Virus record (IMG/VR): IMGVR_UViG_3300031414_000008
Span: 118,633 to 182,632 of that record
DNA length: 64,000 nt
DNA from: a virus
Direction: 5' to 3' (one strand)
Position numbers and translations under genes: made by a program. The notes under the pieces were generated by a model. That model ran no database searches. It had not been told where the DNA came from and saw nothing but the letters and a program-made list of their open reading frames with translations. Below are positions 1-64,000 of this stretch, one piece after another; positions within the stretch are counted from its first letter, which is position 1, and every line of letters begins with the position of its first letter.

Positions 1-34
1 GTTCGTCAAGGGCCAGAAGAAGCCGCAGTAATCC

Positions 35-60
35 AAGCCCCTTCGGGGGCTTTTCTTTTT
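35..60 (+). terminator. Rho-independent terminator
   Basis: aagcccc-ttcg-ggggctt hairpin followed by T-tract. Confidence 0.85.
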
Positions 61-72
61 TAGGGGCAAATC

Positions 73-543
73 ATGGAACTTATCTTTAACGACGGCAACG
101 TTGAACTGGCCGAGCACATTCCTCATAAGAACGAAAACATGGGCAAGATCCGCCTGGTCCGTAACGGGGATACCGAGGGCATCTGGGTCATGTTCTCCGA
201 CGCCGACAAGAAGAAGTACGACGATGACTCTCTGCGGGGTGAGACGGTGATCGCGGCCCTGTGCAACCAATCCCTGGCAGGTGTGCCTTGGGGTGCGTAC
301 GTGAAGGTCACCCTGGATGGCGAGAACCGTCCGAAGTGCGTGTGTGAAGACGTCTTCGGCGACGACCCAACGTTCTTCTATCCGGACTGGGCGTCAGAGA
401 AAGTCTGTGAGCATTTCGCTCAGCAGCTGCAGGCGAACAAGTATAAACTAGACGATGACATGCGTGCGTACTTGATCCCTCACATCGCGAACGCACCAGA
501 AAGCGACGTAACTGCAGCACTTAAACAACTACTGGAGCAATAA
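73..543 (+). CDS. hypothetical protein
   Basis: 156-aa ORF, RBS-like aggggc upstream, stop overlaps next ATG. Confidence 0.8.
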   Translation: MELIFNDGNVELAEHIPHKNENMGKIRLVRNGDTEGIWVMFSDADKKKYDDDSLRGETVIAALCNQSLAGVPWGAYVKVTLDGENRPKCVCEDVFGDDPTFFYPDWASEKVCEHFAQQLQANKYKLDDDMRAYLIPHIANAPESDVTAALKQLLEQ

Positions 544-860
544 TGTATAGCTATCAAGACTTTGCGAAAGCCGTATACGCTGAACTTCAGCCGGAAGAAT
601 CCTTCGAAGAGTGGGACGACCACACGTTCTACTCCTCTGAGCCACCACCGCCAGAAATGACCTTCTGTGAACGCTGGTTCATCAAGGGCAACTCCGCGGC
701 ACCGTACACCCTCGGCGGTGAGAACTACATCCTGGTTCAGCTGTCGTGCACTGACGGTCAGTGGGAGATCTTCACCGCCGACCAGGAGAGCACCTCTTCT
801 GTTCCGTACCAGACCGAAGCCGGCGCCCGCGAGGCCTGGACCTTCCTGCTGGGAGAGTAA
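543..860 (+). CDS. hypothetical protein (acidic)
   Basis: 105 aa, TAATG coupling to upstream gene. Confidence 0.75.
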   Translation: MYSYQDFAKAVYAELQPEESFEEWDDHTFYSSEPPPPEMTFCERWFIKGNSAAPYTLGGENYILVQLSCTDGQWEIFTADQESTSSVPYQTEAGAREAWTFLLGE

Positions 861-861
861 C

Positions 862-1275
862 ATGCCGACGCCTCTCAGTGTTCTCGAAGTTGCAAAGCTC
901 TACGCCAAGCACCGTAAGGAATCCACCCGAGAGGCAATCAAGCGTTGCGGGAAGCGGGTACGTAAAGGCGACATGATTCCCTGGTTGATCAATCACTTAG
1001 ATCGCCCATGGGCTCACCGCTGTGCCTTCTTCCCGGTTATCGACGATTGGTACCCCTCCTGGGAATTCCCCGAAGGCAAGTTCATCCGCGTCCTCATCGA
1101 GCCGATCGGCCACCACTACGTTAACATCCGTCTGTCCGGAGCCGACGATCACTCCGTCTACTACTCCTTCGGCAGTATGATTGAGGCAGAGGCATTCTGG
1201 GATCAACTCGTCGCCGAACCCGAACTGTGTCACACCATGATTTCCTTGCTGTATGAACCCTTTTCGCCCTACTAG
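862..1275 (+). CDS. hypothetical protein
   Basis: 3' part of the 667..1275 ORF; start MPTPLS directly after upstream stop with ggaga RBS. Confidence 0.7.
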   Translation: MPTPLSVLEVAKLYAKHRKESTREAIKRCGKRVRKGDMIPWLINHLDRPWAHRCAFFPVIDDWYPSWEFPEGKFIRVLIEPIGHHYVNIRLSGADDHSVYYSFGSMIEAEAFWDQLVAEPELCHTMISLLYEPFSPY

Positions 1276-1311
1276 ATTTCGTGTAAAATAACCTTAAAAG
1301 AGGTTACTATT

Positions 1312-1683
1312 ATGCGGATATCTTGGAAGACACCTTGTATTCAGGATTTAATGCCTGAACTGAATTCACTTCTCGAAGATTTCAACTGTGAAATCGTCGT
1401 GGATAAGTATGGCCGTGCCACGCTCTCGGACTTCTCCGGGAGTGAGGTTTCGTGGGATGCCCTCGAAGCTAATGGCGTGGTATACTTGCTGAATCGGACG
1501 ATTCTCCATCCGCTGGGTTACTCTCTGTATCTCACTGATGGGGTGTCTCCGGGGTTCGATGTGTTAGAGGACGGTGCTTTCAGCTACACGGCTGAGGCAC
1601 AGGCCCACTATGATCGAGCTCTCTCCTCGGTCCTCGAGGAAAAGTACCCACTTTCGGGTATAAGTACAACGGAGGGAAATTAA
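1312..1683 (+). CDS. hypothetical protein
   Basis: 123 aa, agagg RBS. Confidence 0.75.
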   Translation: MRISWKTPCIQDLMPELNSLLEDFNCEIVVDKYGRATLSDFSGSEVSWDALEANGVVYLLNRTILHPLGYSLYLTDGVSPGFDVLEDGAFSYTAEAQAHYDRALSSVLEEKYPLSGISTTEGN

Positions 1684-1705
1684 CCCCTCCCAAGGTGAGG
1701 TGTAA

Positions 1706-2155
1706 ATGAAATGTCTTCTGACTATTTCACTCCTGCTCTCCCTGTTCGTGGCCAAGCCCGTCTTGGCCTCAGCAGACAGCATCTGTCGGAAAGAGCCACT
1801 GGCATGCAACATTTATTTCGAAGCAAGAGGTGAAAAGGAAAAGGGTCAATACGCAGTTGCGTTTGTCTCGATGAACAGGCTCAAAAGTGGGAAGTACGGG
1901 AAGTCCATGCGATCTGTTGTTTTCGCAAAGGATCAGTTCTCATGGACTAACGGCCGACGGTCCATCAAAGACCAAGAGGCATTCGAGCGGGCACGGAAGG
2001 TCGCTGAAGCAGTAAAGACTTGGTCGAAAGACCCTGAAACGTACCGGAAGAAAGACGTCACGCGTGGCGCCAAGTATTTCCACAAGAAGGGTCTACGGCC
2101 GGGGTGGAACAAGAAAGTGGTGACCAGGATCGGCAACCACGTGTTCTACGGTTAA
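1706..2155 (+). CDS. SleB-like cell wall hydrolase (Hydrolase_2) with N-terminal signal peptide
   Basis: NIYFEARGE, VAFVSMNR, QFSW, GAKYFH, IGNHVFY motifs; hydrophobic N-terminus. Confidence 0.9.
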   Translation: MKCLLTISLLLSLFVAKPVLASADSICRKEPLACNIYFEARGEKEKGQYAVAFVSMNRLKSGKYGKSMRSVVFAKDQFSWTNGRRSIKDQEAFERARKVAEAVKTWSKDPETYRKKDVTRGAKYFHKKGLRPGWNKKVVTRIGNHVFYG

Positions 2156-2157
2156 CC

Positions 2158-2180
2158 AAAAGCCCTCCGGGGCTTTTTTA
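2158..2180 (+). terminator. Rho-independent terminator
   Basis: aaaagccc-tcc-ggggctttttt. Confidence 0.8.
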
Positions 2181-2193
2181 CTTTGGAGAAACT

Positions 2194-2547
2194 ATGAACT
2201 CGAACCACGTTATGGCGGCGGACGTCGGGACCCGTTCCCTCGGAGCCGGCTACCAGCTCTATCACAACCCGCAGACCTTCAAGACCGTGGACGGTCCGGT
2301 GTATTACCGCACGGATCTCCCGGATGGCTACGCTATCGACGGCCTGCCCGGCCTCTACCTCCTGGGTACGGTCGAACAGCGTAAGTCCAACCTGAACATC
2401 ATTACGCTCTCGCTCGTCGGCGACAACGGGGTGAAGTACTGCCACGACACCACCGACACGAACGAAGCGCTGCGTACCGTCTCGAAGATGAAGGCTGCAG
2501 CGACAGTCAACTACGAATCGATCGGCACGATCTACGTGGGTGAATGA
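2194..2547 (+). CDS. hypothetical protein
   Basis: start MNSNHV after ggaga RBS. Confidence 0.7.
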   Translation: MNSNHVMAADVGTRSLGAGYQLYHNPQTFKTVDGPVYYRTDLPDGYAIDGLPGLYLLGTVEQRKSNLNIITLSLVGDNGVKYCHDTTDTNEALRTVSKMKAAATVNYESIGTIYVGE

Positions 2548-2825
2548 TGGACTACGTTCTCGCAAGCTACCTCGCCCTTAACGGCGAACCGGTCCGTCGG
2601 AAGTGTTGGCCACAGGATGTCTATGTGGTCATCAAGGGTGCGTCGAACCATATCTTCGCTCCCAAGACCACGCCGACGGTTTGGCACTATTCACGAGAAG
2701 ACTTTAAGGCTAAAGACTATGAGCGTTACCACACTGGACTTTGCCGGAGCAATCGAGCTCCTGAAACAGGGGAAGGCGGTGACCCGTCTGATCTGGCCGC
2801 ACAGCCGGATTCTAGTCAAGGATAA
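2544..2825 (+). CDS. DUF2829/Tad2-like protein (copy 1)
   Basis: MDY..A...L.GE.V.R..W start and W..S.ED..A.DY motif resemble DUF2829; C-terminal tail overlaps the next gene. Confidence 0.5.
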   Translation: MMDYVLASYLALNGEPVRRKCWPQDVYVVIKGASNHIFAPKTTPTVWHYSREDFKAKDYERYHTGLCRSNRAPETGEGGDPSDLAAQPDSSQG

Positions 2826-2958
2826 TCAGGTCGTCATTCAGCACGAAGTAACCATGCCAGGGGTAACGCCCTGGCATTTTACTTTTGCGGACATGACCGC
2901 CGTTGACTACGTCGAGGCGTTCTTTAACCACCGGGACACCACGGTACCTATTCAATAA
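2719..2958 (+). CDS. DUF2829/Tad2-like protein (copy 2)
   Basis: LDFAGAIELLKQGKAVTRLIW ... PWHFTFADMTAVDY fits the DUF2829 pattern (F.eAl..lk.GkkV.R..W ... W.p...D.la.Dw). Confidence 0.65.
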   Translation: MSVTTLDFAGAIELLKQGKAVTRLIWPHSRILVKDNQVVIQHEVTMPGVTPWHFTFADMTAVDYVEAFFNHRDTTVPIQ

Positions 2959-3031
2959 GCTATTCAGAAAGCTATTCAAAACACCCCTTTCCCTTTGTAG
3001 AACAACAACTTACCTCTGGGAGTATCTATTC

Positions 3032-3208
3032 ATGATCAAGAACTTCAAGCACATGTGGAAGCATCACCGCGGGTTCTGCCTGCTGACTGGCTCCTACCTC
3101 GTCCCCGCTATGGTGACCTACATCTTCACGTTCGATCGGGCCTTGGCCATCAACGTAGGTTCCATCGGGATCCTCGCTTCGTTTTACTTTATCTGGAAAT
3201 ACGCATGA
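3032..3208 (+). CDS. small two-TM membrane protein
   Basis: 58 aa with two hydrophobic segments; ATGA overlap with next gene. Confidence 0.65.
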   Translation: MIKNFKHMWKHHRGFCLLTGSYLVPAMVTYIFTFDRALAINVGSIGILASFYFIWKYA

Positions 3209-3735
3209 ACCGAGTCTGGCTGATTTCTGACGCCCACTTCAATCACAAAGCGATCCCTAAGTTCCGCCCGCTCGTCACGAGCGTGGATGATAACACCGAG
3301 CAGATCGTTCACCACTGGCGTGCTCTCGTCGATAAGGATGACACGGTCATCTGTGTCGGGGACATGGCGTGGGATGCTGCCGGGTTAATGATCATGCAGA
3401 CGCTTCCGGGGCGTAAAATCCTGGTTCCCGGCAATCACGACGATCAAACGGACGTGACTCACCAGGAACTGTCCCGGACGTACGACCGTATCCGCGGCGG
3501 GCTGATCAACTACCCGGGCGGCTTCTGGATTCAGCACTGCCCGATGCACCCCGACGAGCTGTACGGCAAGATCAACATCCATGGGCATATGCACTGCAAC
3601 GCCATCCGTGATGCCCGCTACGTGAACGTCAATGTAGACTTCACCGGTATGAAACCGGTCCTCCTGGACGACATCAAGTCCGGCAAATACACCACTTACG
3701 ATAAGGTTCCCTATGAAGCTGACAGTCACCGTTAA
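3205..3735 (+). CDS. calcineurin-like metallophosphoesterase
   Basis: SDAHF, VGD, GNHD, HCP, HGHMH motifs. Confidence 0.92.
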   Translation: MNRVWLISDAHFNHKAIPKFRPLVTSVDDNTEQIVHHWRALVDKDDTVICVGDMAWDAAGLMIMQTLPGRKILVPGNHDDQTDVTHQELSRTYDRIRGGLINYPGGFWIQHCPMHPDELYGKINIHGHMHCNAIRDARYVNVNVDFTGMKPVLLDDIKSGKYTTYDKVPYEADSHR

Positions 3736-4144
3736 TCTCATCCGCGTCGATACTTTGCGTCCGTCGGATATCCGTGCCCTGCCACGGGAAATGCAGGATA
3801 CGCTCTCGAAGATGCCACAAGCAGAGGGACTGAATAAGTCTATTCTCTTCATGGACTCCTTCCCGCCGAAGCTCATCGACAACAAAGCGGTTAGCCGCTA
3901 CTTCCCGATGCTCGTTGAGCGTACCTTCCAAGGTGCTGTTGCACTTCTGCAGCATTGTGATAATCTGACTATGTCCCGCGGGCCACTGAAGATCTACTGG
4001 AATAAAGGGCTACTAAGCTTCGTCGATCAGGACGGCGACGTGTGGTGCCCTAGTCCTGCGGACGTGTTATCTGACAAAGAGGAGTGGTATGTCAATTCGA
4101 AAGTTGAACCGAATCAAACGCAAGCAGAGCTCCCTCCGCTCTAA
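3713..4144 (+). CDS. hypothetical protein
   Basis: 143-aa ORF in operon context. Confidence 0.65.
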   Translation: MKLTVTVNLIRVDTLRPSDIRALPREMQDTLSKMPQAEGLNKSILFMDSFPPKLIDNKAVSRYFPMLVERTFQGAVALLQHCDNLTMSRGPLKIYWNKGLLSFVDQDGDVWCPSPADVLSDKEEWYVNSKVEPNQTQAELPPL

Positions 4145-4277
4145 CGCCCACTGGTGCAACGGGTGCGACGCGAACTTAGTGCACGCCAACGAAAAGTGCT
4201 CGCACTGTGGCTGGCGTCCGATTGGCGACCAAGTGAAGAAACGGGATTACTATCATCAGGAGACCATTGATGGATAG
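4089..4277 (+). CDS. small zinc-ribbon protein
   Basis: WCNGCD...KCSHCG two CxxC pairs. Confidence 0.7.
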   Translation: MSIRKLNRIKRKQSSLRSNAHWCNGCDANLVHANEKCSHCGWRPIGDQVKKRDYYHQETIDG

Positions 4278-4485
4278 AAAACAGTATCGCCTTAAGGAGT
4301 CACCGACCACCGGTGGCGCCCCAGGTACTCCGGCGGGTACTATCGTTTACGAATGGCGTGGCCATGACTACGGTGCAGCTTCCTTTGACTCAATGATGCG
4401 TCAGGAGCAGTACATTAGCGTCTCTCTGCAGCCCGGAGAGAATCCTTACTTCACCGTTCCGGTGAGGCTTCTGGAGGAAGTGTGA
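4267..4485 (+). CDS. hypothetical phage protein
   Basis: 72 aa, aggag RBS; GTIVYE..GHDYG. Confidence 0.75.
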   Translation: MMDRKQYRLKESPTTGGAPGTPAGTIVYEWRGHDYGAASFDSMMRQEQYISVSLQPGENPYFTVPVRLLEEV

Positions 4486-4925
4486 CAGGGTTGAGGCCGG
4501 GAGGCCTCGCTCTACTCCTTACGACGACGTGGGATCTTCCACTGAACGTCGGAAAGGGTGTCACTACGGAATTCATCCTGGCACCGGGGGAAGTTACCCG
4601 TGGGCTCGATGGCCGTTGGTTAACGAACCAGACGGGTAAGCCTCTCTGGTTTATCATTGGCGACATCTGGCAGTCGAACACATCCGGCGATGTCTGGTAC
4701 GGTTTCGCACTGGTGGATGAAGCCTCCCTTTTACCTATCGATGGAGAAACGTTCGATGGCGAAGCTGGAATTTACAATAGCGGGCGGATGGTGGTGGTGC
4801 GAAAGATGCCGCAAGAACCACGTGGAGTGCAGCCCATGTCCCCGAGACCCAAACCACGTACCCGCAGACCCCGCAGAGGTAAAGGCCCGTTTGGACGCGG
4901 CGGTCGACCAGATCCGAGCGAGTGA
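4482..4925 (+). CDS. hypothetical protein (3' part overlaps next ORF; end uncertain)
   Basis: GTGA overlap with upstream stop. Confidence 0.4.
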   Translation: MTGLRPGGLALLLTTTWDLPLNVGKGVTTEFILAPGEVTRGLDGRWLTNQTGKPLWFIIGDIWQSNTSGDVWYGFALVDEASLLPIDGETFDGEAGIYNSGRMVVVRKMPQEPRGVQPMSPRPKPRTRRPRRGKGPFGRGGRPDPSE

Positions 4926-5058
4926 GGAGCGCCGTGCATTAGAGAAGGTCAAGAGCTATATTCCTCAGATCGAAGAAGGTGCTTACACTTGCGAGTGCTG
5001 CCTGTGTGGGAAATGGTATCAATCTGACAACAAACGGAGTGCTTACTGTGGCTGCTAA
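4756..5058 (+). CDS. Cys-rich hypothetical (two zinc-ribbon-like segments)
   Basis: WCERC..H..C and CECCLCG...YCGC. Confidence 0.55.
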   Translation: MAKLEFTIAGGWWWCERCRKNHVECSPCPRDPNHVPADPAEVKARLDAAVDQIRASEERRALEKVKSYIPQIEEGAYTCECCLCGKWYQSDNKRSAYCGC

Positions 5059-5443
5059 ACTGACGACCCAAGCGGTACGGGACCTCCTGACGGCGTGTCA
5101 GGGTACCGAAGACGATATGCGTGTTGAGGGTATCGTCGGGTACTACCTGTTCGACATGGACAAGCTGGAAGAACACCGCCAGCAAATCATCGAGCTCCTC
5201 TACGAACTGCCCGCTCCGTTCCAGATGTCCCACGGTGGCGGGTGGTCGTTCCTACAGGCGGCCTTTGACCGTCACGGTAATCACTGGGCGGAACATCCCA
5301 CGATGGACGCTCTATTCTGTCTCGGTATGGGACTTGACGTCGCCGGCTACGTTCTTCCACGGGAATCGTGGTCGATTTTCCCTGGCGGCATGCCTTACAT
5401 CTACATTAAGGACTCCGATGAAAATTCTGAGCAAAGTTCATGA
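4979..5443 (+). CDS. hypothetical phage protein (start uncertain)
   Basis: GGGWSFLQAAFD..G.HW..H..MD.LFCLG conserved-looking phage motif. Confidence 0.65.
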   Translation: MLTLASAACVGNGINLTTNGVLTVAAKLTTQAVRDLLTACQGTEDDMRVEGIVGYYLFDMDKLEEHRQQIIELLYELPAPFQMSHGGGWSFLQAAFDRHGNHWAEHPTMDALFCLGMGLDVAGYVLPRESWSIFPGGMPYIYIKDSDENSEQSS

Positions 5444-6140
5444 CTACTATGACTCTGCGGCGGCGTACGGCGTTTCCGATCAGTACTGGAAGCGCCAGAA
5501 CGACACGCTGCACGAGAAGGACACCGTCTTAGAGGACATCCTGCATCACACCCAGTGCTGGGGCGGTCGACCGATGATCGTTCTCTTCTGCGGAAAGGCT
5601 TACCCGGTGATCTCCCTGCGGGGCAACGGTGCCTACGATGATAACCACTTCTTGATCACCTGCCAGGATGACTTCGCTGTCTACAGGGAGATCTACGAAG
5701 CCGGCTTGAATCCACCGTACCTGGGCCGTTGGGAGGACGTGGAGCCGAGGCCTAACCGTTTCCGCTCTCCGGAATCCTACGCGGTCCGTGGGTTCCAGGG
5801 CTTCCAAGAGGACGTTGCGAAGCTGGACTGTGAGCAGTATCACCGTAAGTACAACGCCCCTATCCTCCGTGTCGGCTACACGTACATCGACAAGCACGGG
5901 AACTATCAGGATAACCGCGGACGGTGGCGTCACAAGGTCACCATCGAGACGAACCCTTCCCTGAAGGCACTGGGTTTCCAGAAAGTGAAGGACGCGTTCA
6001 CGGCATACCAGGAGTTGGACTCCTACATCTTCGGTGTGCTCGGCGTTGACGTTAACCCTACTGTCCAAACGTCGGATAAGGACCGCTTGGTAGCCCACGG
6101 CTTCGATAATCGCACCTCTTTCCGTAATATGAAACGTTAA
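5418..6140 (+). CDS. conserved hypothetical phage protein
   Basis: start MKILSKVHDYYD with aagga RBS. Confidence 0.8.
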   Translation: MKILSKVHDYYDSAAAYGVSDQYWKRQNDTLHEKDTVLEDILHHTQCWGGRPMIVLFCGKAYPVISLRGNGAYDDNHFLITCQDDFAVYREIYEAGLNPPYLGRWEDVEPRPNRFRSPESYAVRGFQGFQEDVAKLDCEQYHRKYNAPILRVGYTYIDKHGNYQDNRGRWRHKVTIETNPSLKALGFQKVKDAFTAYQELDSYIFGVLGVDVNPTVQTSDKDRLVAHGFDNRTSFRNMKR

Positions 6141-6141
6141 T

Positions 6142-6149
6142 GGTATAAG
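6142..6149 (+). promoter_or_regulatory. GGTATAAG promoter motif (representative copy; at least 11 in window)
   Basis: same motif recurs shortly upstream of RBSs in intergenic gaps at 1657, 6142, 7914, 8980, 10959, 17222, 23085, 43795, 51408, 53517 (+) and 32169-32176 (−). Confidence 0.75.
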
Positions 6150-6177
6150 GAACATAGAGACAAACAGGAGAATCTCG

Positions 6178-6702
6178 ATGTTCTTAATGACCACTGCCGG
6201 ATTAAACACCATAATCCGTACCCAGGACCTTACCGTTATCATTGCTCGCCGCCCGAAACGTAAAGGCATGTTCGGCTATCACGTGATGGCTGACATGATC
6301 GCTGTTGATGAACTCCTCCGGGAAGAAATGGAGACTGATGACATGACCGCGTTCAAGCGTCTGTTCTCCGGCTTCTGCCCAAAACGTGAAGCATATCAGT
6401 ATGCTGCCAAACTGAGTGACGAACCGAAAGAGCTCGTCCTACTGTTGGAGGCTATGAGCTTGTTGAAAGAGAAACCTGCTGTACAAGATAACGTGTTTGC
6501 TGAATACGCTCTGCGTGATGGATACACGATCAAGTTAGAAGGTATGGACGATGGCCTGTACGTGACTGAATACCAAGGTAAAGAGCTCGAAGCGAAGACC
6601 AAGGTGTTGAGCATGCGTGAAGGTCGTAGCCGTATCAAGATGTGCGTCGATAACATTGAGCGTCTGGAGCGTGTAAGCTTCCAGATTATCAAATCTGCCT
6701 AA
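6178..6702 (+). CDS. hypothetical protein
   Basis: aggag RBS, own promoter motif, followed by terminator. Confidence 0.8.
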   Translation: MFLMTTAGLNTIIRTQDLTVIIARRPKRKGMFGYHVMADMIAVDELLREEMETDDMTAFKRLFSGFCPKREAYQYAAKLSDEPKELVLLLEAMSLLKEKPAVQDNVFAEYALRDGYTIKLEGMDDGLYVTEYQGKELEAKTKVLSMREGRSRIKMCVDNIERLERVSFQIIKSA

Positions 6703-6720
6703 GCCCTTCGGGGCTTTTTT
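6701..6720 (+). terminator. Rho-independent terminator
   Basis: aagccc-ttcg-gggctttttt. Confidence 0.85.
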
Positions 6721-6732
6721 AAGGAGAAAAAC

Positions 6733-7920
6733 GTGATCCAAGAATACTATCTGCATATGTTCTGCGGGATAAACGGTGAGCTTGACCAGAACTCCGGTGC
6801 CGGTCGCCTCGCTATCGCTACCCTAATGGCAGGATACGGTCTGAATGCGACGACGAAGAAAGACCTGCAGTCCCGCGTCGATTGGGTGGTGACCCCCGGT
6901 TGCTTCCTGGGCCAGAAGGAGATGGCTCCGACGGACTACTACTGCCGTAACTTCCCGGAAGTTAAGTTCGCGGTCTCATTAGTGCCGTTCCGCAAGGTTA
7001 ACCGTACGATGAACTACCAGCTGGACTGGTCGGTTCTGGACCACGAGGAGTGGGACTGGAAGATCACCTCTCCGGTGTGGATCAACTTAGCGAAGATCTA
7101 CTGGCTCGGCTACTTCCTGTTTGGCCGCAACGTTCTTCCGGAGACGGTGATCGCCACGATGCGGGCTAAGTTCTCCCCTCGCTGTGATGATGCTCAGGAT
7201 AAGCGTCGCAACCTGAAGAGTCCGTTCGTGATGCAGTTCCTGAAGAACATCGGAGTTCCACTGCATGATGTCCGTCCGGCTCACCTCTTCTCGAACTCCC
7301 AGGACGATCTGGCACGCCACTTAGTCTTCGGGTCTCTGGCGATCGGCATGAACTGGTCGGAGAACATCCCGGGCTACTACGCGATGGGTGCGATGGTGAA
7401 GGACTTGGTGCCGGCGGGCACGGCGTTCAACCAACTGACCCCGCACTTAGCTCCGTTCGCCGAGGCCCAGTGCGGTCGCTTCCAGAACGGTCTGTTCCCA
7501 CTGCTGCAGCCGAGCTACTACCCGCTATCCATGGGCAACCCGGCGATCCCGTCTTCACCGAGCCGTGTGCCAACGAATGGCCGTGACATGCTGCCGCTCC
7601 TGTGGTGTAACAACCAGCGTTCTCCGCAGGAAGAAGCGAACACTCACTACGTCCAGGTCCGCGGCACCGAGATCAACTCCGAGTACTTCTCCTCGAACCG
7701 TCAGATGTGGCTCACCGCCGCCCTGCTGTGGGAGTACTACTTGATGCTGACCGGTCGCACGCTCTTCCAGATCGAACTCCTGGTGGAAGCTCGCCGGGCC
7801 CAGAACTGGACCGTGGATGACTTGAAGGAATCCTTGATCTACCTGAGCCCGTGCAACGCGAAGAACTCCTCTGTGGCCCAGATCGTTCGCTTCCATTTAG
7901 AGCGTCAGAATCAGGTATAA
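6733..7920 (+). CDS. hypothetical protein (395 aa)
   Basis: long ORF, aaggag RBS, phage-like codon usage; no family recognised. Confidence 0.85.
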   Translation: MIQEYYLHMFCGINGELDQNSGAGRLAIATLMAGYGLNATTKKDLQSRVDWVVTPGCFLGQKEMAPTDYYCRNFPEVKFAVSLVPFRKVNRTMNYQLDWSVLDHEEWDWKITSPVWINLAKIYWLGYFLFGRNVLPETVIATMRAKFSPRCDDAQDKRRNLKSPFVMQFLKNIGVPLHDVRPAHLFSNSQDDLARHLVFGSLAIGMNWSENIPGYYAMGAMVKDLVPAGTAFNQLTPHLAPFAEAQCGRFQNGLFPLLQPSYYPLSMGNPAIPSSPSRVPTNGRDMLPLLWCNNQRSPQEEANTHYVQVRGTEINSEYFSSNRQMWLTAALLWEYYLMLTGRTLFQIELLVEARRAQNWTVDDLKESLIYLSPCNAKNSSVAQIVRFHLERQNQV

Positions 7921-7950
7921 GTAAGGTACACAAACAAAAGGAGTTTTCTC

Positions 7951-8574
7951 ATGCAAGTCACCGTTAATGTTGTCAGTCTTCCTCCCGTCGTCGTTGACGC
8001 TTTCAATGACATGCTCACAGCAAGTGTCACCCCGATCTTCAATGAAGATGCCCTCCCGTCTAAAGCCCAGGCCGGTCTGCTCGCTGCTGCGTACTTCGCG
8101 TGCCAGAAGTCGATCTGTATGAAGTTCATGCCAGAGCTCGAATCGGCGGGGATGTTCAAAGATGTCGTCTCGATCGACTACCCCGGGTTCAAGTGGAACC
8201 GTGGCCTGAAGTTCTGCTACGCGGTCGACATGATCATCCCGTCCTTGGTCAAGACCATGGCGGAACTGATCGTGCAGGGCCGTGATTTCTCAGGCTTCAT
8301 GGACTTCCTCGAAGCGTGGGAAGGGATCAAGATTGACAAAGCTACCGGTGAATTGCTTGAGCATATCGAAGGCCCGGCGGCACGGCGTCTCGAAGAGCAT
8401 GCTCTGGGCCTGTGCAAGGCGAACTGCAGTCTGATGGTCGGTGAGACACCTACTATCATCCGCCGCGTCTTGAATAACGTGAAGGCAGCCGTCGAAGTCG
8501 GTTCTGAGACGCCTCTGGACTGCCTGGTCCATGACATGGAGTACCTGGTGCCGAACCTGGTAATCGAACTGTGA
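7951..8574 (+). CDS. hypothetical protein
   Basis: aaggag RBS and promoter motif at 7914. Confidence 0.8.
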   Translation: MQVTVNVVSLPPVVVDAFNDMLTASVTPIFNEDALPSKAQAGLLAAAYFACQKSICMKFMPELESAGMFKDVVSIDYPGFKWNRGLKFCYAVDMIIPSLVKTMAELIVQGRDFSGFMDFLEAWEGIKIDKATGELLEHIEGPAARRLEEHALGLCKANCSLMVGETPTIIRRVLNNVKAAVEVGSETPLDCLVHDMEYLVPNLVIEL

Positions 8575-8921
8575 AGACGAATATCTTTGGATCCATCGTA
8601 GAGTTTGAGCGTCACGCCGATGGTACCATTATATTCAAACTCAAAGATATTGTCCGTGCAATCGGCCTTGCTTGGGATAGTCAGTTTCACAAGGTCAAGA
8701 AAGATCCACTCGATCGCTACTGTATTGTCGAAGAACGTTTTGGCGCTGAAGATGGCAAGACTTACGAAGCCGTAGGTATCCCATCTGAAAATGTTCAGAA
8801 CTTCCTTGATGACATCAATGTCAATCGATGCACTAAAGATGTCGCGAAGATGATTCTGCGTCTACGCGACAATCTTCGTGGTAAGAACCTGGCTGAAGAA
8901 GCTATGCAGCATTTGGTGTAA
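8571..8921 (+). CDS. P22_AR_N-like antirepressor-domain protein (short)
   Basis: LKDIVRAIGLAWDSQFHKVK ... NFLDDINVNR resembles the antirepressor N-terminal domain. Confidence 0.6.
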   Translation: MKTNIFGSIVEFERHADGTIIFKLKDIVRAIGLAWDSQFHKVKKDPLDRYCIVEERFGAEDGKTYEAVGIPSENVQNFLDDINVNRCTKDVAKMILRLRDNLRGKNLAEEAMQHLV

Positions 8922-9038
8922 ATCCAGGGGAGGTTCGTTGGGTTATCCCAACAGATCTCCCCACATCTCAACGATATTTGGTATAAGAAGAGTATAGACA
9001 AAGGTCTGTACCGTATCTATTAACCCAAGGAGTAAACA

Positions 9039-9980
9039 ATGGCAACTTTCAAACCGGCACTCATCAACTTCTTCGGCGAGCCGATCGCAGTAATCGAAAC
9101 CGAGATTGAAGTGCAGACTGCCGACGGCGTTCGCATTGAGCCGGTGCTGGGCGTCGTGGCTCGTCGTCTGGTAGAACAGCTAGGTCTTGACTGGCCAAGC
9201 CAGTTAGAGAAACTCAAGAACGATGAAGACAATCGTTATGGTGTGTTTGAAGCGAAAGCTCAGGCTGAAGATGGCCGCATGATCACTTCAACCATCATCC
9301 CTCTGACTTCCGTCAACGCCTTCCTCTTCAGCATTAACCGTAACAAGATCAGTCCGGACGACATGATCGAAACCAAACTGGCGAACGGTGAAGTTATCCG
9401 TGAAAGCAAACGTGCTAAGCTCGTCCGCTATCAGGATGAGTGTGCAATGGTGTTACATGACTATTGGATCCATGGTGCAGCTATGAACTTCCGTGCAAAC
9501 CCTTCCGAACTCGACTCTCAGAAAACCTACGACATTCTGCAGACTTCCCGTAAGCGTTACAACAACATGTTTAACAACCTGGTCGGCTCTGTCGTAGAGA
9601 GCAAAGGTCACCGTGGTGAAGCGTTCGAAGCGGAAATCAAAGTGTTCGCTGACACGCTGGACCGTGAAGTGCGTGACGCGATCAAACTGTGCATGAACGC
9701 TCAGGAGCTGGACTTCGATAAGGGCCTGATCCGTAAGATGGGCGAAGCGGGTATCCGTGAGATCTCCGGTATCGAAGCGATGCACGTCTCTATCCTGGAG
9801 AACTGCGTCTGTGACCTGATCGGTCTGTTCCGTCGTAAAGAGATCGGCAATGGCGAAGACTACTCCATCATCCTGGATACTCTGCCGGAGTACTTCTCTG
9901 ACTACCTCAACAACGTTGGTAACCAGGTTCTGAACATGCGTTCAACCTACAACCGCGGTAAAGGTCTGTTCGTTCAGTAA
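9039..9980 (+). CDS. P22_AR_N antirepressor-domain DNA-binding protein
   Basis: F.G..I ... RRLVEQLGLDWPSQLEKLK ... AFLFSIN..K ... KLVRYQDECAMVLHDYW. Confidence 0.85.
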   Translation: MATFKPALINFFGEPIAVIETEIEVQTADGVRIEPVLGVVARRLVEQLGLDWPSQLEKLKNDEDNRYGVFEAKAQAEDGRMITSTIIPLTSVNAFLFSINRNKISPDDMIETKLANGEVIRESKRAKLVRYQDECAMVLHDYWIHGAAMNFRANPSELDSQKTYDILQTSRKRYNNMFNNLVGSVVESKGHRGEAFEAEIKVFADTLDREVRDAIKLCMNAQELDFDKGLIRKMGEAGIREISGIEAMHVSILENCVCDLIGLFRRKEIGNGEDYSIILDTLPEYFSDYLNNVGNQVLNMRSTYNRGKGLFVQ

Positions 9981-9988
9981 ATTCTAAC

Positions 9989-10006
9989 GGCCCTCTTCGG
10001 AGGGCC
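9989..10006 (+). terminator. UUCG hairpin without U-tract (terminator or RNA-stabilising hairpin)
   Basis: ggccctc-ttcg-gagggcc. Confidence 0.5.
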
Positions 10007-10019
10007 AAAAGGAGATTCA

Positions 10020-10454
10020 ATGGAACTTTTAGTCACGATGTCTACCCGCAAGGGTCAATTCTTCTCGCCGCTCTGGACGTGGCACGGTCAGGAGTACGGT
10101 CAACACCAAATCCACTTGATGATCAAGATGCCAGAGACCGTGCAGGAGCTTCGCGAGTCCTGCGATTGCTGCGGCATGCAGTTACCGATGGCCAAACTCC
10201 TGGACTCGATTCGCCTACGCGGCTCCGGTGTCGGCCCCGAGATGTTCGATCGTCTCATGAGTGATTTCTGCATGACTATTGGAGATGCCAATACCCGTGG
10301 TATCATCTGGCAGACCGAGGACGAATGTATTGAGCTCACGTGTGTTTTCCTGAACAACGAAACTCACGTCCGGGACCACAAGACGGTCTATGATCTCCCC
10401 GGCTTGATTAACTTCACCAAAGACCTTACACTATCTAAAGCGTGGTCTGAGTAG
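10020..10454 (+). CDS. hypothetical protein
   Basis: aaggag RBS, 144 aa. Confidence 0.75.
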   Translation: MELLVTMSTRKGQFFSPLWTWHGQEYGQHQIHLMIKMPETVQELRESCDCCGMQLPMAKLLDSIRLRGSGVGPEMFDRLMSDFCMTIGDANTRGIIWQTEDECIELTCVFLNNETHVRDHKTVYDLPGLINFTKDLTLSKAWSE

Positions 10455-10540
10455 GGCGGTGTCCCCACAACGGTCTTCTAAGCCGTTAGCATATAAAAGT
10501 GGGAAGGAGCTGAGAGGTTCGATTCCTCCACCGTCTACCA
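10454..10540 (+). ncRNA. atypical tRNA-like RNA (anticodon TCT/Arg, encoded CCA, no canonical D-arm)
   Basis: acceptor gggcggt/accgtct + A-CCA; T-loop ttcgatt; 6-bp stem aacggt/gccgtt around 7-nt loop cttctaa; only 8 nt where the D-arm should be. Confidence 0.7.
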
Positions 10541-10552
10541 ACAGGAAACACT

Positions 10553-10756
10553 ATGAACAAACTCAAAATTTGGTGGCTCAAACGCCGCCTCCGTCGTCTC
10601 TACCGCCGCTTCAACGAGGACTACTCCTTCTGGCAGTGCGGTAATGAACTCCTCAATGAAGTCACCGGCGGCCGCTTCGAACGCGACCGAGCCCGTATCC
10701 GTAAACTGAAAGATCACCTCCGGGAGATCGATCCTAACTTTCCGAAGGCAGCATGA
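10553..10756 (+). CDS. hypothetical basic protein
   Basis: agga RBS, 67 aa, ATGA overlap with next gene. Confidence 0.75.
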   Translation: MNKLKIWWLKRRLRRLYRRFNEDYSFWQCGNELLNEVTGGRFERDRARIRKLKDHLREIDPNFPKAA

Positions 10757-10944
10757 GCAAGAAATCCCAAGGTATCCGCTCCCGTCGTACGGCAGACGGT
10801 ATCATCGAACTGTGGCTCGGTGAACCTGGCGAAGCAGAGAGTGAACGTATCATGTCCGTCTCTGACTTTTATCTCCCCGGCATCCTCTACACGCTCGAGA
10901 ACATCCAGAAAGCCCCCGTCGTAGAACGCCATACGTATAAATAA
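10753..10944 (+). CDS. hypothetical protein
   Basis: 63 aa, translationally coupled. Confidence 0.65.
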   Translation: MSKKSQGIRSRRTADGIIELWLGEPGEAESERIMSVSDFYLPGILYTLENIQKAPVVERHTYK

Positions 10945-10995
10945 CCCCGCCCCTCCGTGGTATAAGAACAGTGTAAACAACCAAGGAGAATTCGT

Positions 10996-11304
10996 ATGTT
11001 CAATCAAGACCCGCATGAAAAGTTCCAGGAAGATCTCGCTGAGTTTGACCTGGGTGCTGCATTCCGTCAGTTCTTCTCTGATAACGTTACCCTATGTCTG
11101 GCCGTCCTGGCAGTATCGGCTATCGCTGCTCTCGCAAACGGTGCCAAAGGTATCCTCACTCATCGACGTGTGGGTACTGTTCTGCTGGTCATCATGGTGT
11201 GCCGTGCGTTCCACGCCGGTGCCACTGCTAACCGTCGCCCTATCGTATTTAAGGACGTCACCCCTCCGAAGGAAGATGAACATGATCCAAAACAAGATAG
11301 CTAA
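10996..11304 (+). CDS. membrane protein
   Basis: two hydrophobic segments; promoter motif at 10959 and aaggag RBS. Confidence 0.75.
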   Translation: MFNQDPHEKFQEDLAEFDLGAAFRQFFSDNVTLCLAVLAVSAIAALANGAKGILTHRRVGTVLLVIMVCRAFHAGATANRRPIVFKDVTPPKEDEHDPKQDS

Positions 11305-11701
11305 TGCACTGAAGTTTGCCCGCGAGCATGGGCACACACAGCACGCGAAGATCCTCGCCATTGTGGAAGGTGAAATGCGTGATCTGGCACGGCGTAAGCT
11401 GACTGATGGTCGCGATCCGATTCTTCACGATGGAGAGGCGAATGAGATCCTCAAACGTCACTTACGTCACGCGGGCGTCACTCTGCAGATGAAGCCGGAT
11501 GACCCTACTGCCGAGCTCGTGATCGACATCCTCAGCGACTTCCACGTCGAAGAGGTCATGAGCGACTCCGAGATTCGTCAACGCATCAAAGCTTCCGGTC
11601 TCCGGGAGCCCCGTCAGATCCTCAGACATCTCAACTCCTTCGGTGGAGCGGTGGACATGTCCCGTGCGAGAAGTATCGTGCGGACCGTGTACGGGGAATA
11701 A
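11282..11701 (+). CDS. YqeY/GatB-C-like helical protein
   Basis: A.K.A....... ...IL..V.GE ... E...IL......E.MS..EI pattern resembles YqeY. Confidence 0.55.
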   Translation: MIQNKIANALKFAREHGHTQHAKILAIVEGEMRDLARRKLTDGRDPILHDGEANEILKRHLRHAGVTLQMKPDDPTAELVIDILSDFHVEEVMSDSEIRQRIKASGLREPRQILRHLNSFGGAVDMSRARSIVRTVYGE

Positions 11702-11703
11702 CA

Positions 11704-11724
11704 GGACCCCGCTTCGGCGGGGCG
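11704..11724 (+). terminator. hairpin (possible terminator)
   Basis: ccccgc-ttcg-gcgggg. Confidence 0.55.
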
Positions 11725-11757
11725 TCCTATCAGTAACTTTGCTTTAAGGTGAGACCC

Positions 11758-11928
11758 ATGACTCAATGTGTCTTCTGCAACCGGTCTGCAGTGTTGGAAA
11801 AGACCGAGAAGTATACCGTGGGAGAACGTCAGTTCGAACACACATTCTCCTACTGTGAGAGCTGCAAGGAAGACTTTGTGACTCCACAACAACAGCAACT
11901 CAACGAAGAACGTCGGAGCAAACCATGA
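11758..11928 (+). CDS. stand-alone YgiT/MqsA-type zinc-finger protein (56 aa; not in ORF track)
   Basis: MTQCVFC...YTVGERQFEHTFSYCESCKEDFVTPQQ; aaggtg RBS; ATGA overlap with HD gene. Confidence 0.7.
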   Translation: MTQCVFCNRSAVLEKTEKYTVGERQFEHTFSYCESCKEDFVTPQQQQLNEERRSKP

Positions 11929-12758
11929 GCACAATCGACCCTAACGAATTCACCAAGGGTGAAGTCTACGCTCGTGAGAACCTGCTCGATAAGGTCTTCA
12001 AGTTAGATACTGACGTCGCCGTCAGCCTAATCGACCAAATCGAGGCACAATACTATGGTACTCCTTCTTATGAAGCTGGTGTTCGTAGTTACTGCCACAA
12101 ACTGTATGACCAGTTAGGGGTAAAGACTATGAACAAACGTGTTGAAACTGAAGAAGCCTTCGGCATTGCCGGGGCACACCGTAAGCTGCAGCGTGCGTGG
12201 GATTTCGCTAAGGAAGCACACGCCGGGCAGGTCCGTAAGGGCACCGGAGGTGACTACTTCGAAGGTCATCTCGTTCCTGTGGCCCGGGCGGTCTCTGACT
12301 TCGTGACACTGCACAATCCATCTATGGACCAGGTGATCACGATCCGTCAGGTGAACATGGTGTGTGCGGCGCTGCTGCACGACTGTAAGGAAGATCAGGG
12401 TGTGACCGAGCTGACTCTCGTCCGAGAGTTCGGTGAAGATGTCGCTACTCTGGTAGAAGGCATGACGCACGAAACGGTGGGTAACCGTGCACAGCGTGAA
12501 GCGGCAACGCGTCACAAGCTGATCAATGCCGATTGGCGTGTCCGTTTACTGAAGTGCTTTGATATCCAGCACAACGGTTCAGACTTGGCGATGATTGATC
12601 CGGGATTCGGTACCGTGTGGTACAAAGAGAAACTCGAGTTGATTACTGCTGAGGATGGGAAGTTCTTAGAAGGGATCCCTACGATTGTGCAGGAATCCCT
12701 TAAGACTACTATCGGGCTCGGACTTCAACTGTCTTACGCCTTAAGCGCCAAGAAGTAA
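11925..12758 (+). CDS. HD-domain (p)ppGpp hydrolase-like (SpoT/Mesh1, HD_4)
   Basis: FAKEAHAGQVRK..G.DY..H...VA, AALLHDCKED, FGEDVATLVEGMT, K.FD..HN. Confidence 0.85.
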   Translation: MSTIDPNEFTKGEVYARENLLDKVFKLDTDVAVSLIDQIEAQYYGTPSYEAGVRSYCHKLYDQLGVKTMNKRVETEEAFGIAGAHRKLQRAWDFAKEAHAGQVRKGTGGDYFEGHLVPVARAVSDFVTLHNPSMDQVITIRQVNMVCAALLHDCKEDQGVTELTLVREFGEDVATLVEGMTHETVGNRAQREAATRHKLINADWRVRLLKCFDIQHNGSDLAMIDPGFGTVWYKEKLELITAEDGKFLEGIPTIVQESLKTTIGLGLQLSYALSAKK

Positions 12759-13250
12759 TGCCCGTTCGGCTTGGCGTCTCTTAACCAAACCGGGTAGGGT
12801 CTTCCCAGCGGAGCGGGTCCAGGAGAGCAGGCTGTCACCAGCTGCTCGAATGTTACCCGCCCGCATATTTCGCAGAACAGAAGAAGGCTCACCATTGCGT
12901 AAAGTAATAAGTCCATCTTTAACTCCTTTCTTGCCAGGACCTACATTGTACACAAAGGAAACCAAAGCATCAAATTCATTTTGCTTAAGCGGTAAGCCTA
13001 AACCGTTGATGATGTCCTCAGCCCACGCCACGTCTGCGGCGAAGAGACGGTCGATCTCGGCATCACTGAGGGTTTTCCCGTCATAGGACGTGTCACCTTT
13101 TTTCACCAAGTGACCGACCCCGATGGTCGGAAAGCCTTTAGCGTCCGCTGCACGGGCGATCGTCTTGCTCGTTGCATCGTCGTAGAGTTTCGAGCGACGA
13201 CCTTCGAATTGTTCCATTTCGGCCTTACCGGCCGCACTGAGTTTGAACAT
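12741..13250 (-). CDS. GH24 (T4/lambda-R-like) lysozyme, probable endolysin
   Basis: FEG...LY.D....TIGVGH, QNEFDALVSFVYNVG, W......LPGLVKRRQAE. Confidence 0.92.
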   Translation of the reverse strand: MFKLSAAGKAEMEQFEGRRSKLYDDATSKTIARAADAKGFPTIGVGHLVKKGDTSYDGKTLSDAEIDRLFAADVAWAEDIINGLGLPLKQNEFDALVSFVYNVGPGKKGVKDGLITLRNGEPSSVLRNMRAGNIRAAGDSLLSWTRSAGKTLPGLVKRRQAERALLLGA

Positions 13251-13286
13251 AGTTAGTACCTCCAATCGTTATTTTAAGGAACCAAC

Positions 13287-13610
13287 ATGAACTGCATCGT
13301 GACATCCTGGTCGGATTTCAACCCAGAGATTGACGATATGCCCAATCGTCTGAAGTGGAAGGAACAGCGGGCATGGATTTACAAGAACTTACTCCGGAGG
13401 AAGAAGCAGCGGTTCTCGTGCTTTGAGGTCGGCGGCAACTATGAAGCGGCTGCACGGCTGTCTTCGATGATTCGTCAAGGGATCGTCGAGATCACCGGCG
13501 GGGATTTCCCGTGGTCAACGTACAAGCTTCACGCCAAGCGTACTACCCAGCGGCGCCGTCGTTCACTGATCCGCTTTAAAGACAACAGCATTCTTCTGGA
13601 GGCCGTATGA
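13287..13610 (+). CDS. hypothetical protein
   Basis: 107 aa, aagga RBS. Confidence 0.7.
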   Translation: MNCIVTSWSDFNPEIDDMPNRLKWKEQRAWIYKNLLRRKKQRFSCFEVGGNYEAAARLSSMIRQGIVEITGGDFPWSTYKLHAKRTTQRRRRSLIRFKDNSILLEAV

Positions 13611-14023
13611 AATACCTATTGTTACTGGCGTTAACCGGCTTCTTCTCCTGGCCGTACTATCACCGTATGCGTTCCTTCAAATTCAGTGGTGGGATGAGCT
13701 ATGCATTGGCTCTTCTCCCAAGTTTCATGATTGCTTTCGGTATTGCCAATATCATCGTCGATTTGAATAACGGGACGTTCATCGATTTCACTCATCTGCC
13801 GGATATACTGACGAAGGTAACCTACGTAGTGTTCTGCTGCATTCTCAGCGGGGTATTCTGCTGGTTGATGTTCACGGCGGACTGGATGAACGATAGTAGT
13901 AGTACTGGATGGAGTGCGGATGGGGATGGAGCATTCGTCCTCGCTATCTGCCTGTTTGCCGTCTGCGTACTACAGGCTTACTTCGTCACGGACGTCATCA
14001 TCAAAGCGGCAATGGTCATATGA
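13607..14023 (+). CDS. multi-TM membrane protein
   Basis: four hydrophobic segments; ATGA coupling. Confidence 0.75.
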   Translation: MKYLLLLALTGFFSWPYYHRMRSFKFSGGMSYALALLPSFMIAFGIANIIVDLNNGTFIDFTHLPDILTKVTYVVFCCILSGVFCWLMFTADWMNDSSSTGWSADGDGAFVLAICLFAVCVLQAYFVTDVIIKAAMVI

Positions 14024-14544
14024 TCGGCAACAGAAAAGGGATCCTTCGGTGGAAGGCCGCGAGGATCGTCCAGCACGCGTGGTCCCGTTTGTACTGCAAT
14101 ATTTACGGGCACTTCTACCGTCCGTGCTTTATGCAACGCGGTGCGATGTCTCAGTATACGTGCGAGTGTTGCGGACAGTTGACACCGTGGATGAATAAAC
14201 GTGAACACCACGCGTTCTTGCTGGAATTCCGCCCCACCTGGGGTGAACGTGGAAGTGATTCACAGGAGTATAGAAAGATGGGTAAACTTCATAGACCACC
14301 TCTTGAGAGGACTATCGGCGAACCCGATGGCGGCTGGGTTGGCGGGACGTACATGGTCAGGATTGCTCTGAAAAAATCCAAGGATATCCACAATGCTATC
14401 CTGCATGCACCGTACTTGGACGAGCTTGATCGGCCGACCGGTGCGAATATTTGGGTGCCTCACTTAGAGCGGAACTTCCGGTTGAAGGATCTGCACTATC
14501 TCGAGGTTGTTTCTCGTAACGATGCACTGTCGGAGTTTCTATGA
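14020..14544 (+). CDS. hypothetical protein; C-terminal domain paralogous to next gene
   Basis: start MIGNRK (ATGA overlap); PP.ERTIG.P..GW..GTY motif. Confidence 0.7.
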   Translation: MIGNRKGILRWKAARIVQHAWSRLYCNIYGHFYRPCFMQRGAMSQYTCECCGQLTPWMNKREHHAFLLEFRPTWGERGSDSQEYRKMGKLHRPPLERTIGEPDGGWVGGTYMVRIALKKSKDIHNAILHAPYLDELDRPTGANIWVPHLERNFRLKDLHYLEVVSRNDALSEFL

Positions 14545-14807
14545 ACTTTCCGCCAAAAGAACGGACCATTGGTAAACCGAAAGAGGGTTGGCAGAAGGGC
14601 ACGTATCTCGTGGACGTCTCCTTCCAGACCGGCAATCCGATCCACCCGGCAATCCTTCACGTGAAGTTTCTGCGTAACGGACAACCGATCAACGAGGTCC
14701 TGTGGAACCCCTCGTGGGAAGGTGAGCACCGGATCAGCGATCTGCACTATCTCGAGATCATCAGTCTGGATAAGAAGCTCTCGCATCACTTGGGGCGTGG
14801 CTTTTGA
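14541..14807 (+). CDS. hypothetical protein, tandem paralogue
   Basis: PPKERTIGKPKEGWQKGTY...IH.AILH...DLHYLEI. Confidence 0.75.
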   Translation: MNFPPKERTIGKPKEGWQKGTYLVDVSFQTGNPIHPAILHVKFLRNGQPINEVLWNPSWEGEHRISDLHYLEIISLDKKLSHHLGRGF

Positions 14808-14989
14808 ACGGGCCGATGATGACCGCCTTGGCTCTCTGCGGGGCGCACTGGATAGTGGGTTGGCCGAAGGAGTGGGAGTTCAAGCCGCTCCTGAAGTCGA
14901 TGGCTAAGTGGGCGGGTGTGTACTTCTTCCTGTGGTTCGCTCAATCGGTTCTGTACGTCGAGGTTATCTTAGGATGGTGGCAGTTATAG
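14804..14989 (+). CDS. small membrane protein
   Basis: 61 aa, hydrophobic, coupled. Confidence 0.55.
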   Translation: MNGPMMTALALCGAHWIVGWPKEWEFKPLLKSMAKWAGVYFFLWFAQSVLYVEVILGWWQL

Positions 14990-15123
14990 CTGCAGAGGTC
15001 ATCGGGCTTTCCGTTGGGTTCTGCAGTCTTTGGAAGATCTTTAGGGGGTACGATTCGACCCTCTGGTTCACAATCGCGATGGTGACGCTAAGCGTTTGTG
15101 CTACGTTAATATTGGTGCAATAA
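14974..15123 (+). CDS. small membrane protein
   Basis: 49 aa, two hydrophobic segments. Confidence 0.5.
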   Translation: MVAVIAAEVIGLSVGFCSLWKIFRGYDSTLWFTIAMVTLSVCATLILVQ

Positions 15124-15359
15124 TGTCAGCTATCATGTTATCCCTGATGAGTCTAGGCATAATGCTGACGTCGTTCGGTATTCTGCTGTATTTGGTCTGT
15201 CGTCGCAGGTATAAAGGCTTCAACGGTGTAGTCGCAGCCGTTATGCTCGTTCTCTTCTTAGCGACGACCGCGAACTCAACTCTCTTGGGTGCGTACGGGT
15301 TCAACACACTACGAAATGGAGGCCATAATGGAGCAGGATTATCTCTTTCTCGGGATTGA
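15123..15359 (+). CDS. small membrane protein
   Basis: TAATG coupling; two TM-like segments. Confidence 0.55.
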   Translation: MSAIMLSLMSLGIMLTSFGILLYLVCRRRYKGFNGVVAAVMLVLFLATTANSTLLGAYGFNTLRNGGHNGAGLSLSRD

Positions 15360-15846
15360 TCCCGGTTGGAAAAACCTCGGGTGGGGTATCGTCGACGTCA
15401 ACGGTAAGTCCGTGGCCTCGGGTACGCTGAACCCATCCGAGTACCCTGTTGGTGAACTGCCCTTCGCTCTGCTCGAGAAGATCGAGGAGTACGTTCCCTA
15501 CATCAAAGGCGTATCGATGGAGCGCTATGTGACGTATCAGGGGAAACATAACCCTGACTCTGAGCACATCCTTCTCGTTACCGGCGGTCTGCAGTTCTTC
15601 GTTCGCTTCATGCTCAAGTGTCCGCTTGCCATGTACAAGGCGATCGACTGGAAGACCCCGCTCGCCAAGCACATCTACTTGACCACCGGTCAGGAAAATC
15701 CGTCAGACCGTCTCGACAAGGTGTTCTCTATGTTCGCCGGTGAGACCCTGACCGGGAAGAAGTTCAAGGTCGACCACGAGGCGGACGCATCCTGCCTCGC
15801 CTGGCTCGCCAGTGCCTCCTGGGCGCGTTCTAAGCCCCGTAAGTAG
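15328..15846 (+). CDS. ruvC: RuvC-like Holliday junction resolvase
   Basis: LGIDPG..NLGWGIV, MERY, W K, DHEADA acidic tetrad. Confidence 0.85.
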   Translation: MEQDYLFLGIDPGWKNLGWGIVDVNGKSVASGTLNPSEYPVGELPFALLEKIEEYVPYIKGVSMERYVTYQGKHNPDSEHILLVTGGLQFFVRFMLKCPLAMYKAIDWKTPLAKHIYLTTGQENPSDRLDKVFSMFAGETLTGKKFKVDHEADASCLAWLASASWARSKPRK

Positions 15847-15935
15847 GCTGACCTACGTCCTACCCTTAAAACCGCTCTGAGAGGCTTACAGGAGCTCTCA
15901 GAGCGTATCTCTAAAAATGTTGATAAGGAAACACA

Positions 15936-16436
15936 ATGTTATCTCGCGAAGAAATTATTCAGAAAATCATTGAGGATGAAGCGGTTACAGCTTCCCTGAT
16001 GGAACTGTCCCGTACTCATGATATGGACAAGCTGCACGTTGCCTTCCCGCATTACTTCAAAGCGTGTGCCGCCCTGGCGACCGTCGTTAATGACATGGGC
16101 CTGACGACCACCAACACGCCACCGGACGCAGTGGGCGTTGCCAAACTTCTCCCGTTGGTCACGATCGGTATGCCAGGCTTCAATGACGGCTTCGTGTCTC
16201 ACTGGGGCGATCAGTACCTGAAGATGACGGGGGTCCCGGAGGTCTTCTACGAAGAAGCTGGCCACGAGGCCCGGGCCAAGGGTGAAGGTGGAGAGCCGAA
16301 CTATCTGCATGGCCTGCTCGTCCTGGACTTGATCGGTGACTTGATCGTTCAAATGGCCGGCACCCACTTGATGATGGCAGCGGCGTTCAATATGGAAAAA
16401 GGCCTGCAGGCCGCAAACGGAGACTTCAAAGCATGA
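15936..16436 (+). CDS. hypothetical protein
   Basis: 166 aa, aagga RBS. Confidence 0.75.
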   Translation: MLSREEIIQKIIEDEAVTASLMELSRTHDMDKLHVAFPHYFKACAALATVVNDMGLTTTNTPPDAVGVAKLLPLVTIGMPGFNDGFVSHWGDQYLKMTGVPEVFYEEAGHEARAKGEGGEPNYLHGLLVLDLIGDLIVQMAGTHLMMAAAFNMEKGLQAANGDFKA

Positions 16437-16894
16437 ACGACATCTACCACATCCTGAAAGCGGTCTTCCTGAACGAAACCATGACCTCAGCGATCCGCCA
16501 GGCGGGCTTGGTCCGTCAGCGTCACTTACTCGCGGCACTGCGTGAAGATCCACCGTCAGCCGAACTCGCTCTGTCGACCATGAAGACTCAACACGTGTTC
16601 CTCGCTGAACTGTGCAAGGCGATGACCGAAGAAGGTGTTCCGGCAGAGGTCCTGGATGGTCTGGGCTTCCACTCGCTGATGTTCTTCGGGACTAACCCTC
16701 GGCTCGTCGAGATCGCCATCCTGGCTGTCTCCGGTGAAGAGGAGTACTCGCTCGAGCGGCTGGAAGAGATCATCTCGGTCAAGCCAGACACCTCTGCGAT
16801 CATCGCCGGTGAGGAATTCCCTGTCGACACACTGATGTGGCTGCGTCACATGGGCAACAGCTTTGCCACTTACCTGGTGAAGTGTGCCAAATAA
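16433..16894 (+). CDS. hypothetical protein
   Basis: 153 aa, ATGA coupling. Confidence 0.75.
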   Translation: MNDIYHILKAVFLNETMTSAIRQAGLVRQRHLLAALREDPPSAELALSTMKTQHVFLAELCKAMTEEGVPAEVLDGLGFHSLMFFGTNPRLVEIAILAVSGEEEYSLERLEEIISVKPDTSAIIAGEEFPVDTLMWLRHMGNSFATYLVKCAK

Positions 16895-16897
16895 ACG

Positions 16898-16917
16898 AAG
16901 AGGGGAAACCCTCTTTT
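16898..16917 (+). terminator. Rho-independent terminator
   Basis: aagagg-ggaaac-cctctttt. Confidence 0.7.
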
Positions 16918-16978
16918 AGCTTTTCGTTACATGAAAGGTTACACGAAAACCCTGATATACCGGGCTTTAGAGGGGGTT

Positions 16979-17134
16979 CAAACGTTGTAACCTTTCAAAC
17001 GTCACCCTAAGACATCTATAGGTAGAGTCCTACTATATATATTACGAATGTCTTTTTTATAAAAATAAATAATATATGGACCCTAAGGGGCTATAGGGCT
17101 GTCTTGAGGTGGGTTCGAACGGTTACAACGTTTG
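16979..17134. repeat. 156-bp quasi-palindromic AT-cored element, copy 1 (candidate replication origin)
   Basis: near-identical to 51185..51340 (about 7 mismatches counted by eye); terminal inverted repeats caaacgttgtaacc/ggttacaacgtttg. Confidence 0.9.
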
Positions 17135-17258
17135 AGTCCGCACGATCCGTTAAGCTCTTCGCAAAATCCCCGTAACCTACCTGCCCGAATCTGTGGTATA
17201 CTCAATATTGCCCGATCTGCAGGTATAACTAACATGTAACCCCTAACGGAGATCCTCC

Positions 17259-17852
17259 ATGATTGCTCAGATTGAAACTTACAACGGTGAGTTTTTTAAT
17301 TTAGATCCCAACGATTTCAGCGGGATCAACATCCACAACTTAGGCCACGCCCTGTCCGGCGTAAACCGTTTCAACTCTCACACGAACCGTATGTATTCAG
17401 TCGGTGAGCACTCGATTCACGTGGCGTCTCAGCTGCCACCTGAGTTACAATTAATCGGCCTGCTGCACGACGGCTCTGAAGCTTACATTCAGGATATCCC
17501 GTCACCGTTCAAGCAATTCCTCCCGGACTATGCGGCGATGGAAGAGCTGATCCAGAACAAAGTGTACCGGGCGTTCGGCCTGGACCCTGAGTGGGTTCGG
17601 GGCGTGTACCCTGCAGTGAAGCGTATCGACTCAATGATGTGCCAGGTTGAAGCGACTCACCTGCTCCACTCCGGTGGTGCGGGCTGGGCGGAAGACCACG
17701 GCCACCCGGGCATCTCGTGCCTGACCCCTGAACAAACGGAAGGTCTTTTTATGTGGGCCTACGTTCGAATCACCAAGAAGCAGTACTTTACTGGGCCGCT
17801 GAGCCCGGAATACATTAAGACAATTGTTGGAGACACCAATGCAAGTAACTAA
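17259..17852 (+). CDS. HD-domain 5'-deoxynucleotidase-like (YfbR family)
   Basis: HALS.VNRFNSHT...YSVGEHS, LLHDGSEAYI.DIPSP.K, VK.ID. Confidence 0.88.
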   Translation: MIAQIETYNGEFFNLDPNDFSGINIHNLGHALSGVNRFNSHTNRMYSVGEHSIHVASQLPPELQLIGLLHDGSEAYIQDIPSPFKQFLPDYAAMEELIQNKVYRAFGLDPEWVRGVYPAVKRIDSMMCQVEATHLLHSGGAGWAEDHGHPGISCLTPEQTEGLFMWAYVRITKKQYFTGPLSPEYIKTIVGDTNASN

Positions 17853-20133
17853 GCGTGATGGCCGCCGTGAAGACTACCAATGGGAGAAGATCGAGAAGGT
17901 CATCTCATGGGCCGGTGAAGGCCTCGACGTTTCGACCTCCCAGGTTGAAGTGAACCTGAAGTTGCACATGTACGATGGCATCCCGACTGCTGACGTGCAC
18001 GGCGCCGTCGTGAAGACGATCGCTGACCTGATCTCTGCAGAAGAGCCTGACTACGCGAAGATGGCTGCCCGTGCGGATATCTTCGGCGTTCGCAAAGAGG
18101 TGTACGGCTCGTTCGAACCGATGCACTTCCCACTGTTCGTGAAGTCCATGGTCTCCCGTGGCCTGTACGATGAAGCGATCCTCCGCGACTACGACGACTA
18201 CGAGCTGGACGTCATGGCCGACGCGATCAACCACGGCCTGGACATGACTTACGAATACGCTGCCGTTCAGCAGCTGAAGGGTAAGTACCTGGTTCAGAAC
18301 CGTGTGACTCATCAGCTGTACGAGTCCCCTCAGGCGGCCAACATGATGATCGCTGCGTGCCTGTTCTCTCGCTACGACAAAGCGATCCGCATGGACTACG
18401 TGAAGCGTTTCTACGACGCCCTGTCCACGTTCAAGATCTCCCTGCCGACGCCGATCATGGCCGGTATGCGTACGCCGACTCGCCAGTTCTCCTCGTGTGT
18501 CCTGATTGCCTCCGGGGACTCCCTGAAGTCGATCAACGCGGCGTCCTCTGCGATCGTTGAGTACGTCTCCCAGCGTGCAGGCATTGGCCTGGACATTTCA
18601 CGTATCCGTGCGATCGGTTCTCCAATCCGTGGCGGTGAAGCGAACCACACTGGAGTCATCCCGTTCATCAAGCTCTTCAAAGCGGCTGTGAAGTCCTGTT
18701 CTCAGGGTGGCGTACGTGGTGGTGCAGCGACCCTGTACTATCCGATCTGGCACTATGAAGTTGCAGACCTCCTGGTCCTGAAGAACAACCGCGGGACTGA
18801 ACAGAACCGTGAGCGTCACCTGGACTACGGCGTGCAGATCAACGGCTTCCTGTACAACCGTCTGCTGACACAGGGCAAGATCTCTTGCTTCTCTCCGCAT
18901 GACGTCCCGGGCCTGCTGGATGCGTTCTACGCTGACCAGAAAGAGTTCGCCCGTCTGTACGAGATCTACGAAGCAGACGAGTCGATCCGCCGCAACACGT
19001 ACTCCGCCCAGGAGCTGTTCCTGACGCTGGTCTCTGAGCGTTCCGGTACCGGTCGTATCTACGTGCAGAACGTGGACCACTGCAACACCCACGGTCCGTT
19101 CAATCCGAAGGTTGCTCCGGTTCGTCAGTCTAACCTGTGTGCTGAGATTGCTCTGCCGTCTAAGCCGCTGATTAACATTGAGAATCCGGAAGGTGAGATC
19201 GCTCTGTGTACACTGTCCGCCTTCAACCTCGGCGTTCTGTCCCTGGATGAGATCCCTGAGATGGCAGACCTGATGGTGCGTGCTCTGGATGAACTGCTGG
19301 ACTACCAGGACTACCCTGTCCCGGCGGCAGAGAAGTCCACGATGTACCGCCGTCCGTTGGGCGTGGGCGTGATCAACTACGCGTACTGGCTGGCGAAGCA
19401 AGGCCTGAAGTACTCCGACGGCTCTGCGAACAACGCCACACACCGCCTCTTCGAGAAGATCCAGTACTCCCTGATGTGGGCGTCGGTGAACCTCGCTAAG
19501 GAGAAGGGTGCATGCCCAGGCTTCCACGAGACGAAGATGGCTCAGGGTATTCTTCCGATCGACACGTACAAGCGTGACGTTGACGCCGTCGTCGACAACC
19601 GTCTGTACTGCGACTGGGAGTCTCTGCGTGCGGCAATCAAAGAGCACGGCGTCCGTAACTCTACCGTCTCCGCTCTGATGCCGTCCGAGACCTCCTCTCA
19701 GATCTCCAACGCCACCAACGGTATCGAACCGCCACGTGGTCTGGTCTCTGTGAAGCAGTCGAAGGATGGCGTGCTGAAGCAAGTCGTTCCGGAAATCGAG
19801 CGTCTCGCCGATGCGTACGAGCTCCTGTGGGATATGCCTAGCAACACCGGCTACATCCAGCTCGTGGGTATCATGCAGAAGTTCATCGATCAGACGATCT
19901 CTGCGAACACCAACTACGATCCAGCGAAGTTCCCGAACGGTAAAGTGCCGGCGATGGTGGTCCTGAAGGACTTGATCGACGGTTACAAGCTGGGCGTGAA
20001 GACCTGGTACTACCACAACACCCGCGACGGCTCCGACGACGGCACTACCTCCGGTAACCCAGAGTCTGGTGCTCCAGCGATCCTACCACCGATTGAGGAC
20101 GATGGCTGCGAAAGCGGCGCGTGCAAGATCTAA
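17839..20133 (+). CDS. nrdA: ribonucleoside-diphosphate reductase class Ia alpha subunit (with ATP cone)
   Basis: VTKRDG ATP-cone start; TPTRQFSSCVL, QGGVRGGAAT, QSNLCAEI, KTWYY, C-terminal CESGACKI. Confidence 0.98.
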   Translation: MQVTKRDGRREDYQWEKIEKVISWAGEGLDVSTSQVEVNLKLHMYDGIPTADVHGAVVKTIADLISAEEPDYAKMAARADIFGVRKEVYGSFEPMHFPLFVKSMVSRGLYDEAILRDYDDYELDVMADAINHGLDMTYEYAAVQQLKGKYLVQNRVTHQLYESPQAANMMIAACLFSRYDKAIRMDYVKRFYDALSTFKISLPTPIMAGMRTPTRQFSSCVLIASGDSLKSINAASSAIVEYVSQRAGIGLDISRIRAIGSPIRGGEANHTGVIPFIKLFKAAVKSCSQGGVRGGAATLYYPIWHYEVADLLVLKNNRGTEQNRERHLDYGVQINGFLYNRLLTQGKISCFSPHDVPGLLDAFYADQKEFARLYEIYEADESIRRNTYSAQELFLTLVSERSGTGRIYVQNVDHCNTHGPFNPKVAPVRQSNLCAEIALPSKPLINIENPEGEIALCTLSAFNLGVLSLDEIPEMADLMVRALDELLDYQDYPVPAAEKSTMYRRPLGVGVINYAYWLAKQGLKYSDGSANNATHRLFEKIQYSLMWASVNLAKEKGACPGFHETKMAQGILPIDTYKRDVDAVVDNRLYCDWESLRAAIKEHGVRNSTVSALMPSETSSQISNATNGIEPPRGLVSVKQSKDGVLKQVVPEIERLADAYELLWDMPSNTGYIQLVGIMQKFIDQTISANTNYDPAKFPNGKVPAMVVLKDLIDGYKLGVKTWYYHNTRDGSDDGTTSGNPESGAPAILPPIEDDGCESGACKI

Positions 20134-20136
20134 CAG

Positions 20137-20160
20137 AGGGCCCTCCGGGGCCCTTTCTCT
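20137..20160 (+). terminator. Rho-independent terminator
   Basis: agggccc-tcc-ggggccctttctct. Confidence 0.75.
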
Positions 20161-20170
20161 TGGAGGCAAT

Positions 20171-20443
20171 ATGGGTTTACCTGTCACAATTTACCATCGT
20201 CCGAACGGTCGGCAAGAGAACATCATCTGCAATAACATCAACGATGACGATGCTCAGTGGTTCCAGGACCACAACGTTAAAGTCTCGATGGAAGAATCCG
20301 GTTCCGGCGGTCACATCCTCTATGCCGATTACGGTGCGGCGGATGAAGACGGCGAGCCGGATGAGGTTATCGTCGTGACTCACCGTTCGTGTGAGGAAGC
20401 GATGGCGGAACTCCGTCGATTGACTGAAAAAGCTATGGCCTAA
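20171..20443 (+). CDS. hypothetical protein
   Basis: start MGLPVT after ggagg RBS. Confidence 0.75.
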   Translation: MGLPVTIYHRPNGRQENIICNNINDDDAQWFQDHNVKVSMEESGSGGHILYADYGAADEDGEPDEVIVVTHRSCEEAMAELRRLTEKAMA

Positions 20444-20445
20444 CC

Positions 20446-20730
20446 ATGCGTAAGTTTGAATTTAGTGAACAAGAAGACCTGTTACATATCAGGCATGCGG
20501 CGAGGATCTACTTCCGCATTAAGAACTACAACGAGCCCCGCTTCAAGTCCGTGACTGACGAGAAGATCGAGGTAATCGTGGATCCGGAGACGATTCTGGT
20601 AGTCTCGGCGATCGGAGATGATGTATACTGCCACTTCCGCAACGCACAGACTGGTAAGTGCAGCGTCAACTTCAATAACCCGGCGCTTGCCGTGGTGAGC
20701 TATAAACGAGGAATAACCTATGCCATTTAA
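20446..20730 (+). CDS. hypothetical protein
   Basis: 94 aa in operon. Confidence 0.65.
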   Translation: MRKFEFSEQEDLLHIRHAARIYFRIKNYNEPRFKSVTDEKIEVIVDPETILVVSAIGDDVYCHFRNAQTGKCSVNFNNPALAVVSYKRGITYAI

Positions 20731-21343
20731 CAAAGTTCATGAAATCCAGGACGACGCTTCCGCGTATCCGTACATGGATAAAGTCCACTTGACCCGTGCC
20801 GGCTTGATGCTGAACACGCTGGACAAGTGCATCGCTGTACCGTTGTCCGATGATGACGTGAACCGTCTCGGGGAGCTGCCGGTCAGTAGCACCCTGTCGA
20901 TCGAAGCCGCTCGTGAGCTCGGTCCTGTACTCCTGCAGTTCGAAGGTCAGCGCGACGAAGCCGGTCGTTTCATTATCGGTGTCCTGATGGTGCCGATGAA
21001 CGAGGTCGACCAGATCCACTGCTACCCGTACTCCAACAACAACGAACAGCACAAGATGTGGCCGTACGACAAGCACTTCATGATTTCCAACCTGGGCGAC
21101 CTGGCGGACATCAAAGTGCAGGCCCGCAACACTCACCCGCTGGCTGCTGAAGCTGAGCTGGATGAGAAGGGTAAGGCTCACATGTCGGCGCTGTCGGCGA
21201 TCGTTGTGAAGTTCCTGTTCGCTGTTCAGCAAGATTCCCTGCATCTCATCCAGGAGACCAAGGATTACACCAAGCTGAACAAGAAGCGTAAAGACGCGAA
21301 GAAAAACCTGATCAAACCTGACTACCTTCCGGAGTGGAAATGA
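20720..21343 (+). CDS. hypothetical protein
   Basis: 207 aa, gagga RBS. Confidence 0.8.
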   Translation: MPFNKVHEIQDDASAYPYMDKVHLTRAGLMLNTLDKCIAVPLSDDDVNRLGELPVSSTLSIEAARELGPVLLQFEGQRDEAGRFIIGVLMVPMNEVDQIHCYPYSNNNEQHKMWPYDKHFMISNLGDLADIKVQARNTHPLAAEAELDEKGKAHMSALSAIVVKFLFAVQQDSLHLIQETKDYTKLNKKRKDAKKNLIKPDYLPEWK

Positions 21344-21867
21344 ACTATAACGCATACCGTGAATTAATCCTTGGCTGGGCCCGTGACCGTAACCTGATCG
21401 AAGGATCTACTCCGGAAAAACAACTGGATAAACTCTTCGAAGAAGTAGGTGAGTATGCCGGCTCCTCCGCTCGCTCCAGCGTTCCGGAAAAACGTGAAGA
21501 GATGCTCGTGAAGATGCAGGACGGCCTGGGTGATGTCTTCGTAGTGGCCTGCATCATGGCCGAACAGATGGGTGTCGAACTGAACTTCGATGAAATGGAA
21601 GAGTACACCGAAGAAGGCCGTAACGGCGTGATGTACTTGACCATGGGCTGCCTGGCAGGTCTGGTCGAAGCAGAACACCAAGGCATCAACGATACCTCGC
21701 TGGCTGACTTCCCTGAACACTTCTACTTCGCCGTAGCGACTGCCGCGGCAGTGGCCAAGCGTAATGGTTTCGACTTCCTGGAGTGCATTGACATGGCCTG
21801 GAACGAGATCAAAGATCGTAAAGGCCGCATGGTTGACGGCGTGTTCGTGAAGGAGGCGGATCTGTGA
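21340..21867 (+). CDS. mazG: MazG-like nucleotide pyrophosphohydrolase
   Basis: WARDRNL, KL.EEVGE, DGLGDVFV, CIDMAWNEIKDRKG.MVDGVFVKE. Confidence 0.9.
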   Translation: MNYNAYRELILGWARDRNLIEGSTPEKQLDKLFEEVGEYAGSSARSSVPEKREEMLVKMQDGLGDVFVVACIMAEQMGVELNFDEMEEYTEEGRNGVMYLTMGCLAGLVEAEHQGINDTSLADFPEHFYFAVATAAAVAKRNGFDFLECIDMAWNEIKDRKGRMVDGVFVKEADL

Positions 21868-23054
21868 GTTTCTCCACCTTTACTCAGCAAGACGTTAACC
21901 ACCTGACGGAGCCGATGTTCTTCGGTCACGGTCTGAACGTTGCCCGCTACGACCTGCTGAAGTATCCGCACGTGGACGAGCAGTTCACGCAGAAAGAGCT
22001 GGGCTTCTTCTGGCGTCCGGAAGAGGTTGACGTGTCCAAGGACCGCATCGACTTCCAGGCCCTGCCGGCGAACGAGAAGCACATCTTCACATCCAACCTG
22101 AAGTACCAGACGCTGCTCGACTCCATCCAGGGTCGTGGCCTGTCTCAGGCGTTCGGCAAGATCATCACCCTTCCGGAAATGGAGGCATGGTTCAAGGCGT
22201 GGGAATTCTTCGAGGGCATCCACTCTCGTTCCTACACCCACATCATCCGCAACCTGTATCCGGATCCAGGTGTGATCTTCGACGACATCGTGTTTAACGA
22301 GAACATCTCGGCCCGCACGCTGGACCTGACGGACAACTATGATCGTTTCATCAAAACGGTGGACATGTGGTCACTGTTCGGTGAGGGTGAATTCACAGTT
22401 ACCCGTCCGTCCAGCAAAGTAGAACGTCTGCTGCTGCCGCCGGGTTCGCACACGATTAAGACTGTCGGTAAGATCGATGTGTCTATGCCTCAGATGATGG
22501 CCGATGCGTACTACCTGTTGGCTGACATCAACGTGCTGGAAGCGATCCGTTTCTACGTGTCGTTTGCCTGCTCGTTTGCGTTCAACGAACGTGGCCTGAT
22601 GGAGGGCAACGCGAAGGTCATCAAGTTCATTCTGCGTGACGAAGCGCTGCACAAGACCTCTACGACCTGGATGCTGAACACCCTGGCGTCCGGTGCCGAA
22701 GGTCAAGAGTGGGCGAAGATCGCTCGTGAAGTGAAAACCCGCATCACCGCACTGTTTGCCTCTGCTGCAGAGCAGGAAATTCAGTGGGCGAAGTACCTGT
22801 TCAAAGACGGTGCGATGCCGGGCATCAACCTGGAAGTGATCACGAAGTACATCCAGTACATCGTTGACCGCAACCTGGAGCTGCTCGGCCTGCCTCCGTA
22901 CTACGGCGTGAAGAAGAACCCAATGCCGTGGATGAACACGTACACCAACTCTGACAACGTTCAAGTGGCCCCTCAGGAAGTCGAAGTGTCTTCCTACATT
23001 ACGGCCGGCCTTGACGTGTCTGATCTCGGCGGTCTCAGCGGTCTCTCCCTGTAA
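21864..23054 (+). CDS. nrdB: ribonucleoside-diphosphate reductase class Ia beta subunit
   Basis: FFWRPEEVD.SKD, QTLLDSIQGR, E.IHSRSYTHI, LEAIRFYVSFACSFAF, RDEALH, QVAPQEVE. Confidence 0.98.
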   Translation: MSFSTFTQQDVNHLTEPMFFGHGLNVARYDLLKYPHVDEQFTQKELGFFWRPEEVDVSKDRIDFQALPANEKHIFTSNLKYQTLLDSIQGRGLSQAFGKIITLPEMEAWFKAWEFFEGIHSRSYTHIIRNLYPDPGVIFDDIVFNENISARTLDLTDNYDRFIKTVDMWSLFGEGEFTVTRPSSKVERLLLPPGSHTIKTVGKIDVSMPQMMADAYYLLADINVLEAIRFYVSFACSFAFNERGLMEGNAKVIKFILRDEALHKTSTTWMLNTLASGAEGQEWAKIAREVKTRITALFASAAEQEIQWAKYLFKDGAMPGINLEVITKYIQYIVDRNLELLGLPPYYGVKKNPMPWMNTYTNSDNVQVAPQEVEVSSYITAGLDVSDLGGLSGLSL

Positions 23055-23118
23055 CCGCTTCGGTCCAGGGACGGACCATTTACCGGTATAAGAATACTGT
23101 AGAGATAAAGGAGCACTT

Positions 23119-23673
23119 ATGTTTAACAAAGAAGTCTTGAACAACCGCCTCCAAAACGGTTGTCTTGCGGCTATCGGGACTGCACCGATAGTTGGTTTAG
23201 CGTCGTATAAAGTTCTCGAGGATCTCAAACTCGATCGTGACCTTGGCAAAATCGTCAAGTTCACCGTTCTCGTGTCTCTCATCTCTGGCTTAATTTGGTC
23301 TGCCTTCCCCGCCTCCCGCCGTAAGCCTTCAGAAACCGATGAAGAAGCTGTCCGTGAAGCCTTCGCTCCGAAGATGCTCATCACGATCAGTGAACACATC
23401 AAAGATGCTGAAGATGCCTACATCGTGAGCCTGCAGAAAGACCGTAAGGAAGCCGAAAAGAAATCCGGTGGCGTGGCGTACTTGGAGTCGCGTCGTGAGA
23501 GTTCATTCCCAGGGTATCGTAAAGATGACCCGCTTGATAAAGAACCGACGGTTGAGTATCGGAATCCCCTGCGGACCGGTGCCTTGAACACGTACCGTTC
23601 GTCCATCATGAACGATGAAACCTCCCGGGTAAACATTTCCACAGTACTGTTGGCTGATGACACTGATGACTAA
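23119..23673 (+). CDS. hypothetical membrane-anchored protein
   Basis: promoter motif at 23085, aaggag RBS, N-terminal hydrophobic segments. Confidence 0.7.
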   Translation: MFNKEVLNNRLQNGCLAAIGTAPIVGLASYKVLEDLKLDRDLGKIVKFTVLVSLISGLIWSAFPASRRKPSETDEEAVREAFAPKMLITISEHIKDAEDAYIVSLQKDRKEAEKKSGGVAYLESRRESSFPGYRKDDPLDKEPTVEYRNPLRTGALNTYRSSIMNDETSRVNISTVLLADDTDD

Positions 23674-24022
23674 ATCAACTGTAACCCTCGAGCTCCGGGT
23701 CGTCGAGGGGACCCGAATCAAAGGTTGGGGCGAAGACGCTGTCTATGAATATAATCTTCGTCATGATAAACTGACCAGCGAATTGAAGTTCCGTTGTAAG
23801 CGTAAGGATCTTGAGGACATCCTCAAGGACATGGGAGCGAACCTTGACAAGTTCGACGACGTATCCGAAGTCTCAATGGTAGACGTGGGCGATGAACTGT
23901 CTCGCTCATCAACCGGTATGCCGCTCTCAGAGAGGGAACAGAAAGAATTATCTGGTATGCTGACACCAAGCAAACCCGTGAAGAATCAACCAAATACAGG
24001 CTTCAAGATCAAACTTAGTTGA
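23657..24022 (+). CDS. hypothetical protein
   Basis: 121 aa. Confidence 0.65.
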   Translation: MTLMTKSTVTLELRVVEGTRIKGWGEDAVYEYNLRHDKLTSELKFRCKRKDLEDILKDMGANLDKFDDVSEVSMVDVGDELSRSSTGMPLSEREQKELSGMLTPSKPVKNQPNTGFKIKLS

Positions 24023-24095
24023 TCTGTAGCCAAAAAACAGGAGATTGACTCTCCTGTTTTTTACCCCTAAAATGCCCATAAGAGGAGTCTTAACA

Positions 24096-24689
24096 ATGCC
24101 GAAACTTATCGTAGGAATTAACGGCCTTGCCCAGCACGGCAAGGATACCAGCGCTGCCTTCTTGCAGAACTACCTGAAGATCTGTGGCTACTCGTGCGAC
24201 ATCATCGCCTTCGCCAAGCCGATCAAAGAGCTCTGCAAGTATGTCTTTGACATGACCGAAGAGGACGTGAACACGTCTGCCGGTAAGAAACGCGTCATGG
24301 AACACGCCTACGGCCTGACTTCTCGCCAGGTTCAGCAGAAAATGGGTACGGAAGCTTTCCGTGACGTTTTCGACCAGCGGATCTGGACTGATTTTTTCGC
24401 CCGAAGTGCAGCGAAATCCGAGGCTGACGTCATCGCGATCCCGGACATGCGTTTCGACAATGAGATCGACTTCGTGAAGCTCCTGCCGACAACCCACGGC
24501 TGGTCGCACGCGACAGTGAAGGTCTTTAACCCTAATGTATCTGCCCAGGCGCCGGCCCACATCTCCGAAAAACCCCAACCCGATGACAAGTTTGATGCAA
24601 TCATCCTGAACAACGGGACACTGGGAGACCTTCAATGTGCAGTCGAGCAATGGGCGGATGACAAAATCCTCCCGAGGCTCTATGCTTAA
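24096..24689 (+). CDS. deoxynucleoside monophosphate kinase
   Basis: GLAQHGKDT P-loop, FAKPIK, RQ..QKMGTE.FR, IPDMRF.NE, HISE, I.NNGTL. Confidence 0.92.
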   Translation: MPKLIVGINGLAQHGKDTSAAFLQNYLKICGYSCDIIAFAKPIKELCKYVFDMTEEDVNTSAGKKRVMEHAYGLTSRQVQQKMGTEAFRDVFDQRIWTDFFARSAAKSEADVIAIPDMRFDNEIDFVKLLPTTHGWSHATVKVFNPNVSAQAPAHISEKPQPDDKFDAIILNNGTLGDLQCAVEQWADDKILPRLYA

Positions 24690-25203
24690 TATTACTAACC
24701 GGACGCCCCTCGCGGGCGTCAAACTCTTCGAAAGCTCCACGTACCCCGCCGATGGCATTGATCTGTATTGGCGTGATAACTCGCCGATTATGTTCGAGAT
24801 TTCCGATAATCCAGACCGCGGCCAAATGTACCAGAATTTTTTAGCCCACATTCAATCCAGTATCAAACCCCTGAACGCCCAGTATTTCGAACACCAAGAC
24901 CAATTCGTTATCGTCGCCGAGTTTCTGTTCTTCAAGTCCCACTTCTGGGCAACAGTAGACCGCGATATCGTCACCCTCCATCGTACCAAACCGATCCTCC
25001 ATGAAGAATTTGAAGAAAAACCTGAAGAGCTCAGCAAACTGCTATTTGAAGTGTTCTCCCTGAATGTCGAAGAAGCACTGCTTGCCACGAGTTTCTCGCC
25101 GGTGGACTTAGCCTGGCTGTTGGGGTTCTGGGGAAATGGGATAGGATTCTATCAGGAAGAGATCTGGACAGCCGCCCTAAGACGGCTTCCGGTTACTTCT
25201 TAA
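24682..25203 (+). CDS. hypothetical protein
   Basis: last gene of the + strand block; converges on the holin-like gene. Confidence 0.65.
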   Translation: MLNITNRTPLAGVKLFESSTYPADGIDLYWRDNSPIMFEISDNPDRGQMYQNFLAHIQSSIKPLNAQYFEHQDQFVIVAEFLFFKSHFWATVDRDIVTLHRTKPILHEEFEEKPEELSKLLFEVFSLNVEEALLATSFSPVDLAWLLGFWGNGIGFYQEEIWTAALRRLPVTS

Positions 25204-25696
25204 GTTTTGCCGGCACTACCGTCGGTGTCTTCACGGAACCGAAGTAGTAGCTGATGACCGTCATCCATGCCGTGCTCAGGGAACCGAGCATGATGTTGAC
25301 GATGTTCATGCTGTCTGCCGGGATTGGCACGAAGATCAGCATGAAGATAATTGCAAAGAGGCCACCCGTCACGACTGCTGCCAGTACGGCCGGTGTCCGG
25401 TCTCTTAGCGTCATCTCACGTTCCCGAGCGTTCGCGACGTCCTTTAGCAGAGCGTCATCGATGTTCAGGGCTGCGAGCGACTTCTTGAACTCTTCATCCA
25501 GAGCGATCAGCTTGGCCAACATCTCTGGGGTTTGAGCCCCGATCACTTCACTCAGTGCAGCGTCCGCGTCTTCTACCGGTCCTTCAACCAGTCTCCCGAC
25601 GAGGAACGCCACCGCCACCCCGGACAGCGGGCCCTGGAGCACGTGCCCCAGAGTCGGTGCGATCCGTGTAACGAAGGCCTTCCAATCAAAGTTCAT
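25193..25696 (-). CDS. putative holin (3TM holin-like)
   Basis: IAPTLG..L.GPL.G.A, D..NAR.RE, two C-terminal TMs, ending YYFGS. Confidence 0.75.
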   Translation of the reverse strand: MNFDWKAFVTRIAPTLGHVLQGPLSGVAVAFLVGRLVEGPVEDADAALSEVIGAQTPEMLAKLIALDEEFKKSLAALNIDDALLKDVANAREREMTLRDRTPAVLAAVVTGGLFAIIFMLIFVPIPADSMNIVNIMLGSLSTAWMTVISYYFGSVKTPTVVPAKLKK

Positions 25697-26048
25697 ATTC
25701 CTCGACCTCGTCTGCAGAATCCGCAGAGTACTGATCGACTAACATCTTGAAGGTCTCCTTCATGTGATTGGCGGCGTTGATCTGATCCCGCGGCGAGTCG
25801 GCCTTGACCAGACCCTCACGGTACAGCGTGTAGCGGGACCCGAAGTTCGACTTCTTGTCCGGGTTGTACACTTTCAACTTGGCCATATCCTTCGGAAGAG
25901 CGATCCCGACGTAGTCCGCCAGTCCTCCCTTGTCGTCCTTTTCGTAAATGAAGATCTCGGCGGGGAGATCACTCCCCTCCTTGACCGTTCCTAGCACCTC
26001 GTACTTCCCTGCACGAAAGCGTGTCGAGATCACGAGCGTATTAGGCAT
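25686..26048 (-). CDS. hypothetical virion-associated protein
   Basis: 120 aa in structural operon. Confidence 0.7.
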   Translation of the reverse strand: MPNTLVISTRFRAGKYEVLGTVKEGSDLPAEIFIYEKDDKGGLADYVGIALPKDMAKLKVYNPDKKSNFGSRYTLYREGLVKADSPRDQINAANHMKETFKMLVDQYSADSADEVEEYEL

Positions 26049-26535
26049 ACAGGATTCTCCACCAGAATTGCAGTGAGAAGGAGTCTACCTTCGGTACACT
26101 GCGGAACGTCTTGATGTTGAACATATCGCCGGACTGCTTAAAGAGCCCCACTTCGGAGATGTTCTCACCGTTCGCTTCATCCGGACCGAGCACGAAGTCG
26201 ACCGTGATGTAGTCCTGAGGGTCGGTGATGGCCGACGGAATGATACTCAGGTTACGGTTGTACGTGGTGATCGGTGAGTACAGGTCGTTCAGCGTCGGAT
26301 CTGGGCGCTTAGGCTTGCGGCCCAACGTGTCGTACGTACCGCCGTTCCCGATCTTGAAGGAGTCGATCAGGTTCGGCTTCGCGTCTTTATCCCAGAGGAA
26401 GCTCAGGTGCTCACGCTTCGCGGCACGGACGATCAGGTTCTTCTCCTCGACGAGGCGCTCGCGGCGCCCGTCATTCCACACTCGGTCGACGATCAGGAAC
26501 CCGTCCAGTACGTCTTTCTTGTCACTCAGTTTCAT
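26041..26535 (-). CDS. baseplate/tail-fibre attachment-like protein
   Basis: KNLIV, IG.GG, EANG..ISEVGLF...G.MF..KTF..VPK motif typical of myophage baseplate/fibre N-domains. Confidence 0.7.
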   Translation of the reverse strand: MKLSDKKDVLDGFLIVDRVWNDGRRERLVEEKNLIVRAAKREHLSFLWDKDAKPNLIDSFKIGNGGTYDTLGRKPKRPDPTLNDLYSPITTYNRNLSIIPSAITDPQDYITVDFVLGPDEANGENISEVGLFKQSGDMFNIKTFRSVPKVDSFSLQFWWRILYA

Positions 26536-28706
26536 TAATCCCTCCGGATGATTGCTCTGACTTCGCCACCGAAGTTACCACCACGGTTGAAGTTAAGGTT
26601 GGCCCCGCCGCGACCATCGTTGTAGTGACCATCCTGTACGCTTCGAGCATCTACAATCGCTGGGTTCGCGAGGTAGGTCGAACGGGTGATCGGTGAAGAG
26701 CCTGGACGCTCCTCAAACACCATGGTCATCTCGATCGGATCTCCGTCATTCACTGGGAAATACGTCGGTGCGATGGTCGCGGCTTCATTGATCAGTGACA
26801 CAGACCAGTTGTCCTGATAAATTTCGGCTAAAAGAAGCTTACCTTTAGCCGGCAGGTCCTCTTTTTTAGGTACATACATCTGAGCAGCGTGCTTCGACAG
26901 GATCGGTGGCGTGTACTCGTCGGTATACTTGAAGGTGAACGTCTTTTCAAGTGCCGGGTCGTAGTTGTCCGCCGTTGTTCCCGCAGTACGCACCACGATG
27001 TCATCGTAGACGCCCTTCAGGTCCTGCAGGTCCACCCAGAATGGATAGGCCTGGTAGACGACCATGTCTGCCGCTGCTTGCTGATTGATTTTAGCCAGTT
27101 TCGCCTTCAGATCGTCCGCGTAGATCAGGTAAAGTGGCGTGATGTCACGGGTATCCACTGAGATCTCTACGCCGGCGGAGTTCTTGTACGTTCTCACCAG
27201 AGATTCAGAGGTAAAGACTTCACTACCTCGGTATGAGCGAATACCAGTGGAGCGGCCTCTCGCCACAGCCATGTTGCCTCGTGACTTGAAGACGGGGTCG
27301 ACACGATACACGTCCTGGGCAACGGTCTCTCCGGCTTCCTGGACCCACCCACCAATGCCCGACAGTGCTCGACCATCCGCATTAGTTCCTCGGAATTCAC
27401 CGAGCTTTGGTGCGTCTCCGACCATTCCTTGGTGATAGACAGGAATCTGGAATCGGTTGTAATAGTTTGTGCCGCGGGAGAAGTAAGTCCCTCGGTCATT
27501 ACGCACGAAGTCAATGATGCGGGTGTCATAGATGTTGTCCTCGACCTGGACCAACTGCCCCATCTCAAGGTCGTCGTCGGTCACGTTGATGATTTCGTCG
27601 CCGAGCGCCCCTTTCCACACGAACACCGGGAAGGTGTGGGACGGGCGGGCACGCCAGATGACGTCGGATACCGCGTAATACCCTTTCAGGTCGATACCGC
27701 TTTGCTGGAACAGGACCATGAACGTGTTGTACTTCAGGTAGTTACGCATGATGTACGCCATGTCAGTGTTCTCTTTGACAGGCGGGTACTGTACGCCCCC
27801 GGTTAATTCCCCAGGGATGAAGGTATTGTACCACCACTCACCGTTCTTCTGGTAGTCCCGCACGTCGATCCAGTTGACGAGCTGCATACCCTCCGTCAGC
27901 TGATCGCCCTCGGCGATGTCCGGTTGGAAGCCGTAAGGGATGTCGTAGAAGTGCGTCGCCGTCAGGATCTCCCAGTGCCCATTGATCGGGTTCTGCAGAA
28001 CGTTCATGACCTTCTCGTTCGCACGAACGGTCGGTACGCCGATGGCCAGGTTCACACCGGCCTGCAGGTAGTTGATCACGGGACCGTGAGAGTACAGGAA
28101 GTACAGGCCCTGGATGAAGTTCTTGTAGTTCCCGATCGTACGGTCCGGAGACATGCCCACGGCACGACCGAACTGTGAGTAGATGATGTTCTCGTCCACG
28201 CACACGTTCGAGCCCCAGATAGCGAATTGAGTCTTACCCTCGGCGGTCACACGCTGCGGGAAGCCGAGCTCCGCCAGCGGCTTGTAGAAGGACACTTCTG
28301 TACCCTCTTCGTTGATCTCAAAGTGCACGCCGTGCGACAGAGAGATCGAAGGGAGCATCGGACGGTTCATCATGAAGTCCATCCGGGTGGTCTTCTCCGG
28401 CAGTTTGAAGATGGTCCCGGTTAGCCCGTCGACGGCGTCGGCAGGGGAGAACAGGTACAGCTTCAGCTGAGAGTTGTATGACTCCTGGATCGTGTCCAGG
28501 GAGATGTTCCCCGCACGCTGCAGGAACTGCCCGTAGGCGTCCCCGAGCGTCTGCGTGGAAACCTCGAGGAGCGAATCCACGAGGTCTTTGTCAGCGAAGA
28601 TCTGCAGCCAGAAGTCGGACAGGCCGTAGTAATACGACATCTGTCCGGTGACCTCGGCTCGCTCTCCAAGGCCTTTTAGTCCTGCTGCCGAGATGAAATT
28701 ACTCAT
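26535..28706 (-). CDS. baseplate wedge subunit (putative)
   Basis: 723 aa next to the baseplate J-like gene; GLYFLY..GP....L..GVN...G.P motif. Confidence 0.6.
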   Translation of the reverse strand: MSNFISAAGLKGLGERAEVTGQMSYYYGLSDFWLQIFADKDLVDSLLEVSTQTLGDAYGQFLQRAGNISLDTIQESYNSQLKLYLFSPADAVDGLTGTIFKLPEKTTRMDFMMNRPMLPSISLSHGVHFEINEEGTEVSFYKPLAELGFPQRVTAEGKTQFAIWGSNVCVDENIIYSQFGRAVGMSPDRTIGNYKNFIQGLYFLYSHGPVINYLQAGVNLAIGVPTVRANEKVMNVLQNPINGHWEILTATHFYDIPYGFQPDIAEGDQLTEGMQLVNWIDVRDYQKNGEWWYNTFIPGELTGGVQYPPVKENTDMAYIMRNYLKYNTFMVLFQQSGIDLKGYYAVSDVIWRARPSHTFPVFVWKGALGDEIINVTDDDLEMGQLVQVEDNIYDTRIIDFVRNDRGTYFSRGTNYYNRFQIPVYHQGMVGDAPKLGEFRGTNADGRALSGIGGWVQEAGETVAQDVYRVDPVFKSRGNMAVARGRSTGIRSYRGSEVFTSESLVRTYKNSAGVEISVDTRDITPLYLIYADDLKAKLAKINQQAAADMVVYQAYPFWVDLQDLKGVYDDIVVRTAGTTADNYDPALEKTFTFKYTDEYTPPILSKHAAQMYVPKKEDLPAKGKLLLAEIYQDNWSVSLINEAATIAPTYFPVNDGDPIEMTMVFEERPGSSPITRSTYLANPAIVDARSVQDGHYNDGRGGANLNFNRGGNFGGEVRAIIRRD

Positions 28707-30289
28707 TTAGGCTCCGGTGTAATGGTTAGTTTGTCTAGGTAGAAGCGCTGAGTCGAGGCCGCCGTGAACTTATCGGTCACCGTCTGCGTGTCCATTACGA
28801 GATCCTTCGCGACAGAGATTGCCGTCACCTTCATCGGTGCCTTCACGTTACCCAGACCGGCTTCACTGATCAAACGGTGAAGTTCAGATACGTAGATCGT
28901 ACCATTAACTGGCGTCTGGTTAAAGTAGTCGTCCACCGCCTTACGGGCCAGGGAGATCTCATCTGCGGTATAGGACTGTTCGTAGCCGGTCGCTTCGATG
29001 TTCACAAGGATCGGTTCGAAGGCACGGCACAGCTGGTCAGCACACACGACACGGTTCTGCTGATCTTCCAGGAACGACTGAATGTCCTCCAGACCGGTGA
29101 ACTTGCGGACCACGAAAGAAGCCGTCTTGTTCGGTTGCAGCAGGCCGAAGTCGATACGCAGAATCTGCTTGGCAGACAGGCCGAAGTCCTTCTGGGGCAC
29201 TAGCGGCACGTGATTCGTGTACACCGTGGTGTTCGGGTAAGAGATCGCAGCCTCTGCACTCTGAGGGATCTCGTCGTCCTTCACGCCGCCGGAAACCGGT
29301 GAGCGGTAGATGTCGAAGATCGGCCCTGTGAGCTCAACCACACCTTTCGAGTCTGTCGTCAACTGCACAACGGTCGTACGGAACGGCGTATCCGCGTAGA
29401 TATCCACGGAACCACCGACGTGGATCTTGTACTTCAGTGCAATCTCGGTCGCCGGATCATCGAAGATGCCTTCCACTTTCACGTAGTCACGCCACATGTC
29501 CGGATCGCCCATGCCCACCACCTTCATGTATTTGACGTAGTTGAAGACGTCAGTGATACGGGACGTGATTGACGGGTCGTTGATCAGGTTACGGGTCGAG
29601 ATTGAGTTGTACGAACGGTCCACCATCTCCACGTTGGTTTCCTGACGCACCGCCGGCTCGCTCATGTACAGGATCTTGCCCTTCACGAAGTACGGGTTGA
29701 AGAGCGTGAAGTACAGCAGGTCGCCCTCGGTCAGGTCGTTGTAATCCTCGTCCGCTGACTGTGAGGACAGGTCAGTGTCGAAGTACCACAGTTCTTCCGA
29801 CGAGTCGTACGCCAGGTACACGTTTCCGGAGATCGGTGTGTCACCGTCCTTCAGCGGCTGGGCGAAGATCGGGCTTGACGGGTAGAACATACGAGTGTTG
29901 TCCGTCGAGAAGAACGCTGACGTTGGCAGGGAGACGTTGCTTGGCGTCCCGTTCTGGAACAGGAAGTACAGGCGTGCCCGCACGGTAGCGAACGAACCGG
30001 TGTTACGCTGGATGAAGAAGTTCGACAGGATCCCGTCAACCACTTCCTGAGGCGTATCGTTGGTCACTGACGCAAGTGTGCCGCTCTCGAAGTAAATCTC
30101 GATGTACTTCTTCAGCATAGCAATCATCACGGCATTCGGACGGATCACGAGGTCACGCACACCGGTACCCTGACGGAAGTCAACCGTCGGGAACTTCGCC
30201 TCTAAGAACTGCTGGGCGAAGGTTTCGGCTTGCTGGATGTCATCAGAGGATAACTCCAGCTCGCTCATTACGGAAAAGATATCAGCCAT
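28703..30289 (-). CDS. baseplate J/gp6-like wedge protein
   Basis: P.VDFRQGTGVRDLVIRP, QETN.E...R, VVGMGDP.M.RD, GG.VDIY. Confidence 0.8.
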   Translation of the reverse strand: MADIFSVMSELELSSDDIQQAETFAQQFLEAKFPTVDFRQGTGVRDLVIRPNAVMIAMLKKYIEIYFESGTLASVTNDTPQEVVDGILSNFFIQRNTGSFATVRARLYFLFQNGTPSNVSLPTSAFFSTDNTRMFYPSSPIFAQPLKDGDTPISGNVYLAYDSSEELWYFDTDLSSQSADEDYNDLTEGDLLYFTLFNPYFVKGKILYMSEPAVRQETNVEMVDRSYNSISTRNLINDPSITSRITDVFNYVKYMKVVGMGDPDMWRDYVKVEGIFDDPATEIALKYKIHVGGSVDIYADTPFRTTVVQLTTDSKGVVELTGPIFDIYRSPVSGGVKDDEIPQSAEAAISYPNTTVYTNHVPLVPQKDFGLSAKQILRIDFGLLQPNKTASFVVRKFTGLEDIQSFLEDQQNRVVCADQLCRAFEPILVNIEATGYEQSYTADEISLARKAVDDYFNQTPVNGTIYVSELHRLISEAGLGNVKAPMKVTAISVAKDLVMDTQTVTDKFTAASTQRFYLDKLTITPEPK

Positions 30290-30788
30290 TTGTTACCTCG
30301 TTGAGAATCAAACCGTTGCTGTTAAACGGCAGTGCGATTGGGGCGCCTACCCCGGCTTTGGTCAGGACGCGGATCTTCACGATCGTCGACTCACGGCCCT
30401 GGACGGCATCGATGACCTCCACGGACTCGAGCTGAGACTCCGCGGAGTACAGGTAGGAGTTCAGGATGGCCTTCGCTTGGTCACCGGCTTGCTTGATCGC
30501 CGCGGTAATCGCTGCACGGGCAGACACGGAGTCCTGCGTAATGTTCGAGTACCACGCGTATTCCGTGAACTTCGTCCCTTGCTTCGGATAAATCGGGTCG
30601 GACCCCTGTCCGGTCATCAGGCACTTCACGAGCACCTGGACCACCTTCTGCAGCCCGGAGATCTTACGTGGGTTGTTCCCCATCGTGAACTGGAGCTGAG
30701 AGTTAGGGAAGCCGTCCGGGAATCCTAAAAGAAGGAGATCGTAACGGTCCTGGTTCTTAAGGTTTTGCGTATTGCCAACGCGGGCCAT
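30282..30788 (-). CDS. baseplate gp25-like protein
   Basis: GLQKVVQ...K.LMT.QGSDP..P..GT motif; position upstream of J-like gene. Confidence 0.75.
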   Translation of the reverse strand: MARVGNTQNLKNQDRYDLLLLGFPDGFPNSQLQFTMGNNPRKISGLQKVVQVLVKCLMTGQGSDPIYPKQGTKFTEYAWYSNITQDSVSARAAITAAIKQAGDQAKAILNSYLYSAESQLESVEVIDAVQGRESTIVKIRVLTKAGVGAPIALPFNSNGLILNEVTNG

Positions 30789-31180
30789 TATTCACTCCCT
30801 GGAGCCTGTCGTGCTCCCGTTAGGTTAAACAGATTGTTGTTCAAGTTGTTCGCCCAGTTAGCCTGACGGATCCCAGCTTCACTCGCAGCTTCACGGTAGT
30901 AGTCCGCACGGGACATGTTCCGGATGGCCATTTCGGCCTGCATTGAGTCGAGATCACGATAGGAAGCTAAAAGGGCGGCGTTAGTGGTGGACGCAGAGCC
31001 CTTAACGCGGCTCTGAATCGCCCGGCGAAGACCCGAGAGGTCAAAGCCGGTGATCACTTCATTCGCATCTTTGCCGGGGGTTTCCGGGTCCCCAAAGAAC
31101 CCGGTCATCCCCTTATAGTAGCTGCCTACCTTTGCAAAGTGCTCTTTAATGATCGATGGAATGTCATTTAGTTGCCCCAT
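30788..31180 (-). CDS. hypothetical protein
   Basis: 130 aa in operon. Confidence 0.7.
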   Translation of the reverse strand: MGQLNDIPSIIKEHFAKVGSYYKGMTGFFGDPETPGKDANEVITGFDLSGLRRAIQSRVKGSASTTNAALLASYRDLDSMQAEMAIRNMSRADYYREAASEAGIRQANWANNLNNNLFNLTGARQAPGSE

Positions 31181-31872
31181 GTTCCGTATTTCTCCTGTAG
31201 AGCCGCGACTTTCTTAGTCAGGTTCCCGGACGCATAGTTATACTGGTTGAGGTTCATTCCAAGGGACGCAGCGATTTCACTGGCAGGCTTCTTCGCGGCA
31301 CGCCCTTCAAGGATTTTCAGTTCGTCCGGGGTTAGCTGACTCTTAATGTAGTTTAGTTTCAGCGGGTCCTCGTTGAACCGAGAGTGTTCGGCGGCGTACA
31401 GGTTGCCGGACTCGTAGTGGTCCTGGAAGATCAGAGCCTTGTACTTCTCGACTTCCTTCTCGGACCAACCCATACGGTGACCGATTTCCTTGTTCGTTGG
31501 ATCGCGGCCCAGTTCATCCTCCAGGGTAGTGACAGCGTGGTTGTACTTCCCGTACTGCAGCTGCTTGTCTTCACCCATGTTGGCGATGTTTTGGTACGTA
31601 TAGTTCAGACGCTTGGCTTTACGCGTCCAGTTATAGACGTGGGTCGAAAGCTTCGTGCCCTTCGATGGGTCGTACTCCTTGATCGCACGCAGCGCCCAGG
31701 ACACGACTTCACCTTTCAGTGCCGACTGCGGGAGCGATCCGGACAGCTTGTTCGTTTCGCTCTGGATGATCGGCTTCAGGTTGTTGACCAGGTTCTTCAG
31801 AGCCGCCTTGTCACCACTGCTTTTCCAGCGGTTATACAGCTCTAGGTCGCGGTCACCTAATTCCTCATTCAT
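31168..31872 (-). CDS. sigma-70-family RNA polymerase sigma factor (FliA/WhiG-like)
   Basis: region 2 A..AI..YDPSKGTKLSTHV..W, region 3 L..ELGRDPT..EI...MGWS, region 4 L...E..IL......EIA..LG. Confidence 0.88.
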   Translation of the reverse strand: MNEELGDRDLELYNRWKSSGDKAALKNLVNNLKPIIQSETNKLSGSLPQSALKGEVVSWALRAIKEYDPSKGTKLSTHVYNWTRKAKRLNYTYQNIANMGEDKQLQYGKYNHAVTTLEDELGRDPTNKEIGHRMGWSEKEVEKYKALIFQDHYESGNLYAAEHSRFNEDPLKLNYIKSQLTPDELKILEGRAAKKPASEIAASLGMNLNQYNYASGNLTKKVAALQEKYGTWGN

Positions 31873-32164
31873 GGGATACCTCTTGAGTTAAGTTGAATGC
31901 TCTCACTACGTTGTACGAGTAGTCTACCAGTAATTCCTGCAACTGTCGGGAGTTTCGACGATAAACGAAACAATCCTTCGGGTTGGATGTCGTGGACAGA
32001 CGACCGTCAGAGATCAGGTTCGTCGGAATCATGTTGTGGAAACGTCGTACGATATTCATCTTCTCGCTCGCCATCAGATTCGCATCAGGCTGAACGACCT
32101 GAGACTCCGGCAGTGAAGCCGGAAGTCCCTCAGGATAAGTCAAAACTGCATTGTAATCGCTCAT
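31865..32164 (-). CDS. hypothetical protein
   Basis: 99 aa; GGTATAAG motif on − strand just upstream (32169-32176). Confidence 0.7.
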   Translation of the reverse strand: MSDYNAVLTYPEGLPASLPESQVVQPDANLMASEKMNIVRRFHNMIPTNLISDGRLSTTSNPKDCFVYRRNSRQLQELLVDYSYNVVRAFNLTQEVSHE

Positions 32165-32177
32165 AGTTCTTATACCC

Positions 32178-35100
32178 TTAACCGAGTCCTAAGTCGAAGT
32201 GCACCGGGTCGTACGTTGAGAAGTTACCGCCCCAACGAAGCGTGATGCCCATGGAGTTCGCACACTGCAGAACGTACGCAGCGAAGTTCTCCATGACCGC
32301 CCGGGACGATGCGTTCAGGTTGTTACACGGCACCATGTCTACGGCCCACGACGGATACTTCAGGTGACGAGAGCCTTTGCCTGCACCCTGAGCATACTTG
32401 CCACCACCGTTCTCCAAGGCCGCCTGCTTGGCCGACGTACGGTAGCCCGATGTGATCACAACTGGACGGGTCTCGATGACTTTCATCACGACCTTAACCA
32501 GATCTGGGTGACACTCGGCCAACTTCGCCTGAGACGTCGCGTCCAGGGCACCAACGGAACAACGCTTACCGAGTTTAGGCAGAACTTCCGGAAGCTGACC
32601 CTGTACGGTTGCTTGCTGAAGCGGAAGACCCGGTTGGCCTACGGTTGGTGGCACGTTCGTCGGACGGATCCCTGAGACGATCACTGGGTCTGGCGTCTCG
32701 GCCTCTGAATCGTAATCCAGGAAGGCGGAGCACTCCATGTCACGGCCACGCAGCAGCGACGAATCCTGTGTACCGGACTGGTCGTTCACCCACGGACCCT
32801 TACGGACTTCCTCAACGGTCGGAGAGCCTTGGTTCCACATGTCGATGTCAACGAAGGTCTCTGCCACCATGGCGTGCTCCTTCTCGATATCCAACAGTGA
32901 CGCGATGTTACGGGCCACGAGATTCAGGTTACCTAGCGTCGTCGTGTAGAGCGTCGGGTGGGTTGACCCGGTCAGGGTTGCCGCTTCACCGATTTCCCAC
33001 ACGCCCATGTTACGCTTCACCGGGAAAGGTTTACCGGTTGAGTACGCTTCGAGGATCGTTGGGTCCGCGGCGCCCACGCCCAGCACGTCGTTATAGTACT
33101 GGCATGCACGCTGGAAGGCCGGCGTATTGCCATACATCGACAGGTTCTCGTCCATCTTCAGCTGTGCGAGCAACCACGGGTACGTCCCCGGGATGTAACA
33201 CGTGGCGATTTCCGAGAAGGTGAACGCCGAGGACATCCCGATCGACGTCGCTGCGTAACCCCCGGCGTCAATGCTGTGCGTCACACTCGTACAGAAGCCA
33301 TGGTATGACTCTCTGAGAGGACTTGGATCGATGATGTCCATTGGGTACCCTGGGACGATAAACGGGTTGAAAACGCCGTCTACGGAGCCCTGACGGGACT
33401 GTGAGTAGATGTTTGAGAACTCCACGTCCACACCGGTGAAGAACAGACGTTGGTAGGCCTCGATGCCCGCCAAGTCGGTGTCCCACGGGTTCAGCGTTGG
33501 GTCGTCCGGATACAGCTTACTCCATGCCGCCTTCAGGTTATCGATCGTTGTGCCGGACGCCAAGTCACCCACGTTGCCCGAAGATGTTTGGTGGGACAGC
33601 ACGGCGTACCAGTAAGGCAGAGTACCGTCAGCGGTACGCACACCGGAACCCCACTCGTATTTCCCCGGCGTCGCCACCAGAGAGATCAGGGTCTGGGCCA
33701 AGTTACCGCCGTCAGCCAGGGCCACACGGACGGAGTGCGGGGCGACGTAGTTGTGCATGTTCACGGTGGTCCCGGCGTTCGCCTGAGAGTCTGCAGTGAA
33801 CTGCATCCCGTTGTAGATCACACGTGAAGGCACCTGATCGGAGCCGATGTTCACCGAATAGGACTCGTACATGTACGGCAGCAGCACGTTACAGATCGGT
33901 GAGTAGTACGCGAACATCCGCGGCTTGTAGACATGGTCGATCAGTTCCGGCGTGCCGGAGATCCCCACTTTAGCCGGTGAGTTCAGGATCACGTGGTCAT
34001 ACTCCACGACGTCCAGGAAGGCGTCGATCAGCTGGCCGTACGACATCACTTCACCGGTACCGCCCGACGTCATGCCGTTTGAAAGGATACTCAGAAGTTG
34101 CGTTGCCATGGCACCCGGCAGCAGCCCATTCATGTTGCCCGGGATCAACTTACCGTTGTTTGAGGCCATTTCCTCGTTGGAACCACGTGAAGAATAGGCA
34201 TTCGCGGCCAGACTCTGGGCGGACGGGAGTGGGGCATCCAGGAAGAATGCCTGGTCACGCTTACGGCGGCTCACCAAACCTTGGGAAACTTGACCGCCAG
34301 CATACACCCACGACATGAACTCATTGGCAGCACCCTGGGTGTTCCCTTCGGTGATCAGACGAACGAGCGTCGAAGGTTGACCGTTGGATTGCTGCAGGGC
34401 TCCGTCCTTGCCCAGCCCGCCAGGCCCGACGTTGAATGTTAAATCGACCAGGGCATCGAATTGTCCCTGGGAAAGCTTGAGCCCAAGACGGGCTACGGCA
34501 CGCTCTGCAGAGGCCACGTCTGCGGTCAGCAGCGAGTCAACCTGTGCGTCGGAGAGCGTCTTGCCATCGTACTGCGTGTCCGTTCTGGCAACCGCGTGGC
34601 CAACACCGATGGATGGCGTGCCGGTGGCGTCCAGAGCGTGAGCGATCGTCTTCCCGGTAGCGTCGTCGTACAGCTTGTAGTGACGGCCTTCGGCGAACTC
34701 GATCAGTTCTTTCTTACCGCGGGCAGACATGGACGTCAGGCCGAGCACCGTCTCCGGAGAAGAACCGGTGGTTGCCGTCTGCGTCGTCGCAGGCGCCTGG
34801 GTCGGGGCCGTCTTGGAATCACGCTGGATTGAACCTTCGATCACCGGGTGGCCGGTCATCTTGGTGAAGAACTTCAAGCCGCTTTCCATCAACGGGATGT
34901 ACATCTTCGTCATGATCGACTTGTCTTTCTGGTCGCCCGTCGAGTAAGCCGAACGCTTGAAGGAGTTCCACAGAGCCACGATCACCCCCGGAATACCTTG
35001 AAGACGCCAGTAGTTGTCAGACATGGTGTCGGAGAGCACTGAGATATCCCCGGCTTCCGGAGAATCTTCGAGGGTCACCTGACCGGCTTCCGGAGCACGA

Positions 35101-35681
35101 ACGCCCGCGAGGGCCTGTTCGATCGTGTACAGAGAGCTAACGTTGCCGCCGTCCACCATGATACCAAACGCTGAGTCACGAGCCGTCGTTTCCTGCGGGT
35201 TGGTTCCGATGTACTTGAAGAGGATCTCGTTCAGGATGTAGTAAGGGTGCACGCAGTTCAGTGACACGCTCGCAGAACCGCCTTCACCGGCCAGGGACTT
35301 GGAGTCCGTGACCGACGTGATGACGCCGCCGAAGATCAGCTTGTAGGCATGACGCTCGAGTTTGTTGAAGGTCTCACCGGCTTCGGCCACTGCCGCCTGG
35401 GCATCGAGGGTGTTAATCGTTGAGACGTTGCCTACCATCTTCTTCATGTCGTAAGGCGCCAGGCCTTGGTTAAAGTCACGATAGAAGAGGTGCACCTTCG
35501 GGAAGTACCCCTTGGTCATCTCTGAGAAACCACGCCACGGCGCCAGAGTGATCTGGGCCGTTGGCAGTCCGCGGTAGGTGTTGGTCACGCTGGCTGCATT
35601 AAAGGGGACCTCGATCCCCTCAATGTACAGCCGGAAGTTACCGTATAGGTTGTCTCCACCGAGATTATTTTCTAAACGCAT
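32178..35681 (-). CDS. baseplate hub-like protein with internal GH24 lysozyme and C-terminal M15-type peptidase
   Basis: central EG..YKLYDDA...IGVGH...FDALVDLTFNVG; C-terminal SGYRT..Q, SRHL...AVD, WGG.F..YD.VHF. Confidence 0.85.
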   Translation of the reverse strand: MRLENNLGGDNLYGNFRLYIEGIEVPFNAASVTNTYRGLPTAQITLAPWRGFSEMTKGYFPKVHLFYRDFNQGLAPYDMKKMVGNVSTINTLDAQAAVAEAGETFNKLERHAYKLIFGGVITSVTDSKSLAGEGGSASVSLNCVHPYYILNEILFKYIGTNPQETTARDSAFGIMVDGGNVSSLYTIEQALAGVRAPEAGQVTLEDSPEAGDISVLSDTMSDNYWRLQGIPGVIVALWNSFKRSAYSTGDQKDKSIMTKMYIPLMESGLKFFTKMTGHPVIEGSIQRDSKTAPTQAPATTQTATTGSSPETVLGLTSMSARGKKELIEFAEGRHYKLYDDATGKTIAHALDATGTPSIGVGHAVARTDTQYDGKTLSDAQVDSLLTADVASAERAVARLGLKLSQGQFDALVDLTFNVGPGGLGKDGALQQSNGQPSTLVRLITEGNTQGAANEFMSWVYAGGQVSQGLVSRRKRDQAFFLDAPLPSAQSLAANAYSSRGSNEEMASNNGKLIPGNMNGLLPGAMATQLLSILSNGMTSGGTGEVMSYGQLIDAFLDVVEYDHVILNSPAKVGISGTPELIDHVYKPRMFAYYSPICNVLLPYMYESYSVNIGSDQVPSRVIYNGMQFTADSQANAGTTVNMHNYVAPHSVRVALADGGNLAQTLISLVATPGKYEWGSGVRTADGTLPYWYAVLSHQTSSGNVGDLASGTTIDNLKAAWSKLYPDDPTLNPWDTDLAGIEAYQRLFFTGVDVEFSNIYSQSRQGSVDGVFNPFIVPGYPMDIIDPSPLRESYHGFCTSVTHSIDAGGYAATSIGMSSAFTFSEIATCYIPGTYPWLLAQLKMDENLSMYGNTPAFQRACQYYNDVLGVGAADPTILEAYSTGKPFPVKRNMGVWEIGEAATLTGSTHPTLYTTTLGNLNLVARNIASLLDIEKEHAMVAETFVDIDMWNQGSPTVEEVRKGPWVNDQSGTQDSSLLRGRDMECSAFLDYDSEAETPDPVIVSGIRPTNVPPTVGQPGLPLQQATVQGQLPEVLPKLGKRCSVGALDATSQAKLAECHPDLVKVVMKVIETRPVVITSGYRTSAKQAALENGGGKYAQGAGKGSRHLKYPSWAVDMVPCNNLNASSRAVMENFAAYVLQCANSMGITLRWGGNFSTYDPVHFDLGLG

Positions 35682-36345
35682 TACCGTACGCTCCGTAGTA
35701 GGCCAGAATCATGAGAGCACGCTCGAAACGGCTCTTGATGTTATTCAGATAGTCTACCTCATCCGGCGGAATCTTTAAAGAACCCATCTGGCGAACCATC
35801 ATGTCCATTTCCTCGTGCGACACGAGCTCTTCGAAAAGTCCTTGACGCAGCGGCAGCGGCGGTGACGGCAGCGGCAGAGCACCCATGATGGCGCCGGAGT
35901 ACGTTCCTGCGAGGTGGTTCAGGTACGCTGAAGACTCCACGGGCATCTTGACCACGGCACCGACCTCTGGGAGCGGTTCTGTGATGCCCAGACGGATATA
36001 CGTACCGTGTAGGCACTTGCGGCACACACCACCCTTGGACGTACACGCACACGTATCCCGCACGCGGATCGTGAAGATATTGTGCTCGTACTTATCGATC
36101 ACGTACGCCTCATCGATGATCTCGTCCGTGTCGAGGGCCAGCAGGCCCACCATCGAGTAGTCGTCTGCTGACACATTTCGTCCGAGCATCGTGTGGCAAT
36201 CATCTTCGACAACCTTGACCGTTGGCTGAAGGATCTTCGTGGTGAAGGCCTTCACGGAAGGCAGAAGGTCAGGCATCGCCTTCTGCTTGAAGAAGTTCTC
36301 AAGGGTCATCGATTGGGCATACGAACGTACCCCTAAATTACTCAT
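35665..36345 (-). CDS. stand-alone RNA polymerase beta'-like zinc-binding module
   Basis: VVEDDCHT..G ... IRVRDTCAC...GGVCRKCLHG matches the RpoC EDDCGT...VRS...C....GVC..CYG Zn site. Confidence 0.7.
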   Translation of the reverse strand: MSNLGVRSYAQSMTLENFFKQKAMPDLLPSVKAFTTKILQPTVKVVEDDCHTMLGRNVSADDYSMVGLLALDTDEIIDEAYVIDKYEHNIFTIRVRDTCACTSKGGVCRKCLHGTYIRLGITEPLPEVGAVVKMPVESSAYLNHLAGTYSGAIMGALPLPSPPLPLRQGLFEELVSHEEMDMMVRQMGSLKIPPDEVDYLNNIKSRFERALMILAYYGAYGNAFRK

Positions 36346-37750
36346 CTGTTACTCCTTGCGGCAGTACTGCCGTTTCGTCTGGGTTCTTCACGATACCGAC
36401 GTTGATCGGAATCGGTTTGATCGTCGCTCCACGGTCAGGGCCTGTGTCAGCACGCGATCCGGCTTGCAGTAAGGCAGCGGCCGCCGCGGCGTCCATACGG
36501 GATCCCCCGACAAGTGCGTTCGAGTCAGAATCCCCAGAACCGCCATGTGAACCCTTGATGACAGAGCCGTCGGCACCGTTCGGGGTCATGAAGCCGTTGT
36601 CCAGGAAGCGACCGACCCGGGAGGCGATCGTCTGTGGGAAGTTCACGAACTGGCCCACTGCGTTCTCGATTCTATCAGGAATCGCCTGGATAGCGCCAAC
36701 GGTACCGGTCACGGAGTCCATCATCTGGTCCAGACCGCGTTCGACGACCGTCAGGTACGACGTGGCTTCATCAACGTACGAGTTCACCTTGTTGACGATC
36801 GCGTTCGGGATAGCCAGGAAGTCGTTCAGGACGTTGTTCCATTCCGTCAGGATCGCAGCGATATCCTCAGGACCGATACCCAGCAGGTCTTTCATCGTCG
36901 GGATCGAGTTGATCGCCTGCGTGTACACGCCGAAGATGTTGAAGTTCGCGTTCGGGTTGTACTGTCCGAGCATTTCGTTCGCGTTCGTCGTACGGCCACG
37001 GGCGTCAATCTCCGCCATCATGTCGTTGTACTTCGTGTAGATGTCAGAAGCAGTGATCGTCGGCGTCGGACGGGATCCCAGGAAGTTCTCGTCCTGATAG
37101 TCCGTCACTTCACCGGAGTCGTTCTCAAAGTACGCGTCCGTTGAACGGAAGATCGTCTCCTTAACGAGGAAGCCCATCGAGAAGCCGATATCAGTGTCAC
37201 GGTTGGCGTTCTGCTGCACGGAAAACGACGTGATCGACCCGAAAAACGTGGCGTTCGGCAGGGCCAACTCGACGAGCGAGTAGTTCTGAGCTGCCTTGGT
37301 CCCACGAAGGTGCTTGGTGTACAGCTGGGCGAAACGGGCGAACTGGTCGTTATCCAGGTCATCCGTCAGGACGCCAGAGATGCGGATCGCCAGCGGAGCC
37401 TGGCCGTAGAAGTACACACACTCATGCCCACCGAAGGTGTGGAACACCTGGTACTTTTCCTGGATGTCGTACGCCAGGTCGGTCATGATGAAGTCTTTGT
37501 AGCCACCGTTCGACTCGTCCTGGTTCATCATACGCTTGAACGCGACAGCCTCGAAGTAAGGCATGCCGGCGGTCAGGGCGTTGATCGTATCGGCCGTTGG
37601 GTCTTCCGACATGACGAGACGAAGCGTCGCCGCTTCACCACGCGTCGGGTTATCCTCACTGGAAGCGTAATAGCGAGGACGGACGGTGAACGCACGTTCA
37701 CCCTCCTGGTTAATACGGGCAATGCCGTACTTGTTAGCGAAATCAGCCAT
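36338..37750 (-). CDS. tail tube initiator/baseplate hub-like structural protein
   Basis: QEKYQVFHTFG....YFYGQAP....ISG.L tube-fold-like segment; follows tape measure. Confidence 0.55.
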   Translation of the reverse strand: MADFANKYGIARINQEGERAFTVRPRYYASSEDNPTRGEAATLRLVMSEDPTADTINALTAGMPYFEAVAFKRMMNQDESNGGYKDFIMTDLAYDIQEKYQVFHTFGGHECVYFYGQAPLAIRISGVLTDDLDNDQFARFAQLYTKHLRGTKAAQNYSLVELALPNATFFGSITSFSVQQNANRDTDIGFSMGFLVKETIFRSTDAYFENDSGEVTDYQDENFLGSRPTPTITASDIYTKYNDMMAEIDARGRTTNANEMLGQYNPNANFNIFGVYTQAINSIPTMKDLLGIGPEDIAAILTEWNNVLNDFLAIPNAIVNKVNSYVDEATSYLTVVERGLDQMMDSVTGTVGAIQAIPDRIENAVGQFVNFPQTIASRVGRFLDNGFMTPNGADGSVIKGSHGGSGDSDSNALVGGSRMDAAAAAALLQAGSRADTGPDRGATIKPIPINVGIVKNPDETAVLPQGVTDE

Positions 37751-37952
37751 TGGTATCCTCTACGATTCTCGTGATACGCACAACGTTTCCGCCCTCGAGC
37801 ATTTCACGCTGCATGAAAATCCCGCCCATCTGCAGCGGGATGTAAGTCTTAGTGCCACCAGAGTTCTGGTAACGAATGCCCTCCATGGCACTCGCAACTT
37901 GCTGACGGAAGATTTCCGTGGCATTCATGTTGACGATCAGGATGTTATTCAT
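37743..37952 (-). CDS. small hypothetical protein
   Basis: 69 aa coupled to the tape measure gene. Confidence 0.65.
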   Translation of the reverse strand: MNNILIVNMNATEIFRQQVASAMEGIRYQNSGGTKTYIPLQMGGIFMQREMLEGGNVVRITRIVEDTNG

Positions 37953-40900
37953 TGTCTTCCTCCGAAGTTCGGTGTTACGTTACCGGCGCCCGGTTTCGTA
38001 AGGGTCTTATTCAGATTTTCGATCGCTAATGCCAATCTCGGGTCGGTTGAACCGCCTGCTTTTGCTGCTTTTGACAGCTCGGCAGCCGCTTTCGTTAACG
38101 CGTCAGCTGAACCGGACAGTCCCTCTGTCGCTTTCCCGATGTTATCCGCCACATCCCCGAAGGATTTAATGAACTCTTCGCCACCGAACTTCTGTGACAG
38201 ACGACCCATTTCATCCTTGTCTTGGCTCGCCGCCTGGTTCGCCGCAGTTGAGATCTCCGCACCCTTCTTGATCTTGTCCGCCAGGGCCGTAACCCCGCCG
38301 TTCATCAGGGAGGTATCAGACAGAGAGTCGAGAGCATCGATGTCACTGCCAGTACGGCCGTTCTTCTGCATGCCAAACTTCAGGCCCTTGCGGATCGTCC
38401 CAACGTCCATGCCCTCGATGGTCTTGGCAACGTTCTTCGCGATGTTCTCACGGTACGCGTCACCCTCTTCGCCGAACAGCACGCCAGCATTTTTATTGTC
38501 ACCCCGGCCGAGCGCTAGGATACCCTGCTCGATCTTGTCGGTAGCGGACTTGTCCATCCCGGACATCTTCTGCATCGCCAGGAATTCTTCCACACGGGAA
38601 CGTTCTTCAGCGGTCAGTGAGTTCGGATCCTGCTTGTACTTGGCCAGGAGCTTACCGAAATCGCCTGAGAAGTAGGAATTCTCACCGCCACCGGCCTCAT
38701 AGAGGTCGCCGAGGTCTGCTTTACCGGTACGCGACATCGATCCGATCGCTGCGTTGAAGACTCGGGCCCCGTCACCGTCCTTGAAGGCTCCGGTATCGCG
38801 TCCCAGAGTCGGCGGTGCCAGTCCGAACAGGTCGAATTTGCTCCACCAGGACTCTTCTCCGGTCTTCCCGAAGGCTTTCACGAAGTCGTCAGAGACGCGA
38901 GGGTTCAGATCCATCGCCGTCACCTTCGTTTCTTTCGCACGGCCCGTCTGCAGAGCACGGTTCATCTGGTCAGCGTACTGGGAACGTGACATTCCCTGTG
39001 CCGAACCGATATCTCCCTTCTTCAGGCGGTAGTAAGCGTCCAGATCTGCACGGTTGTCCTGGTTTTTACCCAGTCCGGCGTACAGTTTCTTGGCCATCTT
39101 CCCGATTTCAGACTCCGGATCGGCATTCAGAACGTCGTTTGAGAGTGACTTCAGGATACCGTCGTAGGCCGTCGAGCGGGTTTCGTTGCCCATGTACGAT
39201 GAGTACGCCCCGATGTCGAGCTCTTTACGAACCTGTTGGCCATTCTCCATTGCCCACGTTGCTGCACCCTTGGAGTTCGGGTTCTCACGGCCCATCACAG
39301 ACGCCTGGAATTGATCCCACTTGTCAGACATGCCGGCACGGAAGGACGTGAACGCCCCAGCGATGCCGGAAGAGTCATCGAGCATCTCACGGTTGAACTG
39401 ACGGAAACGCTGGATAGAGTTGCCCAGGATCGGCACACCGGCAAGCGTGTCGTAGCCCTGCTGGGACATCCATTGGTTCATCTGCTTGTCGGCAGAGCCA
39501 CGAGATGCATTCTCCATACGACGCTGGTACTCTGGATCCATCTTCATCTTGAACTGCAGGCCGTACGTACGGGCTTCTTCCTCAGAGAGGTAGCCGTTCG
39601 CCGTCGCCCAACCGAGCGCTGCCCGGAGATCAACCTTACCGTCCTTGCCACGGGCCGACGGGATGTTCGCCGTCTGGTCGTACAGGAAGTTCATCACCGT
39701 TTCCATCGATGAGTGGTTGTTCAGGTACTCAGTGGTACGGACCCCGGAGTTCAGGATATCGTCACCGTAAGACTGCAGCGGGTTCCCGGCACGGCGTTTA
39801 CCGTAGGCCTGAGCCACGTTCAGCATGTTCCCAGAGCCGAGCTCAGCGCCGGAGTTGATCGCTGCTTTGAAGTACGGCATCGAGAAGATACGTCCTGCAC
39901 CTTCCATCGCGTACTGCGTCGCACCCTCTACGCCCCCCAGTGCCGCGGCGTCCGCTTGGTTCAGTGAACCGGTCTTGTACGCGTTAGCAAAGCCTGCATA
40001 GATCGATGCCGCTTGACGTTGACCCATGACCGGGAGCATGCCGAGACGCTGAGCGATCATCTGGCCTTGGTTACCCACGGTGTTCATGATCTGCTCGGCA
40101 GAGGACCCGGAAATCCCTGCAGCCATCCCCATTTCGCTCATGACACGGGTCACGGCGCCTGGGTTAGAAACCCCTGCGGCCTTCAGACGGGCCATGTACT
40201 GGATCGCTTCTTTGACGGACGTCGTGTTGGCGACCGCCATGATCATCTTCACGGAATCCGCCATGCCAGACACGCGTTTCTTCATGTCGTCGACGTTCAG
40301 GTTGCCGATATCGTTGAAGATACCTGCTTGCATCCCGTAGTCGGCCATGGCCGAGTAGTCACCCGGCTGGAAGCCCATGTCGCGGATGTTGTCCTGCATG
40401 AACGCCTGGGACAGACGGTTAGCATGACGTGCGGAAATACCGAAAGATCCCATGTTGGGACCGGCTTGTCCGCCGACGAACTGGTTAGCCGTGTTGGCAA
40501 GCATCGCGTCCTCACCACGACGCAGACCGATGTACGGCTCCGCAGCGTAGTAGTTAGCGGCTTTCGCTACACCTGCACCTACCGCCAGCGGCGCTGCGAT
40601 CGAACCGACCAGGCCACCGACTACGGCACCGGCTCCACCGAGAACCGTCCCTGCACCGCCCAACATTCCACCCAGTCCCATTAAGCGTCCAGCACCGCCG
40701 ATGAACCCGCCGGCCACTGACCCCACGCCACGACCCAGGACCGAACCTGCTGCCGCACCGAGAGACTGTTGTGCTGCAGTCGCACCCCACGCGGCCGCCG
40801 CCGCACGCATACCCTGTCCACGGTAAATCGCTCCGGCATACGCCGCACCACGATCCCAGAGCCCCGCTGTCGGTGAACGTGCAGCGACCTTCATTCCGAA

Positions 40901-41233
40901 GAACTTGTTCGCTCCGTACCATGCCGCCAGTGGGATACCGACCTTGGTGACGCCGTTAACGAAGGCATCCGAGTGCATCGTGTTAAGAGACCAGTTGTTC
41001 GCCCGTTCGTCCTCGGAAGGGTCAGACGCGTACGTCCCGATCGGGTTGAACATGTACTGGTTCTTGAGGGCTTCCATGTACCCGCGGTTGACGGAGTATG
41101 GATTGAAGGGATCCGTATCCGACGCGTACGCCGGACGGAAGTTGGACATGTAAGCCGGCGTGGTGTACGCCGGGTTGATACCAAAGCCGTAGTAAGACGA
41201 CATTGGTGATTGTGAAAACATGTTATCAGCCAT
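37949..41233 (-). CDS. tape measure-like protein
   Basis: about 1094 aa, Gly/Ala/Met-rich, long Gly-rich hydrophobic stretch, downstream of chaperone pair; start MADN overlaps upstream stop. Confidence 0.75.
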   Translation of the reverse strand: MADNMFSQSPMSSYYGFGINPAYTTPAYMSNFRPAYASDTDPFNPYSVNRGYMEALKNQYMFNPIGTYASDPSEDERANNWSLNTMHSDAFVNGVTKVGIPLAAWYGANKFFGMKVAARSPTAGLWDRGAAYAGAIYRGQGMRAAAAAWGATAAQQSLGAAAGSVLGRGVGSVAGGFIGGAGRLMGLGGMLGGAGTVLGGAGAVVGGLVGSIAAPLAVGAGVAKAANYYAAEPYIGLRRGEDAMLANTANQFVGGQAGPNMGSFGISARHANRLSQAFMQDNIRDMGFQPGDYSAMADYGMQAGIFNDIGNLNVDDMKKRVSGMADSVKMIMAVANTTSVKEAIQYMARLKAAGVSNPGAVTRVMSEMGMAAGISGSSAEQIMNTVGNQGQMIAQRLGMLPVMGQRQAASIYAGFANAYKTGSLNQADAAALGGVEGATQYAMEGAGRIFSMPYFKAAINSGAELGSGNMLNVAQAYGKRRAGNPLQSYGDDILNSGVRTTEYLNNHSSMETVMNFLYDQTANIPSARGKDGKVDLRAALGWATANGYLSEEEARTYGLQFKMKMDPEYQRRMENASRGSADKQMNQWMSQQGYDTLAGVPILGNSIQRFRQFNREMLDDSSGIAGAFTSFRAGMSDKWDQFQASVMGRENPNSKGAATWAMENGQQVRKELDIGAYSSYMGNETRSTAYDGILKSLSNDVLNADPESEIGKMAKKLYAGLGKNQDNRADLDAYYRLKKGDIGSAQGMSRSQYADQMNRALQTGRAKETKVTAMDLNPRVSDDFVKAFGKTGEESWWSKFDLFGLAPPTLGRDTGAFKDGDGARVFNAAIGSMSRTGKADLGDLYEAGGGENSYFSGDFGKLLAKYKQDPNSLTAEERSRVEEFLAMQKMSGMDKSATDKIEQGILALGRGDNKNAGVLFGEEGDAYRENIAKNVAKTIEGMDVGTIRKGLKFGMQKNGRTGSDIDALDSLSDTSLMNGGVTALADKIKKGAEISTAANQAASQDKDEMGRLSQKFGGEEFIKSFGDVADNIGKATEGLSGSADALTKAAAELSKAAKAGGSTDPRLALAIENLNKTLTKPGAGNVTPNFGGRQ

Positions 41234-41558
41234 GCAATTCCTCCAGACCTGTAACTTTGAGATAAGAATCCTGACCGTCACGCACCAACTTGGCCTCAAG
41301 GGTCTTGTTGCGGTACTGGCTGTATTCTTTAAGCATTTCCGTCATGCGGTTCTGCTTCGTTTGTGGCGTATTCAACACACCGTCTGCAAAGTCCCGGAGA
41401 ATTTCTTGAGCGGCTTTACCATTGCCGAGGGAGCCTGCGATCCCAGCCATAAGCTTTCTGGACTCTTGAACGATCTCGCTCATGGCGTACTGTCGCATGA
41501 TGACATCCCTCGGCGAGCCCAGAATGTCCGGCTGAATCCCTTTCATGAAGAGACCCAA
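41226..41558 (-). CDS. tail assembly chaperone, post-frameshift part (gpT-like)
   Basis: weak TTG start; frame stays open upstream to the slippery site at 41585-41591. Confidence 0.7.
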   Translation of the reverse strand: MGLFMKGIQPDILGSPRDVIMRQYAMSEIVQESRKLMAGIAGSLGNGKAAQEILRDFADGVLNTPQTKQNRMTEMLKEYSQYRNKTLEAKLVRDGQDSYLKVTGLEELHG

Positions 41559-41581
41559 CCGGACCTTAGCCCATGGCTGGC

Positions 41582-42133
41582 TTAGAAATTTGCCTTCCCG
41601 TATTCCATTGCTTCCAGGACTTTCTGGTCAAATTTCCCCATCAGCTCAGAGAGAACGATCACCAACGGTGAAGGCAGCTCTGCAACTTTCTGATAACGCT
41701 CTTTGATCGACATATCGCGGTAGTTCACACCGTTCAGGTCGATCAGAGAGTACGCCATCGTCAGCAGAGCACTCTGGTTTTGGTAGGACAGAATGGTATT
41801 GAAGACGCGGCCGTCGAGTTTCTGTGAAATCTCGTTGTCCTCACCTGCAGTACGGGACTTGAAGGTCACCTTGTAACGCTTACCGAACGGGATGACCTCG
41901 GAGTATTCACCTTCGAACATGATCGCGTCAACGATCGCCAACATCTCGTCCTTCTGTTCCTGGGTATACTCCTTCGTCTTCGGCTCTTCAGCTTTAGGCG
42001 CTGGGGTTTCCTCGACCGGTGCCTCTGGCGCCTTCTCTTCGAACATCTCGGCTACCGGAGCAGCCGTGAAATCCGTGTCGTCTCCGAACAGTGGGTTTGC
42101 TTCTACGTCAATCACATCTTGCTTCTTAGGCAT
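41582..42133 (-). CDS. tail assembly chaperone (gpG-like)
   Basis: acidic N-terminal linker then helical domain; position before tape measure; start MPKKQ after agagga RBS. Confidence 0.75.
   Translation of the reverse strand: MPKKQDVIDVEANPLFGDDTDFTAAPVAEMFEEKAPEAPVEETPAPKAEEPKTKEYTQEQKDEMLAIVDAIMFEGEYSEVIPFGKRYKVTFKSRTAGEDNEISQKLDGRVFNTILSYQNQSALLTMAYSLIDLNGVNYRDMSIKERYQKVAELPSPLVIVLSELMGKFDQKVLEAMEYGKANF
41585..41591 (-). promoter_or_regulatory. −1 programmed ribosomal frameshift slippery heptamer A AAT TTC
   Basis: X XXY YYZ immediately before the chaperone stop; −1 frame open into 41226..41558. Confidence 0.75.
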
Positions 42134-42155
42134 GTTGAATCCTCTTGATTTTAGG

Positions 42156-43754
42156 TTATTCGGTATACTTGAAGTCGCCTTCAAGGTACTGGTACGCAAC
42201 GTGTGCGAAGACTACGGAGTGCATCCAGTCATCCGGTTCATCCGGGTGGTGACGGTACACACGACGGCCTACGCCGGTCTCTTCTTCGAAGACGTTCAGG
42301 GCATCGGTCCAGTAACCCTCAGTGATTGCCCAAGATGGACACATGAAGCGGTCCGGACCGATACGCCATTTCATCATCACGTTATCGATCGCCTGAGAGC
42401 GGTCAGCTGCCAGGAACTGGCCCTGCTGGTCCCAACGTAAACGTACCTTTGCTGCCACGTAGTTTACCATGATCACTTTATCATGTCCCAGCTCTTGTTG
42501 CATCAGCTGGCCCTGCAGAACGCCCACCCCGCGGTCAGAGCCGATGACGGCACAGTTCCACTTACGGGCTAAAAGACAGACGTCACGGACCTGCTCGAGG
42601 ATGTGGATCCCTTGCATCTTCTTCGATTCGAGCATGTAGCAGCGGCCGTAGCCGTCATACCCGAGGACGGTTGCCACGGTGTAGGACTTCACGCCACCGG
42701 TAACGGACCAGTCGACACCGAGCACGGTACGGGTGATCGTCGGGGCAATCTTCTTCCAGACCGGATCGGAGAAGTCGGTAGGGGACGCCCAGGACTTCCA
42801 CTCTTCGTTACAGCACTTCATGGCTTCCGCCATAGAGAGTGAACGACCGGAGAGGTCAGTGGCAAGCCCGAAGACTTCGTTCGCCAGCGTCGCTGGGGTG
42901 TAGAGGCCGCCTTCCTGAGCCTGTTTCACTTTATCGATGAGACGGGCCCACTTCTTCGGCTTGCAGTTATCGCCGATGATGATCTGCGGTAGGTGGAAGC
43001 CTACTTTATCCCTGATGTGCGGGTTGGTCGCCACCCACTGGCCGTCGGCCGGATGGACAGGCTTCAAGCATTTATCACAGGACGGACCGTGCGGCTGACA
43101 GATACGCACACACTTCTCGTACGTGTCCGGGATAATCCAGTGGCCACAGTGCGGGCACTTGCTGACCCACTCCAGACGGTTGGTACGCAGCCAGAGTTGC
43201 TCCAGGGTGTTCGCCGTGGACTTGGACGTGCCGGCCAGGACCTTCAGTGCATATTCGGAGGCGTTGAGGATTTCGAAGATCGGTGGTAGTGCGTCGTAGG
43301 ACACGTCCTGGACTTCGTCTACGGTTAACAGATCGGCCATCAGACCACGGATACGGTCGGCGTCAGATTCGGTCTGGGCGTACGACAGGTAGATCTTTGA
43401 TTTGTTCGCCAGTGTCTTCTCGAAGACGTTGCTCGGGTCGTTTGAACGACGGAAGTATTTCTTCACGAGCGGGCTCTCCAGGAAGGCATCAAGGTAGGCG
43501 TTCGAGAAACGCTTCGCCTGGATCTGGAAAGGTGCGATGTACAGGGAGTTGAAGTACGGGCGACCGATCGACTTGGACACTAAGCGTCCGCCGAGGGATA
43601 CCGACTTCCCGATCTGACGACCGGCTTTGAAGACCATCAGGTCCGGGTCGACGTCATAGATAGCGGTAAAGGGCTTATAATCCGTGAAGTTGATCGGTTT
43701 ACCCTTCAACTCCAGGAGAGCCGCCGCTAACTGACTCGAAGTAGCTTTTTTCAT
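42156..43754 (-). CDS. terL: terminase large subunit (GpA-like)
   Basis: KAGRQIGKS Walker A, LTVDEVQD Walker B, GTSKS, CPHCG Zn ribbon, LGVDW nuclease, PDDWMHS. Confidence 0.9.
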   Translation of the reverse strand: MKKATSSQLAAALLELKGKPINFTDYKPFTAIYDVDPDLMVFKAGRQIGKSVSLGGRLVSKSIGRPYFNSLYIAPFQIQAKRFSNAYLDAFLESPLVKKYFRRSNDPSNVFEKTLANKSKIYLSYAQTESDADRIRGLMADLLTVDEVQDVSYDALPPIFEILNASEYALKVLAGTSKSTANTLEQLWLRTNRLEWVSKCPHCGHWIIPDTYEKCVRICQPHGPSCDKCLKPVHPADGQWVATNPHIRDKVGFHLPQIIIGDNCKPKKWARLIDKVKQAQEGGLYTPATLANEVFGLATDLSGRSLSMAEAMKCCNEEWKSWASPTDFSDPVWKKIAPTITRTVLGVDWSVTGGVKSYTVATVLGYDGYGRCYMLESKKMQGIHILEQVRDVCLLARKWNCAVIGSDRGVGVLQGQLMQQELGHDKVIMVNYVAAKVRLRWDQQGQFLAADRSQAIDNVMMKWRIGPDRFMCPSWAITEGYWTDALNVFEEETGVGRRVYRHHPDEPDDWMHSVVFAHVAYQYLEGDFKYTE

Positions 43755-43794
43755 GAATTTCTCCTGTTAGGTATTCAATATTTTAAAATACCCT

Positions 43795-43815
43795 GGTATA
43801 ATAACCCTGGTATAG
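43795..43815 (+). promoter_or_regulatory. tandem promoter motifs upstream of Ubl gene
   Basis: direct repeat accctggtata x2 (ggtataa at 43795, ggtatag at 43809). Confidence 0.65.
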
Positions 43816-43860
43816 AGACGCTATGCCACACAAACTAACTTACTTAAAAGGAAAGTCTAA

Positions 43861-44061
43861 ATGTCTACATCTATTCGTTCTACCGTTGTTCACATTCCTG
43901 GTCGCGACGCACGTACTCTGGACGGTATCATCATGACCAAAGAAGAAGCGGCACGTCAGTTCGATTCTGCGTTCCAGACTTCCAGCATGAATTCCCGCGA
44001 AGAAGTGATTGACGGCGTACGTCACATCTACTTCGAACGCCGCACCGGTACTAAAGGCTAA
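43861..44061 (+). CDS. prokaryotic ubiquitin-like protein (PRTRC protein C-like)
   Basis: 66 aa, beta-grasp-like pattern, C-terminus F..RTGTKG; first gene of E2/JAB/E1 cluster. Confidence 0.85.
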   Translation: MSTSIRSTVVHIPGRDARTLDGIIMTKEEAARQFDSAFQTSSMNSREEVIDGVRHIYFERRTGTKG

Positions 44062-44081
44062 GCTTTAGCTTAGTCGGAAGG

Positions 44082-44110
44082 AGGCTCCCAATGGGAGCCT
44101 TTTCTTTTTT
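44082..44110 (+). terminator. Rho-independent terminator after Ubl
   Basis: aggctccc-aat-gggagcct followed by long T-tract. Confidence 0.88.
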
Positions 44111-44127
44111 TAGTTAAGGGAGGCTTC

Positions 44128-45099
44128 ATGTCTTATCCCCTTTGGAATAGCAATACCACTGTATTCCACGAGCTTACCCCTGAACGACTGACCTCCGCGG
44201 TAGAGCTCAAAGATCTCATCCACACAGAAGGTCTCAAGGCTCGAATCGCTAGCGATGGCAGTCTGGCGGTTACCCAAGACCTCTCCACGGAGATTGATGC
44301 TCTGGGTGGCGCCGAGACGGAGGCCAACCTTCGTCAGCTTCAGCAGTGGATGAACAACATGCGTAACCTGATGACGTACACTGTGCGTGCTCAGTTCGCT
44401 GCAGGAATCGCCCCGTTCGTTCAATCCGGAAACCGCTCCGTTGAGTCCGGCCTGCGTAACCTGAACCTCGGCGTGCCTAACATGCTGGGTTTCATCCGCG
44501 GCTTCATGGGCAAGGATATCAAACATCCGGTGAAGTTTCTAGGCCTCAGTGCATCGACGACGGATCACGGCCGTGACCCTGACTTCTTGTACACGGACGA
44601 ACAGACCGGAACCTACCATACGCTACAGACGCTCGGCGAGAACCAAGCGTGGCCGGTGTGGAGTACATACCTCGAGGATACTCCTAGCCTTCGCCGCTAT
44701 ATTCGCTACGTCGATCATCTGGCCAAGCGTTACGGTATGCGTTTCGTGTACTGTCCGAAGCAGTTCAACCACATGGATGAGCTTGGCGTGCCGGCCCGTC
44801 CGGAGTGGATTCAGCAGCACGGCCAGGTCGTTCGCCGAGTGCAGTCCACGCGCTACGCCGTCCTGTTCGTTTCGCTCGCCTTTGACTACGACACCTTCAA
44901 AGACCTCACGGTTCTGGAAGTGGAGTCTCAACCGGGGCAGCGTCCGCGTCAGGCAGCACAGATGGATTACGGCCCAATCTTCGTGGATAACCTCCCGTCG
45001 ATTGCCCGCGTCATTAACACCATCGGAGCATTCCCTCCATGCAAGATCTATTTCAAAGACTATCGGAACTCCGCGAGATCGTCTCAAGCGGCCCAGTAG
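44128..45099 (+). CDS. hypothetical protein in Ubl cassette
   Basis: 323 aa, ggagg RBS; no family recognised. Confidence 0.8.
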   Translation: MSYPLWNSNTTVFHELTPERLTSAVELKDLIHTEGLKARIASDGSLAVTQDLSTEIDALGGAETEANLRQLQQWMNNMRNLMTYTVRAQFAAGIAPFVQSGNRSVESGLRNLNLGVPNMLGFIRGFMGKDIKHPVKFLGLSASTTDHGRDPDFLYTDEQTGTYHTLQTLGENQAWPVWSTYLEDTPSLRRYIRYVDHLAKRYGMRFVYCPKQFNHMDELGVPARPEWIQQHGQVVRRVQSTRYAVLFVSLAFDYDTFKDLTVLEVESQPGQRPRQAAQMDYGPIFVDNLPSIARVINTIGAFPPCKIYFKDYRNSARSSQAAQ

Positions 45100-45281
45100 T
45101 CCTGCGTGCCCTGGACGAGAAGTTGAAGTCGGTCAGTACGCCGGCTGAGGCCATGATGATTCTGCAGAACCTCAACTTCAACATCACGCGTCCAGCCCCT
45201 CGTGTGAACAACAATTCACGACAGATGAACTTTGACTTCAGCACCATGCGTGGGGTCAACACAGGGAGAACCTTCGTATGA
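45039..45281 (+). CDS. small hypothetical in Ubl cassette
   Basis: 80 aa, ATGA overlap with the E2 gene; start uncertain. Confidence 0.5.
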   Translation: MQDLFQRLSELREIVSSGPVVLRALDEKLKSVSTPAEAMMILQNLNFNITRPAPRVNNNSRQMNFDFSTMRGVNTGRTFV

Positions 45282-46042
45282 GTAATAACCAAGGGATGAC
45301 GGTCACCATCTTCCCTACGCACGTCCGCGTGCCGAATGGGTTGGGTGCCTTCAAGAACGTGTCACTGCAGGATTTCACTAACGAAATCTCCCGCGTTCAG
45401 GCCGGCCAGGAGCAGCAGCAGGCTCCGAAGCTGTCCTTCCGTTTGCCGAACGAAGCGGTGTCTGTTCGCTACAACCAGCACGAACTCGAAATCCTGATGT
45501 ACTTTGAAGAAGCCAAACGGGAAATCCGTTACGGTAACCGCAAGTACACCATCCCGTTCCCGGCGACAGTGATCAAAGTGACGCTGAAGTCGAACGGTAA
45601 GGGTGGCTGGACGGTAGAGGGCGTGAAGTGGCTGTGCACCGACTACAAGGAAGATGAAGTCCCGAACCTGTCCAACTGGGAATTCATCAACCGCAACTAC
45701 AACAACCACCTGTGGACGCTCCCGTTCCCGAACCAGTATGGCGACGGCGGCATGTGCACCGGTGCGAACTCCTACCGTTCGCTGTACCAGTATGACCTGC
45801 GTGGTCTGAACGAGCTGTTCTACACGATCCTCGTGGCATCTCCGTTCAACAACGACCTGTGGGGCTACGGTAACCGTGGTGTTCGCATGGAAGGTAACGG
45901 ACCGGGTGACTGGTTCACTCAGCTGTCCCGTCTGGATAAGTATCCTTGGCACCTGATGCCAGGTTATCCACAGAACGGTCAAACTCCTGTAACTCAAACT
46001 GAAGCACCTGAAGAGGAAGATGAAGATGACGAAGAAGAATAA
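45278..46042 (+). CDS. prokaryotic E2-like ubiquitin-conjugating protein (Prok-E2 family D / PRTRC protein B-like)
   Basis: IPFP..V...; LW.LPFPNQYGDGGMCTG with the putative catalytic Cys; SPFN.DL; acidic tail. Confidence 0.82.
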   Translation: MSNNQGMTVTIFPTHVRVPNGLGAFKNVSLQDFTNEISRVQAGQEQQQAPKLSFRLPNEAVSVRYNQHELEILMYFEEAKREIRYGNRKYTIPFPATVIKVTLKSNGKGGWTVEGVKWLCTDYKEDEVPNLSNWEFINRNYNNHLWTLPFPNQYGDGGMCTGANSYRSLYQYDLRGLNELFYTILVASPFNNDLWGYGNRGVRMEGNGPGDWFTQLSRLDKYPWHLMPGYPQNGQTPVTQTEAPEEEDEDDEEE

Positions 46043-47273
46043 TGGCATCCTGGACCTGGTTCCGTTCATGTCCGCCCTGCTTACTGAAGATGCCTTCTTC
46101 GCCGGTGGCGACGTGCTTCAGAACCCGGAAGTGTACGTGCTGGGTAATGATGGCGCCCTGTACCAGTTCCACCAGTTCTCCATGGGCCGTTCAGCGATGA
46201 CCAAGATCTCTGACACGCCTATCCGTACCAACGGCGGCAAGTCCCTGCTGAAGCCGTACATGAAGCCGCTGGTCGAAGACAAGAAGATTCCGCTGGAGAT
46301 GCTGAACGATATCGTTGAGTTCTTCCGCCAGGTCATGAAAATGACCACGTCTTCTGGTTTCGGCCACGGTGACTATGAAGCGATGGCTCACATCGTCTGG
46401 AACAAGACGAAGAAAGAGTACCGTGTAGCGATTCCTAAGCAGAAAGTGGCGAAAGCATCCGTTACCTATAACTGGGATCACGTGGCAGCGGACGAAGAGG
46501 TTATCCTCGACATCCACTCTCACAACTCCATGGACGCGTTCTTCTCCGGTACCGATGAGCGTGATGACGCGACCTACGTGGGTATCTCTGGCGTCGCCGG
46601 TAAGCTGAACACCGACAACCACAAACTGATCTGGCGCTTCAACGCGTACAAATCTAAAGTGGTCATGAAGCTGGAGGACATCTTCGATGCGCCGCCGGTA
46701 AAGGAGGAGAGCCCGGTGGTCAAGGCGTGGATGGAGAACGTCGAGGTTCTGACTTATCAGCGTCCGTCCTACCCGGGCTACAGCCCCGCCCTGGGCGGCA
46801 GCAAAGTATATGGCGGTGGGTCACGCTCCCTCGCTGGCTCCGACAAGTTTCTCGAGCGTGATGAACGCGACGACTCCTGGAACGGTCAGCGTACCCAACG
46901 GGAGAGCAACTGGAATGCCCGATTTCGCGGAGAGAACGAGGAAGGGGTCACGGCGAGTGCTCGGACCACGCGATCTCAAGCGTCGGTAGACATCCTGGGT
47001 GCAGATGAAGGCACCTACGGTATTGGCCTGATTCACGAACTGGCGGACGAACCCTTTCAGACCTGGGACGAAACCGCTGATGAACTCGTCGCTTCTGTCT
47101 ACAGTGAGAATGACGACGAGCTGAACGCTGCCGTGGGCAAACGCTTACTGGAATACGTTGCGGATCCGGAAATCCTCTTCCAAGAGGGTGTCTTCCTGGC
47201 CTCCTCCGCTCTGGAAGCCCGTAAAGTGGTTGCCCGTCTCAACAAAGATTTTGATCTCGATCGAGGTATTTAA
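46020..47273 (+). CDS. JAB/MPN+ metallo-isopeptidase (PRTRC protein A-like) with C-terminal extension
   Basis: YEAMAHIVW, LDIHSHNSMDAFFSGTDERDD (E...HSH...S..D JAMM motif). Confidence 0.9.
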   Translation: MKMTKKNNGILDLVPFMSALLTEDAFFAGGDVLQNPEVYVLGNDGALYQFHQFSMGRSAMTKISDTPIRTNGGKSLLKPYMKPLVEDKKIPLEMLNDIVEFFRQVMKMTTSSGFGHGDYEAMAHIVWNKTKKEYRVAIPKQKVAKASVTYNWDHVAADEEVILDIHSHNSMDAFFSGTDERDDATYVGISGVAGKLNTDNHKLIWRFNAYKSKVVMKLEDIFDAPPVKEESPVVKAWMENVEVLTYQRPSYPGYSPALGGSKVYGGGSRSLAGSDKFLERDERDDSWNGQRTQRESNWNARFRGENEEGVTASARTTRSQASVDILGADEGTYGIGLIHELADEPFQTWDETADELVASVYSENDDELNAAVGKRLLEYVADPEILFQEGVFLASSALEARKVVARLNKDFDLDRGI

Positions 47274-48313
47274 TGTTTACCTACACCAATCGCCAGATGG
47301 TTACTAACGCGGTGATTGTAGGTTGTGGCGGGACTGGTTCCCGCCTTCTGCCTATGCTCTCGCAGTTGATGTCCCGTGGTAAATGGAACGACATGGTCCC
47401 GACGATCACCCTGATCGATGGCGACGAAGTTGAAGTGAAGAACCTGGCCCGCCAGAACTTCATTAGCGACGATGTCAGTCGTAACAAAGCGGAGTGCTTG
47501 GCGGAACGCTACGGCGGTGCCTTCGAGATTCCAACAGTTGCGATTCCGCAGTTCTTCCCAACGAACGCCCAGTCGATGCAACGCTGGCTGCAGTCTAACG
47601 TGCCGGAATCTATGAAGCGCCTGGTGGCAGACCGTCCTGCGGTCTTCTTCCTGTGTGTGGATAACATGAAGGCCCGCTATGCCATCATCCAGTCGATCCT
47701 GTACGCGACCATCCAGACCGGGATCGAGCACTTCATCGTGGACGCCGGTAACGAGAACACCTTCGGTCAGGCCCGCATCTTCTCCTCTCGCATCGTTCCG
47801 GATCGTGAGTACGAGAACGTGGATCTGGAAGACATGGCTCGTCTGGTGCCGAAAGGCTCTGAAGGTATTCCGGTACCGTACCTGCCATGCCCGATTGGTC
47901 AGTATCTGCGTGCCTCTGGCTATCAGGGTAACCCGGATGCATCCTGTGCGGACCTCGAGCAGACGGCGGCAGTGAACGCGATCATGGCAATGTCCATGTT
48001 CTCAATCATGCAGAACATCTACATGGGTCTGCCGCTGAAGGTCGAGACGTGGTTCTACGATATCCATAACGGTAACGACCAGACGCGTCTGAACCAGAGC
48101 TGGATGCGTGAAATCATGACGGGTAATCAGTATCGCGTGCCGAAGGACGAGAAGACGGATGCGTATCCGGTTTCTATCCAGGGGCTGCGTACGGTACAGG
48201 GTATGCCAGGCGTAAGCTTCTGGCCGGAGATTCAGAAGTCGATTAAGAAGATGCTTAAAGAAGGGAAACTCGAACGAGTCTCCCCTGAGATGGCTGAGAT
48301 CTTAGGACTCTAA
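47273..48313 (+). CDS. ThiF/E1-like ubiquitin-activating enzyme (PRTRC ThiF-like)
   Basis: VIVGCGGTGS, IDGDEVE.KNL.RQNF, KAE.LA.RY, CVDN..AR, DAGNE..FGQ, SCAD. Confidence 0.93.
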   Translation: MFTYTNRQMVTNAVIVGCGGTGSRLLPMLSQLMSRGKWNDMVPTITLIDGDEVEVKNLARQNFISDDVSRNKAECLAERYGGAFEIPTVAIPQFFPTNAQSMQRWLQSNVPESMKRLVADRPAVFFLCVDNMKARYAIIQSILYATIQTGIEHFIVDAGNENTFGQARIFSSRIVPDREYENVDLEDMARLVPKGSEGIPVPYLPCPIGQYLRASGYQGNPDASCADLEQTAAVNAIMAMSMFSIMQNIYMGLPLKVETWFYDIHNGNDQTRLNQSWMREIMTGNQYRVPKDEKTDAYPVSIQGLRTVQGMPGVSFWPEIQKSIKKMLKEGKLERVSPEMAEILGL

Positions 48314-48535
48314 GTCTACGCGGCGTTCTCGTGTAGCTTTGTCGGGGGAGTCGGAAACGCTGAACACGGCGATTTCGCTTCCCTCGGCATTGTACATCTT
48401 GAGAATGCCAGACTTTTTATCCCATTGCCAAGAGCCTGTCGCGGCTGCTTGGAGTTCGGCCGTCACCTCGAGGCCTTTTTTTACATCGGTATGGATCAGC
48501 TCAAGCTTCGCCATAACGTCATCGATAGTTGCCAT
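48302..48535 (-). CDS. hypothetical virion protein
   Basis: 77 aa, aggag RBS, TAATG coupling. Confidence 0.7.
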   Translation of the reverse strand: MATIDDVMAKLELIHTDVKKGLEVTAELQAAATGSWQWDKKSGILKMYNAEGSEIAVFSVSDSPDKATRERRVDLES

Positions 48536-48789
48536 TACAGCTCCTCTTTCTCAAAGGCCTTAGCCAGACGCAAGTGGTACTCAGCCATCTTTTTAGCATG
48601 GGCTTTTCCCACGTAGGCCATGAGGCCCTTGGGATCGCCTTTGGTGTAGGCTTTCGCTTGGGACTCATGGTACTTACGGTCGTGATACTCGTTGGCTTCG
48701 TGGCCGTTAGCCTGGTTGATTCGAGCGATGTGCTTACGCTCTAGCCTTTCCATACGTTCTTTCTCAGCACGAATCCGACTTAGTTTCAC
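48535..48789 (-). CDS. basic His-rich helical small protein
   Basis: 84 aa. Confidence 0.65.
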   Translation of the reverse strand: MKLSRIRAEKERMERLERKHIARINQANGHEANEYHDRKYHESQAKAYTKGDPKGLMAYVGKAHAKKMAEYHLRLAKAFEKEEL

Positions 48790-49265
48790 AGTTCCTCCAT
48801 CGCCAGTGCGTAGAGGCGGATAGCTTTCGCTCGGGCTTCACGCTGTTCGACGCCTTCATCTGGGTTGTTCAGATCGGTGACGAATTCGAACGGCGGTGGC
48901 GCTGAACCGAAGCCCTCATCCCGCAGGATGTACGAGCAGATCGTCTTGATGGCATTCGAAAGCTCCGCACCCGGAAGGATACGTAGCAGTTCGACTAAGC
49001 CCCAAGAGAGCTCAAGGACGTTCGGCATGTAGACCGTGGATGGATCAACGGCATGAGCGTTCGCTGCTTCGACGAATCGTAGGAAGTACGAGGCGTCGTT
49101 CAGGAACTTCTCAGGGTGCTTACCCAGGGTACGCAGCACCATCAGCTGAGAGACCATCACTGGGGTCAAGGCGTGGCCCAGATCCAGTGAGATCGTCTCA
49201 ACGGAGAGTTCAGGCCAGTCAGGCCCGTAGCGTTTGTCCAGGGTAGCTTTCAGTTTGCTTAGCAT
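48786..49265 (-). CDS. hypothetical (putative head/structural) protein
   Basis: 159 aa in − strand operon. Confidence 0.7.
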   Translation of the reverse strand: MLSKLKATLDKRYGPDWPELSVETISLDLGHALTPVMVSQLMVLRTLGKHPEKFLNDASYFLRFVEAANAHAVDPSTVYMPNVLELSWGLVELLRILPGAELSNAIKTICSYILRDEGFGSAPPPFEFVTDLNNPDEGVEQREARAKAIRLYALAMEEL

Positions 49266-50128
49266 CGGCAGATTCTCGCGAGTAGTTGTTTTTCAGCAAT
49301 TGGCAACGCTTCAACACCGTGTTTCAGGGTCATCAGGTCGCCGGCTAACAGTTCCGCGATGTCATCCCCAACCATCTGCTGTACTTGAGCCTTCGGGATC
49401 GCCTGCAGCTTCACAGCCGGAACGCTCTTCCCACCCAGATTCACCGTGATAGAGCGATCGATCGCTTCCTTAGTGAACCAGAAGGACTCTTTGTAGATGT
49501 CGCCCAGGTAACCCGCTTGTTTCTCGAAGTGGATAACGGCGTTCGCTAACGCACGGTTCTCTTCGACAGTCAGGGCATCAGTGTTGGTGCCACGGAAGAC
49601 TTCCGCCAGCTTGGTGAATTCCTGACGACCGGTTACCTTGGCACGGTGCTCAACGGCCATGACCGCGGCTTCTTTGTTAAGGCGACCTGCCCCGGCGTAC
49701 AGACGGACGAGATCAGATTGGATGTCATCGGCATAGTTATCATACAGGGCAGCCGCTTGGCTCGCAACCTTCTCGATGTCCATTAAGCCGGAACACTTGG
49801 ATTCGATAATCGCTTCTGCCGTACGGAGTTCGTACTCGATACCACGAGCTTCTTCAGCACGCATCGATGCAGCTTTCTCGAGGTTTCCAGAGAGGCGGGC
49901 AACTTCATCGCCAACGCCATAGAGACGAACGGCTTTCGCCACGCGGGCCATGTCGTCGTAATCGACAGTCTGTCCAGCGACCTTAGTCAGGAAGGCAATT
50001 TCCAGAGCGGATGCGACAGTACTGTCCTTATCTTTGGTAGGAAAGTCCTCTTCTACATACGCCCGCTTGATGAAACCAGCTGCCTCAGGCACCAGTTCCA
50101 GTACGTTTTTGATAGCATGAAGTGACAT
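49259..50128 (-). CDS. putative head-associated protein with repeated K-x-A-(S/A/G) motifs
   Basis: TKVAG, EKAAS, EKVAS, NKEAA, EKQAG, TKEAI. Confidence 0.75.
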   Translation of the reverse strand: MSLHAIKNVLELVPEAAGFIKRAYVEEDFPTKDKDSTVASALEIAFLTKVAGQTVDYDDMARVAKAVRLYGVGDEVARLSGNLEKAASMRAEEARGIEYELRTAEAIIESKCSGLMDIEKVASQAAALYDNYADDIQSDLVRLYAGAGRLNKEAAVMAVEHRAKVTGRQEFTKLAEVFRGTNTDALTVEENRALANAVIHFEKQAGYLGDIYKESFWFTKEAIDRSITVNLGGKSVPAVKLQAIPKAQVQQMVGDDIAELLAGDLMTLKHGVEALPIAEKQLLARICRC

Positions 50129-51057
50129 TATTGAACTCCTCTTTTCATGTCTCTCACTTGACGGGCAAAGTGTTCAAGTGCGTTAGTGTGTTGGATGTTT
50201 GACTCGTTCTGAGTGTGAAGCTGATTGATCCCTTCCTGTACCTCAGCACTGGATTCTGGGGTCGAGTTCAGCTCTCGTTGTGAGTTTACAACAAGGTCCA
50301 TCAGAGAACCGTAGTGGCCGCGGGACTTCGCTAACTTCTTAGCCAGTTCGCTCAGGCCCTGAGGGTTCAGCGGGACACCTTGGGTAGCCAGACCTTCCGC
50401 ACGTTTCAGAGCGTTCTCATACGCACCGGTGTCGTTGGAATCTGCCAGAGAGGCATAGTGGCCGTAGCGTGCAGACGCCACAGCGAACGGCGTTGCCGTA
50501 TCGCGGAAAGTCTTGATGACCGGATCCACGTTGATGTGGCGAGCGTGGCCATGACCGCCGATGGCACCGAAGGAAGCAGCTGCCAGAGCTTCGCCGCCTT
50601 GAGACGCTTCTTCGAGGTCTTCCTGCATTTGGGCACGGTCCTTTTTAGCCTGGTACATACTGAGAGCCGTGTTGATCAGTCCGCCGACGGCGCCGACGGC
50701 CATACCGGTACCGACGAGCAGTTTGACGTTCTTGTTGGACGCTGCAGTCTTCAGAGCATCCAGGACGCTACGCTTGGTCGCACCGGACTCGGACATCTCC
50801 AGGGCCAGCGGGACGGCCATACCCAGCGGTACGCCGGCTGCGGCACCACCGACGGTGCCTTTCACTACGTTGGTCAGTGCATTGACGGTAGAGGACGACT
50901 CACCACCAATACGCTTACGAAAGCCTGCCAGGACTTGCTTCTTGTCCTCGAGTGACAGGTTTGCGAACTGGGGATTGGCCACGAGAGCAGCGAACGGCTG
51001 CCCTGCTTTGTGAGCTCGGTACATTCCCCCGATAATTTCTTCAGTTGTCAATGACAT
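50128..51057 (-). CDS. putative virion membrane-associated protein
   Basis: Gly/Ala-rich hydrophobic segments; gagga RBS. Confidence 0.7.
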   Translation of the reverse strand: MSLTTEEIIGGMYRAHKAGQPFAALVANPQFANLSLEDKKQVLAGFRKRIGGESSSTVNALTNVVKGTVGGAAAGVPLGMAVPLALEMSESGATKRSVLDALKTAASNKNVKLLVGTGMAVGAVGGLINTALSMYQAKKDRAQMQEDLEEASQGGEALAAASFGAIGGHGHARHINVDPVIKTFRDTATPFAVASARYGHYASLADSNDTGAYENALKRAEGLATQGVPLNPQGLSELAKKLAKSRGHYGSLMDLVVNSQRELNSTPESSAEVQEGINQLHTQNESNIQHTNALEHFARQVRDMKRGVQ

Positions 51058-51184
51058 TAAGACGTTCCTCGTGTTGGATTACTATTGATATTTTAGCTAG
51101 AACGCCCATTTGTAACCACTCAAACGTTCATTCGTACGTCAAGGTTACAAGAAAACCCAGTCGTGGTGCGGGTTTCAGAGGATT

Positions 51185-51340
51185 CAAACGTTGTAACCTT
51201 TCAAACGTCACCCTAAGACATCTATAGGTAGAGTCCTACTATATATATTACGAATGTCTTTTTTTAAAAAATAAATAATATATGGACCCTAAAGGGCTAT
51301 AGGCCTGTCTTGGGGTGGGTTTGTACGGTTACAACGTTTG
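51185..51340. repeat. 156-bp quasi-palindromic AT-cored element, copy 2 (candidate replication origin)
   Basis: direct repeat of 16979..17134; 14-bp terminal inverted repeats; lies between divergent transcription units. Confidence 0.9.
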
Positions 51341-51430
51341 GCCTAGCCGGATCACTTGCCGCTCTAAGCATATCACGCAAACGTCATTCAATAAAAGCCG
51401 TACGGCGGGTATAACTAATACGGACCCAGG

Positions 51431-51449
51431 AGTACTCACGGTGAGTACT
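51431..51449. promoter_or_regulatory. operator-like palindrome / leader hairpin
   Basis: agtactcac-g-gtgagtact just downstream of promoter motif at 51408. Confidence 0.55.
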
Positions 51450-51495
51450 ATTCTTTTCGGGTCCAGGTTGCGGGACCTAACCCGTTGGAGGCAAA

Positions 51496-51591
51496 ATGCT
51501 GTGTTCGATATCTCTGGTTCAATTTTTGACCTTCATTAAGTTCGTTGCGGGAATCATCGTCCGCGAGGGAATCAAACGCGGCTATCTGTAA
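51496..51591 (+). CDS. 31-aa cationic/hydrophobic micropeptide (not in ORF track)
   Basis: MLCSISLVQFLTFIKFVAGIIVREGIKRGYL; ggagg RBS; similar to 53552..53665. Confidence 0.65.
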   Translation: MLCSISLVQFLTFIKFVAGIIVREGIKRGYL

Positions 51592-51597
51592 GAGGGT

Positions 51598-52065
51598 GTG
51601 ATGGAAAAAGTAGCCAGTGTCTTTAACTACCTACTCATGGGGAATCTGCAGATCAACCCCGCCGGTGAAAAGCCCAGCTTTGTAAGCAGTACGCTGGAAA
51701 ACAAGGTGAACTACTTTGTTGTCCTCGACTACGAGCAAGGCGTACCAGGTTCAGCACCAGTGCCGAAGTTCTGCTACTACCCTGTGAAATTCGAAGTGAT
51801 CAGCAATCGTCTGTTCCTCCGTAAGTTCCCCGGCCTACTCGCCGACGGTATCTTGATGCTCGCCCGCAAGAAGGCGATCGAGATTTCCATCGATGAGTTG
51901 ACCCGTGGGCGTATTCTTTTAGGGGATCGTGTGATAGACTTCTCCGAGCTGGAAGAGCGTTACGCAGCGATCGTTGCAGACGCCCCAACGCTCGTGACCG
52001 AAGACCGTCTGTCGGAAGTCACACTGTTCGCATACACCGTTAACCCAATGGCCTATTGGCAATAA
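51598..52065 (+). CDS. hypothetical protein
   Basis: 155 aa, gagg RBS. Confidence 0.75.
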   Translation: MMEKVASVFNYLLMGNLQINPAGEKPSFVSSTLENKVNYFVVLDYEQGVPGSAPVPKFCYYPVKFEVISNRLFLRKFPGLLADGILMLARKKAIEISIDELTRGRILLGDRVIDFSELEERYAAIVADAPTLVTEDRLSEVTLFAYTVNPMAYWQ

Positions 52066-53057
52066 GGAACCTCATGAACCTATTTATCAACGAGAACTTC
52101 ATCGATACCGTTGGCACCAAGCCTAGCGTTATCCAACTGATCCGCCAGATCGCTGAAGATGACGAAATCATCCACGGTGAAGTCCTGGAAGCCCTGCGTG
52201 AAGTCCTGGACTACGACAGCATCGAGTCTCTGGAAGTTGACATCCGTGACGGCGACGTCGAGGAAGTGGCCCTTCTGGACGACGCACTGTACGTTGAAGG
52301 CCAGACCCTGGTCGATCTCTTCGAGAACCTGTACCCGGGCGACTACACTGCAGTGATCTCCGCTCTGGTGGCGTCTATCCAGAACTCTACCGGTCCTACC
52401 CTGCGTGTGGATCATAACGGTGTCGTGGCGGTTCCGCCGGAAGTGACCACTGACGCTAACACCCAGCTGAATGCGTTCGTTGAGCCGTGGCTATCGGAAG
52501 CTGCACCGAATCTGTCCGCTGCAGTGGCCGCTGACGTCCGTCTGGGCGGTGAACGCACCCAGAGCATCGCTGAGCCAGTTCCTGCAGATCACGTGATTAC
52601 AGCTATCGACAACCAGACTGTGACCGTACGCCCAGTTCAGGTGGCACCCTTTTCGCCGGCGGAAGAAGTACAACGCCCCGAAGTGGCTGTACTGAGCTCT
52701 CAGACTATCCTGGGCAAGCTGACCTTCAATAACACTCAGATCCGTACCGTGTTCCCGTCAGGTGTGAACGGCGTACTGTTCAACGTGGCTGACCTGTACA
52801 ATGCCATCTATGGCATGCATGCAGATCAGAACTACCTGCAGCAGCTGGTTCGCCAGAACGCAGGGGCACTGGACCGCGGTGACGTGCGTGTGATTGATGG
52901 TTACGTGATGCTGAGCCTTCCGGCTCTGGCGACTATTCACCCACACATCTCTCCGTGCGTTGAATGGTATCCGACCATCATGAAGGTCACCAACTTCTAC
53001 GCTAACGGCCCGCATAACGATGTGGAATACGACCTCCTGGGCAACCTGGTAGGTTAA
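52056..53057 (+). CDS. acidic protein with C-terminal Bro-N-like domain
   Basis: LTFNNTQIRTV......VLFNVADLYNAI resembles Bro-N; true start may be 52074. Confidence 0.6.
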   Translation: MAIRNLMNLFINENFIDTVGTKPSVIQLIRQIAEDDEIIHGEVLEALREVLDYDSIESLEVDIRDGDVEEVALLDDALYVEGQTLVDLFENLYPGDYTAVISALVASIQNSTGPTLRVDHNGVVAVPPEVTTDANTQLNAFVEPWLSEAAPNLSAAVAADVRLGGERTQSIAEPVPADHVITAIDNQTVTVRPVQVAPFSPAEEVQRPEVAVLSSQTILGKLTFNNTQIRTVFPSGVNGVLFNVADLYNAIYGMHADQNYLQQLVRQNAGALDRGDVRVIDGYVMLSLPALATIHPHISPCVEWYPTIMKVTNFYANGPHNDVEYDLLGNLVG

Positions 53058-53062
53058 CAACT

Positions 53063-53082
53063 AGGGGCTTCGGCCCCTTTTT
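53063..53082 (+). terminator. Rho-independent terminator
   Basis: aggggc-ttcg-gcccctttttt. Confidence 0.88.
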
Positions 53083-53091
53083 AGGATAACT

Positions 53092-53523
53092 ATGACTCCC
53101 AAGAATATTCGCCTGCACCGTATCTCTCTGCCAGAATTCGGATTGACCGAGCCTATGCTGTGCTCACTGACCCGGGAGGAGATGCTCAATCGGCTTCAAC
53201 AGCAGGACGATCTCGAGTGCTTTGCGACCTGTACGATCGTCTTTGATGAGAACCGTCGGCTAACGATCGACTGCCCGCAGACGCTCCGAGCTCCTTCACA
53301 AGACTTCGCGTTCCGCCTCATGGAGCAGGTCTTCAAGCATTTCTGTACCGGTACCTACTGGTTCTTCGGTGGCGTGTTAACCCTACTGGAACGCCGGGGA
53401 AACGGAGGGGATGAAGTGAAGTTGGATCACGAGAACTACATCCAGTTGCTGGCAGTTCTCGCGACACTGCACGACCCAGAGTCGAATCCTGTCGTCCTAT
53501 ATCCTCTTGCTTCACTGGTATAA
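53092..53523 (+). CDS. hypothetical protein
   Basis: 143 aa, agga RBS. Confidence 0.7.
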   Translation: MTPKNIRLHRISLPEFGLTEPMLCSLTREEMLNRLQQQDDLECFATCTIVFDENRRLTIDCPQTLRAPSQDFAFRLMEQVFKHFCTGTYWFFGGVLTLLERRGNGGDEVKLDHENYIQLLAVLATLHDPESNPVVLYPLASLV

Positions 53524-53551
53524 GTAAAGTACATAGAACAGGAGAATGATT

Positions 53552-53665
53552 ATGTTTGCGTTAGTCCCCCGAATGAATGTGATGACCTTACCGCGATACT
53601 TGGTGATCATCCGCCTTATCGCGTCACACGTGGTCCGCATTGGGATTCGCCTTAAGCTGATTTAA
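53552..53665 (+). CDS. 37-aa cationic amphipathic micropeptide (not in ORF track)
   Basis: MFALVPRMNVMTLPRYLVIIRLIASHVVRIGIRLKLI; promoter motif at 53517, aggag RBS. Confidence 0.65.
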   Translation: MFALVPRMNVMTLPRYLVIIRLIASHVVRIGIRLKLI

Positions 53666-53846
53666 AAAGGAAGTACCTATGAATAACTCCAACGCAGTAT
53701 CGAATTGTAATACAATGCCCTAACCACACTCAAAAATCTTGGGGGCTCTCGCCCCCTGTTTTAAGGCCTCTAGAACGCTCTGTAAGCGCTTCTGGAGTGA
53801 GCCGGTAGGTCAGCCCACTTTTAGCCAGAAAACGCCGGAGAGAGCC

Positions 53847-54143
53847 TCAGGCGAAGCGTACGAAAGTGGATGCACCGTCTGCCGAGAGCACGTCACCGTC
53901 AGAGACCGAATCAGTCACTCGGGCGACCGGGATCCCGCCGATCTTCACCTTCGATGAGCCCGAGAGAACGAAGCACGGTCGGGTCGTGTCGCCCTTACGG
54001 TGAGTTTCCCCACCGGAGCCGACGACGAGGACTCGCTTCCCTCCGATCTTCACCTTCGGGCTCGGGTTCTGAGCCAGTGCCACACGGGACCAGCCGCCTT
54101 GGCCTGCCGTGAGCGTACCCTCAACTGCCACTAACTCAGTCAA
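53847..54143 (-). CDS. PAAR-like spike tip protein
   Basis: 98 aa; V.IGG..V, H, SGSSKVKIGGIPVARVTD; follows spike gene. Confidence 0.88.
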   Translation of the reverse strand: MTELVAVEGTLTAGQGGWSRVALAQNPSPKVKIGGKRVLVVGSGGETHRKGDTTRPCFVLSGSSKVKIGGIPVARVTDSVSDGDVLSADGASTFVRFA

Positions 54144-55308
54144 TGTTCACCTCGTTCGCCTTGATGTTCAGCTTGCCGACGGTCATGTTGGCCGTACCGC
54201 CACCGGATGCAGACGTGAAGTTCAACCCGCCGCCGGCACCGAAGTTCATCGATCCGCCAGATTGGAAATCCATCTGCCCACCGGCCTTCAGAAGCATGTC
54301 AGCAGTACATTCCATCACGATTTTCCCGGAACGCGGGATAGTGATCTTCCCTTGGCCACCGGCGTCGATGATAATCCCGTCCTTGTTGGCATCGAGCTTG
54401 ATGTCATTGGCCACGTCGAGGTGGATCGAGGTCTCGTTCATGTTGAAGTACGTAGTGTCGCCACCATGTACCTTCGTGAATTTTCCCGTGATCGTCGTGT
54501 CCGATTCAACGGTCGAACCACCAGTGGTCACGAGCTCATGCTTACGTCCGTTGGCGTATTCCGTCTGCTGAGAGGTCATGGTGCCTCCGTCATCGAAGGT
54601 CTGGCGACGGGCAATCCCACCGGCATCCCCTACCGCCCCGGCGTTACCGCGAACTTCACGCATCGACGGCAATTCAGAACGGGCCCGGGCGGACGTTGGG
54701 TAGAACTCATGGACCGAAGACACGGCGCCACCTGAGGAAATCTTCCGGATGGAGTCCACGTCAGTGTAGTGCTCCCAGTTACGGGTCACCAGGCGCCCCA
54801 GGTCATCGAACGGTGAGAGCATGAAGAGAGCGGTCGGTGAGGCCTTGGCCAGGACGGTCCCGGCACGCATCAACGAAATCATCCCGCCGCCGTGAGACGT
54901 CCAGGAACGGTCACCCACACGCTGATCGGCAGGCATCGATTGGTCGCCCGAGACGGAGTCGGACTGTGCGGTAGAGAAGTTAGCGAGCTCTTCAGGTGCC
55001 ACGCCCTGTTGACCTAGCGCCGGGCCGACGGCCTTGGCGTTATCGTTGGTGAGCACCGGTACATACCCGAAGATCCAATGTTGGTTACCCGGAAGCTTCA
55101 TGATCATGACGCGGTCCTGCTCGCTCGGGCCGGAGTTGTCACCGTAAGAGTTGGCCCCGCCCGCATTTTTTAGCCAGCGTACGCCGTTGATTGTCTGCCC
55201 TGTGTCCGTGCGGACCTTACACGCTGAACGTTTCAGGTCAACGCCTGCGACATAGGCTTCAAAGAATACTGCCCCGGCGCCGCCGGGTTGTCTTGCTACG
55301 TTAAACAT
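54136..55308 (-). CDS. baseplate central spike (gp5/gpV/VgrG-C-like)
   Basis: N-terminal OB-like segment (V.VDL....C.V, P...DRV.I), C-terminal beta-strand repeats; adjacent to PAAR. Confidence 0.8.
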   Translation of the reverse strand: MFNVARQPGGAGAVFFEAYVAGVDLKRSACKVRTDTGQTINGVRWLKNAGGANSYGDNSGPSEQDRVMIMKLPGNQHWIFGYVPVLTNDNAKAVGPALGQQGVAPEELANFSTAQSDSVSGDQSMPADQRVGDRSWTSHGGGMISLMRAGTVLAKASPTALFMLSPFDDLGRLVTRNWEHYTDVDSIRKISSGGAVSSVHEFYPTSARARSELPSMREVRGNAGAVGDAGGIARRQTFDDGGTMTSQQTEYANGRKHELVTTGGSTVESDTTITGKFTKVHGGDTTYFNMNETSIHLDVANDIKLDANKDGIIIDAGGQGKITIPRSGKIVMECTADMLLKAGGQMDFQSGGSMNFGAGGGLNFTSASGGGTANMTVGKLNIKANEVNID

Positions 55309-55322
55309 GAATTTTCTCCATT

Positions 55323-55346
55323 AAAAAAGGGCCCGGAGGCCCTTTT
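55323..55346 (-). terminator. terminator after tail tube (bidirectional-type)
   Basis: aaaaaagggcc-cgga-ggcccttt. Confidence 0.85.
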
Positions 55347-55347
55347 C

Positions 55348-56040
55348 TTACTGCAGGTCGACTGGGACCGCTCGGTCGAACTGAATCGAGACGTTCTCGG
55401 CGATGACCGGTGCTGATGACTGAACGTTGAACTGCCATCCGTCCAGCATGCAGTACTCAAGGTACGCCGCACCCAGGATTTTACCGCGGAGGCCAGAAGC
55501 CCCTTCAGAACCCTTGGTCTTGAACAGCATCAGCATACCGAATGGCACGGCCAGCTGTTCAGAGTCCATGTTCAGGAACAGGTTGGACACACCGGCAGAT
55601 TTGGTACCGCGGGCATCCAGGGTGTACTTACCAGCTTCCAGAGAAGAGGCGTTGTACGCTTCCTGAGTCAGTGCTTTCAGCATGTTCTGCTGGTCAGCCA
55701 GCATAGAAGAGATCTGGATCTGGCTGATCGTCTTACCACGGGTGAAGAACGAACGGTTAGAACCGATTTCGAACATACGCTGCAGCTGTGCAGATGCTGA
55801 GAAGGAGAACCCATCGATCAGACCGATTGGGTGCAGCTTCTTAGTGTCGGAGCCGATACCGGTGAAACGAGCCGGGCCTGCGAACAGGATGGTCGTGTCA
55901 GGGGTAGCAGAGCCCTGGGAGAAACGTTCGAGACCGTCACCTGATGCGAGACCATCGACGTACTCACCTTTCCAGTCCCACGCGGCCGATAGGCCTTCGT
56001 TGTCGGTAGCGACGCCTAACGCGTCATTTGGAGTAGCCAT
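55348..56040 (-). CDS. tail tube protein
   Basis: PIGLIDGFSFS...QLQRMFEIGS.RSFFT.GKT; follows sheath. Confidence 0.85.
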   Translation of the reverse strand: MATPNDALGVATDNEGLSAAWDWKGEYVDGLASGDGLERFSQGSATPDTTILFAGPARFTGIGSDTKKLHPIGLIDGFSFSASAQLQRMFEIGSNRSFFTRGKTISQIQISSMLADQQNMLKALTQEAYNASSLEAGKYTLDARGTKSAGVSNLFLNMDSEQLAVPFGMLMLFKTKGSEGASGLRGKILGAAYLEYCMLDGWQFNVQSSAPVIAENVSIQFDRAVPVDLQ

Positions 56041-56057
56041 TACTTATTCCTCTTGTT

Positions 56058-56077
56058 AAAAGGGGCCGAAGCCCCTT
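56058..56077 (-). terminator. hairpin/terminator between sheath and tube
   Basis: − strand aggggc-ttcg-gcccctttt. Confidence 0.75.
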
Positions 56078-56080
56078 CGA

Positions 56081-58201
56081 TTAGATCACCAGGTGAACGT
56101 CGGTGTAGTTGTTCGGATCAACGATCGCGATGTTCATTTTCAGCTGGATCTTGTCTTTCATCGTCGTGTCCTGAGCCAGTTGAGCGATCTCGTAGGACAC
56201 CAGTGGTGCACCGATACGAGGAAGCTTTTGAGTCTTCAGGTTTTCAGATGCAGAGATCACAGTCTGACGGATAACACGCAGGGTGTCGTCCACGATGTTC
56301 CACTGACCGATGAACGGAGTCAGAATGTCGTGGTAGAAGTAGGACAGGTAGTCCCAGTTCTTCACCTTCAGGAGTTCGCGGTACTCCAGCACAGACATAT
56401 CTGTAGTCAGTTCATGACGGCAGTACGGCGCTGCAGACTGAGTGTCCTGCACGAAGATCATCGTACCGGCCGCAGCCATGGTGTTCAGATCGTCTTTGGA
56501 GAAGTAGAAGTTACTTCCCTGCAGAGAGTCAATGCCCGCAAGCGTCAGGTTGGTCAGACCCTGTTGAACCGGGAAACCAGCCACGCAACCAGCCACCGCA
56601 GCCGCCAGGTAGTACGAAGGCAGGTACTTGATCACAGAGTTTTCAGTGATACCAACCAGGCAAGGCATCACGTGAATGATACGCTTGTCGTTGAACGTCG
56701 AAGAGATTGCCGCGATGTTCTTCGCCTTAGAGGCGTTGTCCAGGTTACGCAGGATCTCGAACTTCGTCACGTTGGTTTCGATCTCTGGGATGTACCCAGT
56801 TTCGCCGCTCAGACCCGCTTTCACACCGATAGTGGTGTTCGAGTAGATGGTGTCCAGCTTGAACGTACCCTGGATCGCAGCGTCGTCAGCGGTGATGATC
56901 GAAATCATGTCGCCTGGCTGGATACCGTCGTTCAGGAAGGTCTCCCCGTCCACTTTCAGGATCATGTTGTGACGACCAGCAGAGTCACCAACGGAGCTCT
57001 TCTTGATCGGGAACTGCCCTTCGAACGATCCCAGGGTCAGCACATCTGATGGGTCAGAAGACACGATACCGATACGCCATGACGCGGTTTCCGGATCGGA
57101 CATCAGATCAACGTGTGCCTTAACCATGGTCAGCACTTCCATCTTCGAGGTCAGCGGAACGATAGAGTACAGACGTTCGTTCTGGATCAGCTGCAGGGCA
57201 GTTGCGTACGCATCAACGGAATCTTCTTCGATCGCTACAGCACGGATGCTCGTAGTGGTGTTCTTCAGGGCCAGGTTAACGCCCAGCGCCAGCGGGTTAG
57301 TGCTGGTTGCTTCGCCCAGTTTTGACACCAGGTCGCCGGCAGTCTGCTCGATCGTCATGATCTCACGGGACTTATCGGTACGCAGTGCACGGTAACCGAT
57401 GTAGGTCTGAACTGGCTTGCCGTTCGCTGACTGGGAAGGTGCACGCAGGGTGTACGAACCGTCGCCCGCTACTGGGGTGTTCAGGATCTGGTACTGGTTG
57501 GAGATCTTCAGGATCTCTTGGCCCAGCAGAACCTGTGAAACGTCAACGTCCGCCGCGTTTACACGGAAGATGTTCAGTTCCAGGCCGGTGAACAGACGGT
57601 ACACTTCGAAGGTGATCGGCTTAGATCCGCCCAGGACGTCCAGAGAGTCAGTGACGCTCAGGGTCATAGTGGTGCCAACCAGCTTAACTGAAGAGATTGT
57701 GGTCTCAACAGTGATGGTACCGTCGGAAGCGATCAGCAGGTCGCCTGAACGGACGTGTGGTCCTTTGTCACCGATCGCCAGCGGAGCCAGCGGGTTAGCG
57801 TCTGCGAAACCGAACTGTACAGCAGACACGTCAGCGTCGAACTGGGATGCAGTAGTCGGCTCAGCAAAGCTCAGCGACGGTTTGGTGAAAGCGTAGGTCT
57901 TCACCTGCACGTTCATCAGGTACAGACGAATGCTCTCGTCGTCGACCACTTTCTGGCCCGGATACGTGGAGTTGCCGTTGATGGCAATTTCCAGCATCTT
58001 ACGAGCTTCACCGGTTTCCAGCCAGTGATCAACGTCGGTCCCTTTGGCGTTCGCCAGCGACGTTTCGTCAGTCGGATCGATCTTGACCTCATTGTACAGA
58101 GGCCCGATGATTACCGTCTGAAGATCCGGCGTGACGCTCGCTGCACCACCAGAGTTTTCAAGCTCCTGGTAGACCGCGACACTAGGTTTTCTGTAAGCCA
58201 T
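56081..58201 (-). CDS. tail sheath protein
   Basis: MAYRKPSV.VYQE N-terminus; C-terminal R.IHV.P, YLAAAVAG, HELTTD...EYREL..VK.WDY. Confidence 0.92.
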   Translation of the reverse strand: MAYRKPSVAVYQELENSGGAASVTPDLQTVIIGPLYNEVKIDPTDETSLANAKGTDVDHWLETGEARKMLEIAINGNSTYPGQKVVDDESIRLYLMNVQVKTYAFTKPSLSFAEPTTASQFDADVSAVQFGFADANPLAPLAIGDKGPHVRSGDLLIASDGTITVETTISSVKLVGTTMTLSVTDSLDVLGGSKPITFEVYRLFTGLELNIFRVNAADVDVSQVLLGQEILKISNQYQILNTPVAGDGSYTLRAPSQSANGKPVQTYIGYRALRTDKSREIMTIEQTAGDLVSKLGEATSTNPLALGVNLALKNTTTSIRAVAIEEDSVDAYATALQLIQNERLYSIVPLTSKMEVLTMVKAHVDLMSDPETASWRIGIVSSDPSDVLTLGSFEGQFPIKKSSVGDSAGRHNMILKVDGETFLNDGIQPGDMISIITADDAAIQGTFKLDTIYSNTTIGVKAGLSGETGYIPEIETNVTKFEILRNLDNASKAKNIAAISSTFNDKRIIHVMPCLVGITENSVIKYLPSYYLAAAVAGCVAGFPVQQGLTNLTLAGIDSLQGSNFYFSKDDLNTMAAAGTMIFVQDTQSAAPYCRHELTTDMSVLEYRELLKVKNWDYLSYFYHDILTPFIGQWNIVDDTLRVIRQTVISASENLKTQKLPRIGAPLVSYEIAQLAQDTTMKDKIQLKMNIAIVDPNNYTDVHLVI

Positions 58202-58214
58202 TATGCTTTCCTCT

Positions 58215-58805
58215 TCATTTAGGGTTCATATTTACACGTACATCACCGACGATCTTCTTAAGGAGGATGGAATCTGGTGTATAGTTCCAGCGATCCTCAA
58301 CGATGTACGGTATCTGTACCTGTATTTTAAATTTCTCTTTGTCTTCCGTGTCCGCGTCACACTCAGAAATCATGATTGTGTGTCCGAAACGTTGGAAACC
58401 GAACTGCTCTTCGAACATGAGGCGGTTACGGGTAGTGAAACGACGAATCGCTTCCCCGAGCATCTCACAGGTCCCTTCTTGATCACACTCGATGATCACA
58501 GCAACTGAACCGTTCAGGTCCATACGGGAATGCTTCTTGGGTTCCTGCGGGGATCCGCTGACCAACTCTCCGCTGTTGTTAATGAACTGAACGCTTTGCT
58601 GTACGCCACCACGCTTCAAGAGAATACGCGGCATCTTCTGGTTCGGTTCATTGGAGTAGGGGTCATTGACGGTACCGATCCAGATTTTACTCTGCTTCGG
58701 GTCTTCGTCCCACGTTAAATCTGGCCCGCCATTCTGGGCGAACCAGACTCGAAGGCAATCACGGTACATGCTCACCGTAGTGAGAGGCGTGAAGTTAATT
58801 GCCAT
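58215..58805 (-). CDS. tail terminator/completion protein
   Basis: position before sheath; PRILLKRGG motif. Confidence 0.65.
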   Translation of the reverse strand: MAINFTPLTTVSMYRDCLRVWFAQNGGPDLTWDEDPKQSKIWIGTVNDPYSNEPNQKMPRILLKRGGVQQSVQFINNSGELVSGSPQEPKKHSRMDLNGSVAVIIECDQEGTCEMLGEAIRRFTTRNRLMFEEQFGFQRFGHTIMISECDADTEDKEKFKIQVQIPYIVEDRWNYTPDSILLKKIVGDVRVNMNPK

Positions 58806-59001
58806 TTAGATGATCTCGATGATTTTCATTAGATAAGCTCCGTTGAGATGAAGTCAGGGTGTTCATCAAACCCGTCGAATTCGTCAAACATTAACCTTCT
58901 CCCCAACCGACCAGATCTGGACGCTCGTCGCACACGCCCCAATCCTCTTCCTGACGGATACCTTCGCCGTAGCCAATGAATGCCCAATTCTCTTCCATCA
59001 T
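58806..59001 (-). other. chain of three translationally coupled micro-ORFs (36, 20 and 7 aa)
   Basis: 59001-58891, 58891-58829, 58829-58806 joined by TAATG overlaps; gaggtg RBS at the start. Confidence 0.55.
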
Positions 59002-59009
59002 TTTACACC

Positions 59010-59900
59010 TCACTTGTGGATATGCTTTGGTCTTTCACGTAATTCTGACCATCCGCCACGCTGAAGCAAGCGGTTCTCGATCGATGTCTTTGACAGCTGG
59101 GTCAATTTGAAGATTTGACGCTGCGGCACAGTCATGATCGTCGTATTTTGTGTCATCTCGACACGGAACACCGTGAAATCAGTTAACCGGATGATGATAT
59201 CATGCGGCTTGATCGTTGGGTAGTTCATCGTCCAGGCCATCACCTGGTTTGGCTCATACTTACCGAAGTAGGTATTGCTCTTCGTACCGGCCCACTGGTT
59301 GAACTGCATCAGGGTGGAGATGCCCTTGTAGAAACCACCTTCATAGGAAGTTCCGAAGCAGTGCTCACAGTGATCACGGGTCGTCTTCTCATTTTTAGCG
59401 TCCCAGCAGTACGAACAACGGGTGCCGTACTCTTTGCGACGGAACACTACGCAGTCCACTCCGTAGAACTTGTCGAGCATGATCCACTCACGACGAGTGA
59501 TCTCTTTCCAACGGAGGAATTGCCACTTGGGAAGACGGTTCCCGATCACCTGTGGTGCCGACTTCAGGATCCGCCCATCGGAGAGCATAACCTGAAGGAC
59601 ATAAAACTCCCGCCCGAACTTCGAGGAATCGAAGGTGTTGGTGACGGTCACGAAAGGCTCCGAGGACCACTGTGCCGTGACTTCACGGAACGGGCCCTCT
59701 TCGTTCTCCGAGACCGCCACACGGAACTTAGGATTCAGGGCAAGCATCTCGCCCGGAACTTCCCAGTCCATTCGGATGGAGTCAAACCAGTTGGGGAAGA
59801 AGTTGATCCGGACGTCGAAGTATCCCAGTTCATCACCGACGATCGTTGTGACTTCAGTGAAACCGGTAAAGTTAAGCCATGATACTCCAATCGGGAACAT
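59010..59900 (-). CDS. neck/head-closure protein (FnIII-like N-terminus, CxxC pairs)
   Basis: RCSYCWD....RDHCEHCFGTSYEGGF; position in neck module. Confidence 0.7.
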   Translation of the reverse strand: MFPIGVSWLNFTGFTEVTTIVGDELGYFDVRINFFPNWFDSIRMDWEVPGEMLALNPKFRVAVSENEEGPFREVTAQWSSEPFVTVTNTFDSSKFGREFYVLQVMLSDGRILKSAPQVIGNRLPKWQFLRWKEITRREWIMLDKFYGVDCVVFRRKEYGTRCSYCWDAKNEKTTRDHCEHCFGTSYEGGFYKGISTLMQFNQWAGTKSNTYFGKYEPNQVMAWTMNYPTIKPHDIIIRLTDFTVFRVEMTQNTTIMTVPQRQIFKLTQLSKTSIENRLLQRGGWSELRERPKHIHK

Positions 59901-59903
59901 ATA

Positions 59904-60341
59904 TCACCACGCTGGGAAGGTTGCATAGTCAGAACGGACGCTTTCCCAACCAGATTCCAGGTTGATCTGGATCTTGACGGGTTTTGCCGCTGACTGGTAC
60001 ATCTGCTGATAGATCTGGGCCATCTGAGCGTAGTACGGGAAGCGTTCTTCGATCGGAATGTCCAGGCCACCATCACTATACGACATTGTGTTACGAGCCG
60101 CCAGTGCCATCAAGCCCAGGAAGAGCTGCCAGCACGTACCGTAGAGAAGCACTGCCTTGTACTCAAAGCCCACGAGGTTGAAGGTCGTCTTCGGAGGAAT
60201 GGCGTTGAAGTCACTCAGTGCCAGTTCCATCGACAGCTTAATGATCGCGTCAGGGTTCTCGATGTCGTCAAGCAGGTGGTTGTTATCTTTGGAGTCACGC
60301 AGGAAATCGCGGACGTCTTGCGGTGTTAAGTCTGCCATCAT
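59904..60341 (-). CDS. head-tail adaptor-like protein
   Basis: VRDFLRD....N.LLD, ALSDFN..PP, YSDGG... Confidence 0.7.
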   Translation of the reverse strand: MMADLTPQDVRDFLRDSKDNNHLLDDIENPDAIIKLSMELALSDFNAIPPKTTFNLVGFEYKAVLLYGTCWQLFLGLMALAARNTMSYSDGGLDIPIEERFPYYAQMAQIYQQMYQSAAKPVKIQINLESGWESVRSDYATFPAW

Positions 60342-60997
60342 TACTCCTTAGCGTCGTAGATCAGACCGGAGATCACATAGGATGCTTTCTCCATTTCATC
60401 GTTGACCTTCTGCAGGTCGAATTCTGCAGGATCAACACGCCAAGTGGCCATCAGGACCCCGATCATAGAGCTGTCATTCGGTGACTGCACGGGACACATC
60501 ATCGTACGGTTAGCTCCGTACTCTGCGAACTGTGCACGAGCCACTTCATGCGGACTGTCGAGGTTGATCATGACGCACTTGCCGTCCAGTAACGGGCCCC
60601 AGAGTCCGGCGAAGATTGACGTCGGGATGTTCTGAAACTCGAGTAACACACGGGTTAAACCGCGGTCATCTGACTCGTACGTACCCGACATGTAGGCAAA
60701 GCGGACACCGGTGGTGTTCTTCTTACCGTCATGGAGTTCGGCTACGAGCAGTCGGTCTGACCCGATTTTATCACGGAACGAATCCATCACCGGGGTGATC
60801 TTGTCGTCCGCCTGCAGGCGTTTAGCCAGGGATGAGTAATACTCAGAGTTACCGGTCAGGTAGAGGCTCGTCGCTTGGTACACGATGGCGCCCCCGGAGA
60901 TCAGCAGCAAGAGTGTGATACTCATAAAGAATCTCTTCCAGGAATCGGTCATTGCGATGATCGACCGGAAGATCGCTTGGATCTTAGTAAGAAACAT
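60341..60997 (-). CDS. T4 gpT-like holin candidate (single TM plus GAF-like periplasmic domain)
   Basis: one N-terminal TM; SDR..VAELHDG, S..YE, QNIP.S.F pattern. Confidence 0.5.
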   Translation of the reverse strand: MFLTKIQAIFRSIIAMTDSWKRFFMSITLLLLISGGAIVYQATSLYLTGNSEYYSSLAKRLQADDKITPVMDSFRDKIGSDRLLVAELHDGKKNTTGVRFAYMSGTYESDDRGLTRVLLEFQNIPTSIFAGLWGPLLDGKCVMINLDSPHEVARAQFAEYGANRTMMCPVQSPNDSSMIGVLMATWRVDPAEFDLQKVNDEMEKASYVISGLIYDAKE

Positions 60998-61310
60998 AGT
61001 AAGGTCCTTGTCGTTGTTTTCTACGCTCACGAAGCAGGAGGGCACTACCTCCGGTGATGGTCGCAGCGCGAGCCATGTGTGTCTTTACGCGTTCCTTCGC
61101 GAAGGCCTGACGTTGTGCAGCGGTGCCATATCTTTCTACCATCCGTTTCATGATTTTACTGTCAGGAGAAATCTTCCCGAGAGCTCGATGAAGTATCGGA
61201 TTGTGGTGTGCTTTTAGTGCATCGATCGCATTGCCGCCAGCGACAGTGTTAACGACTTTGATCGGGATCTCTCCGATTTTCTTAACCAGGGGGTTCATAG
61301 GCAGCTCCAT
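60984..61310 (-). CDS. basic hypothetical protein
   Basis: 108 aa, starts just after terminator. Confidence 0.65.
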   Translation of the reverse strand: MELPMNPLVKKIGEIPIKVVNTVAGGNAIDALKAHHNPILHRALGKISPDSKIMKRMVERYGTAAQRQAFAKERVKTHMARAATITGGSALLLRERRKQRQGPYYVSY

Positions 61311-61311
61311 T

Positions 61312-61333
61312 AAAAAAGGCCCCGTAGGGCCTT
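61312..61333 (-). terminator. Rho-independent terminator
   Basis: − strand aaggccc-tac-gggcctttttt. Confidence 0.85.
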
Positions 61334-61339
61334 AGAATT

Positions 61340-64000
61340 TTAGTTGATTCTCGAACCGAAAGTAAATGTCATTGGCCCGTATTCGTTCGTGTTGAATACG
61401 AAGGTTGCAGAGAAGACAGTTACCCACCAGTTAGTGAATCCTCGACCAGTCTGACTCAGTCGAACGTAGTACTGTCCGTCCGAGCCATCTGTTACAGGAA
61501 CCAGAACTTTAGACCAATCCGTTCCATCCGCAATACGAGGTTGGAAGATGTTACGCCACCCACTCGTTCCGTCAACACCTGGGATGGTGTTCAGGGATAG
61601 TCCTGTCAAAGGAACCCCGTGATCATCCTTGAAGGTGCGAATGATATCTGGAAGGTCAATATTCTTACCTGCGTCAGTCTGAGCAATGGAGAAGTTCCAC
61701 TCCGCAGTCGTCATAGTCATGTACGGCACACGAGTGATCTCGAACGGATCGGACCAGTACCAGATCGTGGAGTTGAAGCCGTTGTTAGCAGAACCGGTAA
61801 AGGATACATACTTCTGGTCCGCCAGACGGGAGTTCAAGTTCCAGTACACCTTACCGTCAGTCGCGATGTTGTTCGTCGGCGTCGTACCGTTCGTGCCAAG
61901 ACTTGCACCAGTTTCACTGAGGAACGTGGCCTGTGCGAAGGTCCATCTGCTATCCGCACCGGCAACCGTACCGTTGAACTGAAGTGAGTTGTTCGTCAAG
62001 GTGAATCCTGTGACCTTAACGTTCGCCCACACGACAGTGATCGCACACGGTACTGTCACAGTGTTCCCACCGCGAGTATACGTGATGTTGATCGTATCTG
62101 CGGTTGATGCTGTGGTGTTCGTGTTCGTCGGACGGTTACGGTTAGACGCCGGCAGCGGAACGAAGATCACCCCGTTCTCCGTCGGTGTCCAAGGACCACC
62201 TACTGCCGCATCCATGATGGCTCCGGCAGAAACCGCAGTGATCTGGTCACCGGCAGCTGCACCTGCCAGTTTGATCCCGATCGTACGCGTGTTACCTGCC
62301 ATAGCAGACATCGTCACGCTCACCCCTGCCGTAGAACCGAAGGTACGAGAGTACGTCGTGGTCGTCAACAGAGAGCCGATACGGACAGTGATCGACAGAG
62401 TACAGTTCGCCGTAGACCCCGTCGTCACCTTCAGACCGTACTTACCGGTCGCCGCATCGATCACCACAAGGGTAGGGTCGACAGTCGCTGTACCCGAAGT
62501 GATTGACGCCGCAGTCAGTACAAGGTTAGTGACCGGTGCACTGCTGTTGGTGTACTTCAGAGTGAACGGGATTACCGTCTCGACACCCCAAACCGGGATA
62601 ACCGTTGTGTCCCACGCCATGGTTACGGCTTTCGCAGCACCCTGAGTGTAGGATACGTGGGTTGTCAGCCCCGTTACTGGCGAGATCACGTCAGCTTCAA
62701 ACAGGAAGTCCGCATAGTCCGCGGAACCTACCGGTGCCGAAGATTGCTTCAGGATACCGATACGCTGAAGAGCCGTTTGGTTCTGTATGTTTAGAACCCC
62801 GGAGATCGTCACACCGGCCGCCTGAGTGGACATCTTAATGCTAGAGTGAGGCATAGTCGCTTCGTTCCCGCTCAAGTTCCACATCAGTTCCGTACCCGCT
62901 GGATCATACAGTGCGAACCAACCGCCCTGCAGCCCACCCAGAACGTCCGAAGACGTCTGGTACATTTTCATCGTAAACGGAACAGCATTCTTCGCCACAG
63001 TTTTCACCCCGTGGTAGTACGTCTGGCCTGCGTTGATGACCTTCAACTTGATGATACGGCCGCCAGTCTCAACATCAGGAGTGATCGTGATGCTGTAAGT
63101 CCCGTCGCCATTATCAACCAGTGAGCCCGCTGTCGTCCATGGGTTATTCTCCACGGTCACCGTTGGGTTCGAGTAGGTCACGCCCGCTGGCGGTGTCAGT
63201 GAGAAGGTTACCGTTGTTGCGGTACCGATTGTCATTACTCCTCCGTTAGAGATTGGGGCTTTTTCCAGTTTGACCACGTTCACGTCAGATGCACCCACGT
63301 GAATCTTGAAGTTGTTCGTCGAGTTCATCGTACGGACAACCAGAACGCCGTGGCGAATCGCTGGGAGCTCAGGTAGGTTCAGGTGAACCTTGGTGTCAGT
63401 CGCGTAAGTGCTTACTGCACCCCCAAGACCATTGATCACCTCACCGTCGATACCGTAGAGCGTCCAACCGTCACATGGCATTGAACCCATCGCCGTGAAG
63501 CTAGAGGTCACGCCTGCTTGTACGGTCAAGTGAACTTCACCGCCCAGCGTGGTCACTTCCGTCATCGCCGTCACGGGGACAACGTTGCTCAGCACGGTTG
63601 CTGACAGCTGGTGAACGTAATCCACACCGTCTTTGCTGAACGTGATGTTCGGCTGAGCCGTGTACGTCACCGTCCAACCGTCCGCCGGAGCCGTTGGGTT
63701 AGCCCCTGCTTGAACTGGAACGAACCACAGGTTAGGCTCGATCTCCGCCACGTCGGCTCCCGTGAACGGGAAGCTGTAAGTGGTCGTAGACGCTGCTGTC
63801 ACTTTCTTACCACTCAGACCGGCTGCAGGTACTGATTTGAAGCCGAAGTATTGAGGGCGCGTCGTGATGACCGAACCGCCTGCATACGCTGACAGGATAG
63901 GCAGAGTTGATGCCAGAGCCGAACTTGCAGTGAAGCCCTGCTGGGCACCGGCCAGAGTCGTGTACGACAGAAGATTCTGAGCTGCATCAACCACGAAGCC
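61340..64000 (-). CDS. large Thr/Ala/Val-rich Ig-like-repeat virion protein (fibre/decoration), 5'-truncated by window
   Basis: more than 884 aa of beta-rich repeats, DNGDGTYSIT motif; frame open to window end. Confidence 0.75.
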   Translation of the reverse strand, partial: GFVVDAAQNLLSYTTLAGAQQGFTASSALASTLPILSAYAGGSVITTRPQYFGFKSVPAAGLSGKKVTAASTTTYSFPFTGADVAEIEPNLWFVPVQAGANPTAPADGWTVTYTAQPNITFSKDGVDYVHQLSATVLSNVVPVTAMTEVTTLGGEVHLTVQAGVTSSFTAMGSMPCDGWTLYGIDGEVINGLGGAVSTYATDTKVHLNLPELPAIRHGVLVVRTMNSTNNFKIHVGASDVNVVKLEKAPISNGGVMTIGTATTVTFSLTPPAGVTYSNPTVTVENNPWTTAGSLVDNGDGTYSITITPDVETGGRIIKLKVINAGQTYYHGVKTVAKNAVPFTMKMYQTSSDVLGGLQGGWFALYDPAGTELMWNLSGNEATMPHSSIKMSTQAAGVTISGVLNIQNQTALQRIGILKQSSAPVGSADYADFLFEADVISPVTGLTTHVSYTQGAAKAVTMAWDTTVIPVWGVETVIPFTLKYTNSSAPVTNLVLTAASITSGTATVDPTLVVIDAATGKYGLKVTTGSTANCTLSITVRIGSLLTTTTYSRTFGSTAGVSVTMSAMAGNTRTIGIKLAGAAAGDQITAVSAGAIMDAAVGGPWTPTENGVIFVPLPASNRNRPTNTNTTASTADTINITYTRGGNTVTVPCAITVVWANVKVTGFTLTNNSLQFNGTVAGADSRWTFAQATFLSETGASLGTNGTTPTNNIATDGKVYWNLNSRLADQKYVSFTGSANNGFNSTIWYWSDPFEITRVPYMTMTTAEWNFSIAQTDAGKNIDLPDIIRTFKDDHGVPLTGLSLNTIPGVDGTSGWRNIFQPRIADGTDWSKVLVPVTDGSDGQYYVRLSQTGRGFTNWWVTVFSATFVFNTNEYGPMTFTFGSRIN

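Follow-up and report, generated by a model that had tools for sequence, protein, structure and literature searches.

The window analyzed here is a stretch of 64,000 nucleotides corresponding to bases 118633–182632 of the viral genome IMGVR_UViG_3300031414_000008 (G000, 182,632 bp, hereafter W); among named phages the closest is Salmonella phage Arash (OQ632216), whose DNA is approximately 80% identical. A repeat search of the window reveals a sole long dispersed family (200 nt, 89% identity), far beyond chance. The two 156-bp copies reported in the earlier note, which differ by 7 mismatches, were found at 16979–17134 (copy A) and 51185–51340 (copy B); both begin with CAAACGTTGTAACC and end with GGTTACAACGTTTG, as expected from the inverted repeat said to bound them, and the extra GTAACC/GGTTAC sites described around them are present at 16938, 17172, 51112 and 51143. 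The 156-bp element is thus real as it had been delimited, but homology runs approximately 60 bp further upstream, giving a unit of about 220 bp that extends over 16925–17134 (copy A) and 51128–51340 (copy B). The constituents of both copies and their immediate neighbors are, in window coordinates:

16897–16925, plus strand: intrinsic terminator of the upstream gene (ORF 16433–16894), with an 8-bp stem and a T-run, directly before copy A
16926–16931 and 16938–16943, plus strand: two direct GTTACA sites, 12 bp apart, the upstream iterons of copy A
16946–16968, plus strand: short inverted repeat AAASCC-N11-GGSTTT of copy A, with a variable spacer
16979–17007, plus strand: left arm of copy A, made of CAAACGTTGTAACC (16979–16992) and the inner subsite TTTCAAACGTCACCC, near-invariant in 16 copies from four genomes and pairing with the right arm
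16993–17080, plus strand: constant segment of copy A, with the AT core inside it; the 40-bp window of lowest stability is 17036–17075
17081–17120, plus strand: variable inner right segment of copy A (within-genome identity 76% in W and 67% in Arash)
17121–17134, plus strand: right arm of copy A, GGTTACAACGTTTG, which is the left arm inverted; 13 pairs are invariant in 16 sequences
17201–17240, plus strand: promoter-like site (CTCAATAT box and GGTATAACTAA) for ORF 17259–17852, a neighbor of copy A outside the repeat
51128–51184, plus strand: upstream part of copy B, with a GTTACA site (51144–51149) and an AAAACCC...GGGTTT inverted repeat (51152–51175)
51185–51340, plus strand: core of copy B, comprising the left arm (51185–51198), the constant segment, the variable segment and the right arm (51327–51340)
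51242–51281, plus strand: AT core of copy B, its least stable window by nearest-neighbor stability
51385–51420, plus strand: promoter-like site (TTCAATAA box and GGTATAACTAA at 51408), a neighbor of copy B outside the repeat

Copy B is located in a divergent intergenic region, the upstream gene (50128–51057) being on the minus strand. Just 3′ of its promoter-like site, window positions 51425–51465 contain a T-run preceded by a nested hairpin (GGACCC...AGTACTCACGGTGAGTACT...GGGTCC), perhaps a leader attenuator or small RNA. Further 3′, two plus-strand ORFs of 155 and 333 residues (window 51598–53057) are conserved in relatives, and the Arash record near gp240 (OQ632216 171656–172540) shows an annotated gene on the opposite strand and large gaps; the Arash annotation around gp240 therefore looks doubtful. 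The terminase gene lies at window 42156–43754.

Two copies had been described, but a genome-wide search shows that W contains five copies, at positions 26291, 63479, 95179, 135607 and 169815 of G000, all on the plus strand and two of them within the window. The gaps between them measure 37.2, 31.7, 40.4, 34.2 and 39.0 kb, i.e. there is one module about every 36 kb. Five further complete genomes were recovered through IMG/VR pattern and terminase searches and one metagenome scan, namely G001 (182.6 kb), G003 (IMGVR_UViG_3300047563_000187, 175.3 kb), G004 (172.1 kb), G005 (176.3 kb) and G006 (176.0 kb), and form with W and Arash a family set of seven. Terminase proteins are down to 73% identical among the six genomes used for synteny; the closest named terminase relative according to the Arash paper (PMC10585845) is Colwellia phage 9A, a siphovirus of 105 kb. 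Five copies are present in all seven complete genomes. Self-BLAST of W, Arash, G001, G003, G004 and G005 yields one repeat of 220–260 bp occurring five times and no other dispersed family, and the count for G006 comes from a targeted search with its own element. Tandem duplications of approximately 115–185 bp were also noticed in G000 (47470–47742, inside the large minus-strand ORF 46090–50958), G004 (64871–65247) and G005 (84300–84656).

Within each genome all copies are on one strand, with the exception of one inverted copy in G003. The latter module (100026–100282) is opposite to the other four, the flanking gene order being kept, and several W genes of this site are missing around it. Spacing was evaluated against a null model of five random points on a circle, as the probability that the smallest gap is at least as large as the one observed. 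The ratio of smallest to mean gap is 0.87 in W (P = 3e-4) and 0.90–0.93 in G001, Arash, G004 and G005 (P = 2e-5 to 9e-5). Spacing is looser in G003, with a smallest gap of 0.72 of the mean, and the gaps of G006 (32.9–39.5 kb) are about as even as those of W, G001, Arash, G004 and G005. Comparison of the flanks by tblastx, done for six genomes, assigns the modules of each to one shared set of five intergenic positions, so the even spacing represents a retained ancestral state and not six independent events. No blastn similarity is found between the element of W and those of G003, G004 and G005. A terminator precedes four of the five W copies and at least three of the five modules in each genome, the genes next after copy 1 are antisense to the module, and all five W modules are on the same strand as the 88-kb early-gene block.

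The GGTATAA sequences that had been read as promoters following both copies are indeed present (17222 and 51408), but they belong to a separate promoter-like class outside the repeat. This class, TyCAATAA-N13/14-tGGTATAAGtAAgGTGTAAAC, has 41 plus-strand sites in the genome, with one GGTATAA on the minus strand, and probably represents the early or middle promoters of a phage with its own RNA polymerase and sigma factors; a further site of the class is at window 43795 (G000 162427). A rarer variant, GGTATAAC, occurs 3′ of W copies 2, 4 and 5, at 68–88 bp past the right arm. Assignment of the module core itself to the general promoter class was rejected: it contains no match to TyCAATAA-N13/14-tGGTATAAG, and its own 15-mer, TATATATTACGAATG, is found only in the five modules of the W genome.

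Sixteen copies from W, G001, Arash and a fragment were aligned, as were those of the other lineages, and reveal a shared order of elements: usually an upstream terminator, then the GTTMCA site or sites (one or two at this place, 12 bp apart when there are two), the short inverted repeat, the left arm, a constant segment of about 90 bp that ends in the AT-rich core, a variable segment of about 40 bp and the inverted right arm. The left arm is composed of two tandem half-sites, both arms carry lineage-specific half-sites, and the arms stand in inverted orientation approximately 130 bp apart with the AT core near the center of symmetry. The arm motif is GTTACAACG in W, G001 and Arash, GATACG in G004 and G005, TGTGTCG in G003, and TGTGACA/TGTTACA in G006. 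Since these four arm types share one layout, the architecture is conserved while the arm motifs change. The sequence GTTMCA occurs 95 times in the 30 modules of six genomes against 7.6 expected, an approximately 13-fold enrichment seen in all lineages with 2–5 occurrences per module. The inverted repeat AAASCC-N11-GGSTTT, whose spacer sequence varies from copy to copy, is found in every copy of W, G001, Arash, G004 and G005, in two of the five G006 copies and in none of G003. As a separate observation, GATC, which occurs genome-wide about once per 146 bp, is approximately four-fold depleted in the modules (20 occurrences vs. 80 expected in six genomes).

Scoring of duplex melting with nearest-neighbor stabilities shows for six genomes that the five AT cores are, in each, the five least stable windows at a length of 40 bp and also at 60 bp; the W cores are at about −38 kcal/mol, for a genome mean of −58.4 (sd 3.6). 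The cores differ in sequence from lineage to lineage, which suggests that what is conserved is their low stability. Together with the GTTMCA enrichment, this bears out the structural part of the earlier proposal, in which repeats of a protein-binding site stand beside a DNA-unwinding element. Selection or gene conversion acting on the repeat had also been suggested, and concerted evolution can now be measured. Among the five copies of a genome, identity in the constant segment is 97.3% for W, 99.5% for G001 and 99.6% for Arash; between genomes it falls to 91.6% for W and G001 and to only 62.9% for W and Arash. In this segment orthologous pairs are no more alike than non-orthologous ones, which means that its positional signal has been erased. 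The upstream part retains this signal (84.8% vs. 68.5% for W and G001), and the inner right segment is heterogeneous within a genome, at the identities listed above. Since the constant segment is homogenized and these two parts are not, the copies exchange sequence mostly over the stretch from arm to core.

Based on these data, we tentatively regard the five modules as replication origins of the type that combines iterons with an unwinding element, a reading to which we assign a probability of roughly 0.45. It is the most likely function because the modules place repeated binding sites, in inverted arms, on both sides of the genome's most meltable DNA, which is the layout of iteron-type and herpesvirus-type origins. 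In the mechanism that we envisage, a phage DNA-binding protein would recognize the lineage-specific motifs of the arms as well as the GTTMCA sites, the DNA between the arms would bend or loop and so stress the AT core until it opens, and the phage helicase–primase would be loaded there; protein binding, unwinding and initiation are inferred. The chromosome of approximately 182 kb would in this way be split into replicons of approximately 36 kb, and ectopic recombination among the five copies would keep the arm-to-core segment identical within a genome. Even spacing would speed replication of a 182-kb chromosome, and orientation along the early-gene block would favor co-directional movement of forks and transcription. 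On the other hand, a shared orientation and an identical segment of about 90 bp in all copies are not obviously needed for origins. Whole-genome GC skew is flat and no 36-kb periodicity is seen in GC3 or AT3 skew, which is a weak test for phages, and the modules show no enrichment in DnaA, IHF or Chi sites.

Candidates for an initiator were screened by ranking the W proteins according to high identity within the lineage with GTTACA arms combined with low identity outside it. The ten that rank highest are proteins of unknown function, a Tad2-like protein and a phosphoesterase, and Pfam and PHROG scans gave no initiator among them; the proteins that co-vary with arm type are small ones of unknown function. 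An Atlas search for an initiator returned nothing, and window-wise identity along the three helicases and the primase-helicase shows no domain that tracks arm type. The genes beside the modules contain no Pfam domain except DUF3307 and a sub-threshold P22_AR_N match. The latter concerns a conserved protein of 120 residues (G000 25850–26212, plus strand) directly 5′ of copy 1, which resembles the N-terminal domain of the P22 antirepressor (Bro-N-like, DNA-binding) with an E-value of 0.0017, below threshold; a role as module-binding protein is possible but unsupported. Copies 2 and 5 each have a gene for a protein of approximately 330 residues downstream; the two proteins are not paralogous. The Tad2-like protein has 113 residues (window 2617–2958, plus strand), and its match to the Thoeris anti-defense domain PF11195 (E-value 3e-6) is above cut-off; its conservation is strong inside the W/G001/Arash lineage and far weaker outside.

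It is less likely, though by no means far-fetched, that the modules are linked to transcription, either as loading sites or special promoters for a virion RNA polymerase, sigma factor or helicase, or as enhancer-like regions upstream of the next promoter. With a single orientation and even spacing, any circularly permuted chromosome would then show a site within its first approximately 36 kb on entry, so that transcription could begin early or could drive the entry of DNA, as in T7 and N4. In Arash virions the most abundant proteins include the RNA polymerase proteins Gp206 and Gp216, the sigma factor Gp10 and the helicase Gp217 (PMC10585845), and since these activities are packaged in the virion, transcription-linked roles stay plausible. 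The frequent upstream terminators, the GGTATAAC site after three of the five W modules and the location of all W copies on the strand of the early-gene block fit this explanation, as does the core, whose easy melting would suit a promoter too. The class-I core TATATATATTAC is moreover loosely similar to the early promoter of the AR9 virion RNA polymerase, AAATATATATTAT-N6-G (PMC5312081), but the resemblance is missing in the other three lineages, and a likeness to AR9/phiKZ early promoters that is limited to one lineage is given little weight. Further points against a transcriptional role are that the core motif is confined to the five modules when the 41-member class already serves the plus-strand genes, that no sigma-70-type promoter is found inside the modules, that copy 1 is followed by antisense genes and one G003 copy is inverted, and that inverted arms some 130 bp apart are not a promoter feature.

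Somewhat less probable again is a function in packaging, recombination or chromosome organization, the modules being multiple pac-like entry sites for terminase, hot spots of recombination, or sites of anchoring or topoisomerase action at the borders of loops of approximately 36 kb. The pac sites of P1 and SPP1 have repeated sites on both sides of a center of about 100–130 bp, a layout that the modules recall in that bendable AT-rich DNA lies between repeated motifs. One orientation would suit directional packaging, even spacing would suit a structural role, and concerted evolution demonstrates that the copies do recombine. The P1 and SPP1 pac sites, however, are single and at or near the terminase genes, and the modules are five in number and far from them, none adjoining a terminase gene. 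The assemblies of G004 and G006 are broken at a module, but contig breaks at repeats are an ordinary assembly effect, and those of W, G001, G003 and G005 end elsewhere, the Arash record starting at the terminase gene. Neither a pac site nor a loop anchor, moreover, gives a reason for the least stable core in every lineage. An improbable combination would have the co-oriented, evenly spaced modules dock the virion complex of RNA polymerase, sigma factor and helicase; a circularly permuted chromosome would offer one of them within its first fifth on entry, and transcription from that point would draw in the remaining DNA and prime replication at the melted core, thereby coupling entry, early transcription and origin firing.

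The description of the element as a quasi-palindrome had to be qualified: it does fold well when single-stranded, forming a long imperfect hairpin (DNA z −7.0; RNA z −6.3 and −8.8, on either strand), but the only part of the arms whose complementarity holds throughout the relatives is their outer 13 bp. A five-copy gene for a small non-coding RNA, or a hairpin for RNA processing, would account for this folding and, through a single product, for the constant segment shared by all copies. Rfam, however, returned no family for the module, the alifold consensus has a covariation term of −0.84 and keeps only the invariant arm pairs, the inner stems of W are not kept in G001 or Arash, no promoter is recognized, and even spacing is left without a reason. 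A structured RNA is thus ruled against by present evidence, namely no Rfam family and no covariation, and we consider this explanation very improbable. No tRNA was found in the window. Coding was rejected as well, the length of the T-run varying between copies through indels. Small ORFs are annotated across the non-coding modules of Arash (gp115c/gp116c at 66238–66938 and gp171c at 100204–100371); these are probably spurious gene calls. Least credible of all is a selfish, MITE-like miniature inverted-repeat element spread to five sites, for despite 14-bp terminal inverted repeats and an AT-rich, non-coding interior in a multi-copy element of about 156 bp, there are always five copies, in a seventh genome as in the six whose sites are syntenic, no target-site duplication is found beside the arms in the aligned copies, homology reaches beyond the inverted repeats and transposition would not space the copies evenly; fixed sites and copy number without target duplications thus indicate that the modules are not a mobile element.

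The closest known systems include the origins oriL and oriS of herpes simplex virus (HSV), which are palindromic, with an AT-rich center and inverted boxes for binding of UL9, and the viral genome has three origins. The phage modules are similar in that a quasi-palindrome of approximately 150 bp with an AT-rich center and inverted sequence-specific sites is present in several copies, in a virus of the same realm, Duplodnaviria. Unlike the HSV origins, they are five, evenly spaced and co-oriented, carry additional sites upstream and another short inverted repeat, and lack complementarity between their inner arms; among the phage helicases and primase, none was identified as an origin-binding helicase of the UL9 type. 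Being multi-copy, homogenized, conserved in position and non-coding, the modules also bring to mind the hrs of baculoviruses, dispersed non-coding homologous regions with imperfect palindromes and conserved positions which are closer to each other within a genome than between species and have been proposed as origins and enhancers. The analogy with hrs drawn in the earlier note is fair as a statement of how the modules may work, but membership in that class fails, the aligned modules containing no tandem palindrome arrays: hrs are tandem palindromes of about 30 bp, variable in copy number, uneven and not co-oriented, whereas the modules always number five, each with a single quasi-palindrome of 156 bp.

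Clustered sites, an AT-rich unwinding element and an intergenic position at the boundaries of transcription units are shared with the iteron origins (lambda ori, P1 oriR, P4 ori/crr) and with the origins made of a promoter and an unwinding element (T4 oriF/oriG and the T7 primary origin). These are single or non-homologous within their genome, however, and the modules lack DnaA and IHF sites and any recognized promoter reading into the core. Like REP/BIME sequences and MITEs, the modules are extragenic, palindromic, multi-copy and located after terminators; they differ from them in their fixed number, fixed syntenic sites, even spacing and absence of target duplications. A literature search for evenly spaced or homologous repeats in phages found no such layout described.

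As Salmonella phage Arash has been cultured, the predictions are directly testable. Whatever their function, the strict five-fold copy number, the even spacing and the synteny, maintained although the elements cannot be aligned and the arm motifs change, make the modules a clean system for the study of co-evolution between a cis element and its binding protein and of the role of spacing. If they are origins, this would be the first described family of bacterial viruses that divides its chromosome into equal replicons, by means of a fixed number of homologous, co-oriented and concertedly evolving origins, an organization hitherto linked to large eukaryotic DNA viruses such as baculoviruses and herpesviruses.

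What the first reader, a model, noticed from the sequence alone, without database searches (positions are those of the whole stretch)
43861..48313. Phage-encoded, apparently complete ubiquitin-like conjugation system (Ubl + E2 + JAB + E1) inserted antisense in the morphogenesis region
Seen: a + strand cassette next to the terminase. It carries a 66-aa protein ending RTGTKG, an unknown 323-aa protein, a small ORF, an E2-like protein (PFPNQYGDGGMCTG), a JAMM/JAB isopeptidase (HSH..M.AFFSGTD) and a ThiF/E1 (GCGGTGS, D.D.VE..NL.RQ, CVDN, SCAD). Known: these components match the PRTRC-type prokaryotic Ubl cassettes of plasmids/ICEs, and bacteria use related E1/E2/JAB systems (Bil; CBASS Cap2/Cap3) for antiphage defence, including conjugating Ubl onto virion tail proteins. 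Inference: a lytic phage carrying its own writer and eraser could tag host or virion proteins, compete with host Ubl systems, or strip defensive Ubl conjugates. I know of no identified substrate for a phage-borne version. Ubl components in jumbo phages may already have been noted in comparative surveys; I cannot check.
Basis: partly seen in the sequence, partly recalled or inferred. Interest (0 to 1): 0.92.

Follow-up and report, generated by a model that had tools for sequence, protein, structure and literature searches.

The report
Phage ubiquitin-like tagging operon (PRTRC-type)
A 183-kb Salmonella-phage-Arash-like virus carries a six-gene set that looks like a full ubiquitin-style tagging kit (tag, activating enzyme, carrier enzyme, trimming protease and two unknown partners). 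It is a conserved hallmark of this phage lineage and a divergent relative of the never-tested plasmid "PRTRC" cassette, and what it tags is unknown.

Summary
All six + strand ORFs and every quoted motif are present at 43861-48313, divergent from the large terminase.

- E1 is a ThiF-family enzyme, closest to PRTRC_ThiF.
- The JAB has an intact JAMM motif and is closest to PRTRC_A.
- The "E2" has no direct HMM hit, but 47 of 64 homologues are Pfam Prok-E2_D. Its confident model matches almost only UBC/E2 enzymes, at low Z.
- The 66-aa protein models as a beta-grasp with a flexible tail ending in Gly.
- In relatives the modifier is a head-to-tail di- or tri-Ubl. In one di-Ubl the repeats differ by 21 synonymous and 3 non-synonymous codons, a polyubiquitin-like signature.

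Gene order matches PRTRC C-F-B-A-ThiF, which is class 6d of Iyer et al. 2006. ParB and protein E are absent, and the equivalog cut-offs are not reached.

The cassette is present in every known member of this terminase clade (Arash, Vibrio D69/D181/D148, seven metagenomic contigs). It is therefore ancestral to the clade, not a recent insertion. All six genes are under purifying selection.

Function is inferred, not shown: E1-E2 conjugation of the Ubl, with JAB maturing and removing it. Targets are unknown.

This scan has met phage PRTRC-like cassettes many times before, including in this same lineage (e1-3481011). I found no experimental paper on class 6d.

The parts
43790..43815 (+). Tandem promoter-like core (CTGGTATAA at 43793-43801, CTGGTATAG at 43807-43815). 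The first copy also reads as an extended -10, TGGTATAAT.
   Evidence: The sequence is almost identical in Arash and L003-L006. GGTATAA occurs 41 times on the + strand and once on the - strand genome-wide, and 28 of the 41 lie within 120 nt upstream of + strand ORFs. The Ubl copy lacks the downstream GtAa.gTGTAaa part of the consensus, so its promoter class is uncertain.
43861..44061 (+). Ubiquitin-like modifier, 66 aa, ending RTGTKG with Gly66 as the last residue (mature form, no cap).
44079..44113 (+). Intrinsic terminator directly after the Ubl gene (11-bp stem, 3-nt loop, T-run).
   Evidence: Conserved in all relatives, with compensatory stem changes in L006.
44128..45099 (+). [quoted passage not shown]
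   Evidence: Real gene: dN/dS 0.21-0.26. It has 27 homologues, all within the Arash-like clade. No hit in Pfam, NCBIfam, PHROGs, PADLOC, the PDB profile search, the Atlas, or hhalign against PRTRC_F.
45039..45281 (+). p80, a small unknown protein that overlaps the end of p323 by 61 nt and is ATGA-coupled to the E2 gene.
   Evidence: Conserved in all Arash-like relatives. dN/dS 0.15-0.19 in the non-overlapping part. D69 has a positional counterpart of 95 aa whose N-terminus looks similar by eye; this is not supported by a search.
45278..46042 (+). E2-like protein (divergent Prok-E2_D) with catalytic candidate Cys160 in PFPN(152)...C(160).G.N(164) and an acidic C-terminal tail.
46020..47273 (+). 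JAB/JAMM metallopeptidase (E120, H166, H168, S176, D179) with a phage-specific C-terminal extension of about 200 aa. The start codon is at 46020 or 46026.
   Evidence: Prok-JAB 3.5e-7, above the cut-off. PRTRC_A 2.8e-19. hhalign 98.3% against PRTRC_A. Motif conservation shown.
47273..48313 (+). E1-like adenylating enzyme (ThiF family): GCGGTGS 17-23, R60/Q61, D130, conserved Cys225 in SCAD, and a C-terminal extension of about 80 aa.
   Evidence: ThiF 3.1e-14. PRTRC_ThiF 6.9e-16. hhalign 98.8%. Residues invariant with plasmid PRTRC ThiFs include the SC cysteine.

Best explanation
This is a phage-encoded ubiquitin-like conjugation and deconjugation operon of the PRTRC / class 6d type, inherited vertically in the Arash-like myophage lineage.

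Proposed mechanism:
1. The 66-aa beta-grasp modifier is made from its own promoter-terminator unit. In this phage it is already mature, ending in Gly66. In relatives it is a head-to-tail di- or tri-Ubl, or a capped precursor.
2. The JAMM peptidase cuts those precursors after the invariant TGTKG.
3. The ThiF-type E1 adenylates the C-terminal Gly and probably takes it onto Cys225.
4. The Ubl passes to Cys160 of the UBC-fold E2 and is attached to amino groups of target proteins.
5. The JAB also removes the tag.
6. p323 and p80, which are translationally coupled to the enzymes, are lineage-specific partners (specificity factor, E3-like protein or substrate).

Shown here by computation: gene content, catalytic residues, predicted folds, homology, conservation, and selection on every gene and on each Ubl repeat. 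Inferred: every chemical step, and that the acceptor is a protein. The target and the biological role (host takeover or counter-defence versus virion or assembly modification) are unknown.
For: - E1 and JAB family membership with intact catalytic residues.
- The E2 is homologous to Prok-E2_D and PRTRC_B members, has an invariant Cys in an HPN-like PN(x7)C loop, and has a UBC-like predicted fold.
- The Ubl has a beta-grasp model. Its TGTKG C-terminus is invariant in relatives down to about 35% Ubl identity, including loci whose E2 is only 30% identical, and resembles the GAKG of PRTRC_C.
- Poly-Ubl genes occur in L006, L096, L097, P0177-P0180 and D69. The L006 repeats differ by 21 synonymous and 3 non-synonymous codons. 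That is expected if each unit is released as the same functional monomer, and it gives the JAB a processing job.
- Gene order is collinear with PRTRC C-F-B-A-ThiF and with class 6d.
- All six genes have dN/dS of 0.11-0.26.
- The cassette is present in every known member of the terminase clade.
- Related Bil and Bub systems have been shown to conjugate Ubls to proteins (PMC10557695, PMC11601603).
Against: - No experiment exists for any class 6d/PRTRC system, so conjugation is by analogy.
- The E2 and Ubl have no direct HMM hit.
- The fold matches have low Z (no more than 4.6 and 5.2) and Foldseek against PDB was not significant.
- hhalign probabilities for E2 and Ubl against PRTRC_B and PRTRC_C are only 18% and 38%.
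- No E3 or substrate is identifiable, and p323 is opaque.
- The E1 is a short single-domain ThiF-like enzyme, a type that also serves sulfur transfer or peptide modification (MccB is among its PDB hits).
Confidence: 0.6

Rival explanations
1. Morphogenetic role. The Ubl/JAB pair (as proposed for lambda tail-assembly proteins I and K), here with E1 and E2, modifies or chaperones the phage's own virion or packaging proteins. That would explain why the cassette sits between the terminase and the tail/baseplate genes.
For: The position next to the terminase and inside - strand structural blocks is conserved even in relatives at 30% identity. Arash homologues of the E2 and E1 are annotated 'structural protein' from virion mass spectrometry. 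Iyer 2006 describes Ubl plus JAB in lambdoid tail assembly. Bil shows that a Ubl can be attached to a tail protein.
Against: The cassette is on the opposite strand with its own promoter-like motif, shared with + strand non-structural genes and absent from the structural blocks. In D69 it continues a + strand block containing RNR and a RecBCD inhibitor. The Arash 'structural proteome' lists 116 proteins, including ribonucleotide reductase, so it shows expression, not virion membership. Plasmid and ICE relatives have no virion.
Confidence: 0.15
2. Counter-defence by interference. The main activity is the JAB (with the Ubl as bait or decoy) stripping host Bil-type Ubl conjugates or CBASS cGAS conjugates, or the E1/E2 titrating host Ubls. 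Under this reading the phage does not need to tag targets of its own.
For: Host Bil and type II CBASS depend on conjugation that a JAB reverses. Relatives of the cassette live on invading elements, both plasmids/ICEs and phages. The E1 Rossmann region weakly matches the CBASS E1-E2 models.
Against: A stand-alone JAB would be enough for that. Instead an E1, an E2 with an invariant Cys, and a strongly conserved, sometimes multi-copy modifier are all kept under purifying selection. There is no PADLOC Bil-like hit for the Ubl, E2 or JAB.
Confidence: 0.12
3. Sulfur-carrier or other non-protein chemistry. E1 plus Ubl acts like ThiF/ThiS or MoeB/MoaD (a Ubl thiocarboxylate used for thiolating a cofactor, tRNA or DNA), or like MccB (C-terminal modification of the small protein itself).
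For: The E1 is a short single-domain ThiF-type enzyme. Its sequence hits include ThiF/MoeB models and MccB and PaaA structures. MoaD is among the Ubl fold matches.
Against: The 182.6-kb genome has no rhodanese and no cysteine desulfurase. An E2-like protein with an invariant Cys, a JAMM peptidase and poly-Ubl genes are not features of sulfur-relay systems. The best family hits are PRTRC rather than ThiF/MoeB equivalogs.
Confidence: 0.08

Closest known systems
PRTRC cassette (NCBIfam TIGR03734-03742), equivalent to operon class 6d of Iyer, Burroughs and Aravind 2006 (PMC1779556). Example used here: Cupriavidus oxalaticus plasmid NZ_CP032520 (L008).
   Same: The order is the same: small Ubl with a ..G.KG C-terminus, then a large fast-evolving unknown protein, E2-like, JAB, ThiF-type E1. 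JAB and E1 are homologous at hhalign 98%. The E2 belongs to the same superfamily, with 22 of 64 homologues hitting PRTRC_B. The E1 'SC' cysteine is conserved. Both are carried by mobile elements, and both are untested experimentally.
   Different: ParB and protein E are absent. Scores are below the equivalog cut-offs. The E2 has invariant Asn at Cys+4 rather than the His often seen at Cys+5. The JAB and E1 carry extra C-terminal regions of about 200 and 80 aa. There is an extra 80-aa gene. The Ubl is uncapped here and multi-copy in relatives, whereas the Cupriavidus Ubl is single with a 5-residue cap. The carrier is a lytic-type myophage.
Type I/II BilABCD (Bacterial ISG15-like; class 6C) anti-phage systems
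   Same: Four separate proteins in the order Ubl-E2-JAB-E1. The Ubl has a conserved Gly, sometimes capped and sometimes with up to three beta-grasp domains. The JAB matures the Ubl.
   Different: Bil is a host defence system. Its E1 has inactive and active adenylation domains plus a CYS domain, while the E1 here is 346 aa with a single domain. There is no PADLOC or NCBIfam Bil-type hit for the Ubl, E2 or JAB. The poly-Ubls here are separable repeats each ending in the same tail, not one multi-domain modifier.
Eukaryotic polyubiquitin genes
   Same: Head-to-tail modifier units. Each unit ends with the Gly used for activation, and the last unit sometimes carries a short cap (INYSK in D69, ND in L097). 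The units are protein-identical but diverged at synonymous sites.
   Different: There is no sequence relationship to ubiquitin beyond the fold. There are 1-3 units. The processing enzyme is presumed to be a JAMM peptidase encoded in the same operon.
Other phage E2-JAB-E1 modules: Bacillus phage vB_BceM_WH1 gp214-216, Acinetobacter phage ME3 (ME3_135/136/130), Ralstonia phage YO105_4
   Same: The E2 profile or fold matches WH1 gp214 (7e-7), a YO105_4 ORF (7e-4) and a 294-aa ME3 protein (Foldseek 1.2e-3). ThiF and JAB genes lie adjacent.
   Different: These are different phage lineages with different gene spacing. The ME3 JAB ORF stops inside the HxH motif. I did not establish their Ubl genes.

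Membership tests
PRTRC / class 6d | ThiF-family E1 scoring as PRTRC_ThiF (TIGR03736, cut-off 144.75 bits) | tested here: not met
   58.3 bits, E 6.9e-16. It is the best NCBIfam hit but is below the cut-off. hhalign 98.8% against Burkholderiaceae PRTRC ThiF. This is homology without equivalog membership.
PRTRC / class 6d | JAB peptidase scoring as PRTRC_A (TIGR03735, cut-off 101.8 bits) | tested here: not met
   69.4 bits, E 2.8e-19, the only NCBIfam hit. hhalign 98.3%. The conserved Arg/Trp of the class 6d JAB-N domain is not evident in the phage proteins.
PRTRC / class 6d | E2-like PRTRC_B (TIGR03737) | tested here: inconclusive
   No direct hit even at E<=10. 22 of 64 phmmer homologues hit PRTRC_B. 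hhalign P=1.4e-3 over 171 columns, with the Cys aligned.
PRTRC / class 6d | Small Ubl PRTRC_C with a conserved C-terminal Gly | tested here: inconclusive
   No HMM hit. hhalign P=3.4e-4, probability 38%, aligning F.R..G.KG. Beta-grasp model. C-terminal Gly is invariant.
PRTRC / class 6d | Gene order Ubl - large unknown - E2 - JAB - E1 | tested here: met
   Window order compared with Cupriavidus C-F-B-A-ThiF and the class 6d description.
PRTRC / class 6d | ParB-family protein and protein E in the cassette | tested here: not met
   No ParB_N match in the whole 182.6-kb genome at E<=0.1. No PRTRC_E or ParB hit among the cassette proteins. p80 versus PRTRC_E gave nothing by hhalign.
PRTRC / class 6d | Protein F / 'rapidly diverging alpha-helical protein' | tested here: inconclusive
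   p323 occupies the slot but shows no similarity to PRTRC_F (P 0.05-0.11). The Cupriavidus and Vibrio plasmid F-slot proteins do not detect each other either.
Pfam Prok-E2_D (PF14460) | Match to the family model, with a conserved catalytic Cys | tested here: inconclusive
   The window protein has no direct hit at E<=1. 47 of 64 of its phmmer homologues do hit. Cys160 is invariant in the family alignment.
UBC/E2 fold | Beta-meander followed by an active-site loop with Cys, then helices | tested here: inconclusive
   [not shown]
JAMM/MPN+ metallopeptidase (Pfam Prok-JAB) | E ... HxHx7Sx2D motif and a Pfam match above the gathering score | tested here: met
   30.6 bits against a cut-off of 25. 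E120 and H166-S-H168-x7-S176-x2-D179.
E1-like adenylating enzymes (Pfam ThiF) | Rossmann GxGxxG, Arg finger, Mg-binding Asp, Pfam match above the gathering score | tested here: met
   53.2 bits against a cut-off of 28.1. G17-S23, R60, D130 and C225 are conserved with plasmid homologues.
BilABCD / CBASS Cap2-Cap3 defence systems | Match to the defence-system protein models; two-domain E1 (Bil) or an E2-E1 fusion with a CD-NTase (CBASS) | tested here: not met
   PADLOC gives no hit for the Ubl, p323, p80, E2 or JAB. Only E1 residues about 12-84 touch the CBASS E1-E2 models. The E1 is a 346-aa single domain, E1 and E2 are separate genes, and the cassette contains no CD-NTase.
ThiS/MoaD-type sulfur relay | Sulfur-donor partners (rhodanese or cysteine desulfurase) and no E2 or JAB | tested here: not met
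   No Rhodanese or Aminotran_5 in the phage genome. E2-like and JAB genes are present. Host enzymes could still act as donors, so the chemistry itself is not excluded.

The most novel reading that the evidence does not exclude
A lineage of culturable large phages (Arash on Salmonella Typhimurium, D69-type on Vibrio) makes its own polyubiquitin-like precursor and uses a private E1-E2-JAB cascade to tag host or phage proteins covalently during infection. That would be the mobile-element counterpart of the host's Bil, Bub and CBASS ubiquitin-like defences. It would also be the first functional handle on the PRTRC/class 6d systems, which have sat on plasmids, ICEs and phages uncharacterised since 2006.
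Probability: 0.45. Interest if true: 0.85.

Novelty: new variant of a known kind. Interest (0 to 1): 0.6.

Why it matters
Ubiquitin-like conjugation in bacteria has so far been demonstrated only for host defence and stress systems (type II CBASS, Bil, Bub). Class 6d/PRTRC is the remaining predicted family. It is the one carried by invading elements, and I found no experimental work on it.

This phage clade offers a compact version without ParB, in isolates that can be grown on laboratory hosts. The modifier gene comes in 1-, 2- and 3-unit forms, which gives a ready peptidase assay. Finding the targets would show whether phages use ubiquitin-like tagging offensively (host takeover or anti-defence) or for their own assembly, and would probably explain the plasmid systems too.

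The claim is tempered. The operon type was predicted in 2006, PRTRC-like genes are already annotated in phage ME3, and this scan has already reported many phage-borne versions, including one in this same lineage.

Tried and rejected
- p323 gave nothing in Pfam, NCBIfam, PHROGs, PADLOC, a PDB profile search, the ESM Atlas, or hhalign against PRTRC_F, D69 p233, WH1 gp212/213, Nostoc or ME3 neighbours. The only weak signal was P=0.008 over 38 C-terminal columns against D69 p233.
- The JAB C-terminal extension had no usable Atlas hit.
- PDB entries 9EGB, 9EGC and 9EGD were the best E1 sequence hits, but they are not PRTRC-type, because the Cupriavidus PRTRC ThiF finds nothing in PDB.
- I considered the Arash 'structural protein' annotation as evidence for virion incorporation and rejected it. 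The proteome lists 116 proteins including RNR, and the paper's Gp numbers do not map cleanly onto the GenBank tags.
- RNA-Seq library X8 holds the stretch, but as 4.7-5.2-kb contigs at flat depth crossing genes on both strands. That is most simply phage DNA or whole-genome signal, so it gives no evidence on transcription or on a Ubl-to-enzyme ratio.
- The promoter-class argument is only partial, because the Ubl promoter shares just the GGTATAA core with the 28-site consensus.
- The search for related loci failed with alignments A2 and A1 because no stretch was conserved enough. The D69 E2 found no viral contig.
- Literature searches for '6D operon', Prok-E2 plus phage, and phage-encoded Ubl systems returned nothing relevant.

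Full report
WHAT IS THERE. The window is the last 64 kb of a complete 182,632-bp virus record with direct terminal repeats. Its closest named relative is Salmonella phage Arash, at about 75% nucleotide identity over the cassette and 95.5% terminase protein identity. The - strand gene immediately upstream (42156-43754) is the large terminase (phrog_675, 1.4e-42). The cassette lies between large - strand blocks. From p323 to E1 the genes overlap or abut: 61 nt, then ATGA, then 23 nt, then TAATG. That makes them one translationally coupled operon. The Ubl gene in front has its own promoter-like element and an 11-bp-stem terminator.

THE FOUR ENZYMATIC OR MODIFIER PARTS.
- E1: Pfam ThiF 3.1e-14, above the cut-off. 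Its best NCBIfam hit is PRTRC_ThiF at 6.9e-16, below the equivalog cut-off. hhalign against a profile of 77 Burkholderiaceae PRTRC ThiF proteins gives 98.8%. An alignment with plasmid homologues shows invariant GxGGTG, DxD, N..RQ, K, VD(N), D.GN and an 'SC' cysteine, which is Cys225 here.
- JAB: Prok-JAB 3.5e-7, above the cut-off. PRTRC_A 2.8e-19. hhalign 98.3%. It has a complete E120 / H166-x-H168-x7-S176-x2-D179 motif.

THE POLYUBIQUITIN-LIKE FEATURE. The modifier gene varies in copy number across relatives.
- Single: the window, Arash, L003-L005 and L098.
- Two head-to-tail units joined directly at ...RRTGTKG|A/S...: L006, L096, L097 and database proteins P0177-P0180.
- Three units with linkers and a five-residue cap: Vibrio phage D69.
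The TGTKG end of every unit is invariant, while the rest of the domain falls to about 35% identity. In L006 the two units differ at 28 of 192 nucleotides. That gives 21 synonymous and 3 non-synonymous codon differences, and the non-synonymous ones are confined to the first five linker residues. This is an old duplication in which each unit is held to the same protein sequence. It is what polyubiquitin genes show, and what one expects if a peptidase releases identical monomers. It gives the JAB a concrete job (precursor processing) beyond deconjugation. Together with the E2, it argues against a plain sulfur-carrier reading.

CLASSIFICATION. A Cupriavidus plasmid shows the canonical PRTRC order ParB-E-C-F-B-A-ThiF. 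The phage order Ubl-p323-p80-E2-JAB-E1 is collinear with C-F-B-A-ThiF. Iyer, Burroughs and Aravind 2006 (PMC1779556) describe this as operon class 6d: a Ubl with a C-terminal Gly, a rapidly diverging alpha-helical protein, an E2-like protein without the classical His, a JAB with an N-terminal domain, and an E1-like protein. By their row names, 6C is now Type II Bil and 6E is Bub, both shown to conjugate (PMC10557695, PMC11601603). I found no experimental paper on 6d or PRTRC and no solved structure of a PRTRC ThiF.

The phage version is not a full PRTRC:
- The whole genome has no ParB and no protein E.
- Scores fall under the equivalog cut-offs.
- The E2 family has an invariant Asn at Cys+4 where PRTRC_B often has His at Cys+5.
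- The JAB and E1 have extra C-terminal regions.
PADLOC gives no Bil-like hit, and only the E1 Rossmann segment touches the CBASS E1-E2 models. I therefore file it as a new variant of the 6d/PRTRC kind, not as a member of the NCBIfam equivalogs and not as Bil or CBASS.

THE TWO UNKNOWN GENES. p323 and p80 are real genes, with dN/dS of 0.21-0.26 and 0.15-0.19. p323 has homologues only within the Arash-like clade (27 proteins at 38-100% identity), with conserved blocks such as GNRSV, GKD(I/V)K.P, TGTYHTL, YLED(T/S)P..RRY(L/I)R(Y/F).D and CK(I/L)Y. It matches nothing. It sits in the PRTRC_F slot, but sequence cannot confirm that. The two plasmid F-slot proteins I tried do not detect each other either, which fits 'rapidly diverging'.

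DISTRIBUTION AND HISTORY. In the phage collection only Arash (95.5%) and Vibrio phages D69, D181 and D148 (54%) share this terminase at E<=1e-20. They are the same four isolates that carry the cassette. Seven IMG/VR contigs extend the series down to 30% E2 identity, and in the two most divergent (L097, L098) a roughly 540-aa - strand ORF, which I take to be the terminase but did not search, lies directly upstream. The cassette is therefore ancestral to the clade. It evolves faster than the terminase (E1 78% and 36%, against terminase 95.5% and 54%). Separate phage lineages carry related E2-JAB-E1 modules: Bacillus phage WH1 gp214-216, Acinetobacter phage ME3 (already annotated 'PRTRC system protein A' and ThiF), and Ralstonia phage YO105_4. 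Near-identical strains of this phage occur in phyllosphere, soil, food and plant metagenomes from several studies.

REGULATION. The upstream region holds two copies of CTGGTATA(A/G). The first also reads as an extended -10, TGGTATAAT. Both copies and the terminator are conserved in all relatives, with compensatory stem changes in L006. Genome-wide, GGTATAA occurs 41 times on the + strand and once on the - strand, against about 8 expected per strand. Of the 41, 28 lie within 120 nt upstream of + strand ORFs, with consensus GGTATAAGtAa.gTGTAaa. The - strand structural blocks lack the motif. The Ubl copy shares only the core. I conclude only that the cassette is not transcribed with the surrounding late operons and probably follows the programme of the non-structural + strand genes. 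In D69 it continues a + strand block containing RNR and a RecBCD inhibitor. The strong terminator after the Ubl gene fits a modifier made in excess over its enzymes, but I could not test this. The one RNA library that holds the region is uninformative.

MECHANISM AND RIVALS. Best-supported reading (0.6): a genuine E1-E2-Ubl conjugation cascade in which the JAB matures precursors and removes tags, and p323 and p80 act as lineage-specific partners. Every chemical step is inferred by analogy with Bil, Bub and eukaryotic systems. The biological role is open. I weigh three rivals:
- A morphogenetic role (0.15). The position and the Arash 'structural' annotations favour it. Strand, promoter, the over-inclusive proteome and the plasmid relatives argue against it.
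- Counter-defence by interference alone (0.12). A JAB alone would be enough for that.
- Sulfur or other non-protein chemistry (0.08). There are no sulfur-donor genes, and E2, JAB and poly-Ubl are unexplained by it.

PRIOR NOTES OF THIS SCAN. After my own analysis I found that the scan holds 403 notes in at least 297 genomes on phage or mobile-element PRTRC-like cassettes. One is on this same lineage (e1-3481011). Two are on polyubiquitin-like Ubl genes (e1-5466386, e1-5825730). They agree with what I found. They are not independent evidence.

VERDICT. The finding is a new variant of a known but experimentally untouched kind. It is interesting mainly because the clade has culturable members and because the poly-Ubl gives an immediate assay. 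It is tempered by the 2006 prediction, the existing phage annotations and the repeated finds in this scan.

Noticed in passing
whole genome (G000); in the window e.g. 1655, 6140, 8978, 10957, 17220, 23083, 43793, 51406, 53515: A strongly strand-biased promoter-like motif with consensus GGTATAAGtAa.gTGTAaa. There are 41 copies on the + strand and 1 on the - strand, and 28 lie within 120 nt upstream of + strand ORFs. It has no -35 element. It looks like a phage-specific promoter class for the non-structural genes.
   Followed up: partly
L002 (Vibrio phage D69) 6968-7954: The deposited annotation starts the E1 gene at an internal ATG (7199), which removes the GxGxxG nucleotide-binding motif. The frame is open from right after the JAB stop at 6966, so the true start is probably a non-canonical codon or depends on coupling. 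A spurious 30-aa - strand ORF is annotated over that stretch.
   Followed up: partly
L090 (Acinetobacter phage ME3) 1745-2179: The ORF annotated 'PRTRC system protein A' is only 144 aa and ends within the HxH motif (...DIH), just upstream of a tRNA-Met gene. It may be a truncated or inactive JAB, or a mis-called gene.
   Followed up: no
window 47000-47003: In the strain present in RNA library X8, a 1-nt deletion at 47000 is compensated by a 1-nt insertion after 47003. This lies in the JAB C-terminal extension, so the frame is restored within one to two codons.
   Followed up: no
Arash record OQ632216 versus paper PMC10585845, Table 2: The proteins called 'structural' in GenBank (gp241, 242, 245, 246c, 248c) do not match the Gp numbers in the paper's proteome table (242, 243, 244, 246, 247, 248, 249, 251). 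No single offset reconciles them. The proteome includes 116 proteins, with the RNA polymerase beta subunit the most abundant.
   Followed up: partly
[not shown]
   Followed up: no
window 43700-48400 in public runs: Runs that hold the cassette at 95-100% identity come from phyllosphere, soil, food and plant metagenomes in 12 studies. This hints at a plant- or soil-associated enterobacterial host rather than a clinical one. The host was not determined.
   Followed up: partly
PDB 9EGB/9EGC/9EGD: Recent structures of a 264-265-aa 'THIF-type NAD/FAD binding fold' protein (7 or 14 chains per entry) are the closest solved sequence relatives of the phage E1 (E 2e-4, over residues 44-97 only). No paper in the library names them.
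   Followed up: partly
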